Below are positions 1-64,000 of a stretch of 64,000 nucleotides of DNA, one piece after another. The translations under genes and the position numbers were made by a program. The notes beneath the pieces were generated by a model. The model ran no database searches. It was not told the origin of the DNA and worked only from the letters and a program-made list of their open reading frames with translations. This stretch comes from a virus, in IMG/VR virus record IMGVR_UViG_3300042867_001113; one strand, given 5' to 3'. The first letter of the stretch is position 1; each line of letters begins with the position of its first letter.

Positions 1-1
1 C

Positions 2-469
2 GATCGTCTTGAAGGTTGAGTAGAGGTCCGACTCCACCCAGATGTTCAAACGAACATCTGAGCCCGCGTCTTGGTAGGACGCAAGGTCGTCGAACCGAGC
101 TTGGTCGGCGACATAGCGGCCCATCATGTAGCGCACCAAAGCGCCCATGCTGCTCGTGTGGCCGACGTCCCTTCGCTCCTGCAGCTTCTTGTAGAGCCGG
201 TCAGAGACCCAGATGTTCACGAGCCGCTTGCCCTGCTCCGCGACCTTCTTCGGAGAGACGCTGGAAGCCAGCTCACACGCTCGGCAGAGGAGCACGGAGT
301 TCGCGAGGAGCAGTTTTCCGCCAGCCTCCTCTGGAACGATGAGCCTGGGCTTCAGCTTGTGCTCGCCGCCGCAGTTCGCGCACTTGCCGTGAGCCGCTTC
401 GTAGACGAGTTGGGCCCACATCGGGCGGTCCACTTGGAGGTCTTCCGAGTCCGTCACAGTTACACCCAT
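2..469 (-). CDS. Partial (runs off window) putative DNA-binding protein: degenerate HNH-type Zn finger followed by two ribbon-helix-helix-like repeats
   Basis: Not in ORF track; manual translation from ATG at 469: MGVTVTDSED...CANCGGEHKLKPRLIVPEEAGG...NSVLLCRAC...KRLVNIWVSDRLYKKLQE...VRLNIWVESDLYSTFK; open to window edge, GC3-rich codons. Confidence 0.7.
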   Translation of the reverse strand, partial: MGVTVTDSEDLQVDRPMWAQLVYEAAHGKCANCGGEHKLKPRLIVPEEAGGKLLLANSVLLCRACELASSVSPKKVAEQGKRLVNIWVSDRLYKKLQERRDVGHTSSMGALVRYMMGRYVADQARFDDLASYQDAGSDVRLNIWVESDLYSTFKTI

Positions 470-471
470 TG

Positions 472-485
472 GGACCATATGGCCC
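472..485. promoter_or_regulatory. Palindromic motif GGACCATATGGCCC immediately upstream of ATG 469 (candidate operator)
   Basis: Same GGACCATATGG core recurs at 3450, 10007, 23258, 39421, 57505. Confidence 0.55.
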
Positions 486-567
486 ACGTCCGCGTTGAGC
501 ATGTCCGTACCTCACAACAGATGTATCATGTTCCCTGAAAAAGCCCACACGAAGTGGGCGAGTTGAT

Positions 568-1323
568 TCAGGGGAGCCATCCCATAGCCTTCAGAGCCCG
601 CTGGTACTCAGGGTCACCCGCTCCGAGCGCACGAAGCGCCCTGACCGACGGCGATTCCCACCCAGTCGCCACGGGAGCAGGGAACGGGTTCTTCGCGGGT
701 GCCCCGAGGGGAACAGCGTAGGAGCCCACGTTGGCGGTTGTGGTGCCTTCCTGCTGCGCGAGGATCGCCTTCATGGCGTCCATCCTCGCTTGCTGCAGCT
801 GAGGAGATGAGGGCAGACGGTTGCGGCCCCGCGAACCAGCGAATCCGAAGTTCTCTTGTAGCGCAAGTGTGCGCCTCGCCTGTGCCAAGGCTTCACGCTG
901 GGTAGCGTGTGGGTCGGTCAGCACCTTGCCCTTTTCCGTCGTGACGACGTAGACAGTCATCTTCTTCGTGAGGGAAGAGGGGCCATACGCCGCCTTCTCC
1001 TTGTGGACGAAGACCTTGTGCCCGTCGAGCATGACTGCCTTCCCCTCGTCTTGCGCTTCCTGCCGCTCCGCGCGACCGGCAACGTGTTCGAGGGCTTCTT
1101 CCTCGCCGAAGATCGATGTGACGGACTCGGACGCATCGCGCAGGACGTCAGCGGTCGCACGCATCTGCCCGCGCATCTCGGCGTACTTTGGAAGGGGGAT
1201 GCGCTCGCGGTAGATGTCGGAGAGGACGTCGAGCATGTCTTCGACGCGGCCCGTGCGGTCGACGAGGTCTTCGAGTTTGGCCTTCAGGTCGAAGGTGCCG
1301 TCTTTGGATTCAGAATGGCGCAT
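568..1323 (-). CDS. Hypothetical protein, possibly virion-associated
   Basis: 251-aa ORF directly downstream of tube gene, phage-like codon usage. Confidence 0.6.
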   Translation of the reverse strand: MRHSESKDGTFDLKAKLEDLVDRTGRVEDMLDVLSDIYRERIPLPKYAEMRGQMRATADVLRDASESVTSIFGEEEALEHVAGRAERQEAQDEGKAVMLDGHKVFVHKEKAAYGPSSLTKKMTVYVVTTEKGKVLTDPHATQREALAQARRTLALQENFGFAGSRGRNRLPSSPQLQQARMDAMKAILAQQEGTTTANVGSYAVPLGAPAKNPFPAPVATGWESPSVRALRALGAGDPEYQRALKAMGWLP

Positions 1324-1332
1324 CCTCGCAGT

Positions 1333-2064
1333 CTACGCAGACAGCGCAATTTCCTCCACGAATTCCGGCTGGATGTCCATCTCTTGAATCGAGACCTGCC
1401 CAGAGGTTGCGTCGAAGTCGGAGCCGGTCTTGTACCTCAGCGGGACGCAGTTCTTGAGGAGGAAGGCGCGCGCGGGGATCTTGATGCCGGTCGACTGCGA
1501 CGTAGGTGCGTTGGGAGCAAAGTTGGCCGCGAGGGTTGCCGCACCCAGAGACCCAAGCTGGACTCCAGACGCGACCCCCGCTAGGGCTCCAGATTGCAGA
1601 CCCGCTTCCGCTCCGACGGCAAAACCCGTCACAGTCGACAGCCCGCCCGCGACCCCGGCTGCCATCGCAACCTGCTGCGCCAAAGTCTGGGCTGGAGTGT
1701 TTCGGAAGAAGTGAACCAGAAGCAGGGTTCGGCGGTAAGTAATGCCGCCGAGCTGGAGGCCAGATAGTCCGGTCGTTCCCGCCAAGGCTGCGACGGTCCA
1801 CTTCCAGAAGTCCGAGTTGAACCACGTCACCCCTCTGGAGAGAGTGATGGACCCGACGCTGCCGCCCTTCACGACCGTCTTCGTAAAAGGCCAGTTCCCC
1901 TCGTTGATCTGCTGCGTCTCGACGGTGATTTCGGGAGACGATACCGCCGAGAACCCAGAGAGAGGCGTGAACAGCGGCAACGCAGGTATGAAGTCGATGG
2001 GAGCGACGTCGTAGAGCCAGAAGTTGTTGTCGCGCAGTGGGTCGAGGAGGTTGGAGCGCGCCAT
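1333..2064 (-). CDS. Tail tube-like protein (T4 gp19 family), paralogue 2, with Gly/Ala hydrophobic insertion
   Basis: DPLRDNNF...GFSAVSSPEITVETQQINEGN...GSITLSRGV...FWKW...P.RYK.GSDFDATSGQVSIQEMDI matches the gp19 tube pattern. Confidence 0.85.
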   Translation of the reverse strand: MARSNLLDPLRDNNFWLYDVAPIDFIPALPLFTPLSGFSAVSSPEITVETQQINEGNWPFTKTVVKGGSVGSITLSRGVTWFNSDFWKWTVAALAGTTGLSGLQLGGITYRRTLLLVHFFRNTPAQTLAQQVAMAAGVAGGLSTVTGFAVGAEAGLQSGALAGVASGVQLGSLGAATLAANFAPNAPTSQSTGIKIPARAFLLKNCVPLRYKTGSDFDATSGQVSIQEMDIQPEFVEEIALSA

Positions 2065-2079
2065 CAGTCACCTACAAAG

Positions 2080-2116
2080 AAAAACGCCGGAGTCGAGGCC
2101 ACCTCAAACTCCGGCG
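2080..2116 (-). terminator. Intrinsic terminator after tube gene 1
   Basis: CGCCGGAGT/ACTCCGGCG inverted repeat followed by T-run on minus strand. Confidence 0.75.
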
Positions 2117-2135
2117 CTGGTGGATCAGGCTCGTC

Positions 2136-2720
2136 TCAAGAAGGTCTGACGTCGATTCTTGCATCCACCACGTCGAAGTACTCGAAGGCGATGTCCAGCT
2201 CAGACACAGAGATGTCGCTCGACGAGGCGTCGAGGTCACCCGCGACCTTCGCGCGGATTGGGAACGCCTCGTACAAGTTGTAGATGCGAGACGGTTCTGC
2301 TGAAGGCTTCAGCGCCGCCGATTCCGGCATGCCGCCAGACGTGCTCGCGGTCGTGATGGGAACCGGGCGAGTCAGCACCGAGCGGTTGAAGTGCTTGATG
2401 CTGACCGTCGTCCGGTAGTCCCCAGAGCCTTCGACGACCACGCGAAGCCAGTTCCAGAAGTTCGAGCCTGTCTGAGTGACGCCCTTTTGCAAGGTGATGT
2501 CACTGACAGTCGTGTTGCCCGGATACTTCTGTGGGTAGTTGAAGTGGCCTTCCCGATACTCCACGGCCTCCGTCGTCGCTTCAGGCGTCGTGCAAGACAT
2601 AAAGCCTGCAGGTACGTTCGACGGGAAGATCTCAGGACGTAGTGTGTCGGGAATTTCCGCACCAGTCGTCACGTGGAACCGCATCGAGTGCAGAAAGTCG
2701 GTGGCTGCTGCGCGTGTCAT
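2136..2720 (-). CDS. Tail tube protein (T4 gp19 family)
   Basis: AGFMSCT...EAVEYREG...KYPGNTTVSDITLQKGV...FWNW...AFP...GDLDASSSDISVSELDIAFE. Confidence 0.9.
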   Translation of the reverse strand: MTRAAATDFLHSMRFHVTTGAEIPDTLRPEIFPSNVPAGFMSCTTPEATTEAVEYREGHFNYPQKYPGNTTVSDITLQKGVTQTGSNFWNWLRVVVEGSGDYRTTVSIKHFNRSVLTRPVPITTASTSGGMPESAALKPSAEPSRIYNLYEAFPIRAKVAGDLDASSSDISVSELDIAFEYFDVVDARIDVRPS

Positions 2721-2765
2721 GTCTGGCTCCTTGAGGAGGTAGGGTTCCGAAGACGACGAACCCTA

Positions 2766-3392
2766 TCAGGCTTCGCGACGGGCAGTGATGACGATCTCGC
2801 CGACCGTCGAACGGTCACGACGAATGAACAAGCCGACGAGCGCGCCGGGGGTCAAGACCACCGAGGCGTTCGGGCCAATCATTCGAGCCGCGCCGAGGAC
2901 GTCCGCAGGGACCGTCGCCGCGAGGGTGCCGCCACCAGCCGCTGCCGAGCGCACCGCGAGGGTCGAAGCGCCGGGGCCTGCCGTGGAGATGAGAGCCATC
3001 GCGTCGAGAATGCGGACCTTGTAGGGCAGCGTGTTGACCGCGTAGATGGTCACGTCGTCGAGCGTGCCAGAGGCACCGCCCGAGACAAACGCCTTGCGGA
3101 AGATGACCGGAGCAGAGTCGATCGCTGCAGCAGCAACCGGAGCAACTGCCAGCGCGCTCACTGAGCCGGGAGCGAGAGGCGATGGGAGCGGGATGGAGGC
3201 CAACTCATCCGCCGTGTAGGCGATGGACGCAGTCAGGATCCCGTCAGCGACAGCAGCTTGCAGGCCCGCCATCGACGAGATTTCCGCAGGCGACCGGCTG
3301 ACGACGAGGGTTTGTGCTGCAGCGATGTCAACGTAGACATCGTTGAGGAAGAAGGCCGACGCAGAGATGTTCGTGATCGAGAGGGAAGCCAT
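2766..3392 (-). CDS. Putative virion structural/decoration protein
   Basis: 208-aa Ala/Val/Thr-rich ORF between sheath and tube, GGAG RBS. Confidence 0.55.
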   Translation of the reverse strand: MASLSITNISASAFFLNDVYVDIAAAQTLVVSRSPAEISSMAGLQAAVADGILTASIAYTADELASIPLPSPLAPGSVSALAVAPVAAAAIDSAPVIFRKAFVSGGASGTLDDVTIYAVNTLPYKVRILDAMALISTAGPGASTLAVRSAAAGGGTLAATVPADVLGAARMIGPNASVVLTPGALVGLFIRRDRSTVGEIVITARREA

Positions 3393-3431
3393 GTGAATTC
3401 TCCTGCAAGCTGGGGGAAGAGTACGAGGGTT

Positions 3432-3469
3432 CAGAGAGAAACACCAACGGGACCATATGGCCCCGTTGG
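3432..3469 (-). terminator. Hairpin/terminator after sheath gene; the stem contains the GGACCATATGG palindrome
   Basis: CCAACGGG-accatatggc-CCCGTTGG followed by TGTTTCTCT on minus strand. Confidence 0.6.
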
Positions 3470-3476
3470 CGAAAGG

Positions 3477-6329
3477 TCAGGAATTGAGGGACTTCTGCTG
3501 GAAGCGCATCCGCACGAATTCAGCAGGCTTGTTTGGGGCCGCACCGATGTCGATGATGACTTGACCCGCTTCGATGGTGGCCGGGGTATTGTTTGAGGAG
3601 TCACAGACGACAAAGTACGCCTGTTGAGGGTTCACGCCCGCAAAGAAGCCTTGCGAGAACAAGTTCCCCATGTACGAGTCCAGTTGCGCCGTGATGCGCG
3701 ACCAGAGGCCGGGACCATTGTTCTCGAAGACGATCCACCACGTGGCGTTGAAGATCGACTTCTCCAAGAACATGAACAGCCGACGAGCGTTGATGTAGCG
3801 CCAGTCAGGAACCTGCGAGATGGTGCGGACGCCCCACACTGCGAGCCCGGTCTGCGTCGACGAGATCAAAGAGTTGATCTTGTTCGGGTAGACGAGGTCG
3901 CGGTCTTCCTGCGTCGGAGCGGTCTCCAGACCCACAAGGTAGGTCAAGGCGCCGTCCACGGTGCCGCCGGGGCTCTTGCCGACGTTCCGGTTGTTGTCCG
4001 TGCGGGCGTAGACACCAGCGACGTGCCCAAGGGGAGGCATCAGTGTGGGACGGTTGTTCATCAGGGGATTGGAGACTCGGACCCACGGCCAGTAAAGCGC
4101 CGCGTAGTCCGAGGACCGCACGAGGCTGAACCGGAACCAATCGACCGCCTTCTGGGCCGTCAGCCCAGCAGGTGTGGCGAGAATGATGAAGCGGTCACCA
4201 CCCTGCGGCATCAGCGCGCGGCCAGCGGCGTAGTCGAGCTGATCCTGCGAGATGATCACGTTCCCGGCGAAGTCAACGATCGTGATCTGCAGCAGCTCCT
4301 CGACCTTGTTGAAGGCGTACATGCCCTTATAGGTCGCCGCCAGCGCTGTGGCGTCGGTAAACTGCGACCGACCCCAATTCGTCGAGTCGAACGTGCCTTC
4401 CTCACCGGGCAGGTAGTTCTTCGAGGTGTCGCCGAGGATTTCGGAGTGAACCGTCTCGGCCACCTTGTCAGCGAAGGTCGCGACGACGAGCGTCGCTCCC
4501 TTGATGTTGAGCAGAGTGGTGAATTCGACCGCGCCGGTCTCGTAGTCGATGGTGTTGTCCACCGATGTCAGGACCGACCCCACCAGATTGCCGTCACCGT
4601 CGTCTGTGATGACGCGCGCCGTGCCGGTAGTGTCGGTGTAAGCAATCGACACCGTTCGAGGCGCGATGGGTCCACCGAGCGAGGTCGAGAAGACTCGGTT
4701 GGGAGCCAGCGCGTTGCCGCCACCGAGAGCCAGCGTGTGCGGAACGGCATTCAGCTGGTAGGGCGGAATGTCACCAGCAGGCTCGTTGACCCGGATGAGG
4801 TCGGACAGCTCGTTCACGACGTCGGCGAAGTAGACAGGGGAGGATGAGTCGTCGAAGACCATCTCCTCGTACTGCTCGACGACGTTGAAGGTCGACGTTG
4901 GCGTGTTGCGCAGCAGCACCAGCATGTCGAAGCGGGTGTAGACCCCGGTCGATGCGTCAAAGAAGTTCGGCGACCCAGCGATCTGGACCTGCAGGTTGTT
5001 GCCCCACGCGCCGACGGAGATCGGGTCCACCGACCACGCGTTGAGCGTGTAGTCCGAGAGGAGAGGGCTCTTGTTGCAGGGGATGAAGCCCGTGAGGTCG
5101 AGCGCGAACGCTCCCGAGGAGTAGTCCACTGACCCGGGGGTCGCGACATCGCCGAGCCACAGACCCGCCGCCGAAGCGACGATCGGGGCGACTGAGAAGC
5201 CCGCTGCCGCCACGGACTCCGAGAGGACCGGGATCGGGGCAACGGACGAGTTCGGCACCAGTTTGATCTGGGTTGAAGACCCAGCCACGGCTTCCGCCTT
5301 GAGCAGAAGCAGAGGGGCGTTGTTGATGGCGGCGATCGTCGCGGCTTGAACAGTCGCAACCGAGTCCGCGAGGGTGAATGGGATGGGGAGGCCCGTCGAG
5401 GCACCGTTCGAGTCGTACTCGAACGTGACGGGGGGATTGACGCCGTCATCGATGATGAAGGCATCGGTGTCGACGAGCGACGCGCCTGCGACGATCGTGA
5501 TGGCCCCGAAACCGTCGACCGCCGTGCGAGTCGCCGTCGTCGGAGTGAAGTCCACCGTGACGAGGGCACCGTTGTCAGCGAGCACCGGAACGAACGTCCC
5601 GAAAGTGCGGAGCGAGAACCGACCCGAGCGCGAGTCGAGGATCACGATCGCACCGTCCGTGCCGTCACCGACCGAGGCTTGGACGATCGAACCCGTCCCT
5701 GCAGGGATCAGGATGGCCTGCGCACCGGGGCCAGTGAGCGTGAAGTTGATGGTGACGGTACCGCGCACAACGGCGTCGAGGTTGTTCACCAGCGTGGGGA
5801 GGCCAGCAGGGTTGATACGACCATCGTAGCTCGCCTGCGCCGTCACCAGCGAGAGGTTGGCGGTGCTGTCGCGATTGCGCGCGTTCTGGGCGACCACGGG
5901 GGCGCCTGCCGAGCGCCAGTTGACGTTGATCGATCCGGGCACGAGGGGGGAGGCCCCCGCAGCCGTCGGGAACGATCCGGTGAACGCCGTCGTGACGCCG
6001 TCGCCCGTTCCGATGCTGTCGTCGGTGATGTCCGACTGGATCTTCGCATTGGCAGCCACCGCGTTCGCGGGGGGAACACGCACGATGAAGGCACGACGGC
6101 CACCGTTGGCGAAGAACGCCGCGAGCGAGAGAGGCATGAGGCTCTGCGTGACCAGCCCACCGAAGATGCGGGAGTACTGCTCGAAGCTCTGCACGAGCAC
6201 GGCTTCATTGGCCGGACCACGCTCTGCGTAGCCCACGGTGCCGAGGTTCGAGGTCGTCACACCGGGAATGATCTGCGCCGCCGTCGGGACTTCTTCGACG
6301 AAAACACCGGGCGAGAGAATGTCAGCCAT
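3477..6329 (-). CDS. Contractile tail sheath protein with large inserted domains
   Basis: N-term SPGVFVEE...FFANGG; C-term YAALYWPW, PP.GHVAGVYARTD, VWGVRT, WRYINARRL, FENN..GLW, APNKPAEFV. Confidence 0.95.
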   Translation of the reverse strand: MADILSPGVFVEEVPTAAQIIPGVTTSNLGTVGYAERGPANEAVLVQSFEQYSRIFGGLVTQSLMPLSLAAFFANGGRRAFIVRVPPANAVAANAKIQSDITDDSIGTGDGVTTAFTGSFPTAAGASPLVPGSINVNWRSAGAPVVAQNARNRDSTANLSLVTAQASYDGRINPAGLPTLVNNLDAVVRGTVTINFTLTGPGAQAILIPAGTGSIVQASVGDGTDGAIVILDSRSGRFSLRTFGTFVPVLADNGALVTVDFTPTTATRTAVDGFGAITIVAGASLVDTDAFIIDDGVNPPVTFEYDSNGASTGLPIPFTLADSVATVQAATIAAINNAPLLLLKAEAVAGSSTQIKLVPNSSVAPIPVLSESVAAAGFSVAPIVASAAGLWLGDVATPGSVDYSSGAFALDLTGFIPCNKSPLLSDYTLNAWSVDPISVGAWGNNLQVQIAGSPNFFDASTGVYTRFDMLVLLRNTPTSTFNVVEQYEEMVFDDSSSPVYFADVVNELSDLIRVNEPAGDIPPYQLNAVPHTLALGGGNALAPNRVFSTSLGGPIAPRTVSIAYTDTTGTARVITDDGDGNLVGSVLTSVDNTIDYETGAVEFTTLLNIKGATLVVATFADKVAETVHSEILGDTSKNYLPGEEGTFDSTNWGRSQFTDATALAATYKGMYAFNKVEELLQITIVDFAGNVIISQDQLDYAAGRALMPQGGDRFIILATPAGLTAQKAVDWFRFSLVRSSDYAALYWPWVRVSNPLMNNRPTLMPPLGHVAGVYARTDNNRNVGKSPGGTVDGALTYLVGLETAPTQEDRDLVYPNKINSLISSTQTGLAVWGVRTISQVPDWRYINARRLFMFLEKSIFNATWWIVFENNGPGLWSRITAQLDSYMGNLFSQGFFAGVNPQQAYFVVCDSSNNTPATIEAGQVIIDIGAAPNKPAEFVRMRFQQKSLNS

Positions 6330-6370
6330 GTCGTGCTCCTACAGGTGAACAATGTCGCAGAAAGGGAAAA

Positions 6371-6703
6371 TCACTTCTTTTCAGGCGACGGAAGGATGGG
6401 GTCTTCCTTGACCTTGGCCTCAGGCTTTACCTCAGGCTTCGCTTCAGGCTTCGCTTCAGGCTTCGCGAGAGCGGGGGCCTTCTTGACAGCGATGGTCACG
6501 CCGGACTTCGATTTCTTCGCCGCGATGAGGGGGATGGCGCGAATCTCAGGGATCAGCGCCCGCTGGTCGAGCAGGCTCTTCATGGAAGCCGACAGCTCCA
6601 CGTCATCGGGGAGCGAGGTCCACGCCTTCGGTGGGAAAACTGCAACCTTGCCCTCGATGGTGGCCGAGACGGAACCGCGAGTCGTGTTGTAGAACTTGCT
6701 CAT
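6371..6703 (-). CDS. Hypothetical protein with KPEA repeats
   Basis: 110-aa ORF; AKPEAKPEAKPEVKPEAK. Confidence 0.65.
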   Translation of the reverse strand: MSKFYNTTRGSVSATIEGKVAVFPPKAWTSLPDDVELSASMKSLLDQRALIPEIRAIPLIAAKKSKSGVTIAVKKAPALAKPEAKPEAKPEVKPEAKVKEDPILPSPEKK

Positions 6704-7419
6704 GGATTCTTCCTCTGAAGGGAGAGTACTGGCGGTTGCGTTGCAGTGCGGGAAGTCGTCGGGTCTGCGAGATCGTATTCTGCTTCGACCCTGATGGTCA
6801 CGGCAAATTGAATCATACGTTCAAGGATGCCCGCGACGTCATCCAAGTTGACAATACCCTCGTTGAACGCCTCGTAGGATCGAGGAACGCCGAGGGAGTC
6901 CGTCACCCAGATTTGGCCGTACACCGGCCAGATCTTCAAAATGTGCGTGAGCATCCGGTTCGCTGCGCTTCGACCGGGACCGCCACGCAGCGAGTTGTAG
7001 ATGTTGATCGTGTACGTGATGTCGTAAGGCGTTGCCGCCTCCTGCATCGCCATCCGGTCCGCCTGAGTGCGGGGCCCGTTTTGGGTCTGAGCAGTGACGA
7101 ACGTCGCCGTCTTGGCAGGGGCCCGGTACTTCTGCGTGAAGGGGTGCAACCGCTGCTGAGACACCGAGATGTCGTCACGCGTGACCACGAAAGCCGGGTA
7201 CCGGAAGTTCGCGTAGAAGTCCTCCGGGTACATGAAGTGAACCGGGATTCCCGGGTCACCCGGAGGGGGCTCGACTCCATCAATGGTGATGTAGAAGTGG
7301 CTGCCGTTGACTCGCCCACCCATCGACTCGATGAAGCCTTGGTCAAATGACCGGAGGTCAACATCGCCGTTTGGCAGGGCACCCGTAACCTGTTCGAGGA
7401 GAACAGACGGGTCTGTCAT
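6700..7419 (-). CDS. Putative tail terminator/completion protein (gp15-like position)
   Basis: Lies between neck and sheath genes; YP.F.V.R.D and TPYDITYTINI motifs; ATG 7419 with GGAG RBS. Confidence 0.55.
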   Translation of the reverse strand: MTDPSVLLEQVTGALPNGDVDLRSFDQGFIESMGGRVNGSHFYITIDGVEPPPGDPGIPVHFMYPEDFYANFRYPAFVVTRDDISVSQQRLHPFTQKYRAPAKTATFVTAQTQNGPRTQADRMAMQEAATPYDITYTINIYNSLRGGPGRSAANRMLTHILKIWPVYGQIWVTDSLGVPRSYEAFNEGIVNLDDVAGILERMIQFAVTIRVEAEYDLADPTTSRTATQPPVLSLQRKNP

Positions 7420-7424
7420 TGGAG

Positions 7425-7826
7425 TCAGGCGCTCTCGCCGAAGTGAGAATCGGCAATCGCCATGACCATGTCGCCGAACGCCATGATCTTCGCCTTGCCA
7501 ATCCACTCAGCAGTGGAGACGAGGTCATCCTCGGGCGGGAGGAAGGGCAAGGATCCCTCCTCGGCGACTGCGTCTGCAGCATCGAAGACGAAGTCGACGG
7601 CGCTCTCGGAGTCGAGGTCGTAGGCGTCCTCGATGCCAGCAGCGATGTCGAGCATGAAGTCGATGAGCACGTCGTTGACGTCGCTCACGTTCTCGGCGCC
7701 GCCGGAACCAGCCTCACCCTCACCGTGCTCGGTGTCGATCTCGCTCTCGGGGCCCCACGCCTCGCCTTCCATCTCCGCGAGTCGTTTGCGGATGCCTGCG
7801 AGCTTCTGGGAAACACTGATGGCCAT
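7425..7826 (-). CDS. Acidic hypothetical protein
   Basis: 133-aa ORF with GGAGG RBS. Confidence 0.65.
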   Translation of the reverse strand: MAISVSQKLAGIRKRLAEMEGEAWGPESEIDTEHGEGEAGSGGAENVSDVNDVLIDFMLDIAAGIEDAYDLDSESAVDFVFDAADAVAEEGSLPFLPPEDDLVSTAEWIGKAKIMAFGDMVMAIADSHFGESA

Positions 7827-7863
7827 TGAGTCCTCCGTAGGGGGTCAGCTTGTTCTACTGCAC

Positions 7864-8658
7864 TCATCGAATTTTGTCTTGAAACTCTTCAAACGAGTCG
7901 ATCTCCGTACCGGGCACAACGGCAGCTGACAAGTTCCGCCAAGACTTCCACCCGTCAAAGTCCCAGTCCAGCATCGCCCGTCCGACCACTTCACTCTCGA
8001 ACAAGGCAGCCACGCGCTGCTTGGTGGCAACAATTGCTGGGCGCCAGTGTGCGACGCTCCGAGACCCGCCCAGCCCGTACTCCAGCCGCAGAGCAGTGTA
8101 CGCCAGATCAGTTGTGGCCTTGACCTTCGTTGAAGGGTCGATCTTCACCCCTTCGTCCTTGAACGCTTTGGACCACTCAGGGCGACTCTTCTGGAGCTTT
8201 TCTCGAACCCCTTCCACCTCCCGCGTCGACACTTTCCGCTTCGTGGTCGTCGCGATCGACGTCGGTGGCTTGAAGGGGAGGGTGTCGGATGTCCACGGTT
8301 GATACCGCATCAACAGCTTGACAACAGGGTGTGGTTTTCGCGCGTTTTTGGGCTTGAAGTAGAGGACGTCCCGGGCGCCGTCGACTTCCTCGGCCTTGGT
8401 CGGTTCAGACGCCACTGCGAAGACAGGATTGACGACACCAGACTGCACGAGACGCAGAGAGCTGCGGTACGCAGCGTAGTCCGCCCCCGTCGGAATTCTG
8501 GAGACCACCTCTTCGAGCATGATCTTCGCGGCGTTGTAGACGATGTAGCGCTGGATGGCCTCAGCACGCAGCTTCAGGAACCCCTGCTCGATCATAGCCA
8601 GCGTCATGCGGGTGGCCATGTCGGGGCTGATGTTGATGTCGAAGGACGTCTTCGCCAT
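7864..8658 (-). CDS. Hypothetical virion morphogenesis protein
   Basis: Start MAKTSF overlaps upstream stop (TGATG); located in neck/tail cluster. Confidence 0.6.
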   Translation of the reverse strand: MAKTSFDINISPDMATRMTLAMIEQGFLKLRAEAIQRYIVYNAAKIMLEEVVSRIPTGADYAAYRSSLRLVQSGVVNPVFAVASEPTKAEEVDGARDVLYFKPKNARKPHPVVKLLMRYQPWTSDTLPFKPPTSIATTTKRKVSTREVEGVREKLQKSRPEWSKAFKDEGVKIDPSTKVKATTDLAYTALRLEYGLGGSRSVAHWRPAIVATKQRVAALFESEVVGRAMLDWDFDGWKSWRNLSAAVVPGTEIDSFEEFQDKIR

Positions 8659-9128
8659 CAGCCCTTCTCCGCGTCGCGCTTCTCGAACTCTGCCTCTGTC
8701 TCGGCGATACGCTCCCACACAGTTTTCTTGCGGGGAGGGAAGAGTGTGGCCAGTGTCTTCTCGACACCTCCGCCAATGTTCACCAGAGCCTGAGCCTCCT
8801 GAGGGAGCTGCATGTTTGTCGGCTTGAGGGTCGGGAGCATGCGCTTGTGCTTTTCACACACCCCGAAGCGGCGCCTCGACCCGGGCTTGGCGATGACCCC
8901 TACAGGGGGTTCGCCGCAGATGAAGCACCACTGGTCGAAGGCCGTCATCGGGCCCGCGTACTCATGGAAGTCATCACCCGCGAGCGGCGACCCACACGGT
9001 GTGCGGGAGGTGCAACGGTCCCCGGGAAGACCTCGGTCGCGACCCTCCCAATACCGGGGACAGGTGGCACACACCGTCGACAACCCACCTTGGACCGCAA
9101 GGGCCACCCGCACACTGTGCTGCGACAA
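8658..9128 (-). CDS. Cys-rich (Zn-binding) hypothetical protein
   Basis: CATC, C..C, CFIC, CEKH motifs. Confidence 0.65.
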   Translation of the reverse strand: MSQHSVRVALAVQGGLSTVCATCPRYWEGRDRGLPGDRCTSRTPCGSPLAGDDFHEYAGPMTAFDQWCFICGEPPVGVIAKPGSRRRFGVCEKHKRMLPTLKPTNMQLPQEAQALVNIGGGVEKTLATLFPPRKKTVWERIAETEAEFEKRDAEKG

Positions 9129-9136
9129 GTGGCCTC

Positions 9137-9394
9137 CTAGATCGCCGCTTTGGCGACCTTGAGGGCCTTCGTTGCCTTCGAGGCGTTGAACATCTTCATG
9201 CCCTTCAGCAAGGCCGCTTTGCTGGAGACGAGCTTCTTCAGCATGCCGATGAAGATCTCCTGATGACCCTCGTCACCGGGATCCATGCCTGCCGCATCCA
9301 TCGCAAGCACGAGCTGCGGGATGAGGATTTTCGGATCGGGCATGGAATCGCTCTCTTCACCGAGCAGAGCAAGCATCTTGGGCGTGACAGACAT
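9137..9394 (-). CDS. Small hypothetical protein
   Basis: 85-aa ORF with GAGG RBS. Confidence 0.6.
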   Translation of the reverse strand: MSVTPKMLALLGEESDSMPDPKILIPQLVLAMDAAGMDPGDEGHQEIFIGMLKKLVSSKAALLKGMKMFNASKATKALKVAKAAI

Positions 9395-9405
9395 AGGGCA
9401 CCTCT

Positions 9406-9993
9406 TCAGATGGACGTTACCAGTTTTCGTTCAGGAGTCTGCTGCGTCGTGCGGCGGAGGGTACACTTGAATCCGACGAAGGACGGGTTGTCAAACAGCG
9501 TTCCGTCCTCTTGGACGTCGATGATGGAGAAGTAGAGGCCTGCCCCAGGAATGTTGAAACCGTCCACCGCGAATTCGGTGTTGTAGTAGGGGGTGTCCCA
9601 CACGCGAACGATGTCCGACTCGCTCGGCGCAAGCATGTTCACGCGCTCGCACTCCGACCGAGGCAACCACAGCTCGCCGTCGAACGATGAGGACAGGCCC
9701 TCCATCGCCACGCCGGTCGTCTTGGCGAGAGTGACGAACGCCTTGAGCAGGTAGGGGCCCAACCAAGCCCGCTTCACCGGCTCGTTGTAGACAGGGTCCA
9801 CGATCGACTGCGAGATGTTCTGCGTGTAGTAGGCGATCGACGTGCCGATGATGTTGACGTGCTCGCTCGTGATGCAGTCGAACAGCGCCCGCTCGCAGTC
9901 ACCGAGGGCGAAAGTCTCGCAGTCGCCCATCGGACGCACCGGCATCGTCGGTTGAGGGCAGAGGTAGTCCGAGATCGATTTACACTTGCTCAC
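9406..9993 (-). CDS. Neck/head-completion protein (T4 gp14-like)
   Basis: E.VNIIGTSIAYY...DPVYNEP pattern; GTG start with GGAGG RBS; follows gp13-like gene. Confidence 0.7.
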   Translation of the reverse strand: MSKCKSISDYLCPQPTMPVRPMGDCETFALGDCERALFDCITSEHVNIIGTSIAYYTQNISQSIVDPVYNEPVKRAWLGPYLLKAFVTLAKTTGVAMEGLSSSFDGELWLPRSECERVNMLAPSESDIVRVWDTPYYNTEFAVDGFNIPGAGLYFSIIDVQEDGTLFDNPSFVGFKCTLRRTTQQTPERKLVTSI

Positions 9994-10025
9994 AAGACCT
10001 CCCTCCGGACCATATGGACCCGACG

Positions 10026-10898
10026 TTACGGTCGGGTCTTCCGCAGGCAGAGTACGACCATCGGGTCGTCTCGCAAGGCGTGCGGCGACAACACTCGAAA
10101 GTCCGTCTCGCAGAGGATGTGGAAGGTCCACCCTCGTTGGAGGCAGTACGCCTCCGCCGCCTTGTACTTGGCAGAGTTGACTTCCGCTGACTGTTCAGCA
10201 TGCCACTGAGACTTGATCTCGTACAGGTCCGTGCCGAGCAGGTAGTCCGGCGTGTAGTGACGAGCGACCCCTGCGAAGACGTAGGGGATTCGCACGGGCT
10301 CCACGCGAACCGATAAGATGTCGGCACCTAAGTTCTCTAGGTGCTTGAGAAAAGAGTATTCATAAGAGCTGCGAAATCGCAGGTTTTGGTAGCGACCTTG
10401 GATGCCTCTTCCTCCTGCACCGTCGTACACTTTCCCGTACGCCGGGTTACCAGACCCTGAAACACGTTGAGCGATGCGATCCTTCAGAAAACCGGCGCGT
10501 GATCCGTAGCGCTCCTCGTATGAGCGGCCTTTGGTTCGCGCACTTGATCGCTTTCCTGAGTCGGCCTTCCTCGATGGAGTCCACGCGACCTGCTGCTTTG
10601 CACGGGATGCGTCGCTGTGGGTCTTTCCGAAGAAAGAGTTGTGCTCTCCACTCATATCGCGGCGCGTCTCCATCCCCTGTAGGAGTCGCTGACGTATCTC
10701 CGAGGTAGACATCGCGTCTGCCGTTCGTTGAGAAACTCGGTCCCGGTAACTTTGCGACGTCAAAGGGGCCGATGGATGCTCTCGGCGATAGTCGGCGACC
10801 GAGGTGGCGTGGGAGCGCAGGTGTGGGGATACAGCATGGACCCTCTGACCGCATATCAGACACGGTATCCTATCGTCAGAGAGATCCGAGGATTCCAT
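10026..10898 (-). CDS. Free-standing putative homing endonuclease: Zn finger + NUMOD3-like repeats + TnsA-N/PD-(D/E)xK nuclease
   Basis: CLICG..HLRSH; SGEHNSFFGKTHS and SGSGNPAYGK; FRSSYE...EP.RIPY...YTPDYL...YEIKS; AT-richer codons. Confidence 0.8.
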   Translation of the reverse strand: MESSDLSDDRIPCLICGQRVHAVSPHLRSHATSVADYRREHPSAPLTSQSYRDRVSQRTADAMSTSEIRQRLLQGMETRRDMSGEHNSFFGKTHSDASRAKQQVAWTPSRKADSGKRSSARTKGRSYEERYGSRAGFLKDRIAQRVSGSGNPAYGKVYDGAGGRGIQGRYQNLRFRSSYEYSFLKHLENLGADILSVRVEPVRIPYVFAGVARHYTPDYLLGTDLYEIKSQWHAEQSAEVNSAKYKAAEAYCLQRGWTFHILCETDFRVLSPHALRDDPMVVLCLRKTRP

Positions 10899-11778
10899 GC
10901 AGGTGCCCGAGCATGTCGTGATTCAGGATGCAAGTCAAAAAACTGCCAACGATGAACCCAATGGGCATCGCGCTCTGGCCAATCTCCTCTTCGAGAATCT
11001 GCACCTCGCTATCAGCCTCGCCGAGAAGCACGCCTCCGTCGAGACCCGTCGATCCACCCGCTGTCGGGTACGAGTCGTACTTCGACCGGATGCGTCCGAG
11101 GTCTCGCTTCGCCATTGCCAGTGCGTAGCGACGAACGAGGTCGAAGTCCCTCTGCTTCAGGTCGGTGATGCAGAACGAATTTGCTGTGTAGTAGACGAGC
11201 GCCTTGGGCGTCGTCGGAGACAGGCGCGTCGGCAGGATGTAGAGCTTCGTGTTCTCCTGCCGCCACTCTGGATCGGCTCCAAGGACACGCTGGGCGGTCT
11301 GGGTGTACTGCTGGACCTGCAGCAAACTGGAGATGGGCCCGCCCGTCTCACCGCCTCCACCAACCCCGATGCCGAATCCACCGCCGTAGGCGAGGGGGAC
11401 GCCCAGATTCTCGTTCGGCCATGCCCAAGCCCACGGGGAGGCGAGGGGGTTCATGTCGTAGTTGGAAAACGGGAAGACCACGTCCGTGACGACGTCAACG
11501 TCGCTCGGGAGGCAGTACTCCACGACGTTCGGGATGAGCTGCAGGTCGTAGTTCTTGATGTACCCCTTCTTTGCCGCGAACCAACGAAGCGCCTGCCCGA
11601 TGTCGTCCATCAGGTGCGCTTCAGTCAGCTCGATTTTGAGGAGGGGAGCACCGAGACGCCGTAGAATCCACAGCGCCATGTCGTCCGCGTCAACCTTCGT
11701 CGACGGCGAGATCCCACAGCTGCTGATGCTGATGCCGGTGCCTCCGCCGCCGCCACACCCACCACAGTCGTCAGCCAT
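10876..11778 (-). CDS. Neck protein (T4 gp13-like)
   Basis: WILRRLGAPLLKIEL; VRRYALAMAKRDLGRIRSKY..P..GG...LDG; C-terminal PIGFIVG. Confidence 0.88.
   Translation of the reverse strand: MADDCGGCGGGGGTGISISSCGISPSTKVDADDMALWILRRLGAPLLKIELTEAHLMDDIGQALRWFAAKKGYIKNYDLQLIPNVVEYCLPSDVDVVTDVVFPFSNYDMNPLASPWAWAWPNENLGVPLAYGGGFGIGVGGGGETGGPISSLLQVQQYTQTAQRVLGADPEWRQENTKLYILPTRLSPTTPKALVYYTANSFCITDLKQRDFDLVRRYALAMAKRDLGRIRSKYDSYPTAGGSTGLDGGVLLGEADSEVQILEEEIGQSAMPIGFIVGSFLTCILNHDMLGHLHGILGSL
10910..10938 (-). promoter_or_regulatory. Candidate sigma70-like promoter for the endonuclease
   Basis: TTGACT-17 nt-CATGCT just upstream of ATG 10898. Confidence 0.4.
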
Positions 11779-11795
11779 GAGGTCTCCTTCAGTGC

Positions 11796-12230
11796 CTATG
11801 CTTCAGGCGTGGGCTTCACCTTACGCGGTCGGCCTCCCTTGTTCTTCGCAGGCGCGGGAGGCGTACCCTCGATCATCGTATCGTTCGGCGACGGGTTTGC
11901 CGAATTGCTTTCGAGTTGAGTCGGGACGGTTTCAGCGGAAGCAGGCTCAGGCGGCACAGGATCAGTTGTGACGGGCACAGACTCGTCGACCGGCACAGTC
12001 TCGCGGGCAGCGATGGCGAGGGCATCGTGGAGGGCTGGAACGGCGGCTGCCGCTGGGAGAGACTGGTAGACCGGCTTCACTTCCACAGCCCCGATCTCGT
12101 GCAGCAGATGTGGCGCAAAGTGCTGGTACTGGTCACCCTCAAGGATGTCGACGTCGTGGACACGACCGTGACCGGGGACGATGACAACGGAAAGGTGAGG
12201 GTTTTTCCGAAAACGGCGAATGGTGGTCAT
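11796..12230 (-). CDS. Hypothetical protein with C-terminal AT-hook-like motif
   Basis: KNKGGRPRKVK; Pro-rich linker; start overlaps upstream stop. Confidence 0.6.
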   Translation of the reverse strand: MTTIRRFRKNPHLSVVIVPGHGRVHDVDILEGDQYQHFAPHLLHEIGAVEVKPVYQSLPAAAAVPALHDALAIAARETVPVDESVPVTTDPVPPEPASAETVPTQLESNSANPSPNDTMIEGTPPAPAKNKGGRPRKVKPTPEA

Positions 12231-12799
12231 GATTCCTCGTTGATGCTGCTTGCAACCGCCAGAAGCGAGTCGCGGAGGTCGGCGACACAAGCTTCCAACA
12301 AGTCGAGGCGGGCGAAAGCCTCCTTGAGCCTCCGCGCCGTGTGCGAGGATGAAGATGGCGCAGCGCGGATCCTCGGCTCGCGTGGGGGCGAGACAGGTTC
12401 GGGGATCGCCTCTGCCACTTCTGGAAGATCCTCCTCGTCTTCCTCCTCGTCCTCGTCTTCCTCGTCCTCCGCGTCTTCCGCGTCTTCCTCCTCGGCGTCG
12501 TCTTCGTCCCGCTCAAAAGCAGATCTCAGCTCCGAGTACGACGGCGAGATGGCACCTGTCGTCATCTCGGAGAGGGCTCGGATCTTCGCTTCGACGTCTT
12601 CGTCCACCGGGATGACGGCTTCGTCCGGAGAGAGCGATGGAGTTGGCACAGGGGGTGGCGCAAGGTCGGGCAGGAGCGGGAGCGTGGTGGTGCCTGCGTC
12701 CTGCTTGGGGGCTACCGGCAGAGTGACGGGGGGACCGGGCCGAAACACCGCCCCCAGCGCACCAAGTTCCGCCATCACGCTGTTCAGGCGACCGGTCAT
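12227..12799 (-). CDS. Acidic low-complexity hypothetical protein
   Basis: Poly-D/E tract; GGGAGGAG RBS. Confidence 0.65.
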   Translation of the reverse strand: MTGRLNSVMAELGALGAVFRPGPPVTLPVAPKQDAGTTTLPLLPDLAPPPVPTPSLSPDEAVIPVDEDVEAKIRALSEMTTGAISPSYSELRSAFERDEDDAEEEDAEDAEDEEDEDEEEDEEDLPEVAEAIPEPVSPPREPRIRAAPSSSSHTARRLKEAFARLDLLEACVADLRDSLLAVASSINEES

Positions 12800-12855
12800 A
12801 GTTTGCTCCTCCCGCACTCATCGCGTGAGGCGCACATAAAGTCAACACGCCGCAA

Positions 12856-12883
12856 AGAAAAACGACCCCGTGAGGGGCCGTTC
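12856..12883 (-). terminator. Intrinsic terminator after major capsid gene
   Basis: AACGGCCCC-TCAC-GGGGTCGTT followed by TTTCTTT. Confidence 0.75.
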
Positions 12884-12952
12884 TTCAGCAGATGCCGATC
12901 TCTCGGCAGGGTCGTAGTGTGCAGCAACCTAAGTTAGATTGCTAGGGTCCGG

Positions 12953-14449
12953 TCACAAATTCGTGACGCGCATCTGGCCGTAGTATTCCGGGCGAAGAAG
13001 CTTCTTCGCGTAGCGGGTACGCATCGCCTTGCGGAGCGAGAAGTCGTTCGGATCGAGGAAGGTCTGGGTGACCTGCAGGGGGATGTACGGGGCCCAGACG
13101 TATCCGGCGTCGAGGAAGCTGCCGCCCTTGAGGCCGATCAGCATCTGGTCGCGCTGGAAGAAGGGGTCTTCGTAGACCATCCACTTGTTCTGCAAGGTGC
13201 CGACCTTGTAGATGCCGAACTGACCCTGCGAGGACAGGGGGCGGGGCATGTCCATCGGGCCGTATGGGGACTCAGCGCCTGAGACGTAGGCCGCGCGGAA
13301 GTCACCGTGCGTGGTGAGCTGCGCGAGCAAGGCGCTCACGTCGGGGCTCGTCACGATGAAGTTCGCGGGCGCACGCAGGGTCTTCTTGTGGATCTGGTTC
13401 GAGACGGTCGAGATGACCGTGAGCATCGAACGCAGGTGGTCGAGTTCGCTGATGCCAGCCGGGGGCACGCGGTCGAACGAGCCAGTCGTCGACGTCGAGT
13501 TCTGGAAGAGGTCGTCGATGATCTCGCGATCGATTTCGAGGGCCATTTCCTGAGCGACGGCGCTGACGATCTCGGTCTCGGCGTCGATGCCGTGGAAGGC
13601 GCGGAGGTCTTCAGCGGCTTCGCTGGACCACAGAGCCTTGAGGCGGCGAGGCTGAGCTTCGACCGGAGCCTTCTTCACGTCGAGCTTCATCGACGGGATC
13701 TTGGTGTTCAGTTCGCCGTCGTAGACGTAGAACGCCTTGATCTGGTTGCCCAGACCGCACGCAACGGTGAACCGGAAGCCGGAGATGGCACCGTTCGCGT
13801 AGTTGATGGCACCCGAGAGCACGTTGCCAGTGAAGCCACCGGCACCGTCATCGGTCGCCTGCTGGACAACGGCACCCGTGGTGACGTTGAACTCGCGGAC
13901 GATGGTGGCGAAGCCATTCGAGGCGTTCAGCGGACGAACCGGGTTGAACGACAGGGTGGACGAGAGCGGAGCGCCAGCGCCGCCGAAGTCAGCGCCGTTG
14001 CCGGTGCCGAGGATCTCACCGTCGATCTTCTCCGACGTGTAGTTGCGATCGAAGTCGCGCGGGAAGACCTGACCACGCTGGGTCGGGGCCTTGTTGGTGT
14101 CGTAGACGTAGTCGAGGAAGAACACAGCGCCGACCGAGGCCGTCATCGGCTGCACGGACACGATGTCGTGGGCGATGAGGTTCGGGAACACGCGACGGAG
14201 GACGGGGAAGATGAACTTCGTGAACGAGCCGACGTTCACGAGGCGAGTCTCTTCTTCGAGGCTCTGGAGATGCTGCGACTCGTTCTCCATCAGCACGGCA
14301 GTGACGCCGAGGACGTAGCGATCACGCTCCGTTCGGTCGGGCATGCCTTCCAGCAAGTCCTTCCACTTGCGAACAAGGGCACCGACGTAGGTCTTGTCGG
14401 CGATCGTGCGGGTCGAACCTTCGAGAACCATGTTGCGAGCTTCCATCAC
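12953..14449 (-). CDS. Major capsid protein (T4 gp23 family)
   Basis: RRVFPNLIAHDIVSVQPMT; RRLKALWSSEAAEDLRAFHGIDAE; EIDREII; DAGYVWAPYIPL; MRTRY. Confidence 0.97.
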   Translation of the reverse strand: MMEARNMVLEGSTRTIADKTYVGALVRKWKDLLEGMPDRTERDRYVLGVTAVLMENESQHLQSLEEETRLVNVGSFTKFIFPVLRRVFPNLIAHDIVSVQPMTASVGAVFFLDYVYDTNKAPTQRGQVFPRDFDRNYTSEKIDGEILGTGNGADFGGAGAPLSSTLSFNPVRPLNASNGFATIVREFNVTTGAVVQQATDDGAGGFTGNVLSGAINYANGAISGFRFTVACGLGNQIKAFYVYDGELNTKIPSMKLDVKKAPVEAQPRRLKALWSSEAAEDLRAFHGIDAETEIVSAVAQEMALEIDREIIDDLFQNSTSTTGSFDRVPPAGISELDHLRSMLTVISTVSNQIHKKTLRAPANFIVTSPDVSALLAQLTTHGDFRAAYVSGAESPYGPMDMPRPLSSQGQFGIYKVGTLQNKWMVYEDPFFQRDQMLIGLKGGSFLDAGYVWAPYIPLQVTQTFLDPNDFSLRKAMRTRYAKKLLRPEYYGQMRVTNL

Positions 14450-14510
14450 ACTCTCCTTCGGGGGTTGAGCGGCTACACCGCCACTCTACAGATTGAACTC
14501 TAGCTGAACT

Positions 14511-16175
14511 TCAGCCTTTGATACCAGCCAAAGCGCGAACTCGATCGAGGCTGATTCCGAGACCCTGCCAGTTTTGGCCTTCGGCCATGGTCCGGCGGGT
14601 CCGGGGAGATTCGGTCTCTTCCGAGATTTCCGTGGGCGCGCGCTCGACGCCGCCGTTCATACGGCCACGGATGCGAGCACGAACCGACTGGAGGTCGTCC
14701 TCGTCACGCTCGACTTCGCGCTCGCTCTCCACGAGGGAGTCGACCGCTCGGCGGGAGGCCGGACGGGTGCTCTCCACGAGACCTCGGATCTTGGTCGCCT
14801 TCGGATGGTTGGCAAGGCGCTCCTCTGCATAGAGGCGCGTCTCCAGTTCCTTCGAGGCACGCTTGGCTTCAGCGAGGTCGTCTTCCAACTCCAAGCGGAG
14901 GGCCTTCTCGTTGGCCATCTTCTTTTCCATCGCAGCCAGCTTGGACTCGACAGCGTCGCGCTGCTTCCGCTCGACCTTCCGAGCTTCTGCGACTTCCTTG
15001 GCCTTGGATTCCTGTTCAGCTTTCTTTGCCTCGGTCTTGCGGCCCATCTCAGCCTTGACCTCGTTGACACGCTGCTTGAGCGCGTCCGAACTCTCAAAGC
15101 TCTTGAGGTCGCCGACAAGGGTTCGGATGGAGTCAGCGTCGGGATCGTTGGCAACCATCTTCTCAAGATAGAAGCAGTAGCCGACCTCTTTGGCCATCTC
15201 AGCGAGAGCCGTGTTCTCTGACTCCAGATCCTTCAGCTTGAGGTCGCGTTCCGCCAGCTGCTTCTGCAAGTCGCGAATTTCGACGTCCTTGACGCGAACG
15301 ACCTCAGCAGCATCCTCGGGGAGGAGATACGGACGGAGGACACCACGCAGAGCTTCCAGCACGGCTTTGGCCTTGCCGATCTCTGGGTCTTCCATCATCT
15401 CCTTCCGCAACTCATCGCGAACTGCGGCACGGACGGTCGAGAGGTTGTCGAGAATCGCCTTGGCGAAGTCGTCACGGACGTCGCGCGAGCTGGAACCCTG
15501 CTTGGCTCCCATCTCACCCTCGATGCGGCGGGCAAACTCTTGGGCCTTCGCCGCATCGCCTTCAAGGGGCGCTTTCTTGCTGACCATCTCAGCTTCGATG
15601 CGCCGAGCGAACTCAATCGCCTTCTCCTGTTCAGCATCAGCATCGAACTCCACACCCTCGAACAGGGAGCGGCTTTCGCCCATCACTGGGTAGGCGTCTT
15701 GGTCAGCCGGGTCTGCGACGAAGTCGAAGGTGACCAGCTTGTAGTCATCCTGCACGATGTCGTTCCCGCTCTCGTTGGTCTTGACGCTGCCGAAGCCACG
15801 GCTGGAAACGCCAACGGGGACGTTCGACTTGAGGAGCGCGAGAAGGTTCTTCCCCGCCTCGGTCGGCATGATCTCGGCCTCACCAATCACGAGCCCGTCC
15901 TTGACGGAGAGGTCCGTGATGATGTGCGAGACGCGGGACAGCTTGGTCTGACCGTCGCTGGGGTGATCGATCTCACCCATGACGCGGCGTTCCTTGAGCG
16001 CCTTGCCGAGCCGCTTCAGCTCCTTCTCCCAAACGCCTTTCGGGTAGACGCGCTTGTTCTCAGTGGCGATGCCGCACTTGGCAAACTCACCTCGAACTTT
16101 GACGCGACCACCTTCGCCTCCCTCGGCAAGAGAGAGGCGCACAATGGAAACGTCGCTCAGAAGTGGCTTGGTCAT
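14511..16175 (-). CDS. Prohead protease (T4 gp21 family) fused to coiled-coil scaffold domain
   Basis: NKRVYP, GEIDHP, VSHII, VGVSSRGFGS, LVTFDFVADP; followed by about 380 aa of charged coiled coil. Confidence 0.93.
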   Translation of the reverse strand: MTKPLLSDVSIVRLSLAEGGEGGRVKVRGEFAKCGIATENKRVYPKGVWEKELKRLGKALKERRVMGEIDHPSDGQTKLSRVSHIITDLSVKDGLVIGEAEIMPTEAGKNLLALLKSNVPVGVSSRGFGSVKTNESGNDIVQDDYKLVTFDFVADPADQDAYPVMGESRSLFEGVEFDADAEQEKAIEFARRIEAEMVSKKAPLEGDAAKAQEFARRIEGEMGAKQGSSSRDVRDDFAKAILDNLSTVRAAVRDELRKEMMEDPEIGKAKAVLEALRGVLRPYLLPEDAAEVVRVKDVEIRDLQKQLAERDLKLKDLESENTALAEMAKEVGYCFYLEKMVANDPDADSIRTLVGDLKSFESSDALKQRVNEVKAEMGRKTEAKKAEQESKAKEVAEARKVERKQRDAVESKLAAMEKKMANEKALRLELEDDLAEAKRASKELETRLYAEERLANHPKATKIRGLVESTRPASRRAVDSLVESEREVERDEDDLQSVRARIRGRMNGGVERAPTEISEETESPRTRRTMAEGQNWQGLGISLDRVRALAGIKG

Positions 16176-16176
16176 G

Positions 16177-16380
16177 TCAGTACCGTCTCCAGCGGAAGTT
16201 GCTTCGGAAGGGGGTCCGCGCCAGCTGGCCGGATTCCTTCTTCTTCACCTTCCGTGTTTTGCGTCGAAAGGGGTTCAGGTCTCGTTTTTCAGCACCGATC
16301 AGCTCACGTCTCCCGCTGGAGTACGAGGCGCGGCGATTCCGCCATGCCTCCTCCGTCGAGGACGAGTTCAGTCGTTTCCC
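16177..16380 (-). CDS. Putative -1 frameshift extension of the 16368-17042 protein (basic, about 65 aa)
   Basis: G GGA AAC at 16380-16374; -1 frame is open to TGA 16179-16177, 1 nt before protease ATG, and has no early start codon of its own. Confidence 0.6.
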   Translation of the reverse strand, partial: GKRLNSSSTEEAWRNRRASYSSGRRELIGAEKRDLNPFRRKTRKVKKKESGQLARTPFRSNFRWRRY

Positions 16381-17042
16381 GAAGTCTCTTCGACCTCTTC
16401 TTCGTCTTCGTTGTTGTCCTCGTAGAGGTCAACGGCGTCGAGAATGGTCTCCATCCCTTCGGCAAAGGCAGCAGCGACGTCCTCAGCGGACTCATCGAGC
16501 CGACCTTCGCTCATCGCGGTGGCGATGTCGGCGAAAGATTCGGCGATCTCGCCGAGCTGGCCCGCCAGACCGGCGAACATGCGCTCGTCGGCAGCCTCAT
16601 ACTCATCAGCCTTCACCCACTCGGTGAAGATGCCAGCGAGCTTGTCGGCGATGATGGCCGCGTTGGCGAACGACTTGAGGGTCTCGTTGGCGTCGACCGC
16701 TTCTTGGCGGGTGCCCTTCGAGATGGCCTTGCGCTTGACCATCGCTGCACGGCGCATTCCTTTGCTCGTGCTCGCTTTCTTTTCGCTCCTCTTCGCCGAA
16801 CGACGACCTTCAGCGGAACGCTTATACTTCTTGCCCGCCATCCGTTCTGCCGTGGACGTCTTCTGCTGCTTGACCTTCTTGCCGCCGCGCAGGGCGTAGC
16901 GGATGCGACCAGCCTCGTCGAGCACCTCTTCTTCTTCCTCCTTCGGAGCTGAAGCCGGAGCCGAAGCCTGAACAGACTCACGGATGAGCCCGATCTTGCG
17001 GAAGTCTTCTTCAAGGGTGGTGACAACGATCGGGTTTCGCAT
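16368..17042 (-). CDS. Putative prohead core protein (gp67/gp68-like position)
   Basis: Between portal and protease; alternating acidic and K/R-rich blocks, several LxE motifs. Confidence 0.65.
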   Translation of the reverse strand: MRNPIVVTTLEEDFRKIGLIRESVQASAPASAPKEEEEEVLDEAGRIRYALRGGKKVKQQKTSTAERMAGKKYKRSAEGRRSAKRSEKKASTSKGMRRAAMVKRKAISKGTRQEAVDANETLKSFANAAIIADKLAGIFTEWVKADEYEAADERMFAGLAGQLGEIAESFADIATAMSEGRLDESAEDVAAAFAEGMETILDAVDLYEDNNEDEEEVEETSGND

Positions 17043-17062
17043 CGGAACTTCTCCTCAAGGCG

Positions 17063-17983
17063 TCAAGTGAGACGCACAACTGTTTTCGCCACGAAGGCAC
17101 CGGCAACCTCGAATGAGGTTACTTCGGAAGCTACAGAATCGAACACCTTGGCAATCCGGTCAACAGAACCGAACTCAGCCACAGCCTCAACCACGAACTC
17201 TCGCACTTGAGTCACATCAGAAAGAAGGTCTGACGCGAACGCCTCCAGAGAGGTGATCGCCTCTTCCCCGCCTTCCTGAATCGCCCGCTCGCGAACGAGG
17301 CGGATAGCATGCAATGCCGATGTCGTGCTCGCTTCGACCGCCGACAGGCGGGAAATGAGGTGGGCAACGTCGTCTTGGACGAGGGCCTTGAAGGTGTCCA
17401 TCTCAGCTTTTGCGGTGGACCCGTCGTAGAGCCGCTTGAACTTCGCGGAAAGCGGAGCCGGGAGCTTGTCCTCACCGAGGAACTTCTGAACCTTGTCAGC
17501 ACGCTCGCTCAACGTGGTCTTCCACAGAAGACCTTCACGACTCTCCGCAAAGGACTTCAGGATGTCTTCGTCCGTCACGGACGAAGCTTGATCCACCAAC
17601 GGGGCAAGTGCCACGATTTTTTCGTTGGCTTGGTCGACGAGCCCGCGCAGGAACAGGTCAGCTGCAGCCCGCGCTTCCTGCCGGATGAACCGATGCAGGT
17701 TCTTCTCAGTCACAACCGTGAGGTCGATGTCACTCGTCCCGGTGAAGTACACCTCACCTGACTCGCTCAAAGCATACTTGACCCGGACCAACTCAGCCTC
17801 GCCGACGAGGGCAACAGCGAAGCTTGGGAAAACTCCAAGCAGCTGGGCTGACTGTCCTGCAAAAAGATTGGAAGCTTCAGTGCGAAGGGCTGAAGTGACC
17901 CGAGCAGTCGTGTCCTGAAAAGAACCTGCCAAAAGTTGGGCAAGTTCACTCGAAGGAACAAAAGGAAGGACGCTGCGGGTCAT
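17063..17983 (-). CDS. Hypothetical head-morphogenesis protein
   Basis: 306-aa helical-looking ORF in head cluster. Confidence 0.6.
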   Translation of the reverse strand: MTRSVLPFVPSSELAQLLAGSFQDTTARVTSALRTEASNLFAGQSAQLLGVFPSFAVALVGEAELVRVKYALSESGEVYFTGTSDIDLTVVTEKNLHRFIRQEARAAADLFLRGLVDQANEKIVALAPLVDQASSVTDEDILKSFAESREGLLWKTTLSERADKVQKFLGEDKLPAPLSAKFKRLYDGSTAKAEMDTFKALVQDDVAHLISRLSAVEASTTSALHAIRLVRERAIQEGGEEAITSLEAFASDLLSDVTQVREFVVEAVAEFGSVDRIAKVFDSVASEVTSFEVAGAFVAKTVVRLT

Positions 17984-17992
17984 TTGGGCCTC

Positions 17993-18021
17993 ACGCTATC
18001 GGGGGACGGAAGGGGCGTCAA
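17993..18021 (-). promoter_or_regulatory. Candidate sigma70-like promoter
   Basis: TTGACG-17 nt-TAGCGT in intergenic gap upstream of 17983. Confidence 0.5.
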
Positions 18022-18078
18022 GGAACCGCGCGCTTCCGAAAGGAGTTTCAGGGCGGTTTTGCCCTGCAAGCGGAAACC

Positions 18079-19875
18079 TCAGCGCGCCCCTCGGGCGTTG
18101 AGATCTCGGAGCAGACCGCCAATTTCGCGCAAGCGCAACTCCAAGCCTCGGTCGGACTTCAGGATGGCGTCGAGCTTGGCGTCCATACGTTTCGAGTCCT
18201 TCGGGTTGTAGCCCTCGGTCAGCTCTCGTTCGGAGAAGCCACTGTGCGTCGGGATCCCGCGACGACGAGCCGCGTCACGCGAGCTTGTAAGAGCCTTCAG
18301 CACTCGGTTCGGCTGGTGAGCCTCTGCTGGAGGACCATACGGGCCCTCTTCGGGGGGCGCTTCGCCCGGAGGAGCCTCCATCGGGGGAGGCGCGGGCGAT
18401 ACGATGTTCTGCGCAGCTGCTTGGTTTTCAGCGTCCTCAGCTGACTCCCCACTGCGCTGCTTCTTGATGAGGGCAATCTCGTCTTCGGACAAGCCAAAGA
18501 CGTTCGAGAGGATCCACTGTAGCGAGACAAAGTCGCGCATGCGTGCCGCAAGGTCCGCTTTGGCCGTTCGGACTTCCATCTGAGCCAGCTCAAAAATGGC
18601 CGACGGCACCGTCATGTTGATGTCGTAGTCGACAGCGTAGGGGTCGAGGCCCAGCGCCGACAAGTGGACACGGGCGACCTTCCGGAGTCCATTCTTCAGC
18701 TCCCGCTGGATACGCAGAACGGTCCGAGCAAAGCGGACGTCCTCACTGGACAGGACCGCCCGAGCTACGCCGGATTCCTGCCCGAGGTACGCCTTTGGCA
18801 CCTTGATGGCCGAAAACAGCTTGTCTCGGAAGTACTCGATGTCGTCCATTGCCTGCCACTGCGGAGCGCCGAGGGTCTCGATGCGAGTGGAGTCCACCCC
18901 CTTCCGGGTGGGCACGAAGAAGTCCTCGTCCTGCGACAGAGCGTCGAACTTCAGATTCAGCTTGCCGGTGCCCGGGTCCACGAACCGCTTCTTCCGGAAG
19001 TTCTGGCGGACCCGGTTCACGAACGCGAGGGCCTCTTGGGGAGGAAGGTCGCCGACGTCGACATAGAAGGCGAACCGCTCAGGGGCCCGCTGGAGGCGGT
19101 ACACGAGGGCCGCGTCTTCCAGCAGCATGAGACGCTTCCAGATCCACCGGGCGGCTTCCAAGGCACTGTGGCCGTAGACCGACCGGCGTTCCTTCCCGCG
19201 CAGGCGGAAATGGACCACCTCCCAGCTCTCAAACGCAGCCACTGGCTGACTCGTGGGGTCCGGGCTCACCGACATGTCGAACTTCGCAGACAGAGACCGC
19301 TGGAAGTCGTTGTTGGTGAAGTCGAAGCGCCCCTTGAAGTCCTGCATGAAGCCGATCAGGTCACCCTTCGGCGTCTCAAGGCGTCGGACCGTCGGCGGAG
19401 GCAAGTAGTTGATGCCTCGCACGCCGTCAGCATTGACGAGAAGCTCCTCGTAGTCGTTCCCGTATTTGCAGAGGGTGCGTGCAATTTCCCAGATCTCTTC
19501 GTCCATGCGAAGTGTTCGATTGAACAAGTCATCGAGGTTGTTCTGAAGCGTTTTGTCGGACGACGTGATCCAGATGGTCCGGTGCAGCACGGAGTCAGGT
19601 TGGGTCGCATCGTCCGCGAGGATGTCGAGGGCAGTGGCGATCTCGCCGTAGTCGTCCATCTCCTCGTAGTCCGCGAACCGAAGCAAGAGGTCAGTGTCGA
19701 GGCGAAGATAGTCGGTGAGGGCGTCGTAGCCCACGCCCGACATCAGGTCGATGGCTGTGGCGTCGCCACCGCCCAACTCGCCCGTCGCACCCTTCGCGAG
19801 CTGAGTGTTCGCGTGGTCCTTGTCGCGGCTGAACGCTGCGGAAATTCGCTTGGCGACGTTGTCGGCGAATCCCAT
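18079..19875 (-). CDS. Portal protein (T4 gp20 family)
   Basis: LEDAALVYRLQRAPERFAFYVDVGDLP; EDFF.P.R; DDIEYFRDKLFSAIKVPK. Confidence 0.96.
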   Translation of the reverse strand: MGFADNVAKRISAAFSRDKDHANTQLAKGATGELGGGDATAIDLMSGVGYDALTDYLRLDTDLLLRFADYEEMDDYGEIATALDILADDATQPDSVLHRTIWITSSDKTLQNNLDDLFNRTLRMDEEIWEIARTLCKYGNDYEELLVNADGVRGINYLPPPTVRRLETPKGDLIGFMQDFKGRFDFTNNDFQRSLSAKFDMSVSPDPTSQPVAAFESWEVVHFRLRGKERRSVYGHSALEAARWIWKRLMLLEDAALVYRLQRAPERFAFYVDVGDLPPQEALAFVNRVRQNFRKKRFVDPGTGKLNLKFDALSQDEDFFVPTRKGVDSTRIETLGAPQWQAMDDIEYFRDKLFSAIKVPKAYLGQESGVARAVLSSEDVRFARTVLRIQRELKNGLRKVARVHLSALGLDPYAVDYDINMTVPSAIFELAQMEVRTAKADLAARMRDFVSLQWILSNVFGLSEDEIALIKKQRSGESAEDAENQAAAQNIVSPAPPPMEAPPGEAPPEEGPYGPPAEAHQPNRVLKALTSSRDAARRRGIPTHSGFSERELTEGYNPKDSKRMDAKLDAILKSDRGLELRLREIGGLLRDLNARGAR

Positions 19876-20225
19876 CAGCCCCTGCCTTTCATCGTCGCTC
19901 GAAACGCACTGGAAAACTCAGAGGGCTGTCTCTTCAGAGCGGCTGCAACCCGGTCGGCAATCGTCCCTGAAAGAGAGTCAATACGCCAGAAGTCAGCGGG
20001 ACGCATCCCTTGCTGTTCCAAGGACTCGCAGTAGGCGTCAGCCAGCACGATGGCGAGGTCCGTGAGCACCTGTTCAACGGGGAAAGATGCCGCCGTATAG
20101 ACCGCCTGCTCGTTTTGAGCCTTCGTCGGGCGGATCAGAATAAGACCTTCGTCGCCACTTCCGAGGCGTTCTGCGAGGGTCAAAGATTCAAGCTCCTTGC
20201 GGAGGAGGTCGACCTTGGTGCTCAT
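19875..20225 (-). CDS. Hypothetical protein
   Basis: MSTKVDLL start coupled to terminase stop (TGATG) with GGAGG RBS. Confidence 0.6.
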   Translation of the reverse strand: MSTKVDLLRKELESLTLAERLGSGDEGLILIRPTKAQNEQAVYTAASFPVEQVLTDLAIVLADAYCESLEQQGMRPADFWRIDSLSGTIADRVAAALKRQPSEFSSAFRATMKGRG

Positions 20226-22288
20226 CAGCGACCTCCACCCATATTGCTGCCTCTGAAGAAGGGCAGCGGTTCCCAGCGTTCGGTGCCTGTGCCTGCGGGT
20301 CCGCCACCAACCTGTCCTTGGTACTGGTCCGTCATCCAAGAGTCTCCCCCTGTAGCGGATTGGCGAAGAATCGGAAGCGGGGTCGTGAGCTGCTGCTGCC
20401 CCAGCGTCCACAGCACACCAGCGAGGGCGTCCGCGCAGTCCTTGGAACCCCGGACCGGGTGATCGATCTTTCGACGCCGGTAGTCTCGCTGCAGCTGCCG
20501 AAGCTCGGTCTGGAGGGTGGCGTGCTCGTACATGAACACCCGGTCCTCGTAGAACGCTGTTTTGAGGGCCTCGTAGGGTTCAGTGCTGGTGTCGACTGAG
20601 ACGATCTTCGCGTTGAACCCCTTCTGGTTCAGCTGCTGTACCATGTCCGTCGACTGGTAGGAGTCCGTCGTGACGGACGTGATGGTGTAGCCGTGTTGCG
20701 CCAACTCGTAGATGAGGCGGCGCACGTCGCCAAGGACGATCTCGTCCCCCGGCGGCGGGGTGACTCGGAGCATCAGGTCGACCACGAACACAGGGGCCCG
20801 CTCCAGGTGCTGCTCCCCGTTCGGTCCCCGCCGGACCACGTCTCGAAAACTACCAACGTGCGCCATGCAGAAACCCAGCGCGTCGTGCCGTAGCCCAATG
20901 TCGATGTGGATGTGGCGCATCGCGTTGGGGCTGATGATGGGGCGCATCACCTCGGTCTGGCCGCGCATCGAGGGGTCAGGGGTGAGCCGCACCGCCTTCT
21001 CCCACACGAACTGACCACCCTTCGCGGGGTCGTACTCTGGCTTCGAGAAGAAGTGTCGGTTGGCGCCGTAGGTTTTCTTGTCCTGCTCGACGGCGTCCAC
21101 CAGCTTTTCACGTCTTTGTATAAATGGACTGACGCTTACAACGCTACACCCAGCTATATCTTTGATGCTGCCCTCAAGGTCGCGCTCGAAGTCGAGCTTG
21201 AAGTCCTCGGGGACGCTGATGATGAGGGTGCCATCAGGCAGCGACGAACGAATGCGGTCGCCCTCTCCCGGGTCGAGGATTTTCGACGGGACCGTCTCGT
21301 TTCCGACGAGTACCTGAAACTTGTCGACGGAGTAGTAGTCCTCGGGCTTGATCTCCCAGAGGGCGTAGTCGCGCACGAACAGGGTGGGGTCTTGGACGGC
21401 CTCCTTCAAACGGCGGCTGACGAAGTCCTCAGTGGTCGTCTTCGACGACGCGATGAAAAGGATGCCGGGGAGCTTTCCGGCCTTCTCGAAGCGGGACTTC
21501 ATACGTCGCTTGAGTGAGGAGTAGATGAGGTCGGCGTGGTCAACGACGCCTGCCGCCGCACTGTACTTCCCGCGTTTCGGCAAGAAGTTGCCTTCGTCCA
21601 TGAACGCGCTGATGACGTTGAGACCGAGGGCCGAGGTGTCGGTCGTCGCGCGAGGTGCCACCCACACATTGTGCGGGAACCGCAGCTCCTTCTTCGTCGC
21701 CGAGAAGGGGAAATTCTGCATGAAGTACGGCGAGGCCGTGATCTTCGTCTTGATGTTCTCGAACACGACCTTGGTTGCCAGTTCCTCGTTCACCGAGAAG
21801 CAGGCGAGCGTGATGTTCGTGTCTTTGGCAAGGCCGAACGTCTTGTGAGGGTCTTTCAGACACGAGATTTCGTAGAGCACCCGGGCAATACCGATCGTGC
21901 AGACGAACGTCTTTCCGATGCCGATGGCCCCAGTGATGATGCACTCGTTGTAGCCGCCCGAGAACAGGTCCACGAGGTCGTCGAGGAACTTCGGGTAGAG
22001 GGAGTCGCAGGTGTTGCCGAGGAACTGCGGGTCTTTGATGAAGGTCCGCATGTCAACCGGAGGGGACTTGTACTCAGCAGCAGACAAAGCCGCGAGCAGG
22101 TTGGGTTGCACCGGCGCGAACTGCGTCGCCGCTGACCCGGTCAGAGGCTGATGGTGGAAGTCCTGCAGAATAATTCGCAGGGCCTCGCGCTCCTCTGGGG
22201 TGAGCGTCGACATCTCCTTCTTCAGCGACTCGTCCAGCTCCGAGGCTGTACGGACGCTGATGGTGCGGCCTTCACGGGTTACGAGCAT
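20225..22288 (-). CDS. Terminase large subunit
   Basis: Walker A GAIGIGKT, Walker B FMDEG, RNaseH-like HIDIG and KIDHP..GSKDCADA; adjacent to portal. Confidence 0.93.
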   Translation of the reverse strand: MLVTREGRTISVRTASELDESLKKEMSTLTPEEREALRIILQDFHHQPLTGSAATQFAPVQPNLLAALSAAEYKSPPVDMRTFIKDPQFLGNTCDSLYPKFLDDLVDLFSGGYNECIITGAIGIGKTFVCTIGIARVLYEISCLKDPHKTFGLAKDTNITLACFSVNEELATKVVFENIKTKITASPYFMQNFPFSATKKELRFPHNVWVAPRATTDTSALGLNVISAFMDEGNFLPKRGKYSAAAGVVDHADLIYSSLKRRMKSRFEKAGKLPGILFIASSKTTTEDFVSRRLKEAVQDPTLFVRDYALWEIKPEDYYSVDKFQVLVGNETVPSKILDPGEGDRIRSSLPDGTLIISVPEDFKLDFERDLEGSIKDIAGCSVVSVSPFIQRREKLVDAVEQDKKTYGANRHFFSKPEYDPAKGGQFVWEKAVRLTPDPSMRGQTEVMRPIISPNAMRHIHIDIGLRHDALGFCMAHVGSFRDVVRRGPNGEQHLERAPVFVVDLMLRVTPPPGDEIVLGDVRRLIYELAQHGYTITSVTTDSYQSTDMVQQLNQKGFNAKIVSVDTSTEPYEALKTAFYEDRVFMYEHATLQTELRQLQRDYRRRKIDHPVRGSKDCADALAGVLWTLGQQQLTTPLPILRQSATGGDSWMTDQYQGQVGGGPAGTGTERWEPLPFFRGSNMGGGR

Positions 22289-22291
22289 CGT

Positions 22292-23050
22292 TCAGTCCTT
22301 CGACGTGTCTGGCATGTCGATGAGATCACCTGCGGTGGCGTTGGACAGGTCGTCCATCTCCCCCGCAAATTCAGGGTTGCGGTCAGATCGTTCCGCGATG
22401 GAGAGCAGCCGCTCGGCGATGGCGAGCACCTTGCGACGGGACTCGGAGCTGTCGAGCACCTTGACCACGCCGGGGTTGTCGGCGTAGCGGGTGGCGACGT
22501 CAGCCATGAGGGTCGCGTCGACGCTCACGGTCCCTAGTTTTCGGTCGTTGATGCCGAGGTCCATCTTCAGTTGGGCAGCAGACGCAAGAATCTCCCGAGC
22601 GGTCCGGATTTCTTGCGTCATCGACGGCAGCAGCTTCTTGATGTTCTGTTCGGTCTTGAAGTCGATGGCGACGCGATCCATCTGGATCTTGTAGAGGCGA
22701 TGCATCTCGTCCAGCTCGTTGAGCCCTGCCTTCACCTCTGCGACCGACTTCTCGAAGACGACATTCAGGGGCCCCGCGCGCTGGGTCGCCGGGATGGACA
22801 TCCGGTACTCCGTGAGGAGGTTGACCAGCGAAGCCGGGGTCATGTTGGTCATCTCGTTACGTTCGTCCTGCACCCACGCAGCCACAATCCGTCCCGAAAC
22901 ACCCTCTTCCACCAGCTTCTTGTGTAGCTCCTTGAAGCACTTGAGGTTCCGCAGCGACGCGAAGTTCGTCGAGCGGCTCACGGGGCGGATCCGACCGCCC
23001 TTCTTCGGCAGAGCGCTCTTTGGCGCCGCGTCCTTTTTGGGTTCGCTCAT
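22292..23050 (-). CDS. Putative terminase small subunit
   Basis: Helical 252-aa ORF directly upstream of TerL; called on position only. Confidence 0.5.
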   Translation of the reverse strand: MSEPKKDAAPKSALPKKGGRIRPVSRSTNFASLRNLKCFKELHKKLVEEGVSGRIVAAWVQDERNEMTNMTPASLVNLLTEYRMSIPATQRAGPLNVVFEKSVAEVKAGLNELDEMHRLYKIQMDRVAIDFKTEQNIKKLLPSMTQEIRTAREILASAAQLKMDLGINDRKLGTVSVDATLMADVATRYADNPGVVKVLDSSESRRKVLAIAERLLSIAERSDRNPEFAGEMDDLSNATAGDLIDMPDTSKD

Positions 23051-23099
23051 GCAAGTACCCTAACAGGATGGAAGGGCTGTCAACAACGGGCACGTTTCT

Positions 23100-24938
23100 C
23101 TATTTGCTTGCCCACGATTGGCCCCCGCCGACTTCCGCGCGGGTTGGAACGGACGGGAGCATTGGGGCGATGCCTTCGATCATACCGTCGTGCAGCTCCT
23201 GCCGAACGTGAATTTCCAGCTCAGGATCCTCGTCGTGTTCGCAGACAATCTCGTCGTGGACCATATGGACCGGCGCGCACTTCGCTCCCTTGCCGAGAAG
23301 GGGCGTTCGGCCCGCGAGCTTCTTCAGACGGTCGTAGACGTTGCGGATGGCGACCTTGAGGCCGTCGGCCCCAGTGCCTTGGATGGGGCTGTTGTAGAAC
23401 TCGTTGTGCGCCTTCTCATCCTTGATGATGCGTCGGCGACCCCAAGCCGTCCGGGTCTCGCGCTGACGCTTCCCTGAGTCCATCGCCAGCCGATGCCACG
23501 AGTCGATCCCCGCATATGCCTCGAAGAAGCGTCGGCGGAACGTGCGGGCTTGGTTCTCCGTGAACGACACCCCGTAGCCCTGCTTCGCGTACATCACGAG
23601 GCGCGCGGCCTGCATCCCGTAGATGAAGCCGAAGTTGACCGGCTTGGCCTGCTGGCGTTCTGCCTTCACGATCTCCGACTCAGGCTTGCCGGTCACGAGT
23701 GACGCCGTCGCGTAGTGAGCATCGCGGTCGTCTCGGAACACCTTGATGAGCACCGGATCCTTGGAGATCTCGGCAACTATTCGCATCTCGATGTTGCTCC
23801 AATCGCAGATGGCCAAGGTTCTACCGGGCTCGGCCCTGAAGCAGTCTCGAAAGGCACCCCCGCGAGGTACCTGCTGAAGGTTCGGTCCTCGGTTCGCGTA
23901 CCGTCCGGTGTCGGTGAACGGAAAGTACGACGAGTGGATGCGCCCCGAAATCGGGTGGATGTTCTTCAGGTACTCCTCGCCGAACGCCTTCACCGACTGC
24001 GCATACCCTCGGTACTCGATGAACTCCTTGAGGATGGGCCAGCGGTCAGCCTCCATCGCCAGCGTCATCTCCTTGGTGTCCATGAGGGGGACCGTCTTTG
24101 TCAGCCCGGTCTCCGGGTCTTTCCACTTCTGCTTGACACCCAGCATGCAGAGTGACTTGAGAATCTGATCGGGAGAGTCGAGGTTGAAGCTGGCAGGTCC
24201 GAAGAGGCCCAGCTGGTTCGAGGGGTTCGGCAGCTTGGACAGCAGGCTTGCCCGCAGCCGCTCCAGCTGAACCCGGTCCGACGCCGTTCGCGTGAGCCAC
24301 ATATCTTTGTTGAGGAAGAACCCGTTCAGTTCCATGCACGCTTCGGGGAGAACCGCGTTGAACTCCAGCTGCGCGATCTTCACCAGACGCGCATCGACGA
24401 TCTTCTTCTTGAGGACGTCGCGGAGCCGGGGAAGCTTGTCGATGTCGTCTGCGGCGTAGTCGAGCTGCCGCTGTGTCAGCGTCCCATCCCAGTCGGAACC
24501 GCCGAGGTCTTCGACCGTCGCGGCTTCGCCCAGCTCGCGCTTGTAGAGGCTCCACAGGTCATGCTTTAGCCCGGGGAGGCCCGCGTAGATGATGCTCGAC
24601 GCGCGGAAGGTGTCGAACAGCTTCCCAATCTCCAGATCGAAGTGCCAGAGCAGCCACTTCTGGTCGAACTTCATGTTCTGACCGACCGTAACGCCCTTGG
24701 TCCGCCTGAAGGCGTCCACAACGGGCCCCAGCGTCTTCGTCTTGTAGAGGTCGATGATGTAGAGGCCCTGCCCGGTGTTGACCGAGCAAAGGCGCGGACG
24801 GCCCGTCAGAGGGTCGAAGCTGCCGCCACCCCCGATCTTCGCCGTCTCAAGGTCGAGCCCGATGACATCGGCACTCTCAATTTCACGAGCAATAGCGGCG
24901 AGCAAATGCTCATCAGTGACGACGGTGTACGGGCGCAA
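23100..24938 (-). CDS. polA: DNA polymerase family A (3'-5' exonuclease + polymerase)
   Basis: Exo I DLET, QNMKFD, YAADD; motif A DWSNIEMR, motif B RQQAKPVNFGFIYG, motif C VHDE. Confidence 0.96.
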   Translation of the reverse strand: MRPYTVVTDEHLLAAIAREIESADVIGLDLETAKIGGGGSFDPLTGRPRLCSVNTGQGLYIIDLYKTKTLGPVVDAFRRTKGVTVGQNMKFDQKWLLWHFDLEIGKLFDTFRASSIIYAGLPGLKHDLWSLYKRELGEAATVEDLGGSDWDGTLTQRQLDYAADDIDKLPRLRDVLKKKIVDARLVKIAQLEFNAVLPEACMELNGFFLNKDMWLTRTASDRVQLERLRASLLSKLPNPSNQLGLFGPASFNLDSPDQILKSLCMLGVKQKWKDPETGLTKTVPLMDTKEMTLAMEADRWPILKEFIEYRGYAQSVKAFGEEYLKNIHPISGRIHSSYFPFTDTGRYANRGPNLQQVPRGGAFRDCFRAEPGRTLAICDWSNIEMRIVAEISKDPVLIKVFRDDRDAHYATASLVTGKPESEIVKAERQQAKPVNFGFIYGMQAARLVMYAKQGYGVSFTENQARTFRRRFFEAYAGIDSWHRLAMDSGKRQRETRTAWGRRRIIKDEKAHNEFYNSPIQGTGADGLKVAIRNVYDRLKKLAGRTPLLGKGAKCAPVHMVHDEIVCEHDEDPELEIHVRQELHDGMIEGIAPMLPSVPTRAEVGGGQSWASK

Positions 24939-24995
24939 GTTGTTCTCCCATGAAAGGGCACTGCGCGCTTCGTAACACAGATCTTCGACGGACCG

Positions 24996-26438
24996 TTATC
25001 CCTGCTTTGACTCAGGGACAGCATCGATACCCGGGTCTTCAGTTCCTTCACCCGGCTTGAACGTCGGAGCCGTCTTTGCCAGCTGTTCAGCCTCCCACTT
25101 GGTCGCTGCAGCGTAGAGCGCGAGTAGATCCTCGGCGGTCATCGGCTTCTTCATCGACTCCTCCATCCAGTTCGGGTTGCCGACCGTGTCGTCCCCCGCC
25201 TGAGCAAACATCTGCTTCGGAGCAGTCGGATCCGTCACGTCAACAACAATAGCCGATGAGGCTTCAGGGGCCAGTTCAGCGAACGACGCAGGCAGCTTGA
25301 TGCGGGCGGCTGGGAAGATTTCCGGTTTCACGAAGCGTCCGAAGCGCACCCCTCGGTCTTCGGCCCTGATCCGGACCGCATCCAAGCCTGTCATCTCATC
25401 GGTGTCGCGAACATGGGCGAGAACGAGCTTGACGTCGTAGCCCTTCGATCGAGCCTCCTTGATGACCCCTTTGTAGTAGGCCGTCGACGTCCCCACGCCG
25501 TCAAGCAGGAAGGGGTAGTACTCCCCGGGGCTATCAGGGTCTTCCGACATCGCGAGGTCAATGGCAGTGTCGTTGAGGTTCGATACCTCGCTGTGCGTGA
25601 TGATGGCACCGTTGCGGGACTTCGTCGCCACCGCCGCTTGGTACTCCGGCAGCTTGGTGCGGTGCGCGTCTGCGTCGAGCACGGCCAGTTCGTCAGGGTT
25701 CTCCGCGAGGTAGCGCGCCAACGTGCTCTTTCCGCTGGCAGGGAGGCCCATCGTGATGATGGCTATAGGATTCCGCACACGCCTCTTCCCTTGGAAGATG
25801 CCGTCCAGAATCGTCTTGTGCAGACGCTGGCGCTCTGAAGTCAGGACTCCGTCCGGCGTGGTGTGCGCCTTGAGCGTGTCCGTCGGCAGGTCGGGGTTCG
25901 CGTCAGCCCACTCGGCGCCGCTGGTGAGGTGGAACCACGATCCGTTCGGCATCTTCTTGAACCAAGCGTCCCGCGAGGCCCAGTAGTGAACCGTCCCGAC
26001 AGACGCTTCCTGTCCTCGGGCTTCAAGGACAGCAAGGAATCGGTCGACGTCTTCGGTCTTCTTTGCAGGGTCGTACCTATCCTCGTACCACTCAGGAACA
26101 ACCGTCTGGTGCAGCAGCAGGTACACGTCCCCAGCAGTCTGCACGGAGGGTGCGATCTCCGACGGGACGTCAAACCAGTCCGCGTTCTCGCGGACGTGCT
26201 TCGGGCTGATCGGCCTGAACCGGACCTCATCTCCCGTGTACTCCCACCGAGCACGGACAACGCCGCCACCCTCGTCCACCATGTTTGACAGCTGCATCTC
26301 GAACACAGGCTTCGGAAGATCGGGGTGTGTGTAGAAGACCCAGCGTCCGTCCTCCAGCATCGCAGGAGCGCGAAATAGCGAACCATCAATGTCCGGATTG
26401 GCGCTCTCGACGCCGTAGACGCCTGTAAAACTCAGCAC
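24996..26438 (-). CDS. Protein with zeta-toxin-like P-loop kinase domain
   Basis: ITMGLPASGKST, VLDADAHRTKLPEY, THSE, LLDG, GYDV.L, R..R GR.V pattern. Confidence 0.8.
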   Translation of the reverse strand: MLSFTGVYGVESANPDIDGSLFRAPAMLEDGRWVFYTHPDLPKPVFEMQLSNMVDEGGGVVRARWEYTGDEVRFRPISPKHVRENADWFDVPSEIAPSVQTAGDVYLLLHQTVVPEWYEDRYDPAKKTEDVDRFLAVLEARGQEASVGTVHYWASRDAWFKKMPNGSWFHLTSGAEWADANPDLPTDTLKAHTTPDGVLTSERQRLHKTILDGIFQGKRRVRNPIAIITMGLPASGKSTLARYLAENPDELAVLDADAHRTKLPEYQAAVATKSRNGAIITHSEVSNLNDTAIDLAMSEDPDSPGEYYPFLLDGVGTSTAYYKGVIKEARSKGYDVKLVLAHVRDTDEMTGLDAVRIRAEDRGVRFGRFVKPEIFPAARIKLPASFAELAPEASSAIVVDVTDPTAPKQMFAQAGDDTVGNPNWMEESMKKPMTAEDLLALYAAATKWEAEQLAKTAPTFKPGEGTEDPGIDAVPESKQG

Positions 26439-26439
26439 T

Positions 26440-29400
26440 TCAGTACCCCGCCGGTTTCAGCTGTTTGTCATAGAAGCCACTCGACTCGGTGACGACGAGG
26501 TCTTCGATGGGCATCCCATTGAAGACGGTGATCCCAGCCTCCTTCAACGCAGAAATGACCTCCTGACGTCTCGCAGCGGTTTGCGTTCTCACCTTGAGGA
26601 TCTTGTTGGGGGACCACCCCTGCTTGAACACGACTTCGGCGCGAGAAGCAAATCCGGGCGAGTCGACCGTTTGTCGGGTCGTGAACGCGGGGCTGTGGAC
26701 GTTGCCGTAAGGGTCGCCAGAGTTTCCGGTGAAGATGTCCAGTCGGTCCAGCTCAGAGGGGTCTGCGATGATCTCGATGTCCCCCCATCCGTTCGCCTGC
26801 GTGCCGCTGTTCGCCAACGACTTGGTCACTGGCTTGACGAACAGGTAGTCACCACCGCCGCTGTTCTGATCGGGAGCGTTGTCAGCCGAGGTAGATGTCC
26901 CCTTCGGTTGGAGTCCCGTGTCTTGCCGCCCCATGATGCCGGTCGGCCCTGTGCGGAGCATCTTCACGACGTTCGCCGGGCTGCTGATCGCGTGCGACAT
27001 ATATGCGAAGTCCGGATTGGCTGCTCTGATCCGCGCCAAGCGACCCGGAAGAACAGGCACCGCCGCTCCGAAACCGACCTTCTCCATGCGGATCGAGTTC
27101 ATCTCAGCATCGGAGTACCCGAGCTTCTTGAGTCGATCCGTCAGTATCGCCGAGGTTCGCTGGCTCTCCGGAAGGGCGTCGGCTGCCTGTGGTGCAGCCA
27201 TCCAATAGAGAGCCGACAGCTTCATCGTCTTCTCTTCCTCAGGGGTCGGAGCCTTGAGCACTTTCGACGAAAGGTTGGGCCCGGCCTTGTCCAAGAGCTT
27301 GGCGAAGGCGTCATTCGGGTCTTCACCCGGCTTCGGATACACGTCCGCCCACACGCGGTTCTTCACAGCCCATCGAGGTTCCGACGGTGACCCCATGTGC
27401 ATGATGTTGTTGCCGTCCGTCCACTTCAGGGAGGTGATCTTGTCAGTTTTCCCTTCCGGCCCACCCTTGTGCTCAAGGGAGTCTGTTGCGGCGCTGTAAG
27501 CCGTGCGCTGGTGATTGAACACCGACGGGGCGCCGTCCTTCACGAGAGCGTTGGCCCCTTCGGTGAAGGATTTGCGGAACTTGAAGACGTACCTGTAGAA
27601 GGTCTTGCCCTTCGCGTCGGTCTGACGCTGCACCATGATGGTCTGACCCTCCACAGAGGGACCGTCCGCGATGACGGGTTGTCCGTAGGCGAGCGGCTCC
27701 TTGCGGAAGTCGACGTCGAGGATGTTCCGGTCGAGCACAGCGTTCTTGAGCTGTCCGGCCTTCGGGATGGTCTTCAGGCCTTGGACCTCAGGAGCAGCAG
27801 GGATCGGCTCTTGGAATCCGATCTGCGCGTCTGAACCCTTGGCCTTGGCCCAATCATCTTTGGGGAGGAAAACGACCACCTTCCCGTCTTTGCTGACGGG
27901 CTTCTTCGCCAGAGTGACGCCTGCCTGCTTGAATGACTCCTCGACCTTCTCGACCGTCACGTCTTGCATCTTGATGACGGTGAAGTCGGAGAACGTGTCG
28001 GGCGACCCGTCGGTGACTTTCGGGGGCTTCTCCTTGTAGAAATTCGGACTGCCAGTGCCGAAGAAGGCGGACGCCTTCGACACATTCCACTGGAAGCCGG
28101 GCGCAGGTGCAGCGAATCCCGGCGGGGTGGGCGTTGCTTTGACAGTCGGTGGGGGCGTCGTTTGGGAGACCGTCTCCACACCCACAGCGCCCAATATCCC
28201 CGTCTGCAGAGGGTTGACGACTTCGATCGGCTTCGCTCCCTGCACGACGGCAGGAGGTGGAGGAGTCTTCTTCGGTTCAGCGCCAGCCTCTGACCACCCA
28301 CCTGCAAACGTGAAGGTGCCCTTCTTCTTCGTTCGCTTCGCGTAGAGCCCGCCGATGAACGACTCGAAGTCCTTGCGGATGTTCTGCTTGCGCGCGAGCG
28401 CACGGTCGAGGAACTCCGCGACCTTCTTCGGGTCGTCTTTGAACTTGGCCTCGCTGGCAAACTTTGAGAGAAGTTGCGTGTAGTCACTGTCGCTGATGGC
28501 TTCGATGCGCTCGATCGCACCAGTCATCTCCTTCGGATCGAAGGACATCGAGCCGTCAGCGAACGCCTTCCAAAACTTGTTGTAGTAGGGTTCGTTTTCG
28601 ACTTTGTTCGGGTGGTAGTCGATCGCGAGCTTGTCACCGTCAACCGAATCGGTGGTGCCCGGCAGCATGAACTTGAAGCCCTGCTCCTTGTCGACGGAAA
28701 GCAGAGCCCCGTCCGGGCGACGGACAAAGTTTGCCGCATGCGTGTCGTGCTGCGACATCAACCAGTCGAGAGCGTGCTCCTCAGCGACGTCCTTCCGCTC
28801 ACTGTCCGTCAGAAGCGAAGGGTTCGTCCCTGCAGCGCCGAGAGGCGTGGCACCTGCCATCCAAGGCTGGATCGAGGCAGGGATGCCTTTGTAGCCTTCG
28901 GGGACATTGCCCACAGGAATAGACTTCCCGGGCCGAACGACGCTGGAGACCTGAGAGAACATCTCCTGCGCTGCGATGCGGAAAGGCTCGATCTTCGCCT
29001 TGTTCTTCGACCGGGCCAACTTGACGAGGTACTTCCCGTCCGGACCTGCGAAGAAGAACTTCTCTCCTGCTCCGCCGATACCCGAAGCGGCGCCCTCTGG
29101 AACGAGGGAGCTGATGGACGGCAGTTGTGGCGGCGACAAAACGCTGCCCATGGGCGGGACCGAAAGGCCCCCGAGGTCTTTCTTTTTCTTCTTCGCGACC
29201 TTCGTGGCGAGGGAGTCCTTGCCCGCCTCGAACTCGAACGTGTCGGTCATACCGATGTCACCGCGCTCTTGGTACACGCCGGTGATGAAGGCTTCCAAGT
29301 CCTTCCTGACGTTCTTCTTGCGCTTGAGGATCTCGTCCTTGAGCGTGGTCAGCTCCTTTGCAGAGCCACCCTTGGCGCCGAGGTAGGATCCGAGGTTTGC

Positions 29401-31236
29401 GAGCCAAGCATCATCAGAGATGTCTTCGATCTTCTCGATCGCAGGAAGCATGTCGCCGATCGGAAGGTCGATCTTCTTCTTCTTGAAGAGGTCAAACAGC
29501 GTCCCGTAGATCAAAGGTGACGGGTTCGGCTTGTACGACGTGTCGAGACTGTCCTTGCCAATGAACTTGAGGGACTGATCCTTGTCAATGCCGACGACGT
29601 TCCCGTCGGTCGTGAGCAGGAAGTTCCCCGCCTTCGCGTCGTGGCTGGCGAGAGCCCAATCGAGAACGCGCTCTTGCATCAGGCGAGCGAGCTGTGGGTG
29701 GGTCAACGCGGTCAGGTCGACCTTGCTGAGATCGGTCTTGATGTTCGGGACCATCGGCTGGATAGACCCGGTGCCGACGCCGCTCACGTTCCCGACAACG
29801 ACAGGAACGGCGTTCTCTGCCCCGAAGACCTTGGCAGCGATGTTCGCGTAGGCAGCAGCGGCGAGCGCAGGAGCATCCGCGCCGGGTTTGAAGAGGAAGG
29901 TGTTTCCTGCTGCATCTTTGACGAACTGCTTTGGATGCGCTCCACCCAACGAAGCCTTCGCGTCACCTGCCGAGGAAAGCGTCGCCAACGGAGGGATCGC
30001 AGGCAAGCCCAGACCTCCCGAGGTGATGGGAGCCGTTGGGGTTGCGGTTGGCGTCGGTGAGGCGGGAGCAGGCGAGTCGTACTCGAACGGAGCCGTCGAG
30101 GGCCCCTTGAAAGGGCGGACCACCTTGAACGATTGTCCTACGAGGGCCGAAGTATCGGCAGCGTGAATGCCGTTGAACCACCATTTTCCGCCACTCTTCA
30201 CGAATGTGACCCCTTTGGGGTTCTGAATCGTGATGGCTTCCGGTTGGTTGTTCAGAGCAGCAAGGTCGAGGACCGAGAAGCCGGGTGGTACGATCGCTGC
30301 CGGAGTCGGGGGCGCTGGGGTCGAGGTGACCGGGGGCGGCGGAACCGAAGTCACAGGGGGAGTCGGGGCCGGAACAAGCATCGGCGATGTAGCCATCGGC
30401 TTGAACTTCACGGTGACAATGCCGTCGTCGTCCTCGTCCGCTGTGGCGAGCCCTGCCTTCTTAGCGAGGGCGATGACCTTCTCGAAAGTCAGGTAGTTTT
30501 TGTCGAAGACCTCCTCAGACGCATCTTCGCCGTTCACCTCCGCCACAGCGTCAATCATGTTCCCGAACTCATGCAGCGCAGCCAGTGCCTTGAACTCTTC
30601 CGACCCGGTGGAGAAATTGAGGATCTTCGCCGCGTTCGCGACTTCCGATTTGACGGTGACCACACCCGGAACAGCAAAGCCCAGTGCAGCGGCTTTCTCT
30701 TTCCAGTTTGCGCCGTAGACCTTCAGCAGCGTCGCGGTTACCTGCGGGTTCTTCAGCAGCTTGAGGTCGGTCGCCGGGTCTTGGTTGAACTGGACCGCGT
30801 GGAGGTAGGCATCCAACGGGACAGAGGCGGTGCCGCCGAGTGCAGCCTGCACGTCTGCCTTCGTGACGGGCGTCGGAGCCGACTTCGGGGGGTGCAGTAG
30901 CTCCGTGTCATCCGACGCACCGTCCTTCGTCAGCACGTCCTTCAGGGTTTTGTTTGCGTCCTTCAGGACGAGATCGGTCGCAGCCTTGTAGTGCTTCGGA
31001 ATCGTGCCGATGACTGTGTTGGCCAGCGGGGTTCCGGGCTCAGGATCCACGAGGTCAAAGATGTGCTTCGGGACATTTGGGTGCTTGATATGAACGGGAA
31101 CGAGGCCGAGGCTCTTGTTCCCGTCCTTGTACTTGAAGGCGTAGAGGTACGTCGGCGTAATTCGGAACGCAGAGGCTTCTGCCAGAGCGATGGCTTCAAG
31201 CAGCGACGTCGCCTGCTTCGGACTGGAGTCGGTCAT
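26440..31236 (-). CDS. 1598-aa multidomain protein: two HipA/PI3K-like kinase domains + putative ADP-ribosyltransferase-like C-terminus
   Basis: Twice GG...K...SIQP...DW...HD...NF....G....DK.Q..KF; C-terminal H...GGGDYLF...RAEVVF. Confidence 0.75.
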   Translation of the reverse strand: MTDSSPKQATSLLEAIALAEASAFRITPTYLYAFKYKDGNKSLGLVPVHIKHPNVPKHIFDLVDPEPGTPLANTVIGTIPKHYKAATDLVLKDANKTLKDVLTKDGASDDTELLHPPKSAPTPVTKADVQAALGGTASVPLDAYLHAVQFNQDPATDLKLLKNPQVTATLLKVYGANWKEKAAALGFAVPGVVTVKSEVANAAKILNFSTGSEEFKALAALHEFGNMIDAVAEVNGEDASEEVFDKNYLTFEKVIALAKKAGLATADEDDDGIVTVKFKPMATSPMLVPAPTPPVTSVPPPPVTSTPAPPTPAAIVPPGFSVLDLAALNNQPEAITIQNPKGVTFVKSGGKWWFNGIHAADTSALVGQSFKVVRPFKGPSTAPFEYDSPAPASPTPTATPTAPITSGGLGLPAIPPLATLSSAGDAKASLGGAHPKQFVKDAAGNTFLFKPGADAPALAAAAYANIAAKVFGAENAVPVVVGNVSGVGTGSIQPMVPNIKTDLSKVDLTALTHPQLARLMQERVLDWALASHDAKAGNFLLTTDGNVVGIDKDQSLKFIGKDSLDTSYKPNPSPLIYGTLFDLFKKKKIDLPIGDMLPAIEKIEDISDDAWLANLGSYLGAKGGSAKELTTLKDEILKRKKNVRKDLEAFITGVYQERGDIGMTDTFEFEAGKDSLATKVAKKKKKDLGGLSVPPMGSVLSPPQLPSISSLVPEGAASGIGGAGEKFFFAGPDGKYLVKLARSKNKAKIEPFRIAAQEMFSQVSSVVRPGKSIPVGNVPEGYKGIPASIQPWMAGATPLGAAGTNPSLLTDSERKDVAEEHALDWLMSQHDTHAANFVRRPDGALLSVDKEQGFKFMLPGTTDSVDGDKLAIDYHPNKVENEPYYNKFWKAFADGSMSFDPKEMTGAIERIEAISDSDYTQLLSKFASEAKFKDDPKKVAEFLDRALARKQNIRKDFESFIGGLYAKRTKKKGTFTFAGGWSEAGAEPKKTPPPPAVVQGAKPIEVVNPLQTGILGAVGVETVSQTTPPPTVKATPTPPGFAAPAPGFQWNVSKASAFFGTGSPNFYKEKPPKVTDGSPDTFSDFTVIKMQDVTVEKVEESFKQAGVTLAKKPVSKDGKVVVFLPKDDWAKAKGSDAQIGFQEPIPAAPEVQGLKTIPKAGQLKNAVLDRNILDVDFRKEPLAYGQPVIADGPSVEGQTIMVQRQTDAKGKTFYRYVFKFRKSFTEGANALVKDGAPSVFNHQRTAYSAATDSLEHKGGPEGKTDKITSLKWTDGNNIMHMGSPSEPRWAVKNRVWADVYPKPGEDPNDAFAKLLDKAGPNLSSKVLKAPTPEEEKTMKLSALYWMAAPQAADALPESQRTSAILTDRLKKLGYSDAEMNSIRMEKVGFGAAVPVLPGRLARIRAANPDFAYMSHAISSPANVVKMLRTGPTGIMGRQDTGLQPKGTSTSADNAPDQNSGGGDYLFVKPVTKSLANSGTQANGWGDIEIIADPSELDRLDIFTGNSGDPYGNVHSPAFTTRQTVDSPGFASRAEVVFKQGWSPNKILKVRTQTAARRQEVISALKEAGITVFNGMPIEDLVVTESSGFYDKQLKPAGY

Positions 31237-31277
31237 GCGGGCCTCAGACGAACGTGGTGAGCGGAACCGTATGGTCC

Positions 31278-32045
31278 TCAGGCCAACTCGAAGCCACCGA
31301 TCTCAGGATCTTCTTCGACCGCGAGCGCGATCTCGATACCCTTCGACTTGGCTTCGTACTTCTCCTTCGCGCGGGCGCGGGCGATCAGTTCGACGGCGCG
31401 GCGGTTGATGCCCTGCGTCCTGCCGAACAGCGGGTTCGCCGAGTCACGAGCGTCGAAGCAGGCGTCGATGAGAGCCTTCTTCTCAGAGTCAGTCAGCTCA
31501 CCGTTCTCCAGACCGATCTTCTTCGCGGCGTCGCGGAGAAGCTTCTGGGCGCGAGCTGACTTGTTCAGGAAGTCCTTCACCGAGGGCCCGAGGCCCTTGG
31601 CCGTGAAGGCAATACCTTCGGCGATGTCCTTGTCGGTCAAGGTCTTGATATCAACGCTGCTCGACTTCTTCCCGACCGAGGGCGTCACCTTGTAGAGATC
31701 CCATGCCAGCGCGAGGCTGTAGAACGCTTGACGAGCCTCAGCGAAGGGCCCGTAGATGCCGTCGACAGCGTGCTTCATCTTCAAGCAGGCGGACTCCGTG
31801 TCCAGCGCAGCGCGTTTCGCGACGATGCCACCGTCCGCGAGGGCTGCTTCTTCGGCAAACTTGGCCACCTTCGACGCGGCTTCTTCCAGATCATCCCCGG
31901 ATTTCACCGCCTCGCGGAAGCCGTTCGCTGCTTTGAGCGCATCCCCCGGGATGTCCATACTGGCTCCAGCGTCCTTGACTCCCTTGGACTTCGCAGCCTC
32001 AAGAAAGGAACGGGTCTGGTCGGCGAGGCGCTTGAGGCTGGACAT
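31278..32045 (-). CDS. Hypothetical protein, possible internal head protein
   Basis: Ala/Lys-rich; N-terminal RSFLEA motif; GGAG RBS. Confidence 0.6.
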   Translation of the reverse strand: MSSLKRLADQTRSFLEAAKSKGVKDAGASMDIPGDALKAANGFREAVKSGDDLEEAASKVAKFAEEAALADGGIVAKRAALDTESACLKMKHAVDGIYGPFAEARQAFYSLALAWDLYKVTPSVGKKSSSVDIKTLTDKDIAEGIAFTAKGLGPSVKDFLNKSARAQKLLRDAAKKIGLENGELTDSEKKALIDACFDARDSANPLFGRTQGINRRAVELIARARAKEKYEAKSKGIEIALAVEEDPEIGGFELA

Positions 32046-32102
32046 CGGAACTCCTGATGAGGGGGTCAAGACGAAAGACCGTACCCCAGCACTGAAATTC
32101 TC

Positions 32103-32912
32103 TCAAGATTCAAGGAGCGCTTTGGCCGTGTCTTTGGACTTATCGAGCGCTTTCAGAGCCTGCTTTCCAGCCTCCTCAATGATCGGCGCCAAGAAGTCAT
32201 TGACGTCTTCGTTGGAGTGCTTGCAGTAGGCCAGCACCTTGTCGAGCGCCTTCTTGGTGTTGCGATTCATCTGCACATAGATGTGCTCTTGCTTGCCGAA
32301 TGAGAACACCATGAAAGACAGGTTCACCGTGTCGCCGTGCTTGGCGAAGAGGTGCTGGAGGATGTTCGAGAGGTCTTCGACCGTCTTGGCTTCTTTGGCC
32401 TTGTCGTCGAACTCGTCCTGCAGCTCTTTCGGAAGCGACTTCTTCAGCCCGCGCTTCACGTCGCCGACGATCTTCTGGAAGCCCTTCGTGTCGGCGTAGC
32501 CCATCAGCTGCTGGAGAGCGTCGGCCCCGTACTTTTCCGCCATCTCACCGTAGAGCTTGGCGAATTTCTCGGGATCCAGTTTTCCCTTCAACACGTTCAA
32601 TCGAACGGTAACGAACTTCTGAAGGTCTTCGTCTTGCCACTTGGAGTCTGAGAGAACAGCGCAAGGCAGTTCGTCGAGACCGATGATTTTCGCCGCTTGC
32701 CAACGGTGCTCACCACCGATGATGCGATAGGTGCCGTCGTCCATTGGCACAACCTCAAGCGGGTCGAGGAAGCCTACATCGCGAATCTCATCGACGAGCC
32801 GCTGGAAGGTGATCTCGTCCTGTCCTTGCGGGTTCCAAGAGTTCGGGTGGATGAGGTCGATCGGGATGTGGCGAAGTTCGATGCGACCGGGCTTGACGTC
32901 AGGGTGGCTCAA
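32103..32912 (-). CDS. ParB/Srx N-terminal domain protein
   Basis: IHPNSWNP...GFLDPLEV...YRIIGGEHRWQAA. Confidence 0.85.
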   Translation of the reverse strand: MSHPDVKPGRIELRHIPIDLIHPNSWNPQGQDEITFQRLVDEIRDVGFLDPLEVVPMDDGTYRIIGGEHRWQAAKIIGLDELPCAVLSDSKWQDEDLQKFVTVRLNVLKGKLDPEKFAKLYGEMAEKYGADALQQLMGYADTKGFQKIVGDVKRGLKKSLPKELQDEFDDKAKEAKTVEDLSNILQHLFAKHGDTVNLSFMVFSFGKQEHIYVQMNRNTKKALDKVLAYCKHSNEDVNDFLAPIIEEAGKQALKALDKSKDTAKALLES

Positions 32913-32920
32913 AGGATGTC

Positions 32921-33142
32921 CTACTGGATGACTTCGACGAGGGTGGCGCTCTTGGAGGCAACCACCTTCATCTCGTTGGTGAACTGATGAAAAACTTGAT
33001 CCCGCTCAACTTCTTGGGAGGAATCTAGCTCCTGCAACCACGCCTCATCAGCGAAGCGCGCGCGCCACCGTTCAACGATGGCGTGGAGAAGATCCAACTC
33101 TCCCGACAGCAGTTCAGCAGTGATTGGCCACGGGTTGTTCAA
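32921..33142 (-). CDS. Small hypothetical protein
   Basis: 73-aa ORF filling gap, overlaps upstream stop. Confidence 0.5.
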   Translation of the reverse strand: MNNPWPITAELLSGELDLLHAIVERWRARFADEAWLQELDSSQEVERDQVFHQFTNEMKVVASKSATLVEVIQ

Positions 33143-34200
33143 GCAGACTCCGGTTCGTCAGTGCTGGAGGCAGCGGCTTTGGCGGCAGCCGCAAGGGCCC
33201 CAAGTCCGTACACCACCTCGTCGTCATCGTCGACCACCACCAAGCGAAGGCCGACAGACTTCTCGATCTTGGAGAGGAAGCGAAGGCGCTGCTCGACAGA
33301 CGCGCCGCTCCAGTCCGCTCCTGAGAGGAAGTCGAGACAGATGAGCGAGATAAGGGTGGATGGTGCCTTTGTTTCGCGACCAACCAACTCCTGCGCACGC
33401 TTGAGGGCGAGGTTCACCGTCTCGGCTTGCTCGGACTCCAACTGGAAGACCTTGCTGACCCACTTCCGGTCCACGAACGCTTCGCTGGCGGTGTCCGCGT
33501 AGTCGCCGGTCGGGCGGGCTTTCGGCACTGCTGGAGGAACCGAGTGCGGAATAAGTGTTGGTTTATAGGGCTCTGCGCTGGAAATCTCAGGTACATTCTC
33601 AGCCTGAAGAAGACCCTCAGGCACCTCATTGGAGGCTGCGATGGGATCCGGCTGACGAGCAATGTCCGCCTGAATCTGGCGGGCCTGTTCCATCGCGACG
33701 GTGCGCTTGATGATCTCAACCAGCGTCGTGTAGTTCACCGTCTCAGCACGGTCGATCCACTCCACCATGTTCGCCTTCGTGAGGACGCGGACCAGCTCGC
33801 GAGCTTTTGACCATCCCAGCCGAATGAATCGCTTCTTCAGCTCCGGGTTCTGCCCGAGGCCGTCCAGCTCCACCTCGACACGGTAGAAAATGCGGACCAG
33901 ACGCTGCGCCTTCTTGTAGTGAAGGGACAGCTCCTTCTCGGCGAATTCACCGATGTTGTTGTAGCCCCACTTCGCGAGCACGGAGCCGTTCTTGGGGTCG
34001 CCGTCCACCGGGGCGTCGTAGATGCGGTAGAGGATCTCCCCGAGTTCGAGGTAGCCCGTCTCGACCTGCTCGGCGAGCACGCGGGCTCGGTGCCGGATGC
34101 GACCGGCCCACGACTTTGACCCGACGTCCACGTCGACACGGTAGTTCTTGGGCTCCTCGTCAGGAGTCGGAAGCAGGGTCAGAGCGGTTGGGTTCGTCAA
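33139..34200 (-). CDS. Hypothetical DNA-binding-like protein
   Basis: ELGEILYRI...WGY...FAEKEL.L..KKAQRL...LGWSKAREL helical motif common in phage proteins. Confidence 0.6.
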   Translation of the reverse strand: MTNPTALTLLPTPDEEPKNYRVDVDVGSKSWAGRIRHRARVLAEQVETGYLELGEILYRIYDAPVDGDPKNGSVLAKWGYNNIGEFAEKELSLHYKKAQRLVRIFYRVEVELDGLGQNPELKKRFIRLGWSKARELVRVLTKANMVEWIDRAETVNYTTLVEIIKRTVAMEQARQIQADIARQPDPIAASNEVPEGLLQAENVPEISSAEPYKPTLIPHSVPPAVPKARPTGDYADTASEAFVDRKWVSKVFQLESEQAETVNLALKRAQELVGRETKAPSTLISLICLDFLSGADWSGASVEQRLRFLSKIEKSVGLRLVVVDDDDEVVYGLGALAAAAKAAASSTDEPESA

Positions 34201-34528
34201 GCGTTACTCCTCGGATTGGCTGCGGCGGGCCGAAGAAGGACAGCTCCCATGCTCGAATCTCAGTTGCACGTCCAGCGGGGGAGTCGCGGTTCATCAGCTC
34301 GCCTTCGACGAGGACGTAACACCCTTTCTCCAGTTTTCCGCGACAGGCCTCAACGAGCCCGTCGATGTAGACGTTGACTTTGACGCACACCGTCAAGCTT
34401 CCTCGGTTTGTGGGACGCTCGGACTCGACGAAGAACGTGCAGACGTTCGCGCCTTGGACGTGGGTTTTGGAGAAGGTGATGCGATCGGTGATGTGTCCAG
34501 CAATGAAGACTCGGTTGAGGCCGCGCAT
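34160..34528 (-). CDS. ssb: Bacterial-type single-stranded DNA-binding protein (short OB fold)
   Basis: MRGLNRVFIAGHI...LEKGCYVLVEGEL...TEIRA. Confidence 0.8.
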   Translation of the reverse strand: MRGLNRVFIAGHITDRITFSKTHVQGANVCTFFVESERPTNRGSLTVCVKVNVYIDGLVEACRGKLEKGCYVLVEGELMNRDSPAGRATEIRAWELSFFGPPQPIRGVTLDEPNRSDPASDS

Positions 34529-35136
34529 TCAACCATCCTTCGCAGAAGCAAGACCTCCGCACTATCGCGGCAAGCGACCACAGCCGCAAGCGCATCGTAA
34601 GGGTGTTCGAGCTGGGTGGCTGGGATGCCAGCGTTCGTCATCAGGCCGTTGGGCCCAACGAGGTCGGCGCGGAAAAGAAGGTTCAGCGACGCTTGTACCT
34701 CCTCCTTGGAGGCAGACTTGTCTTGGCACATGGTCTTCTTGATCTCTTGCGGGGACGCCTGCGTCACCGGGATCCTCTTCAGCGCCGAGAAGGCCGCAAT
34801 CACTCCCCAGCACATCGCCATCTTCGCCGCGACGGAGGAGCTTCGAGGGAACGACATCGTCTCCGCACAGATGATCTTGATGTCGTAGGACGACACCACG
34901 GAGTTCAGCCACGAAGCAATCTCTTTAGCCCGCTCCAAGTTGTCGTCGGAGGCGCGGACCTTCCGCTTTGCTGATGCCTTCGACGTGCGGAACACGGTCA
35001 TCTTCACCGGGCGGTCATCCTGCGGGTTCGGTCCAACGGCGTAAACGCAGAGGCCGATCGACGCGAAGCCCGGGTCGAGGCCCAGCACGTAGAGAGGTCG
35101 AAAAGAGCCAAGCGGGGCAAGAGGAAATTCGTTCAT
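34393..35136 (-). CDS. ruvC: RuvC-like Holliday junction resolvase
   Basis: VLGLDPGFASIG, ICAE, PQEIKK...ASKEEVQ, HPYDALAA. Confidence 0.88.
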   Translation of the reverse strand: MNEFPLAPLGSFRPLYVLGLDPGFASIGLCVYAVGPNPQDDRPVKMTVFRTSKASAKRKVRASDDNLERAKEIASWLNSVVSSYDIKIICAETMSFPRSSSVAAKMAMCWGVIAAFSALKRIPVTQASPQEIKKTMCQDKSASKEEVQASLNLLFRADLVGPNGLMTNAGIPATQLEHPYDALAAVVACRDSAEVLLLRRMVECAASTESSLLDTSPIASPSPKPTSKARTSARSSSSPSVPQTEEA

Positions 35137-35477
35137 CGACGACTCGGTGGGATGCGAGCGGCGGTGCGCTCGGTGAGGATGATCACGCCGAGGACATCGT
35201 CGGCGTCTTTGGGTGGCAGCCGTCCATCAGTGAAGACGAAACGTCTCTCAGAGTTTCGTTCAATTGAAGCGATGGTTGATGGGACAACTGGACTTTGAGA
35301 TTTCCCCCAAGCGCTCTCGTAAAGAACGCACGCGCCGCAAATGAACAGCGGCGACTGCCTACCAAGCGTGATGCCCCAGCGAGCCTGCGGCTTGTCGCAC
35401 TTGGAGCAGTGGGCGCCCCACAGCTTCTGAGGCAGGGGGTTGATGTAGGTCAGAGAGGCAAGCGGGTCTTCGCGCAT
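35133..35477 (-). CDS. Zn-finger hypothetical protein
   Basis: CSKC...CGAC; translationally coupled. Confidence 0.6.
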   Translation of the reverse strand: MREDPLASLTYINPLPQKLWGAHCSKCDKPQARWGITLGRQSPLFICGACVLYESAWGKSQSPVVPSTIASIERNSERRFVFTDGRLPPKDADDVLGVIILTERTAARIPPSRR

Positions 35478-36316
35478 CAGGGTCCGCCAAAGCAGGTTTT
35501 GGAAACCGGGCACGCCTTGGCGCGAGCGCAGGAGTCGTTGCCGCAGATGCGGTCGGGCAGGGTCTTCGACTCCATGCCGGACCATACGGACCTGATGAGG
35601 TTGCGGACGAGGTCGATGGTGTCCTCGTCGCGGTCGATGTGGTGCTCCACGAGGCTGCCCAGCCCACTCTCGGCCTTCTGCCAGTAGAGGATCTTCCCCC
35701 ACTTGAACCCGGTGAACATCATGTAGATGTGGGTCTGCACCATGTGCGCGATCTGAGGCACTTGCTTGATCTCCCGCCCACCACGCTCCCCGATGCTCTT
35801 GACCTCAAGGATGCCCATTCCTTGGAGGCCGGGAAGCACGAGGAACCCATCGCTGTGTCCCGTCAGACGCAAAGCGTGATCAACGAACTTGTGCTCAATG
35901 AAACGGAACGCGTGGCTCTCGCACTTCAAACACACCTTCGGCATTGGTCGAGACCAATCCTCTGGGCGTGCGCCGTCGATGTACTCGCCGTACCGCTTCA
36001 AACATCCCAAGCACTCCCACGTCCCGTAAAGCACTCCCGACGGGCCGAGCAGCTCGTTCTGGACAGCCCAATGGAGAGCGGTGCCGTGCAAGAAGGTCAG
36101 GTTGAGACCGACGTCAACGGTATCTCTGCGGACGATCTTGTTGAGGGTGCAGAGCACCTCCTCGCGAGCACAGAGCGATGGAATTCCAGACGCACGGAGG
36201 TAGCTGGCGACGGGATCGAGCGGAGGCTTCGGCTCATCCCGAACAAAAGTCTCAGAGATAATCCTGAGGAGCGACCCGTGGCCGGTCTCTCCCCGCAGTA
36301 CGTTGGCAAGGCTCAT
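35477..36316 (-). CDS. Cas4/AddB-like PD-(D/E)xK exonuclease with inserted Zn ribbon
   Basis: SLCARE, GTALH, GHSDG, LEVKS, Q..IYM, C-terminal Cys cluster; inserted CLGC...CLKC. Confidence 0.85.
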   Translation of the reverse strand: MSLANVLRGETGHGSLLRIISETFVRDEPKPPLDPVASYLRASGIPSLCAREEVLCTLNKIVRRDTVDVGLNLTFLHGTALHWAVQNELLGPSGVLYGTWECLGCLKRYGEYIDGARPEDWSRPMPKVCLKCESHAFRFIEHKFVDHALRLTGHSDGFLVLPGLQGMGILEVKSIGERGGREIKQVPQIAHMVQTHIYMMFTGFKWGKILYWQKAESGLGSLVEHHIDRDEDTIDLVRNLIRSVWSGMESKTLPDRICGNDSCARAKACPVSKTCFGGP

Positions 36317-36335
36317 GTCCAGAGGCGTAACAGGC

Positions 36336-36776
36336 TCAAGCCTTGGTTCCCCAGAGGTCGTCCATCAGACGTCGGCGTGCCGATGCCGCTTCTTTCGTGG
36401 ATTTCCAGCGATGCCCGTCGGGCTCGACGTAGGTCTCCTCGGTGACGTTGCACTCGCACTCTGCGCGATGTTCCGGTTCGACCGTGAGGAAGAGGTGTCG
36501 AGCGCGCCCCGGTTCATGGTTGTCCTCCTCGGCATCCTGCATCGAGAAAGTCTTCCGCACGAACGCGAGGTCTTTGTCGCTCACAACAGACTGGAGGCGA
36601 GATACACTGACGTGCCAAGTCGGCACGTCGGCTTCCTTGTCAACCGGAGACCGCATCTGGTCGATGGCGCTGATCACCAGTAGCCCGCCGCACTTCCACG
36701 AGCGAGCCTTCGTCTCCAGAACCGGGGGAGTCTTGATGGGCTTCCACATGGGAGAGGATGGATTCTTGGGAGTCAC
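36336..36776 (-). CDS. Hypothetical phage protein
   Basis: WHVSVS...EEDNHEPGRARH. Confidence 0.6.
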   Translation of the reverse strand: MTPKNPSSPMWKPIKTPPVLETKARSWKCGGLLVISAIDQMRSPVDKEADVPTWHVSVSRLQSVVSDKDLAFVRKTFSMQDAEEDNHEPGRARHLFLTVEPEHRAECECNVTEETYVEPDGHRWKSTKEAASARRRLMDDLWGTKA

Positions 36777-36788
36777 AACGGGGCCTCG

Positions 36789-37238
36789 TCAGTCGCCTGA
36801 AGCAAGTTTTCTCATCCGCTCAAAAACCTCAAGCGGAATAACCACGAGGTCGATGGGTTTTGACGATGGGCTGTGGTGCTTCTCAAAGGTAATGAACAGC
36901 GCGGGGTCTTGGCCTGCAGCTCGGGCGCCGTCGACCACCTGCGTCCACCACTCTCGCTTGATGGACATAGTCGCCGTCTCGGTGCGCTTGTGCTCGACCC
37001 AGAAGTCCCCGATCGTGAGGTCGCCTCGAAGGGTGATGGTCTCGGGTCGTGCGCCGCCTGTGTCGGCTCGAATGGCGTGCTTGGAGAGGCGCTTGGCCCC
37101 TGACTGCGGGAGGCGCTTTCCGCCCAGCTTGGCGGCGAGACGCGTCTCGTGCTTTTGTGAACGCTTGTAGCGGTCGTAGTTCGGTTCTAACCACTTTGGG
37201 CGAGCCTGCTTCTCCGGAGGAGGGTCTTCATCACTCAT
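36789..37238 (-). CDS. Hjc-like PD-(D/E)xK resolvase/nuclease
   Basis: HETRLA...R.PQSGA...GD....VEHKRT. Confidence 0.75.
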   Translation of the reverse strand: MSDEDPPPEKQARPKWLEPNYDRYKRSQKHETRLAAKLGGKRLPQSGAKRLSKHAIRADTGGARPETITLRGDLTIGDFWVEHKRTETATMSIKREWWTQVVDGARAAGQDPALFITFEKHHSPSSKPIDLVVIPLEVFERMRKLASGD

Positions 37239-37494
37239 CGATGCGCTCCCAAGTGTGTTCGCAGATCCGGCAGGTGCAGACGACCTTGATGGGGAAGGTC
37301 AGCCCAGCACCTTGCTCGATGGTCACGAACGACATGGCGCACTTCGGGCACTCGTCGACTTCAGGGATTGGCTCGACGGTGTCGGACTGCAGCGCAGCGA
37401 TGACGGCGTCGGTGGCACTCCGGTCAACGACCGGCGGCATGAGGACAGCCCGCAGGAAGTCCTCCAGAGGGTCGTCGTCCGAGTCGTCCGTCAA
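37231..37494 (-). CDS. Small Zn-ribbon protein
   Basis: CPKC...CRICEHTW; TTG start overlapping recA stop. Confidence 0.55.
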   Translation of the reverse strand: MTDDSDDDPLEDFLRAVLMPPVVDRSATDAVIAALQSDTVEPIPEVDECPKCAMSFVTIEQGAGLTFPIKVVCTCRICEHTWERIDE

Positions 37495-38729
37495 GCCCCC
37501 TGCTGGACCGACTTCAACAAGACGTCCGTCACCATCCGCTTGAAGATCGGATCCGCCACCAGCCGCTTCTCGATCTCCGACTTCTTGCCGAAGGACTCCC
37601 CGAGAATCTTCCATGACGTTCCTCCTCCAGAAACAAGCCCAAGCCGTTCAGCGTGGTCGAGAATAAAGTCCTCGAAGTAGAAGTCGCCCAGAGACTTGCT
37701 CTCCGATTCCGACAACATCATGCGGAAGTCGTAACCGACCTTCGCGGTACTTGACTTTGACTTGTCGAGAGAAAAGCCAAAATCCGCGTAGAGAGGGCGC
37801 TCGCCAAGGTCGTCCATCTTGAACTTGCCGGTCTTCATCTTCATCTCGGTCCACGACATGAACCCGGGGGCCAGCCCGCCGGGAGTCGTCTCTGGGTTGC
37901 CGAACATGACGCCGAGCTTCATGCGGATCTGGTTTGTGAAGAACAGCGTTGGTCGCTTCCCTGTGTCGGTCATGACCGAGTTGAGAGCAGCGGTGAACTT
38001 CCGCACGCCCTTGCCAAGAACACGCGCCTGCACACCCATCAAGTCTTTCTCGATGGCTTCCTCGATCTCCTTGGCAGGAGTGAGGAATGCGATGGAGTCG
38101 ATCATCAAGATGTCGCACTTGCCAGACCGCAAGAGCGCCTCGCCAATCGAGAGCGTCTGCTCCGCGTACTCGGGCACGCTGATGAGCACCTTGTCGAGGT
38201 CACAGAAGCGGCTGGCCCATGCTGCGTCGAGCGCGCCTTCGACGTCGATGTAAGCGATAACTGGCTCTCGGGGTCGCTTGCAGATGCAGCGGTCCATGTA
38301 CAGCCAACACTCAGCGCACAGCTTCTGTGCCTCACCGATGGTCGCGTAGAGAACAGTGGTCTTGCAGGAGGACTTGTGACCAATCAGCGTATGGACACCG
38401 CCTTGGGCCCATCCACCCTCCAGTGCAAAGTCGATCGGGAAGACTCCCGTCGGGATGCGCCGGACCTTCCGAGCTTTGATCTCGGACCCTTGGATGAGCG
38501 ACTTCTTCCCGTAGGTCTTCATCGTCGCCGCGATTATTTCCGACGACAGCAGAGCCCCCAGTTGTGACCTTGAGTCGTAACCGGGTTTGATGCGGGACGA
38601 GAGGACATCTGCCGTCGTTTCGGGAACCGCATCGTCGACTGCGGCTGAGATGGTCTGGGCCACCTCGGACGCCTCGGCAGAGGTATCGGTGGAAGTATCT
38701 TCAACGGGGATCTTCTTCTTGGATGCCAT
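37491..38729 (-). CDS. recA: RecA/UvsX-family recombinase
   Basis: IPTG..ID..L.GG, GHKSSCKTT, YIDVEG, IDSIA, FTNQIRMKLGVMFGNPETTPGG. Confidence 0.92.
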   Translation of the reverse strand: MASKKKIPVEDTSTDTSAEASEVAQTISAAVDDAVPETTADVLSSRIKPGYDSRSQLGALLSSEIIAATMKTYGKKSLIQGSEIKARKVRRIPTGVFPIDFALEGGWAQGGVHTLIGHKSSCKTTVLYATIGEAQKLCAECWLYMDRCICKRPREPVIAYIDVEGALDAAWASRFCDLDKVLISVPEYAEQTLSIGEALLRSGKCDILMIDSIAFLTPAKEIEEAIEKDLMGVQARVLGKGVRKFTAALNSVMTDTGKRPTLFFTNQIRMKLGVMFGNPETTPGGLAPGFMSWTEMKMKTGKFKMDDLGERPLYADFGFSLDKSKSSTAKVGYDFRMMLSESESKSLGDFYFEDFILDHAERLGLVSGGGTSWKILGESFGKKSEIEKRLVADPIFKRMVTDVLLKSVQQGA

Positions 38730-38740
38730 GGAGCCTCTTC

Positions 38741-39427
38741 TCAGAACGGTGTGGTGGACTTGGTCCCAGACGCGATCTGGCGGATCGCCTTGACCTCGGT
38801 CTGGATGCGATCTTCGGTCCACTTCTTTGCGAAGGAGAAGGCGTCGTCCGTCTCCTCGCGGTAGCAGGGAAGGGAGATGCGGACGTCGATGCGTGCGCTC
38901 TCATAATTCCCGATGTTGAGGGTCAGCCCATAGCCGATCTCCACCATCGCCGGGTTGGTGATGAATGTTCGGACTGCGATCTCTTCGTCCTTAGTTTCAG
39001 GGACGCCGATCTTCCCGTAGACCTTGGTGACAGTCGCCGTTGTGGATTTCACGGTCTCCTTGATGACCGGAGGGGCCTGCGTCCCTGCAACAACCGGCTG
39101 CAGCATCGGCTGCTGGGAGGCTTCCGCCACGGTGGCGATGTCCTTGGCAGCCTTCTTGGTTTTGCGCGCTTCAGGCTTGAGCCGAGGGCGACCCGTCGGT
39201 GTCAGGAGCGGCACGCCATTCTCAAACAGGTGGGTCTCAGGAGAGACAAGGACGCCGTTGACAGTGACGGACTCAGGAGGGTTCGGCGCTTCGGGCTCGG
39301 CTGGGGACGTCGCCTGCTGGATAGCAGCTTCAGCGGCTGCCACCTGTGCGTTGACGGCAGCGATGGCAGCGTCAACGGCGCTGTCGAGGGCAGCGGGAAC
39401 AGCGATGGGGGAAGAGGCTGGGACCAT
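38741..39427 (-). CDS. Hypothetical protein
   Basis: ATG 39427 with GGAG RBS; C-terminal TLNIGNYESARID motif. Confidence 0.65.
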   Translation of the reverse strand: MVPASSPIAVPAALDSAVDAAIAAVNAQVAAAEAAIQQATSPAEPEAPNPPESVTVNGVLVSPETHLFENGVPLLTPTGRPRLKPEARKTKKAAKDIATVAEASQQPMLQPVVAGTQAPPVIKETVKSTTATVTKVYGKIGVPETKDEEIAVRTFITNPAMVEIGYGLTLNIGNYESARIDVRISLPCYREETDDAFSFAKKWTEDRIQTEVKAIRQIASGTKSTTPF

Positions 39428-39482
39428 ATGGGACTCCGAGTGATCGTTGTGCTTCCACCGACGTAACAGGACTCCCGAAGGC

Positions 39483-40838
39483 TCACTCCCACCCTTTCGT
39501 TTTGTAGAGGCGATCCCGGTAACCCGCCGACTTGACGCACAAGCTGACCTTCGGGTCGATGATGTCGACCACGATGGGGTCTTTCTTCCCTTCAATAGGG
39601 CGAAGAATGCGGCCCACAGCCTGCTCAACGTCCGAGAACGGTGTGGTCAGGAAGATGGAGTCCAACATCGGGATGTCCAAGCCCTCTTCGGCAAACTGGC
39701 GAGTCGCGAAAATGACCTGCGCTTCCGCAGCGGTTTCCAGCTCCTCCTCCTTCAGGCCGCCAACGTAGAAGCCAGTCGTCGGAACGGGTGTCGACTGCCC
39801 CGTCTTCCACAGTTGCTTGAACAGCGCCTCAAGCGTGTCGAGGTGGTTGAGGCGTTCTGAGAGGACGATGGGCTTCCGGCCCGCGACCACCGCGAGGACG
39901 ATCTGCTCGGCGATCATCTTGTTGCGCGCCGCGTTGCTGCACATGAACTTGAGGAGGACGTTCTTCGAGATGACCTCAGGGTTGAGGGTCGGGGTCTGGA
40001 TGAGCTTGAAGTCCGTCCACACGCGACGCACCTTCGGCTTCATGCGCTGCTCGGCGGAGGTGAAGATCACTGGACCAATCTGCTTCAGGAAGACCTCTTC
40101 AGCCCCGTCCTTGCGGCGAGGGGTCGCGCTCACGCCCAAGCGCCAACGGGCGCGGAACCGGGTGTGCGCTCGGGACCAAGACTCCGCCGCCGTCCGGTGG
40201 CACTCGTCGGTGATGACCAGCCCCGGCCAGTCCCAGAAGTCCTCGCCGTAGTCGCGGTCGCCAACCAAGCTGTGAACCATCGCGATGGCGACGGAGTAGC
40301 CCTTGAACTCGCTGCGGTCCTGCTGAACGATTCCGATCTTCGCTCCGGGAAGAAACTGCGCGATGCGGTCGCGCCACTGGTTCAGCAGGAACTCTTTGTG
40401 AACGATCACCAGAGTTGGGCAGTTCATTCGAGCCATCGCTGCGCACGCGAAAACGGTCTTCCCCCACCCAGTGGTCGCTCGGATGATGCCTCCACCAAAG
40501 CCGTTCCCAAAGGCAGCGGACATCTTGTCGATCGCCTCCTGTTGAGTCGGTCGAAGAGAACCGGCAAACGTGAAGGGGCCGTCCCACAAGTCCTGACGCC
40601 CCGTCGTCGTCATGTCAACGATCTCATGGTGCTCCTTTCGGTTCTCCATGAAGTACGAGCGAGGGATCCCAATGAAGTCGGGCTTCTCAACGTAGAGCGG
40701 AATGGGTGATGGAGGAGGTCCGGGGTACCCCGGAAATGAACGAGGAGTGACCGTGAGCGTCGCCTTGAGAGCGCTTTTCTGCATGTGCGTCAGCTCTGCC
40801 AACGGAATCCATGCGTGCGTGTCCACGACGATCTTCAT
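39483..40838 (-). CDS. Superfamily 2 helicase (UvsW/XPB-like)
   Basis: TTGWGKT, DECH, SATP, EGLDIP.LD, QAVGRILR. Confidence 0.93.
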   Translation of the reverse strand: MKIVVDTHAWIPLAELTHMQKSALKATLTVTPRSFPGYPGPPPSPIPLYVEKPDFIGIPRSYFMENRKEHHEIVDMTTTGRQDLWDGPFTFAGSLRPTQQEAIDKMSAAFGNGFGGGIIRATTGWGKTVFACAAMARMNCPTLVIVHKEFLLNQWRDRIAQFLPGAKIGIVQQDRSEFKGYSVAIAMVHSLVGDRDYGEDFWDWPGLVITDECHRTAAESWSRAHTRFRARWRLGVSATPRRKDGAEEVFLKQIGPVIFTSAEQRMKPKVRRVWTDFKLIQTPTLNPEVISKNVLLKFMCSNAARNKMIAEQIVLAVVAGRKPIVLSERLNHLDTLEALFKQLWKTGQSTPVPTTGFYVGGLKEEELETAAEAQVIFATRQFAEEGLDIPMLDSIFLTTPFSDVEQAVGRILRPIEGKKDPIVVDIIDPKVSLCVKSAGYRDRLYKTKGWE

Positions 40839-41074
40839 TTGAGGCGTCCTGCCTGAAAGTTGTGCAACGCCCGCAAGGAATGCTGGGCAGATGAGGTCCG
40901 TGCATTGTGTAACTCGCACTCGCGACGGACAGTTGCGTACCAATCAGCCGGAGGAAGGTCGGTCGGTAAGCGGGTCATCCACGAGATGGGGATGCGCAAG
41001 TAGCCTTCAGAAAACTCAACGAGGACGTCCATCTTGTTCAGCCCACGATGGAGGCGGACAGCGAGAACACGCAT
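40835..41074 (-). CDS. Small hypothetical protein
   Basis: 79-aa ORF filling gap, ATGA overlap with helicase. Confidence 0.4.
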   Translation of the reverse strand: MRVLAVRLHRGLNKMDVLVEFSEGYLRIPISWMTRLPTDLPPADWYATVRRECELHNARTSSAQHSLRALHNFQAGRLK

Positions 41075-41146
41075 GGCATCATCCTGTGAAAAAGCCCGTG
41101 TGCGGCAGAGGGTTGCCGCACACGAGCCGTACTCTGACGCGCTGCG

Positions 41147-41962
41147 TCAGAAAGGGATCTCGTCGTCGACAGCTGCCGTCGAACCACCGCTGCTTCCCTT
41201 GTTGTCGTAGTCGCGGGTGTTCTCCGAGGCGTCGAAGCCACCCAAGAGTTCCTTGACCTCTTTCGCGGTCTTCGGCGCGTAGATCGCGTCGTAGCGGAAG
41301 GGGACAAGCTTCCGCACAATTTTCCCATCAGCGCCCTTGCTGATGGCGAACACGCGGGAGAGCTTGGCGTATGCTTCGGCGCTCTCGTCCGCAGCCGTGT
41401 ACAGGTCGGCCAGCTTCTTTCCCTTGTAGACCACAAGGTCGAACAGCTTGGTCATGTCGACGTCGCGGGTGTACTCGTAGTCGTCACCGACCGCAGGGCT
41501 CTTGTCGGTTTCGCGAGTGACCCTGTAGAGCCGCCCGACGATTGACTTCCCGTCCTTCGCCAAATCGGTCATCTTACGATCGAGCTTCTGCGAGGTCTTG
41601 AACTTCGCGGGCAGCACCTTGATCTCGTACTGGCGAGCGTTGCCCTTCTTGTCAGTCCACTTCGACGTGTCGACGATCGTCATCATCGAGACGCGGTAGC
41701 GCGAGTCCTTGCCAGCGATCTGGCAGCAGTTGGGCTCGCCGTCCTCGGTCACCGGCGCAAGGCAGGTGATCCAGTTCTTCCAGTTGCCGTTCAGCTTCAG
41801 GTTGTGTTCGTCAAAGGTGAACGGAGCGTCGTCGACGAAGACGAAGTCACGGGACTCCTTCGCAGGCATCCAGACCCGGTCTGGCTCCCACGTGAGCATG
41901 TCGCTCTTGCCTCCGCCGCTGTCCTTCGAGAACCCTGTGGAGTACCAGCTCTTTCCAGTCAT
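41147..41962 (-). CDS. Phage-type ssDNA-binding protein (gp32-like) with acidic tail
   Basis: H..K.NG...TC....CC; C-terminus VDDEIPF; located in replication cluster. Confidence 0.75.
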   Translation of the reverse strand: MTGKSWYSTGFSKDSGGGKSDMLTWEPDRVWMPAKESRDFVFVDDAPFTFDEHNLKLNGNWKNWITCLAPVTEDGEPNCCQIAGKDSRYRVSMMTIVDTSKWTDKKGNARQYEIKVLPAKFKTSQKLDRKMTDLAKDGKSIVGRLYRVTRETDKSPAVGDDYEYTRDVDMTKLFDLVVYKGKKLADLYTAADESAEAYAKLSRVFAISKGADGKIVRKLVPFRYDAIYAPKTAKEVKELLGGFDASENTRDYDNKGSSGGSTAAVDDEIPF

Positions 41963-42057
41963 GATTTTCCTTCGGCTTCCGTCTGGGAAGCTCTTGCCAC
42001 TGTCCCTTGGTTGAAGTGCTCGTCGGGACATCCGAGCACCCTGTCAGTAACAGGCTC

Positions 42058-43116
42058 TCAGTGAATTCCCATTGCGTTTGGTGATCCAAGAGTCTCAGCC
42101 AACTCCAAAGCAGACAGCTCGTCCGGGTCGCGGTTCATCGGAATCTTCGCGATGCGCGTGGGGATGCGCGTGAGCAGGACGTCCTTCATCCGGTCTGCGG
42201 CCTCCATCCCGGGGGTGTCACCGTCAGGGAGAATCACAATGTTCTTGAAGAAGCGAACGAGCTTCTCGATCTGGATACGGCTGATGTGCGTGCCCATGAT
42301 GGCGACGCCTTGGTAGCCGTGCTGCCAGAGGTGAATCGCGTCGAAGAAGCCCTCGACAATGACGCCGGTTCCCTCGCCGCCCTCCTTGAGGCGGACCTCC
42401 CCGTAGAGGTAGCGGTCACGCTGGAAGCCAAGAGAGTGTAAAAACTTTCGTTTGCTCTCCCCTTCAAGTGAACGACCGGAGATGCCTACAAGTCTTTTTT
42501 TGCAGTCTCGTATGGGGATGGCAATTCGTCGAGCTTGCCGATGCCAGCGGAACTCCCAATCGGCGATGGACTTCTCATCCAGCCCGCGCCCCTTGAGGTA
42601 GTCAAAGGATTCACCATCGAGAGGATCGAACGCCTGCAGGTCACCATCCGCCAAGACCGTCTCCGGCACGTCGTAGGCGTAGCCAAGCGCCGCCTGCGCG
42701 GTCTTCGCAGAGAGCCGGATGCCACCCACTTCCATCGGACCCGTTGGGCGCTTCTCGGCGCGCTCCAGCGCAGCCTTCAGCAGGTCGGTCGAGGACAGAG
42801 AGTCCCGGTCCTTTGCCAGAACCCACTGGAAAATGTCGGAGAACGCTGTGGTGTCATGGCCTCCCGCCACCATCAGGGCTCGCAGCCGGGTCAGCAGCTC
42901 AATGACGGACCCTTTCGCATTGCAGGTGAAGCAGCGGTAGTGGCTGGGTCCGTCGTCGATGCGAATGCCAAAAGACGAACTCTTGTCCTCGCGCGTCTTG
43001 TGCAGCTTCGTGAAAGGGGCGAACGGGCAAGAGGCGTTCACCCAGCCAGACATATTCTGTCGGATGCGATTGCACCCAATCTTGTCCAATAGGTCGGTGA
43101 TGTCCTCGGCTTGCAT
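42058..43116 (-). CDS. dnaG: DNA primase (Zn-binding + TOPRIM)
   Basis: CPF...H...CFTC; IVEGFFD; PDGD..G; DPDE. Confidence 0.92.
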   Translation of the reverse strand: MQAEDITDLLDKIGCNRIRQNMSGWVNASCPFAPFTKLHKTREDKSSSFGIRIDDGPSHYRCFTCNAKGSVIELLTRLRALMVAGGHDTTAFSDIFQWVLAKDRDSLSSTDLLKAALERAEKRPTGPMEVGGIRLSAKTAQAALGYAYDVPETVLADGDLQAFDPLDGESFDYLKGRGLDEKSIADWEFRWHRQARRIAIPIRDCKKRLVGISGRSLEGESKRKFLHSLGFQRDRYLYGEVRLKEGGEGTGVIVEGFFDAIHLWQHGYQGVAIMGTHISRIQIEKLVRFFKNIVILPDGDTPGMEAADRMKDVLLTRIPTRIAKIPMNRDPDELSALELAETLGSPNAMGIH

Positions 43117-43136
43117 GGAGGCCTCTGTAACACCGA

Positions 43137-43532
43137 TCAGGTGATGTCGATGACCGACTTGTTGACGCGCTTTCGTTCCTCAACAAGCAGCTGAACGTAG
43201 AATTTGTCGAACCGCTTAGTTTTCGTGGGCCCGCCCGGTTCCCGGCGGTGAACGGAGTCCCGCTCCCGCCCGTAAGACGTGAGCGATATGGCTTCTCGGC
43301 TGCTCGACTCGGAGACCATACGGTACTTCTTGAGTTGAGCGAGGGCGATGTCCATCGCAGCGTTGAACTTGGTGGGGTCGAAGTTGTCTGTGTTCGGAGA
43401 AGACTTCACCGGAACCTTGTTCCTGCTGTTCGCAGGACGAGCGCGGGGTAGGTCCGCGTTCAAGAAGATGGCGAGCACCATGTGCCGAAAAAGTAAGGGG
43501 TAGTTTGGAACCTCAAAGCCGTCGTCAGCCAT
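43137..43532 (-). CDS. Hypothetical protein
   Basis: 131-aa ORF with GGAGG RBS between helicase and primase. Confidence 0.6.
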   Translation of the reverse strand: MADDGFEVPNYPLLFRHMVLAIFLNADLPRARPANSRNKVPVKSSPNTDNFDPTKFNAAMDIALAQLKKYRMVSESSSREAISLTSYGRERDSVHRREPGGPTKTKRFDKFYVQLLVEERKRVNKSVIDIT

Positions 43533-43541
43533 CGTGTCCTC

Positions 43542-44840
43542 CTAGAACAAGTCGCCGATGGGATCGTCGGCAGCCGCGTCGGGACCGCTCGGCACACCAG
43601 ACGGAGCGAACGCGGGGGCTCCGCCGAAGTTCGCCTTCGGAATCTCAGAGAAGTCCATACGCTCGAAGTCCCAGTTGCACTCGATCTCTTCGCTCTCGCC
43701 TTCCCGCACCTTGAGAGGCTTGAAGGCCATGCGGCGGTTCTTCTTCATCTCCTCGGTCTGGATGAGACCGAAGATGAGGTCGGCGTTCCAGCCAGCGACG
43801 TCGGTCATGGCGATGCTGTCCGCCTGCACCGTCTTGGCTTGGTTGACCTTCACCTCGCGGTTGAACTGCATGGTCGCCACGACTGCGGCTTTGCTGCGCT
43901 TGGCGATACGCTTCAGCTCGTCAAAGACGTTGGCGGCTCGCTCGGTCCGGGTGAGCCCGTGGACCTTCAGCAGGTACGCACCGTCGACGATCACGAGGTC
44001 CGGCTTCTCGTCCATCACAATGCCTGCGAACGAGTCCATGCTGAAGTCGAAGTCGCCGCCAACGATGTTCAGGTTGGGGCTGTTCTCAATCGCCTTGATA
44101 CCGTCACGAATGCGCTTCTCCGTGAACGAGTCGAGCTTGCCACGTCTGAAGTCGCCGTAGGGAATCCTGAACTTCGTGGCGAGGTAGCGCATCGCCATCG
44201 TCTCCTTCGACATTTCTGTCGTCGCGATGAGCACCTTCTTCCCCTGTTCCCAAGCCGTACCAGCGAGGAGGATCGCCGACCACGTCTTGCCGATACCCAT
44301 GCGGGCCACGAACAGGACGAGGTCTTCCGGCCAGAGCCCCAGCGTCGAGTCGTTGATGGTCGGCCACGGAGTCTGGATACCGCGTTCGCCACGCTTGATC
44401 TTCTCGTAGTATTCAATGACCTTCCCGCCCAAGCCGGGAATGCTCTCGACGAGAGCTGTCCGAGTGTCGAGCTTCCGCAGCGTGCGCAGCAGGTCTTCGA
44501 CAGCAGCCTGACCCTTCGCAGGTTCGCCCAGATCGAGGATGCCGATGAGGTTCTTCACGCCCGCGTGAAGCATCCCGTGAAGCTTGCGGTCGTAGGCTGC
44601 GTTGATGAGGTACGGCAGCGGGTCCGTCGGAGGGGGGACGATTACTCCGGTCTCGCGTTCAACGATCGAGAGCGACGGGAGGTCGTTGTAGGTCTTGTTG
44701 AAGTCGACCGTGAAGTCGAAGACGACCTTCCCGTCGCCTTCGAGGAGGTCAGCTCGGAAGCCGGTCTCCGCGAGGTGACGGAGGCTGGCCTTGCCACCAG
44801 CAAGAACTGCGGAGGCTAGCGACAAGTCAAGATCGGCCAC
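43542..44840 (-). CDS. dnaB: DnaB-like replicative helicase
   Basis: ARMGIGKT, TEMS, VIVDG, QFNR, K.REG. Confidence 0.92.
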   Translation of the reverse strand: MADLDLSLASAVLAGGKASLRHLAETGFRADLLEGDGKVVFDFTVDFNKTYNDLPSLSIVERETGVIVPPPTDPLPYLINAAYDRKLHGMLHAGVKNLIGILDLGEPAKGQAAVEDLLRTLRKLDTRTALVESIPGLGGKVIEYYEKIKRGERGIQTPWPTINDSTLGLWPEDLVLFVARMGIGKTWSAILLAGTAWEQGKKVLIATTEMSKETMAMRYLATKFRIPYGDFRRGKLDSFTEKRIRDGIKAIENSPNLNIVGGDFDFSMDSFAGIVMDEKPDLVIVDGAYLLKVHGLTRTERAANVFDELKRIAKRSKAAVVATMQFNREVKVNQAKTVQADSIAMTDVAGWNADLIFGLIQTEEMKKNRRMAFKPLKVREGESEEIECNWDFERMDFSEIPKANFGGAPAFAPSGVPSGPDAAADDPIGDLF

Positions 44841-45467
44841 TCAGCCCCCAAGGTCTTTTCGGAGTTGCAACGACGCTTCATCTTGCCGCTCGGTCCCCGC
44901 ACAGGAGACCGCGTGGAAAGTCCCGCGCATAGAATGAAGGATCGACGGATAGTCGACGGAGAAGTCTTCAGGCCCCAGCCTAGTGGAAAGCACCGTGGTC
45001 TTCCCACGCGTCGACCGGCTCTTGAGCAGGTGCTCCACGTCGCTGATGCCGAACGTGAAATTGCGAAAGTCGTCCGCTGCAAGGTCGTCGATGACGAGGA
45101 TGTCGACCGCGCGCACGCGAGACATGATCGATTCCGACGAGTCGAAGTCTTCGTTCTCCTTGAGGGACTGCCGCAGCTCTTTCACCGTCGTGTAGTAACC
45201 GACGTGTCCGTGCTCCCACCCCGCTTTGAGGATCACGACGCCACCGCAGGTCTTGCCTGAGCCTGCAGGCCCGAAGAGCCAGAAGCCCACTCCCCGGCGA
45301 AGCATCGAATGGATGCTGGCGACGTAGCGATGGATCGGACGCTTCAACTCCAGCGTCAGCTTCGGGTAGGTAGATTCCCACAGGCGCTCAGGAACGTTCA
45401 TGCGACGCAAAGCCCACTCGTCGCACACCATCAGCGGAGGCTGGGGAGGTGCTGGGGGTGCCATCAT
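44841..45467 (-). CDS. DnaC/IstB-like helicase loader ATPase
   Basis: LFGPAGSGKT, ILVIDDL, R..RGK.T..ST. Confidence 0.85.
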   Translation of the reverse strand: MMAPPAPPQPPLMVCDEWALRRMNVPERLWESTYPKLTLELKRPIHRYVASIHSMLRRGVGFWLFGPAGSGKTCGGVVILKAGWEHGHVGYYTTVKELRQSLKENEDFDSSESIMSRVRAVDILVIDDLAADDFRNFTFGISDVEHLLKSRSTRGKTTVLSTRLGPEDFSVDYPSILHSMRGTFHAVSCAGTERQDEASLQLRKDLGG

Positions 45468-47521
45468 TTCTTGGCACCCGACTTCGTCGCTCGATGGGCC
45501 GCGAGTAGCTCAGGAGGGGGCACCGCGAACGGATCGTGTTTGACCGATTCCAGCCATTCCGCGTACTCGGTCTTGTTCATCGGGGTCTTGATGAGGCGCC
45601 GCAGCTCGGCGAAGACCGAGGCGTGGCAGGCGTAGAGCAAGCCGATGGTCGGGACGCCGTCGCGAGTCTTTGTCAGGAGCGGGCCGAACTTGTCCCAATG
45701 GAGCACGAACCCGCGCACGAGATGTTCGACCGTGGCCTCGTCGCCGCCGTAGCCTTCGAGGAGGTCCGTGATCAGCTTCCCCTCCTTGCGGGCGAGGAGC
45801 TTCCCTCCCTCGCGCTTGAACCAAGCGATCTGAGGCACGTCCGGGAAGGCGGTGCCCATCTCCTCGCGCCATGCCAGCTCGATACGTTGCGCCCCGGGCT
45901 TCTGACTCCGGTACGAGGCATCGCTGGTCAGGTTGGCCTTCTTGCGCTCCTTGGTGCGCTGCTTCTGAAATTTTGCCTCCACCGCAGCCCGACTTCGCTG
46001 TTTGGCCTGTTCCACCACCGCCAGCACCGCAGAGAGGTCTGGGGGAACCGCCGGGAGGGCCTCCCCAGCCCCGGGAACGGCCTCCTGAGCCTCGATCGGG
46101 GGTTCGGGTGGGGTTCGGGTAGGGTCGGGGGGTCTGGTGCGGCTGGGAGGCGTCACGCGGGGTTCCTCGCTTCGAGATGGGTCCGCCGAACCAGTAACCG
46201 ATGTTTTCACGTTTCCCGACCGCAAGCCGCCGACGGGGGAAAGGGGGGCGGGCGGCGCAGGGGGTTTGGGGGTCGGCTCCGGGTCCGGGTCCGGAAACGA
46301 GTTCAACAACGAGTTCGAGTTCAGCAGCGAGTTCGTGTTGAGCGGCGAAGCTACGAAGCCTGAATCGAGATCGCGACCGAGGCAGACGAAGGCTGCCGAA
46401 GGTTCGCTGCCTGCACCGAAGGGAGAAAGGATCAAATACGTAGTATTTGAGCCTTTCCCCGTAGGGGAAGGCATTCTATGTCCATTATGTATGTACGGAT
46501 TTTCAGCCGTCGTAACTCCCTGAAAACTCGGCTGAAACTCGATGTCGTACCCCGTTTCTGATGTTCTCTCAGGGGACATCTGATGTCCCCTCAGGGGACA
46601 TCGCAGCTCGCTCTCGGCGCTTTCTGACTCGCCACAATTCAGGGACTTAGCTGAAGCACTTTCGGCGATTTCGGCGAATCCACGTCCGATGAGCACATCG
46701 CGCGCTTGGGGACAGCTGATGTCACCGGAAAAATTCCAGACTGCCGAGTTTTCAAGGGGTTGCAGCAGATTGAGTTGGATGGCGTCGGTCTTCCAGAGGA
46801 CATCGCCTGCTTCGACGGCAGTCAGAGGCGGATGGAACCAAGAGGGGACATCGAACCCCTCGGCGATGGGGAGGACGCTCTTGAAGGGGATGCGCGAGGG
46901 CTGAGGCGAGGGCTGAGGCTTCGACTGCTTCAGCTTGGGTCCAGCGGTCGGCTTGAGGTGGACGACCGGCATTGTGTACCCAGCGGGGAGGGCTCCTGCC
47001 TTGCTCAAGACCTCGGCTGATGTCGCGTGCTGGTTGGTTGGGGAGAGCTTGCGGTAGGACGTTCCCCAGCAAGCCTTGGCGCGCTCGTCGGCCTTCTCGT
47101 ACCAGTCTTGCTGCACTGCGTCAGCGTAGACGGCTTCCACCCACGTCGACCCTTGCGGACGTCGGATGCCAAGCTCGTAGATTTTGTCGCGCCCGGTCCG
47201 CCCACCCATCACGATCCAGCCGAGGTCGGCAAGTTTTCGGAGCTGCTTGTTCACGCGGGGGCGAGAGACGCCGGAGACTTCCGCGAGCTGAGACTGGCTG
47301 ACCTTGGCTGAGAGGAAGCCGAGCACGGTCCGCTCGCAGAGGTCTTCGGGACCATATGTTTCCTGTCGCCAGACAAAGGTACGTAGCGCGTCGTAGACGG
47401 CGAGAGCCTGCAGACCCATCAGGGATGGGAGGTGGAGTCGGTGGCGGAGGTGGAGAACTTGGTCGAAGCCGGTCGGGACTACTGCGCTGCTGGAAGTCTG
47501 TGCGCGCGCCTGCTTCGCCAT
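45464..47521 (-). CDS. Putative replication initiator (N-terminal winged HTH)
   Basis: SQSQLAEVSGVSRPRVNKQLRKLADLGWI wHTH; upstream of loader-helicase-primase; internal repeats. Confidence 0.7.
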   Translation of the reverse strand: MAKQARAQTSSSAVVPTGFDQVLHLRHRLHLPSLMGLQALAVYDALRTFVWRQETYGPEDLCERTVLGFLSAKVSQSQLAEVSGVSRPRVNKQLRKLADLGWIVMGGRTGRDKIYELGIRRPQGSTWVEAVYADAVQQDWYEKADERAKACWGTSYRKLSPTNQHATSAEVLSKAGALPAGYTMPVVHLKPTAGPKLKQSKPQPSPQPSRIPFKSVLPIAEGFDVPSWFHPPLTAVEAGDVLWKTDAIQLNLLQPLENSAVWNFSGDISCPQARDVLIGRGFAEIAESASAKSLNCGESESAESELRCPLRGHQMSPERTSETGYDIEFQPSFQGVTTAENPYIHNGHRMPSPTGKGSNTTYLILSPFGAGSEPSAAFVCLGRDLDSGFVASPLNTNSLLNSNSLLNSFPDPDPEPTPKPPAPPAPLSPVGGLRSGNVKTSVTGSADPSRSEEPRVTPPSRTRPPDPTRTPPEPPIEAQEAVPGAGEALPAVPPDLSAVLAVVEQAKQRSRAAVEAKFQKQRTKERKKANLTSDASYRSQKPGAQRIELAWREEMGTAFPDVPQIAWFKREGGKLLARKEGKLITDLLEGYGGDEATVEHLVRGFVLHWDKFGPLLTKTRDGVPTIGLLYACHASVFAELRRLIKTPMNKTEYAEWLESVKHDPFAVPPPELLAAHRATKSGAKK
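46559..46602. repeat. Tandem 22-bp palindromic iteron-like repeat (candidate origin)
   Basis: TGATGTTCTCTCAGGGGACATC + TGATGTCCCCTCAGGGGACATC; extra AGGGGACATC at 46843. Confidence 0.65.
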
Positions 47522-47618
47522 GAGTGCTCCAGAGTGATCCCGCCTCGGTCAGCGGGGGCCAATTCCTGCCGGATGTCCCGAAGGCACGCAAACAGATTCG
47601 GCATGCTTCGCTGTTGAC

Positions 47619-47649
47619 AAAAACGGCGCTCCGAAGAGCGCCGTTTTTT
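47619..47649. terminator. Bidirectional intrinsic terminator
   Basis: AAAAACGGCGCTC-CGAA-GAGCGCCGTTTTTT. Confidence 0.85.
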
Positions 47650-47670
47650 CGTTATCTTGCGGGCAGATCC

Positions 47671-49896
47671 TCAACCACCTTTGAGGTGGTTGGAGAACGA
47701 GGTGGAGACCAGATCCACCAGTGTTTTCGTCAAGGACTCAAATTTTACACCCTGCTTGACACGCTTCCATCGGCGGCGGTTGCCGAACATCTGCAGGCAG
47801 GCAGCATCCTTGATGCCGTCTCCGATCACGAGCGTCGTGGTCTCGACTTTCAGCTTCGCCGCGCGCATCAGCTCTCTTTGGACGGCACCGTAAGAGGTCT
47901 TACCGTCGAGGACGTCGGAGTGGTTGGGATCCCCGTCGGTCAAGAGGATGAGGTGCTTCTTCTCGTACCCCGTGCTCAACCAGTTCAGTGCGACTCGGAT
48001 TGCCGTTGCCATCGGCGTTGTACCGATGGCAGGCATCTCGCTGCTGTCTGCGACGTCGAGGTTGGGGGCGATGCGTGAGAGGTGAACCGAGTCGCCGCTG
48101 CCGTGGAATCCCCACGAGTGCATCTCGACGTTCTGGATCTTCAACGCCCCTCGCAGGATGCGTGCTGCGCGCTCGACCGCATCTGATGGGAGCCCCTGCA
48201 TCGAGGAGGATCGGTCAGTGAGGATCAGCACCTTGAACCCGCGCCCAGACACGTCGGTGCGGAACACCGGGCCAACCTGACCGGACACCCTCTGTGCAAT
48301 CAGAGCCTGTACGTCGATCTCAACTCCGTCGTCGGTGAGCGCCTTTGCGTTTCGATTTTTCACGCGGTGGAAGGTGTCCTTCATGCGCGCCACCGTGCGT
48401 TGGTCGTCGGGCTTGAGGGGTGGCACCTTGTAGGAGGCTTCGGTGATGTCCCTGAAGACCACTCGGGAGCCCACGTTGCGTGTGTTCCATTCTCGCTCTG
48501 TCGGTTCAGCCACCTGCTCAAGGGCTTCTTGGATGGTGTCCATCACCTTGACCATGTCTCCCTCGGACTTATCGAGGAAGGCATCGAGGGCGTCCTTGTT
48601 GGAGACGTCGGTCGCATATGCGTCAGCGACGAGCTTCCGAGCGCTGGCCGAGAGGCTGTGGTCTTTTGACGCCGACGGCTTGTCGTTGTTCACCCGGTCG
48701 AGGGCAGCCTGCATGGGAGACTTTGCTGCCTGCCCCATCGTTCGCGCAGCTTCGAGGAGCTTCTTGAAGGCGTCGATCCGCTCTTCCGGAGTGGCGTCCA
48801 CCTTGGGTGGTTCCCAATCCGCACCTCCACCTTGAGCGCCACCTTGCCCGTCGCCTTTGTCAGCCGACGGTTGAGGCTGCGTTGAGAACTGCGCGGAGTC
48901 GTCAGGTTGAGTCCCCTTGCCGCCGCCTTTGGCGTCGTCACCGGCCTTCTGCTTGCTCTTGGCAGGAGGCGCACCATCGAGTCCCGGGGCGCCTCCGTCG
49001 TCACCCGCGTCACCGTCACCGTTGCTGCCATCTGCATCATCGGCACCGCCATCGCTGTCGTCGTTGCCAGCGTCTCCCCCGAAGGCATCACCCATGTCGT
49101 CGAGGTCGGTCTTCATGGTCGACTTGCCTGCCTTGGGAGGAGGCGGGAGCTTCTTGGTGATGCGGATCATCTCGGAGACGATCTGGGTCATCAGCCACTT
49201 GCCGATCACGAACGTGGACCCCGGGCCCTTGCGCTCGACCTTCTTCAGCGAAGCGACCATCGCGGGCTCGAAGCGGTCGAACACACCGGGAGGGATCTTC
49301 GCGTTGTAGGCCACGCAGAGGAAGTAGCCGATGATGTCGTCGTGCGCGGTTGCTTTCTTCTTCTCGACGATGGACCGGCTGTGCTCTTCGAGGCGCTTGT
49401 AGCTGCCGGGGTAGAGCATGGCCCAGAGGCTGTTGACGCGATGGTCCTCGATGATGTTCAGGATCGTGCCGACCATGTTCGTCAGATAGTTGCGGTCGTC
49501 TGGCGACATCACCGTACCGAAGGCGGCGAGGGCCTTCGACACCTGCAGGACGTACTGCTCGCAGAAGTTCTTCTTCGCCTCGAAGTTCGACTTGAACAGG
49601 TTGTGCGAGATCTCGTGCTCAACAAATTCGTAGAAGTAGGGGTGGTCGACAGGCGCCCCGATGTTGAAACCGTCGGTGTACGCGAACTTCGCCGGGATCA
49701 GCTGAAGCTTGCGACCCAAGAGGCGGCTGAAGGTCGACACTGTTTTCGTCGCTGCGACCAACCGGCCCTGTTGAAGATGCTCCTGCGACTCCTGCGCGAG
49801 CAGCTGCCCGTAGCGTTCGAGGCTGGCAAGGTCATTGACCTGTGCGAGGACGGAATCGAGGGTGATGTTCTTGACGGCGTTCTGGTTCATGCTCAC
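47671..49896 (-). CDS. VWA-domain protein (CobT-like) with HExxH N-terminal domain
   Basis: HEISH, NIIED.RV, acidic Gly linker, MIDAS DRSSSM, GTTPM, LLTDGDP. Confidence 0.88.
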   Translation of the reverse strand: MSMNQNAVKNITLDSVLAQVNDLASLERYGQLLAQESQEHLQQGRLVAATKTVSTFSRLLGRKLQLIPAKFAYTDGFNIGAPVDHPYFYEFVEHEISHNLFKSNFEAKKNFCEQYVLQVSKALAAFGTVMSPDDRNYLTNMVGTILNIIEDHRVNSLWAMLYPGSYKRLEEHSRSIVEKKKATAHDDIIGYFLCVAYNAKIPPGVFDRFEPAMVASLKKVERKGPGSTFVIGKWLMTQIVSEMIRITKKLPPPPKAGKSTMKTDLDDMGDAFGGDAGNDDSDGGADDADGSNGDGDAGDDGGAPGLDGAPPAKSKQKAGDDAKGGGKGTQPDDSAQFSTQPQPSADKGDGQGGAQGGGADWEPPKVDATPEERIDAFKKLLEAARTMGQAAKSPMQAALDRVNNDKPSASKDHSLSASARKLVADAYATDVSNKDALDAFLDKSEGDMVKVMDTIQEALEQVAEPTEREWNTRNVGSRVVFRDITEASYKVPPLKPDDQRTVARMKDTFHRVKNRNAKALTDDGVEIDVQALIAQRVSGQVGPVFRTDVSGRGFKVLILTDRSSSMQGLPSDAVERAARILRGALKIQNVEMHSWGFHGSGDSVHLSRIAPNLDVADSSEMPAIGTTPMATAIRVALNWLSTGYEKKHLILLTDGDPNHSDVLDGKTSYGAVQRELMRAAKLKVETTTLVIGDGIKDAACLQMFGNRRRWKRVKQGVKFESLTKTLVDLVSTSFSNHLKGG

Positions 49897-50735
49897 ACCT
49901 TCTCGGTCAGGGTGTAACCGAAGATCGAGGACACTCGCGCCTTGACCATCGTCTGGTCTTCGCCCTCGAACTTGCCGAGGACAATCCGAAGCGCGCGCTC
50001 CATCCCGACCGTGGCGCTATCCTCAAGCACCTGAACAACGTCGCGGGGGCTGAGCGCGTATTCAAGGGACTTCTGTCGGGTCTCCTGCGCGAGCAGCATG
50101 ACCTTCTTCATGCTGACCGGGTCGACCTTGCCAGCGAAGTGCGCGGCGATGATCTTGGCCTCTTCCTCGGGCTGGGGGTAGCCGAGCGAGAGCATGCGGA
50201 AGCGGCTCTTGAGGTCTTCGTTCAGTGCGTACACGCCCCCGTAAGCAGAGGTGTTCATCGTGCCGACCACCCAGAGCTTCGCGTCCTTCTTCAGCTCGAA
50301 GACCCGGTTGCACTCAGGCACCTCCATGCGTCGTCGGAAGTCGGCGATCGGGTTGAGCACCTTCTGCATCTGGGGCGAGAGCCCGTTGATCTCTTCGAGG
50401 ACAAGGATGCAGGATCCGACCTCGTTGGCGACCTCAAAAGCCGTCGTGATGGGGCCGAGGATGAAGGGGGTCTCATTCCCCTTCAGGACGTACATGCCGA
50501 GGAGGTTGGCGCGGCGAACGTCCTCGCTGCAGTCGAAGGTGACGATCGGCGTCTTCGCCTTCGCAGCGTAGCTCTGGAAGGACATCGTCTTGCCGATGCC
50601 CTTGGGTCCGACGAGGATGAGGTTTGACCGGAAGGCGAGTCCATCAAAGAGCCCGTGGAGGCCCCAGACGTCGGCGTAGGGAAGGTTGTCACGCGCGGCG
50701 TAAGTCGTGGACGGGAGGCGTTCGATTGAGGTCAT
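49893..50735 (-). CDS. MoxR/CbbQ-type AAA+ ATPase
   Basis: GPKGIGKT, LVLEEIN, GTMN..YGG..LNEDLKSRF, SPR. Confidence 0.9.
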   Translation of the reverse strand: MTSIERLPSTTYAARDNLPYADVWGLHGLFDGLAFRSNLILVGPKGIGKTMSFQSYAAKAKTPIVTFDCSEDVRRANLLGMYVLKGNETPFILGPITTAFEVANEVGSCILVLEEINGLSPQMQKVLNPIADFRRRMEVPECNRVFELKKDAKLWVVGTMNTSAYGGVYALNEDLKSRFRMLSLGYPQPEEEAKIIAAHFAGKVDPVSMKKVMLLAQETRQKSLEYALSPRDVVQVLEDSATVGMERALRIVLGKFEGEDQTMVKARVSSIFGYTLTEKV

Positions 50736-50783
50736 GGTTTGCTCCTGAACAAGATGTAACTGGTTGGAAGGTGGTTCAAAGGA

Positions 50784-51317
50784 TCAGCGCCGCGTTTTCT
50801 TTGCGGGGATCACTCCAGAAGGGACGCTGCTTTCGAGCAGGCTCTCCAGCTCGCCTGATGGCTTGACCACGAGCGCCCACGTCACTTTGTAGAGGGCCTT
50901 TGCTTCAGCCTCGGTCAGCTGCCCATTCTCGACGAGGAGCGCGACTTTGCTGGGGTTCGCGACGTGGACGTGGACCTTGTCGAACGCCTTGGTGATGTCG
51001 AGGTTCTTCGATTCAAGAAGCGCCATCAGCGCTTTCTCGTCGGGGGCTGACGCGACCCGCTTCTCTTTGATCACCGTGTGATTATTGACGGTGAGCCGGA
51101 AGCCCCCCTTCTCAGTCACGTCGCCTTTGTCGGCTTCAACAAGAAGGTTCTCGCGGATGACTTCGCGTCGACCCTTCGAGACCTCTTCGATGAAGTGGAC
51201 GGCAGCGTAGGCTTCGACTTGCTCTGCGAGCGAGAGTGCAGCCGTAGGTGTCTCGAACTCACCGCGATGCGTGAGAACGTGGACGATGGCGGCGATGCTG
51301 GGGATCTTCTCGGTCAT
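50784..51317 (-). CDS. Hypothetical protein
   Basis: ATG 51317 with GGAGG RBS. Confidence 0.65.
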   Translation of the reverse strand: MTEKIPSIAAIVHVLTHRGEFETPTAALSLAEQVEAYAAVHFIEEVSKGRREVIRENLLVEADKGDVTEKGGFRLTVNNHTVIKEKRVASAPDEKALMALLESKNLDITKAFDKVHVHVANPSKVALLVENGQLTEAEAKALYKVTWALVVKPSGELESLLESSVPSGVIPAKKTRR

Positions 51318-51524
51318 GTTGCCTCCGTGCGGGAACCATCCCGCGTGCTGGAGGAGTAACACCGATTTCCACGGCTTCACCGTGCGGTTTTTGACGACGT
51401 CAACCCAGAGAAGAGGGGTTGAACGCTCACTCCGGCAGCCGCGTGGTCAGGGCTGGCTTCGGCCACCGTGTAGTTTTCTGCTCATCAGTATGGTGAGGGT
51501 TGAGATGCCCTCACCATGCCTTCA

Positions 51525-51959
51525 TCAAACGCCTGAAAAACCGCGCGCTCGGGGGGCAAACAGCGGGCAGTCCGCAGCGCCCGATGACGAGAAGTAGCAG
51601 GGACGCCCGTGCTGATGAGACGACGTGCAGACCATCGGAGGTCCACCGTCTTGGCGAACCATGTGCGCGAAGTGCTGGCAGACATGGTTGGTGGGTTGGC
51701 GCACCCCGATCTCGACGAGCTTGAGCGGCGGGGGAGGAGATGGAGGCGGAACGGGTCGGTCCGACAGGTCGCGCTTGCGGTCGCTCACGTCCAGTTGACG
51801 GAACGCTTCGTCCATCACAGCGGGAGCAGCACGGAGGTCGCCTCGAAGGCGCTTGCGAGCCCATTCTGCCAACGAGATTCCTTCGGCCTTGGCTGCCAGA
51901 GAGAACTCATCGAACTCAACCTGAGAGACCGGAACCGTGATTGCTTTTTTCTTTGTCAT
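51525..51959 (-). CDS. Ribbon-helix-helix protein with C-terminal Cys/His cluster
   Basis: ITVPVSQVEFDEFSLAAKAEGISLAEWAR; C..F, C, C, CP.F. Confidence 0.6.
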   Translation of the reverse strand: MTKKKAITVPVSQVEFDEFSLAAKAEGISLAEWARKRLRGDLRAAPAVMDEAFRQLDVSDRKRDLSDRPVPPPSPPPPLKLVEIGVRQPTNHVCQHFAHMVRQDGGPPMVCTSSHQHGRPCYFSSSGAADCPLFAPRARGFSGV

Positions 51960-52177
51960 CCATCGTCCTTCGGAGAGCCATCGCCAAGCGGCGGCAAGCC
52001 AACCTTGGCGCGGAGGTGATTCTTGAGCACTTCGCACGAGTCGTAGTTGCTGCACTCTCCGCACCCCGACACCCCGCGCCGGTACTGGCACTCAAGGATG
52101 TGTTGATCTTCAGCCTCCGTATCCGGAGACTTCTTTTCCCGAAACTCGACCGTCGAGAGGATCTCACGGAACGTCAT
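51956..52177 (-). CDS. Small Cys-rich protein
   Basis: CQ...CGEC...C; strong RBS. Confidence 0.6.
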   Translation of the reverse strand: MTFREILSTVEFREKKSPDTEAEDQHILECQYRRGVSGCGECSNYDSCEVLKNHLRAKVGLPPLGDGSPKDDG

Positions 52178-52213
52178 GTCTCCCCTCCCGTAACAGGGTT
52201 GCGGAAAACTTGC

Positions 52214-53041
52214 TCAGAAGGGCACCGACCCCCGCCAACCGGGCAAAACCAAGTAGAGGTGCTTCTCAAGGTCTTGAAGACGTTCTTGGACCATCTTCTG
52301 CTGCTCCAGCTGTGTCCGACTCAGGCGCTTCCCGTGCAGATCCCACTCCTCGAACAGCTCATAGGTCCGAGGCCAGTGCTGCTTCACGATCTCGGCGACA
52401 GCGTTGGCATAGACCCGGATCTCCTGCTGGGCGTTCGGCGCCATCCGCAGGCTGAGGAAGTGCAACCAGTTTCGCAGGTTCCCCTTCACGCGCATCTGTG
52501 TGTAGCGCGAGACCGGCGTGTTCACGCGTGCGACTTCGCGCACAAGTCCGAGTTCAAGTGAGTTCTCGTATCGATCGTATATCTCCTCTTGCTCGTTGCG
52601 GAATCCGCTCTGCAGCGCCCCGGCGATGTGGGGGTCGAGGGGTTCCAGCGCGGAGCCCTGCTTGTTCGTGTCCGACTGCCTGACCATGCGCTCCAGCGGG
52701 GGCACGTAGTGGAGGTTCGGCATCTGGGTGTAGCGCGCGGACAGCTCGTTGTAGGAGAGGGTCCGGTGCCTCATCCACTCACGCGCCACGAAGATCGGCA
52801 GCCGCACCTCGATGAGCAGATCGCACATCTCGAACGGGGTGTGGTGCCCTTCGCGATAGAGGTAGGTCAAGAGGCCGAGGTCGCCCTTGGGGTGGTCCGG
52901 GTAGGGCTCCCACGAGACGAAGCCCCCGCTCGTCGACATACGAGCGGCCTCGATGATGGACTCTTCGGCTCCCATCCAGTCAATCAGTTGAACGTAGCCA
53001 GCATCGAGGACAGCAGTCCGGTCATTTATCTGCAAAGGCAC
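52214..53041 (-). CDS. thyX: Flavin-dependent thymidylate synthase
   Basis: H.TPFE, RHRTLSYNELSARY, NLRNWLHFLSLR...AQ.EIR. Confidence 0.97.
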   Translation of the reverse strand: MPLQINDRTAVLDAGYVQLIDWMGAEESIIEAARMSTSGGFVSWEPYPDHPKGDLGLLTYLYREGHHTPFEMCDLLIEVRLPIFVAREWMRHRTLSYNELSARYTQMPNLHYVPPLERMVRQSDTNKQGSALEPLDPHIAGALQSGFRNEQEEIYDRYENSLELGLVREVARVNTPVSRYTQMRVKGNLRNWLHFLSLRMAPNAQQEIRVYANAVAEIVKQHWPRTYELFEEWDLHGKRLSRTQLEQQKMVQERLQDLEKHLYLVLPGWRGSVPF

Positions 53042-53102
53042 CTCTCAAGGCACCTGAGCATGACCTCTCTTGAGGAGCAAGGCTCTTCAAGAGAGCCCCG
53101 TC

Positions 53103-53360
53103 TCACCGAGGTGCTGCCTTTGACGCTGTCACGGTCCCCGAGATCAGAGGCTTTCCCCTCGCCGCTGCAGCGAGCGACGCGGCTTTGTCGAGGTTGACTG
53201 CCAGCGTGTTGAGGACGGCCCCCGTCGCTGCAAGCTTCGGAGAGATTTCGCGTCCCTCAAGCTGCCGGTGTCGGATGGTGGTGTTGAAGAGACTTGCCGC
53301 CATCGACAGCAGCGGGACCAAAGCTCCTGCAAGAGCGAGAACGTGTTCCAGACTTTGCAT
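53103..53360 (-). CDS. Small membrane protein (holin-like?)
   Basis: Hydrophobic N-terminal helix; GGGGAGG RBS. Confidence 0.45.
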   Translation of the reverse strand: MQSLEHVLALAGALVPLLSMAASLFNTTIRHRQLEGREISPKLAATGAVLNTLAVNLDKAASLAAAARGKPLISGTVTASKAAPR

Positions 53361-53408
53361 GATAGACCTCCCCCGCGATGCTGTCATGGTGGGGGGAGGT
53401 TGACCATT

Positions 53409-53714
53409 TCAGATAGTGCTGGAGGTCTTCCCGCGCTCTGCGAGCGTGATGGCGATGAAGTTGCGCTGCAGCTTGATGCCCTTCAGGGTGTCCGTGTACG
53501 GACCCTTTGCTTGGGCGAGACGCTCCTTCAGGTCGATCACAACCTTATCTTCCTCCAGAGCCTCCTCGGTGTCCGTCTCGTGGGAAGCAAGCCGCGTGAG
53601 GCGGTCTTCCAGCTCTTGCACAGAGCTGCTCAAGATAGCGTCGACGACGACGTCGGTTACCTTCTTGCGAAGCTTCTTCTCGATCTTGACCTTGCGGGTG
53701 TCGGTGCTTGTCAT
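53409..53714 (-). CDS. Coiled-coil hypothetical protein
   Basis: 101-aa ORF with AGGAG RBS. Confidence 0.65.
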   Translation of the reverse strand: MTSTDTRKVKIEKKLRKKVTDVVVDAILSSSVQELEDRLTRLASHETDTEEALEEDKVVIDLKERLAQAKGPYTDTLKGIKLQRNFIAITLAERGKTSSTI

Positions 53715-53782
53715 GCGATCTCCTGTTGAGGCGGATGTAACACGACTTCTGAAGCTTCAACGCCACTTCGATTGAACTGCTC

Positions 53783-53816
53783 AAAAGAAAGAAGGCCCCA
53801 TGAGGGGCCTTCTTCG
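53783..53816 (-). terminator. Intrinsic terminator after fibre gene
   Basis: GAAGAAGGCCCC-TCAT-GGGGCCTTCTTTCTTTT. Confidence 0.75.
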
Positions 53817-53833
53817 AGCAGGACTTCAGAGCC

Positions 53834-56086
53834 TCAGAGCGTGATGGGCTCGCCAACCTGCACGAGAACCTTCGGGCTCCCGCTACCATCCACGAGGATG
53901 CCGACCCGCTGAACGACGTCGCCGGAGGCGGTCGGAGCGGTGAGCGTGATCTGGCCTGCCGAGACCGACATGAACACGCGCTTGCCGACATCGGTAACAG
54001 CAGGAGCAGGAACGTCGAAGCGGCCTACGGCCACAGCAGCCACGCCTGCGATGCGGACGGTCACCGCATCACCGTTGGCAGCCGCAGCAGCCAAGGTGAA
54101 TCCGACTGGTCCTTGACGAGACGTGACGTTGGAGTCGACCTTCTGGACCCGAGGGGTGCCGACATCATCTACCCAGCCGACGAGGTCGTTGATCGCCAAC
54201 GGCTCGAAAGCTGTGGTGGCGATGTCGACGAAGGACGCGCTCGCGGGCGCGGACCACGTCATCGCTCCCGCGCCGCTGTTCGTCAGCACCTGACCAGCAC
54301 TGCCTAGAGCAGTCGGCCACGTCAGCGAGTGGGTGTTGATGTTGATCGTCCACGCCGGGGCCGTCAGCAGCGCAGCGCTGAACGCCGTGAGAGAGACATT
54401 GGTTGCCGCACTCACGATGAAGCTGCCACCCTCCGAGATGGTGGTGGTGAGGTCGCCATCCACGTCGATTGTCGAGTTGGCACCTGAGTTGATGTCGAAG
54501 CCGAGGGTCGGGGTAGCCGTCAACACGCCAGACGTCAGGATGTCGATGCCAGCAGATCCTGCATCGATGTCGATGCCGCCCGCTGCGTTGCTCGCCACGA
54601 TCCGCACCGCGTCGACCGCTGCCTCACCGCCGTCAAGGATGAGTGACGCTGCCTGCGCGTCGAGCGTCAAGTCACCCGCTGTGGTTGCCAGCGTGGAGGC
54701 TGCGCCGCCCGTCAGGGACACCGTGCCCACAGTCACCGTGAGGCTGCCGACCAAGGCGAGCGTGTCCGTGCCGGAGTTGTAGGTCAGCTGGGTGTCACCA
54801 GCGATGGCGCTGCTGGTCGACCAGAACGCGACTTGGTTCGCGGTGCCTGAGCCCGTGACCATCGCAGGAGCGTTCTCGTAAGACCAAGCTGCGACGACAT
54901 CGCTGTCGGTGCTTCCGAAGGCAACGATCGAGAGGTAGCCAACGTCACCTGCCGCAAGTGAAGAAGGACCAGTGGCCTCAGATCCCAACCACGTCCAACC
55001 CGCAGGCCAAGTGAGCGTGCGAGTCGTTCCGTCACACTGGACTCGAACCGAAGCACCTCGACCGTTCCCTAGACCGGTCGGTGAGGTCGAGAAGGTTGCG
55101 TTGCCGTTGAGAGTGACCGAGTTGTAGATGGGCTTGATCGGGTCGGTGTCGATGGTGATTGCACCGCCCGCCGCCAGCGTGTTGAACCGATCGAGCGTCA
55201 GGTTGTAGCTCTGGCCCAAGTCGTCTTGGAAGTATGGCCGAGCGTTCGCTGCCGAGTTCGCCCACAGTTTGCCAAAGGCGGGGGTCGACGGCGAAGGCGC
55301 CGAGCCTTCACCGATGGAGATGACGCCTGAGACCGTCAGCTTCTCGTTCGGGGAGTTGCCGCCAACGTGCAGCTGGTTCGTGCCGTCATCGAAGAACAGC
55401 TGCGCGGCCACACCACCGAAGACGCCGCCGTTGTTGTACTGCACTGCGCCATCGGTGCCGCCCGGTAGAACCACAGCCGCGTCGACGTAAGCCTTCGTGG
55501 CTCCGTCTTGGGGGAGTGTCGGGTCGGCGAGGTTCCGCAGGCGCGAGTTCTCCGTCCGGATGTCGTAGACGCTGGTGTTGTCGATACCGGGCAGTGTCCA
55601 TGGCGTCGCAGTCGTCAGCACCGTGGGGGTGTTCGACGCGATGACGCGTGACTGGCCGACGCCGGTACCCGCCGTGATCTGTACGACGTTGCCAGCGAAG
55701 GCGTTGACGCCGAAAGACGCACCGGAGTCGGTGAGAGTGCTCGCGCCACCTGACGTTGCAGTTCCCGTAGCCGCCGACACACCGTCCATCACGATGTCGG
55801 AGACGATGGTCGAAACGAGCGTGACGGTGTCGGGGCCATCAACACCAACGACACCGAAGGTCACGTCGCCTTGAAAGGTCGCATTCGTCTGGAAGGTCGT
55901 GCCGGGGACCGTCGAGATGCCGCCGTCCAAAGCCACCGGACCGGGGAACGAGGTCGTGATACCGATGCCGCCGACGGTGAGGGTTGACCCCGCCGGAACG
56001 ATCCCCGCACCGACTTGGAGGGTGTCAGTCGAGATAATTCGGCGCTGTGTTCCGCCATCGATAATGAGAGCAGTCTGATTTGGCAT
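53834..56086 (-). CDS. Fibre-like virion structural protein
   Basis: G/T/S/A-rich beta repeats; NLADPT.PQDGATKAYVD fibre motif; GG.DGAVQYN. Confidence 0.75.
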   Translation of the reverse strand: MPNQTALIIDGGTQRRIISTDTLQVGAGIVPAGSTLTVGGIGITTSFPGPVALDGGISTVPGTTFQTNATFQGDVTFGVVGVDGPDTVTLVSTIVSDIVMDGVSAATGTATSGGASTLTDSGASFGVNAFAGNVVQITAGTGVGQSRVIASNTPTVLTTATPWTLPGIDNTSVYDIRTENSRLRNLADPTLPQDGATKAYVDAAVVLPGGTDGAVQYNNGGVFGGVAAQLFFDDGTNQLHVGGNSPNEKLTVSGVISIGEGSAPSPSTPAFGKLWANSAANARPYFQDDLGQSYNLTLDRFNTLAAGGAITIDTDPIKPIYNSVTLNGNATFSTSPTGLGNGRGASVRVQCDGTTRTLTWPAGWTWLGSEATGPSSLAAGDVGYLSIVAFGSTDSDVVAAWSYENAPAMVTGSGTANQVAFWSTSSAIAGDTQLTYNSGTDTLALVGSLTVTVGTVSLTGGAASTLATTAGDLTLDAQAASLILDGGEAAVDAVRIVASNAAGGIDIDAGSAGIDILTSGVLTATPTLGFDINSGANSTIDVDGDLTTTISEGGSFIVSAATNVSLTAFSAALLTAPAWTININTHSLTWPTALGSAGQVLTNSGAGAMTWSAPASASFVDIATTAFEPLAINDLVGWVDDVGTPRVQKVDSNVTSRQGPVGFTLAAAAANGDAVTVRIAGVAAVAVGRFDVPAPAVTDVGKRVFMSVSAGQITLTAPTASGDVVQRVGILVDGSGSPKVLVQVGEPITL

Positions 56087-56138
56087 GTGAAGAGCCTACT
56101 TTCAGTTGGAGGATGGACTGTAGATGAAGCGGACGGTG

Positions 56139-56354
56139 CTAGACGCGCTCGAAGCGAGGGTCTGCGTCGAGGAGCAGAAGAGACAGCCCATCGACAAAGT
56201 CGAAAGGAACCTGTTCACCGATCGGGAACCCCGTAGGGCTCTCCAAGATGGTCGGAATCCCGTCCATCTTCGGGATGCAGAACTTCTTCGTCGGGCCGTA
56301 GCTCTCGACAAGACTGGGACGAGGAGGTTCACCGAGGTACTTGAAAAAAGCCAC
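56139..56354 (-). CDS. Small hypothetical protein
   Basis: GTG at 56354 with GGAG RBS, GC3-rich codons (MAFFKYLGEPPRP...). Confidence 0.55.
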   Translation of the reverse strand: MAFFKYLGEPPRPSLVESYGPTKKFCIPKMDGIPTILESPTGFPIGEQVPFDFVDGLSLLLLDADPRFERV

Positions 56355-56436
56355 GCAGACTCCAAGTGTGAAGACACAGGCATCGTAGAGCAGTAGAAAG
56401 AAAACACACACACCCTTGCGCGGTTGACAAAGACGA

Positions 56437-56682
56437 GTGCGGCGAGATGTGAAAGGCAAAGTGACCTACCTGAAGGCCGTCTGTTCAACTTGTCTTGGTG
56501 TGGACTTCCTTCACCCGCCTCCGCATGAGGATCGCGACTCAGTCGTATGCCCTGACTGCACGCGAGTCATTCCCTTGAAGCAGTCTGTCCGGGTGGAGCG
56601 CCACTCCGCGACGCGAGGCATGTCTCCCCCAGAGTTGATCCCAACGCCCCGTCACAAGCGGGATGGAGTTTTCCGTGGCTAA
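56437..56682 (+). CDS. Small Zn-ribbon protein
   Basis: CSTC...CPDC; first gene after strand switch. Confidence 0.5.
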   Translation: MRRDVKGKVTYLKAVCSTCLGVDFLHPPPHEDRDSVVCPDCTRVIPLKQSVRVERHSATRGMSPPELIPTPRHKRDGVFRG

Positions 56683-57100
56683 GAAACCCGCCCCCGCCCC
56701 CGTCCCTGCACCTGCACCTGCAGCCTCCCCGCCGACCGGGCACACCCTGTTCGAGTACGTCGCCAAGGTGGTGCGAGTTCTTGATGGCGACACGGTCGAG
56801 GTCGACATCCAGAAGGACGTGGGTTTCGGTATCCATCTGGAGATCCGAAAGCAGGTGCGGATGCTCGGCATCAACGCGCCGGAATCTTCTGGGGCGACTG
56901 CGAAGGATGGTCTGGCCAGCAAGGCTCTGCTCTCGACGCTCCTCGCCCCCGGAACGGCCATCCTGATGAAGACGGCGAAGCCAGACCCCAAGGACAAGTA
57001 CGGTCGGTTCCTCGCCACCCTCTGGCTCGACGGTCTGAACCTCAACGAGCACATGATCGTGGCCGGTGCCGCTGTCGCCTACGACGGTGGAAAACGCTGA
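56675..57100 (+). CDS. Thermonuclease (SNase-like)
   Basis: VVRVLDGDT, VRMLGINAPE, DKYGRFLA, LNEHM. Confidence 0.93.
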   Translation: MAKKPAPAPVPAPAPAASPPTGHTLFEYVAKVVRVLDGDTVEVDIQKDVGFGIHLEIRKQVRMLGINAPESSGATAKDGLASKALLSTLLAPGTAILMKTAKPDPKDKYGRFLATLWLDGLNLNEHMIVAGAAVAYDGGKR

Positions 57101-57122
57101 CACCTGTGTTACCGGAGTCGTT

Positions 57123-57497
57123 GTGATCAGCCCCGACGAGTTCAAAAAAGTAGAACTAGAAAAAAGTCGTCTTCGAGCTGAGGTTGTTCGATTGAACAAC
57201 ATTGTGTCTTCCATGACATCTGACATGCAGTCTATGAAGGATCGCTCCGCAGAGTGGGAGAAGTTCTTCTACGAGCACAAAGCCTCTCGGGACGAAGGCT
57301 ACGAGGCTGCCCGCGCTCGGTACTGGCCCAAAGTTGAGGCTGCCAGAGCCGACGTAGACCTGTTGAGAACCGCTCTCCGTAAGCTCCTCGACGCGGCGCG
57401 TGAAGTGCCTCCGACCGCTGCGCTGGGGTCGATGATCGTGAACGGGGACTTCGTCCTTGAGCGCATCGATCAAAAGACTTCGATCCCCAAGACCTGA
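57123..57497 (+). CDS. Coiled-coil hypothetical protein
   Basis: GTG start after GGAG. Confidence 0.5.
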   Translation: MISPDEFKKVELEKSRLRAEVVRLNNIVSSMTSDMQSMKDRSAEWEKFFYEHKASRDEGYEAARARYWPKVEAARADVDLLRTALRKLLDAAREVPPTAALGSMIVNGDFVLERIDQKTSIPKT

Positions 57498-57511
57498 TCG
57501 ACAAGGACCAT

Positions 57512-57835
57512 ATGGACTTCTCAACGTACCAACGAGCTGCCAGCCGGACCTCTTCTGGGCCCGGAGAGAAGCTGTCAATCGCACTCAGCGCAATGGGGCT
57601 GGCCGGAGAGGCTGGTGAAGTTGTCGACCTCCTGAAGAAAGAGATCGGCCACGGCCATGACGCTGACCCAGTGAAGCTCTCCGAGGAGCTGGGCGATCTG
57701 CTCTGGTATCTGTCCGACCTCGCCACGCTGCACAATCTGTCGCTGGACGACATCGCGCAGGCGAACGTACTGAAGCTCTTGAAGCGGTACCCCACTGGCT
57801 TTTCTTCAGAAGCCAGTCGGAACCGCTCGGAATGA
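57512..57835 (+). CDS. MazG-like nucleotide pyrophosphohydrolase
   Basis: GLAGEAGEV.D..KK, EELGDLLWY, N..KL..RYP. Confidence 0.92.
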   Translation: MDFSTYQRAASRTSSGPGEKLSIALSAMGLAGEAGEVVDLLKKEIGHGHDADPVKLSEELGDLLWYLSDLATLHNLSLDDIAQANVLKLLKRYPTGFSSEASRNRSE

Positions 57836-58107
57836 CTGACACACAGTCCGCTCTGGAAGAGCTTCACGGTCGGGCAAAGTTGCTGCTCAAGCAGTCCAAG
57901 AAGGACCAGCTTTTCCGGCTCAAGCAAGCCGAGGCGAAGAAGCAAGCTGCTGCAGGGAGCTTGTTCATCGAGCTTGCAGAGGCGGTCTCGGACCTCGAAG
58001 ACCAGAAAGACCATCTCACGACCGCAGCCTCCTGCTTCGCTCGGGCGAAGCGGCTGTGCCGGGACGTGATCCGCCAGAAACCGGAGCCCACATGTCCAAC
58101 CGAGTGA
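57832..58107 (+). CDS. Hypothetical protein
   Basis: ATGA-coupled ORF. Confidence 0.55.
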   Translation: MTDTQSALEELHGRAKLLLKQSKKDQLFRLKQAEAKKQAAAGSLFIELAEAVSDLEDQKDHLTTAASCFARAKRLCRDVIRQKPEPTCPTE

Positions 58108-58319
58108 CCTCGTTCGTCGTGACCCTCAAACATGACCTGAAGGAAGAGGACGCTCGCAAGTTTGCCGAGGCGATCTCCCTCTTCGACGGGGTGCTGAGCG
58201 TCGAGCCAGTGGAGGCCGACTTCTTCACCGAGCAAGCGACAATCGCCCGCGTGCGTGGGCGGGTCTACGAGGCGCTGGCCGAGGCTTTCGACCCGAAGAA
58301 GTCCCAGAAGAACGGCTGA
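58092..58319 (+). CDS. Hypothetical protein
   Basis: ATG with GGAG RBS. Confidence 0.6.
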   Translation: MSNRVTSFVVTLKHDLKEEDARKFAEAISLFDGVLSVEPVEADFFTEQATIARVRGRVYEALAEAFDPKKSQKNG

Positions 58320-58375
58320 TTGGCCTGTTACACCCCGAAGAACCCGACGAATCGGGCTCTGAAAGACGGTGCATC

Positions 58376-58714
58376 ATGGGCATTGAAGACGACATCCGCG
58401 AGTTGCGGTCGAAAGTCGAAGAGCTGGCCTTCCTGTTCTTGTCGACGTTGAGCGACCAGCAGATCGCCACAAGCGGAATGAGCACCGAGCGTCTGAAAGA
58501 CGTCATCTCGGATCGTGCGGGGACCAGCTCTTTCCGGCTGGATCCTCAGTGGTCCGAGCACGGCACCTTCTTGGTGGCATCCGGCGTTCGCGGCTGGGGT
58601 AAGGGCCAATCCACCGATGTGCGCCCCGTGCCTCAGTCGGTGGTCGACTACTGCGCGAAGCTGGAAGCCTTCGGATTGAAGATCAAGATCGAGAACCCGG
58701 AGCCTCCAAAGTGA
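58376..58714 (+). CDS. Hypothetical protein
   Basis: 112-aa ORF, GC3-rich. Confidence 0.55.
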   Translation: MGIEDDIRELRSKVEELAFLFLSTLSDQQIATSGMSTERLKDVISDRAGTSSFRLDPQWSEHGTFLVASGVRGWGKGQSTDVRPVPQSVVDYCAKLEAFGLKIKIENPEPPK

Positions 58715-59406
58715 CCAGACCTTCGTGGGACCAATACTTCATGAGCATCGCGCACACCGTCGCAACGCGCTCACCGTGTGTGAAGCGACAGGTGGGCGCG
58801 GTGCTCGTCTCCGAGGACAAAGCGCTGCTCGCCACGGGCTACAACGGACCGCCTCGTGGTGCGCCTCACAGGGACGACAAGACCTGCGTCCGCATCGGCA
58901 TCCCCAGCGGAACACAAGCCGACGTTGTCTGCTGCGCTCACGCGGAGAGCAACGCCATCGCCCAAGCTGCCCGCCACGGCGTGCCTGTGAAGGGGAGCAC
59001 CCTTTACGTCACCACGAGTCCGTGCGCGTGGTGCGCGAGAGGAATCGTCAACGCTGGCGTGGTCCGTGTGGTGCGCGAGGGCGCGTACAACGACTCCATC
59101 GCCGCAGGGGTGTTCGCTGAGAGCGGTGTTCCTGTTGAGGAGCTTCCTGCTGTGCCGGTGTCGCCTGAGCTTCAAAAGCTCGCCGCCTGCATGAGTCTTC
59201 CAGCGGGTTCGGGGATGGCTGAGATCAGTGTTGAGATTCAGCGCCTGCAGCGCTGCTCCCAAGCGATCGACGCGGTCGTCGAATCACGACCGGAAGCATG
59301 CGGCAGGCACTGCGGAAAGTCTTCATGTGAAGACCCGTGCGTCTTGCCTCGCGGCCACACGGGTTGGTGTACGTGCCGAACCTCAGTGGATCCTTTCGAT
59401 GCTTAG
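58711..59406 (+). CDS. dCMP deaminase (ComEB-like) with C-terminal extension
   Basis: RPSWDQYFM, RQVGAV, TGYNG, HAE.NAI, PCAWC. Confidence 0.93.
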   Translation: MTRPSWDQYFMSIAHTVATRSPCVKRQVGAVLVSEDKALLATGYNGPPRGAPHRDDKTCVRIGIPSGTQADVVCCAHAESNAIAQAARHGVPVKGSTLYVTTSPCAWCARGIVNAGVVRVVREGAYNDSIAAGVFAESGVPVEELPAVPVSPELQKLAACMSLPAGSGMAEISVEIQRLQRCSQAIDAVVESRPEACGRHCGKSSCEDPCVLPRGHTGWCTCRTSVDPFDA

Positions 59407-59632
59407 GAAAGCGAAAGTCGACAAGGATACTTGGGAGGACTTCATCGTGGACGTCACCTCGCGGGCGGGGACTTGGCCCTGCTGCGGGTTGTGTGGGAAC
59501 ACGGGGGTGCTCGCCATCAGCGGGAGGCTCACCCCGGCAGGTATCAGCGTTCCTCCTGTCAGAGGTCACTGCATCTGCCCCAACGGTCGCGCGACCAAGT
59601 TCATCGATGACAAGCTCAAGAAGGATCCATGA
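59399..59632 (+). CDS. Small Cys-rich protein
   Basis: CGLCGNTG...CICPNG. Confidence 0.55.
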   Translation: MLRKAKVDKDTWEDFIVDVTSRAGTWPCCGLCGNTGVLAISGRLTPAGISVPPVRGHCICPNGRATKFIDDKLKKDP

Positions 59633-60030
59633 CTCTCCTCGTCTACATCGCAGGCCCGTACCGCGCTCCCACGACGTGGGAGATTCAAAAGAACATCCAC
59701 AACGCGCGTCTGTGGGGCGTCATCGTCGCGAAGGCTGGGGCCTACCCGATGATCCCGCACAGCAACACCGCGCACTTCGACGGGGCGGTTGAAGGGGACG
59801 CCTTCTGGCTGAACGGGACGCTGGAGATGATGCGTCGGTGCGACGGGGTCGTCCTCATCGAAGGGTGGGATCGGTCGACCGGCGCCATCGAAGAGCGTCG
59901 GCAGGCGGAGCAGCTGGGAATCCCCTGTCTCGAAGTAGACTGGTGGTCGAACCGAGGAGGATCAGCCATCCATGACGACGTCTCGGACTGGATCAAGACC
60001 CTGAAGCCGAGGTCCACCCATGCCGTCTGA
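59629..60030 (+). CDS. Nucleoside 2-deoxyribosyltransferase-like protein (DUF4406-type)
   Basis: VYIAGPY...PH...RCDGV..I.GW..S.GA..E. Confidence 0.75.
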   Translation: MTLLVYIAGPYRAPTTWEIQKNIHNARLWGVIVAKAGAYPMIPHSNTAHFDGAVEGDAFWLNGTLEMMRRCDGVVLIEGWDRSTGAIEERRQAEQLGIPCLEVDWWSNRGGSAIHDDVSDWIKTLKPRSTHAV

Positions 60031-60457
60031 AAAAGAACTTGAAGAGCGGGATATCCTCGAACGGAACATCGACAACATCAAGTTTAGCCTCAGCGAGATC
60101 GATCACCACACAAACGACCTCGACGGCACGGTGTTCACCGTCCAGTCCTCGAAGGGTGCCACGACTCGCGCGGCTTTGATCCAGAGGGAGTCCAACAACA
60201 TCCTCCAAACCTTGGGGAAAATCTGGGGAAACGCCACGTCGAGCAGCAAGCCGGAGACACCGAGCGAGGAAGCCCTCAAGAAAGCCCTCAAGCTCGCGCG
60301 GGAGTGGCTCACCGAGTACGCGCCGACCGAGCATGACCTCCGGTGCCAGCGTCTGAGGGACGCGAACACCCTTGAATGTCGCTGCACAATCGACGCCTAC
60401 CGCGACGACGTGAAGGTCATCGACGCGGCTCTGGGTTGGAAGGGAGAGGAGTCTTGA
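60020..60457 (+). CDS. Hypothetical protein
   Basis: 145-aa ORF with GAGG RBS. Confidence 0.55.
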   Translation: MPSEKELEERDILERNIDNIKFSLSEIDHHTNDLDGTVFTVQSSKGATTRAALIQRESNNILQTLGKIWGNATSSSKPETPSEEALKKALKLAREWLTEYAPTEHDLRCQRLRDANTLECRCTIDAYRDDVKVIDAALGWKGEES

Positions 60458-60762
60458 CAACACAAGCCGACCGACTCGCCGCAGCAGGCTTCTACCTCCG
60501 GACACACACTGGCGCGATCCAGAGCTGGATCGACAGCAGCGTCGACGAAGAGGACCGGGTGGACGAGGACATCAAAGCCCTATCGGTCTTGCTGGCCGAG
60601 GTCCGGGCATCCGGGGCGGCGGCGGAGCGAAAACTACACCCGAAGCCCGAAGCTGCGGTCGTCACACTCATCGAGACGATCGACGACCTACACAAGAAAC
60701 TGATCGTAGCGCAGGAAGAGATCACCGCTCTGAAGCTCGTTCCAGTTACTTCCCAGTCATGA
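60454..60762 (+). CDS. Hypothetical protein
   Basis: TTG start overlapping upstream stop, GAGGAG RBS. Confidence 0.5.
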   Translation: MTTQADRLAAAGFYLRTHTGAIQSWIDSSVDEEDRVDEDIKALSVLLAEVRASGAAAERKLHPKPEAAVVTLIETIDDLHKKLIVAQEEITALKLVPVTSQS

Positions 60763-61091
60763 CCAAGAAGCTCTACATCGTGACGGTTAGCTACGAGTAT
60801 GCCTGTTTGGCAGAAGACGAGTATGAAGCTGCTGACTTCAGGGAAGAGGCCCTCCACGACGAGGGAGACCCGACCACGCACGCGAGGTTGGCAGTCACGG
60901 GCCCGGTTCCCTATCGCCCTCGTGGATGGACCAACGACACGCTCATCTACGGGGCAGACAGCGATCTCCGTCTGGACGACGCCATCGCAGCGGAGAAGAC
61001 CCGGGTTGAACAAGAAAACCGCGATGCGGAATTATCGAAACGCCAACTGTGGTTGTCTGTAGACACCTCCAAAGACGAAGACCTGAAATGA
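60759..61091 (+). CDS. Hypothetical protein
   Basis: ATGA-coupled ORF. Confidence 0.55.
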   Translation: MTKKLYIVTVSYEYACLAEDEYEAADFREEALHDEGDPTTHARLAVTGPVPYRPRGWTNDTLIYGADSDLRLDDAIAAEKTRVEQENRDAELSKRQLWLSVDTSKDEDLK

Positions 61092-61327
61092 TCAACCAGA
61101 AGTACCGCTTCCGAGTTCGTCTTTTTGAGAGGTGCGGGCGCCCTGAGAAGTGCGGTCTGTGCGGCTTGCTCGTCACACCCGACAGTCCGGTCGGGCTTCT
61201 TCCCGTCGCATTGGACGAGGATGACGCTCGTATTGCACGAGCGCAGGTCGCTCATTGGGAGTGCATCGTGAACCCCAAGAACGCAGACCTGCTGGAGAGG
61301 CTGGAGGTTGAAATTGTCCTCGACTGA
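61088..61327 (+). CDS. Small Zn-finger-like protein
   Basis: CGLC...HWEC; ATGA-coupled. Confidence 0.5.
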   Translation: MINQKYRFRVRLFERCGRPEKCGLCGLLVTPDSPVGLLPVALDEDDARIARAQVAHWECIVNPKNADLLERLEVEIVLD

Positions 61328-61547
61328 GATTGAGATATTGAAGAAGCACTTCGACGACTGTCAGAGGGACTTCGACGCTTTGAGTGTTGAGTTGGAACGC
61401 CGCAACGATGCGCTGCGCGCCATCGCCGCTCATCTCAGTCTCGCCGACGACACGCCGATGCAGGTTCTTGTTGATACTGCCCTGAAGATGATCGAGCTGG
61501 GCCTGCAGAAACACTTGGACGACAACTCGCCGCCCGACCGTGGCTGA
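61308..61547 (+). CDS. Hypothetical protein
   Basis: 79-aa ORF in coupled series. Confidence 0.5.
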   Translation: MKLSSTEIEILKKHFDDCQRDFDALSVELERRNDALRAIAAHLSLADDTPMQVLVDTALKMIELGLQKHLDDNSPPDRG

Positions 61548-61770
61548 CGGAGCCTCTGTGACGTACCCCTACCCATCAATGGCGACCGAACCACCCAGCT
61601 CATCGGCAAGCGCCTTTGCAGGGTGCCCCCGAACGACAAAGAGAGAGGCTGCCCTCTCCCTTGTCATCGCTCTCAGCCGAGCCGGGATCATCGCCGGGAT
61701 GGTTTTCGGACACGTAGCCGGTCGTGAGGCCAGCTACGCTTCCGAACCAACTATCCGAGCTGCCCCTTGA
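61540..61770 (+). CDS. Possible small membrane protein
   Basis: Hydrophobic stretch; overlaps neighbours. Confidence 0.35.
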   Translation: MADGASVTYPYPSMATEPPSSSASAFAGCPRTTKREAALSLVIALSRAGIIAGMVFGHVAGREASYASEPTIRAAP

Positions 61771-62545
61771 GGTGAGCCTTCTTGATGGCCGCGCGCCCCT
61801 CCAGAAGCATCTCACGGACTTCCTTCTCGCCCATACCGAGGTTGAGACCGTCCGCCTTGGTGTCGAGCATGATGACCTTGGCCCAGTTGGCGTCCTCGAT
61901 GTGCTCGCGGTCTTGCGCTGCCAGCATGTTGCTGATGGTGCCCTCTGCGCGATCGATCTTCGTGAACGGCGGCTTGCGCGGCTTCGCTTCGTTGGGGCTG
62001 CGGACCTTGAGGCCCAACACGGGAACATCGTCGTAGGGATTTGCCCAGCCCTCGTAGTCAAGCGCAAAGTTCATGCGGACGCCGCCATCCTCGTAGAGGT
62101 CGCCGTCGATCTCAGCCATGTCGAAGATCGGGAGACACATGCTCGCGAACAGCCGGATGGGGAGGTCGCCCGACGTCCAGACCTTCGACTCCCCCTTCGT
62201 CCAGTTTGTTGTGACGATGTGCAGCTTTGAGTGACCGTCTTCGACTTTCGGGTGGAGGTGCTTCTTGAAGACCTTGAGCAGCCCTTCCTTCGTGTAGAGC
62301 CCCGCCTGACCTCCGAACGGAAACCAGTTCTTCGTAAGGAACGTGCTGGGGAGGAGGGTCAGCGCCAGCGACTCCAGCTCCGCGCTGGTCTTGAACTTCG
62401 CTGCAGCAGCAGCTGTGATCGCGCCACCTGACGCCCCGACCATCTCGGGGAACGTGAACCCCAAGTCCAGCAACTCGCAGACCGCGCCGATCTGAACCGG
62501 GTACCGCGTTCCAGACCCTGACAAGACGAGCTTGAGACGCTTCAC
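61751..62545 (-). CDS. Patatin-like phospholipase
   Basis: LVLSGSG oxyanion motif, GASGG nucleophile elbow, YEDGG catalytic Asp; GTG 62545 with GGAGG RBS. Confidence 0.9.
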   Translation of the reverse strand: MKRLKLVLSGSGTRYPVQIGAVCELLDLGFTFPEMVGASGGAITAAAAAKFKTSAELESLALTLLPSTFLTKNWFPFGGQAGLYTKEGLLKVFKKHLHPKVEDGHSKLHIVTTNWTKGESKVWTSGDLPIRLFASMCLPIFDMAEIDGDLYEDGGVRMNFALDYEGWANPYDDVPVLGLKVRSPNEAKPRKPPFTKIDRAEGTISNMLAAQDREHIEDANWAKVIMLDTKADGLNLGMGEKEVREMLLEGRAAIKKAHLKGQLG

Positions 62546-62648
62546 TTGAACCTCCGTTGAAAGACAAGGCACCTTATGTGCCCTGCCGAAAGTTGGCGAG
62601 AGGCTTTGGTTTTCGTGTTACGTCCCGCCCGGAGTAGGGAATCCGCAC

Positions 62649-62861
62649 ATGCTTGAGGTCTGGAATCATATAGTTGAGTGGTGGTGGCTGCGGAAGACGT
62701 CGCGCTGCGCTCGGTGCAAGTACGACGCGCCGCGCCGCATACTTGAGCGCAGGGACAGCTTTGTCGTCGACTGTATGGGCTGCGACATCTCCGGATGCCT
62801 TGGAGTCACGCCCGCAGATGCGGTCCAGAAGTGGAACACTGAGAATCGAGGCCCTCGATGA
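62649..62861 (+). CDS. Lar-like (restriction alleviation family) Zn protein
   Basis: CARC...VDCMGC...G.....AVQKWN. Confidence 0.55.
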   Translation: MLEVWNHIVEWWWLRKTSRCARCKYDAPRRILERRDSFVVDCMGCDISGCLGVTPADAVQKWNTENRGPR

Positions 62862-63328
62862 GCGGCGGAAGCTGGGGCTACCTTTACCGGAACATCAACG
62901 ATGCGGCCTTTGCGCTGCAAAGAGGCGCGGCGACCGAACGAGACTACGCGCTCGATCTGAACGATGAGCAGCGCGAGAAGCGCCGGAAGCTGGGTGAGCT
63001 TCTGGAGAAGGTCGCGCACGCTCTCCACGAGATTGAGTGGGTCGACAGCTGCGACTCTTCGTTCCCATCCGACACGCAGGCCATCGACGCCGTGTTCGCG
63101 AGCCTTGGGCGCGTTCCCAAGATAGAACTGCGGCATGACGATAAAGGTCTTCTGGACGAGGTGGTTGCCCACGAGGCGACGATTCACATGGAGGACATGG
63201 GTTCCTCGTGGTCGATCCTCATTGACGCGGGCGAAGATCACCTCAGTCTGTCGTTCGGAGGTCGCCTCAAAAGACCCCTTGTCATCGATCAGTCAGGATC
63301 TGTGATTTCCACTCACCCCAAACGCTAG
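62858..63328 (+). CDS. Hypothetical phage protein
   Basis: MSGGSWGYLY...ALHEIEWVDSCD motif. Confidence 0.6.
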   Translation: MSGGSWGYLYRNINDAAFALQRGAATERDYALDLNDEQREKRRKLGELLEKVAHALHEIEWVDSCDSSFPSDTQAIDAVFASLGRVPKIELRHDDKGLLDEVVAHEATIHMEDMGSSWSILIDAGEDHLSLSFGGRLKRPLVIDQSGSVISTHPKR

Positions 63329-63341
63329 CCCCGAGAACTGC

Positions 63342-63647
63342 ATGTCTGTTCAGAACGCTGTCATCACCCTCGCCCACGAAGCCATCGACAAGCTCGTGGC
63401 CCAGCTACAAGCCGACGCGCATCAGCACAGTTTTCAGCTGGATGCCCTCCAGATTATGAACCGCGAACTCACCGCCATGAACGAGAAGCTGCGCATGGCC
63501 AATGCCGAGCTGCAAGCAGAGTCGGCTCGACTGCAAGCAGAGATCGAGACGCGTGCTGCCACCACTGATCCAGCCGTCAAGGCCCCGCGAAAGCAGAGAG
63601 CGCCCAAGGCGCCCCCGGATCCCGTAGTCGACGCTGACCAGCCCTGA
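63342..63647 (+). CDS. Coiled-coil hypothetical protein
   Basis: 101-aa ORF. Confidence 0.55.
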   Translation: MSVQNAVITLAHEAIDKLVAQLQADAHQHSFQLDALQIMNRELTAMNEKLRMANAELQAESARLQAEIETRAATTDPAVKAPRKQRAPKAPPDPVVDADQP

Positions 63648-63648
63648 G

Positions 63649-63858
63649 TCAGCGCGAGCGCAGGAGCTTGATCGCCGTCAGCACCTCGTCGAGGGTGACG
63701 TGCGACGAGCCCAGCAGGCTCTCGTCTCCGAGCCAGAAGTCGACCTCGACGTCCTTCGGCGACGAAGCTTCGAGGTTGACGGATTCGGTGACCCGACTGC
63801 CGCTGCTCAAGCGCTGGAAGGTGACAGTGAGATCGGGGTCGGTCTTTTCAGTGGTCAT
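63649..63858 (-). CDS. Small hypothetical protein
   Basis: MTTEKTDPD..., GC3-rich codons. Confidence 0.5.
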   Translation of the reverse strand: MTTEKTDPDLTVTFQRLSSGSRVTESVNLEASSPKDVEVDFWLGDESLLGSSHVTLDEVLTAIKLLRSR

Positions 63859-64000
63859 TGAGGACTCGTTTCTTGGTGGTGGTGGTGCGAGCGAGCTTCT
63901 GTTCAGCGCCGAACATGACGCTCCAGATCTCGCCGTAGAGGTGAGCACGATCGTAGCCCTGCACCTTGCCAACCATCGTCTTGAAGTTCGAGTAGTCGAC
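63848..64000 (-). CDS. Partial hypothetical protein (3' end only)
   Basis: Manual translation VDYSNFKTMV...HLYGEIWSVM...* ending at TGA 63850-63848. Confidence 0.55.
   Translation of the reverse strand, partial: VDYSNFKTMVGKVQGYDRAHLYGEIWSVMFGAEQKLARTTTTKKRVLNDH

Follow-up and report, generated by a model that had tools for sequence, protein, structure and literature searches.

A probable programmed -1 ribosomal frameshift at the end of a putative prohead core gene in an uncultured virus with a T4-type head module

In the virus record IMGVR_UViG_3300042867_001113 of IMG/VR, analysed here as a stretch of 64,000 nucleotides (the window), a minus-strand gene for a 224-aa protein, located between the portal and prohead protease genes, very probably carries a programmed -1 ribosomal frameshift near its end, which is the best reading of the site on the evidence of sequence comparison. 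An earlier inspection, made from the letters of this DNA without database searches (hereafter the sequence-only reading), had proposed such a shift. The proposal is supported by a slippery heptamer and a -1 ORF that are conserved in close as well as distant relatives, by purifying selection on the -1 frame, and by the finding that the close clade has no conserved separate start for the downstream ORF.

According to the proposed mechanism, most ribosomes on the 224-aa gene would stop at the TGA at 16370-16368, and a fraction would slip back by one base on the heptamer G GGA AAC (16380-16374), with tRNA-Gly re-pairing from GGA to GGG and tRNA-Asn from AAC to AAA. A predicted stem-loop, located 7-9 nt downstream, probably helps this slip. 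The shifted ribosomes would then read 65 further codons in the -1 frame to give a 288-aa product, whose acidic C-terminus would be extended by a conserved basic module ending at the start codon of the protease-scaffold gene; both the 224-aa and the 288-aa forms would be made. We infer the slippage, its rate and the helper role of the hairpin from sequence.

The shift site within a T4-type head module

The 0-frame gene (224 aa; 17042..16368, minus strand, from the ORF list) ends with TCG GGA AAC GAC TGA. The heptamer G GGA AAC lies at 16380-16374 (minus strand) in the X XXY YYZ phase of this ORF, exactly where the sequence-only reading had placed it, and only one codon, GAC (16373-16371), stands between it and the 0-frame stop TGA (16370-16368). 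In the -1 frame, 67 conceptual codons from 16380 onward are uninterrupted before a TGA is reached (16177..16380, minus strand), and 65 residues would be added; the stop codon (16179-16177) is followed by C16176 and then by the protease ATG at 16175, so that the frame ends 1 nt before this ATG, again as described earlier. The first canonical start in the -1 frame (ATG, GTG and TTG being counted) is a GTG at codon 45, in line with the earlier remark that no early start codon is present. The tail was also rightly called strongly basic, since its translation contains 22 K/R against 6 D/E residues, and its net charge is about +16. The GC3 value of the -1 frame (0.73) is similar to that of the neighbouring genes in the window, and among the Gly codons of the head genes, the GGA found in the heptamer is the least used (7%). 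One detail of the earlier proposal had to be changed: in tandem slippage, GGA and AAC have already been decoded when the ribosome slips, so that the junction is S-G-N-R-L instead of G-K-R-L, and the conceptual product is 288 aa long. The chance that a 63-codon frame is open at 61% GC was estimated at p ~0.15, and that of an open frame combined with an in-phase heptamer at ~1e-4 for one gene.

The minus-strand neighbours constitute a T4-type head module, consisting of a Portal_T4 portal gene (19875..18079), a gene for a 306-aa protein with no assigned function, the 224-aa gene, the S77 protease gene, and a gene for a Gp23-type major capsid protein (14449..12953), the portal and capsid genes being assigned by Pfam/PHROGs. 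The position of the 224-aa gene between the portal and prohead protease genes is thus that of the T4 core genes. The protease (554 aa; 14511..16175, minus strand; Pfam PF03420, 3.4e-17; phrog_207) combines a Peptidase_S77 domain with a long, scaffold-like C-terminal part of ~350 aa (total length in relatives, 500-589 aa), whereas gp21 and gp22 are separate in T4 and cyanophages. It also contains a tandem EFARRIE(A/G)EM repeat and, near residue 222, an internal ATG (15512) behind GAGGG, which could yield a separately initiated scaffold. The closest cultured protease domains, those of T4-like cyanophages, show 35-39% identity. Among 50,697 cultured phage records, BLAST found nothing similar to the region, to the 224-aa protein or to any of three tail-family members used as queries.

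The window also encodes a tail sheath protein and, at 23100-24938 (minus strand), a DNA polymerase of family A that includes a 3'-5' exonuclease domain. With such a polymerase, the phage is no relative of T4 as far as replication is concerned, and it joins a T4-type head with a non-T4 replication module. Other features of the window are a 480-aa protein with a Zeta_toxin/AAA_33 kinase-like domain (24996-26438, minus strand) and, between the capsid and sheath genes, a gene with NUMOD3 and TnsA-like endonuclease matches (10026-10898, minus strand), which is a probable homing endonuclease gene. No tRNA genes were found in the window.

Pfam and PHROGs gave no match for either the 224-aa protein or the tail. 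From its N-terminus, the 224-aa protein consists of a conserved motif, a helical stretch that is basic, a bundle of three helices and an acidic tail. Its AF2 model (pLDDT 78.8) is all-alpha: the motif forms a short helix, followed by a disordered linker and the basic helices; the three-helix bundle (residues 118-214) is predicted with confidence, and the acidic tail is disordered; a fold search of this model against BFVD and PDB returned generic helical bundles only, none at E <= 0.001. Homologues of the upstream gene in 27 aligned relatives have the N-terminal motif and the helical core in common. The motif, R-H-P-V-V-I-T-S-L-E-E-D-F-R-K-I-G-L-I/L-x-E, is the best conserved part of the protein; in the window it covers residues 1-22 (16977..17042, minus strand) and ends in I-R-E, and across the 27 relatives E11, E12, D13 and G18 never vary, and I17 and L19 hardly do. 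With its T4-type (L/I)xE protease site, this motif looks like a capsid-targeting propeptide and is, by analogy with T4 core proteins (PMC9958956), a candidate for one; it hints that the protein may enter the prohead and be cut by the prohead protease. The tail of the window contains no canonical T4-type (L/I)xE site, as judged by eye on the translation. The earlier designation of this gene as a prohead core gene is backed in part, by gene order, the conserved N-terminal motif and the all-helical model, and not by homology to T4 gp67 or gp68 (see below). The 224-aa protein would be a prohead core component loaded via its N-terminal motif, and the basic tail may bind a partner, either protein or DNA, inside the prohead.

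Conservation of the heptamer, the -1 frame and the downstream structure

Ten IMG/VR contigs (L001-L010) make up the set of close relatives, in which the upstream gene shows 62-80% identity and the proteases are 97-99% identical. GGGAAAC is unchanged in 10/10 of them; the codons before it differ (ACT/ACC TCG, CAG CCG, GAG TCG), and the acidic tail contains indels. The -1 ORF is 67 codons long in all ten and aligns without gaps. Variable columns number 19, 11 and 37 at -1-frame codon positions 1, 2 and 3, and the Nei-Gojobori dN/dS is 0.13-0.34 in the -1 frame, compared with 0.8-7 in the other two frames, indicating purifying selection on the former. Codons 10-26 of the -1 frame, which lie upstream of every ATG, GTG or TTG in any close relative, have a pN/pS of 0.15, and the five-codon linker just past the shift site varies freely (pN/pS 1.2). 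No ATG, GTG or TTG in the -1 ORF is conserved among the close relatives. Furthermore, the -1 frame of L005 is closed by a TGA four codons upstream of the heptamer, and the frame change is therefore confined to ~25 nt.

More distant relatives were sought with phmmer, using the 67-aa tail against 1.84 billion representative proteins. The 20 matching proteins include 18 ORF calls of 37-135 aa, most of which are 56-93 aa long; these 18 have in common the motif WRxRRTAYSSGR..E.IG and the C-terminal motif TPF.S.FRW.R., with TPFRSNFRWRRY in the tail of the window. No long head protein bearing the module as an in-frame C-terminal domain was found among the 1.84 billion representatives, and a search of the ESM Atlas gave no usable match. 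A profile scan of IMG/VR detected 80 loci, and in 80/80 the module is directly upstream of an S77 protease gene. When 83 loci were grouped into 45 clusters, the module was in the -1 frame of the upstream ORF in 42/45; a start next to the N-terminal motif of the upstream protein was assigned automatically in 24/45 cluster representatives, and several others carry a variant motif. Although the distant upstream bodies share just 24% identity with the query, or can be aligned with it at the N-terminus only, the module is still in the -1 frame. The tail peptide is 38-79% identical in relatives whose DNA can no longer be aligned. An AF2 model of the tail, built on a 55-sequence alignment, is mostly coil (pLDDT 65, pTM 0.22), as expected for a peptide that would fold on a partner.

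A canonical in-phase X XXY YYZ heptamer is present in the overlap in 30/45 clusters. GGGAAAC is the commonest form, with GGGAAAA, GGGAAAG, AAAAAAA, GGGTTTT and CCCTTTC also occurring, and AAAAAAC in L012. The -1 frame opens exactly at the heptamer in L041, L050, L074 and L076, and one codon before it in L079. Within the bodies of the homologous genes, only five in-phase heptamers were counted in 10,080 codons. On the other hand, a heptamer exactly 7 or 10 nt before the stop was found in 19/38 scored clusters against 0.04 expected, a comparison whose binomial P is inflated by shared ancestry. That the identity of the heptamer changes on fully diverged flanks nevertheless shows that selection maintains it.

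A stable stem-loop is predicted downstream of the heptamer at 16366-16305 (minus strand; MFE -35.1 kcal/mol, z -3.45), in which CGUCCUCG would pair with CGGG.AGACG, and GGAGGAGGC (16354-16346) with GCCUC...CUCC. Analogous stem-loops are predicted in L007, L008 and L009. Across 20 clusters, the 70 nt past the heptamer have a mean z of -2.2, compared with -0.37 for windows taken from the protease gene as a control (Mann-Whitney p = 5e-4), and the stems mostly begin at the 8th nt after the heptamer. Covariation within the close clade is uninformative in that 92.8% of cells pair, with one compensatory pair, and shuffles reach the observed values. On these folding predictions, the downstream stem-loop is plausible. 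The structure initially put forward, a small CTCGTCCTC/GGAGGAGG hairpin or a pseudoknot, is not kept in L007-L009 and gives way to the larger predicted stem-loop, to which the bases of this hairpin belong. The GGAGGAGG motif itself is a Glu-Glu-Ala-Trp coding sequence and one stem arm. Together with the ATG that follows it (16343-16354, minus strand), it also opens a 13-codon mini-ORF in the +1 frame; this candidate was set aside, as it is not conserved (in L007, the ATG is replaced by GTG and the ORF is 2 codons long).

Alternative readings and variants of the layout

The alternative that survives best, although we consider it distinctly improbable, is that the -1 ORF is a separate small gene, initiated or re-initiated at a non-canonical codon such as the CUG in CUGA, with a product that stays unfused. 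The -1 codon overlapping the stop is CUG or AUA at many loci, and CUG (in CUGA) in the window; however, it is GUA, which is not near-cognate, at some loci, and no Shine-Dalgarno motif precedes the CUG in the window. A separate gene would also leave two features unaccounted for, namely the in-phase heptamer 7-10 nt before the stop in the 19/38 clusters and the invariant rare GGA codon. Points in its favour come from loci with a free-standing module that has its own ATG or GTG (L061/L064, L101, L102, L105 and L109), sometimes overlapping the upstream stop; counted by cluster, there are four of these (L061, L101, L105 and L109), two of which show such an overlap. L026 and L028 likewise have an ATG just before the conserved motif, but they also possess in-phase G GGA AAG and G GGA AAA heptamers, with the -1 frame open through to the module. 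Since some lineages carry a free-standing module, the module can therefore act unfused and fusion is not strictly required. Judged from the sequences across the family, frameshift fusion is the commonest, not the sole, way of expressing the module.

Clusters lacking the canonical heptamer show a second type of site. In 7 of these clusters, an in-phase C CCU is followed by ACC, UCC, UCU or AUC, and an in-phase C CCU is present in 8/12 heptamer-less clusters against 0.9 expected, with one of the eight resembling chance. These loci (L051, L055, L057, L063, L068, L084, L087 and L096) have their junctions ~7-52 nt before the 0-frame stop, and the sites read P-Y or P-F in the -1 frame, which suggests a P-site-only -1 slip of tRNA-Pro. 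In three further loci (L069, L073 and L017), the module is read in +1 relative to the upstream ORF, which could mean that ribosomes shift by +1 there, that assembly introduced an indel or that the wrong ORF was chosen; in L017 (5306-5515), CCC TTT C and a G6 run occur near the junction. As a separate observation, the called portal of L028 (L028:1-697) is 1387 aa long with Intein_splicing and LAGLIDADG matches, and therefore carries an intein.

Three other explanations fare worse still. One is a broken or mis-assembled gene, in which a once in-frame tail was split by a 1-nt indel or an assembly error. The layout of a single window would fit a mutation and a programmed shift alike, but the same frame relation recurs with different nucleotide sequences in 80 metagenome contigs, which are independent and come from many samples, searches of the relatives and of the representative proteins revealed no in-frame version, and the -1 part is under purifying selection; we hence give this explanation hardly any credence. 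Scarcely more can be said for the view that these 190 nt serve the protease gene as a leader that is not translated, or as an RNA element, and that the frame is open by accident. The predicted stable stem-loop would suit it, as would the estimate that ~15% of frames of this length are open by chance at this GC content, but the substitutions are codon-periodic, dN/dS is low in one frame only, and the peptide remains 38-79% identical where the DNA no longer aligns. Finally, transcriptional slippage, in which RNA polymerase rather than the ribosome changes frame, is very hard to credit: A-runs (AAAAAAA, AAAAAAC) occur in two clusters, but the site of the window consists of a run of three G and one of three A, and the conserved phase of the heptamer is relevant to ribosomes alone. 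Runs of this length are too short for known transcriptional slippage.

If the programmed -1 frameshift is accepted, a question raised is whether it also sets the supply of the downstream protease. In ~35/44 clusters, the -1 frame terminates on or right beside the start codon of the protease (-4 to +4 nt; TGATG, ATGA, TGAnATG), and a Shine-Dalgarno-like motif is absent in about half of those ~35 clusters. Such an arrangement, along with the missing Shine-Dalgarno-like motifs, suggests that translation of the protease may be coupled to the shifted ribosomes; ribosomes ending at the 0-frame stop are released 190 nt upstream of the protease start. The frameshift might thus act as a dosing valve, with full-length protease arising mainly from shifted, re-initiating ribosomes, an idea that we hold to be possible but rather doubtful. 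If it were true, the protease dose would be tied to the frameshift rate, and the G GGA AAN tandem slip, the C CCU P-site slip and the separate coupled gene would be three interchangeable solutions.

Novelty and relation to known systems

The mechanism proposed here is textbook, and what is new is the gene family and its position; searching the literature turned up no report that a prohead core gene, or the gene for gp67 or gp68, is frameshifted. The module has been missed by gene callers, and public protein sets show only orphan ORFs of 56-93 aa; annotation therefore goes wrong for a conserved component of the head in a widespread lineage of uncultured phages with T4-type heads. With the frameshift, a head-core gene would join the short list of phage genes with conserved recoding. 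The family also offers a natural series of sites in one homologous context (G GGA AAC/A/G, A AAA AAN, C CCU UUC and C CCU NNC), which would be useful for studying slipperiness in high-GC hosts. A point against the frameshift is that X XXA AAC sites shift poorly in E. coli. Moreover, a fixed ratio of the short acidic form to the long acidic-plus-basic form would hint that the stoichiometry of the two forms matters when the prohead core is built or emptied.

The E. coli dnaX gene (tau/gamma) uses a bacterial-type tandem slip with a 3' stem-loop and an upstream Shine-Dalgarno-like stimulator. The tandem slip and 3' stem-loop proposed here are of the same type; however, the shift shortens the protein in dnaX and would lengthen it here, and the upstream GAGG motifs of the present gene are an unavoidable by-product of Glu/Asp codons.

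In terms of gene position, the closest counterparts are the T4 core genes. T4 gp67, gp68 and the protease are core components present in ~340, 240 and 55 copies, and gp67 and gp68 are degraded by the protease (PMC9958956). Their genes lie between portal gene 20 and protease gene 21, like the gene studied here, and the acidic end of gp67 and the basic tail of gp68, beside the start of gene 21, resemble the acidic tail and the basic module of the window. In T4, however, these are two separate genes without a frameshift. Homology was not found: gp68 was rejected as a homologue (hhalign probability 0.15%, BLASTP E = 1.1), as was gp67, which was compared by eye, and a small acidic ORF upstream of S-PM2 gp21 is unrelated to the basic module.

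Two phage frameshifts are comparable in outcome. The capsid protein gene 10A/10B of T7 (mentioned in PMC5592923) also undergoes a -1 shift near the end of a head gene that gives some molecules a short C-terminal extension; there, it is the major capsid protein that is extended, whereas here it would be the product of an accessory gene at the core position, no part of which is better conserved than the extension. The tail assembly chaperone G/GT of lambda arises from a -1 slip on G GGA AAG (PMC3296357) and has conserved counterparts in other tailed phages. The likeness to the present site lies in a heptamer G GGA AAN placed towards the end of a structural gene, a fixed minority of extended protein, which in our case is predicted, and a layout that outlasts the sequence. 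In contrast, the lambda site belongs to the tail module and the present one to the head module, between the portal and protease genes rather than between the tail tube and tape measure genes as in a tail assembly chaperone pair; the proteins are unrelated, and the module added here is also free-standing in some lineages.
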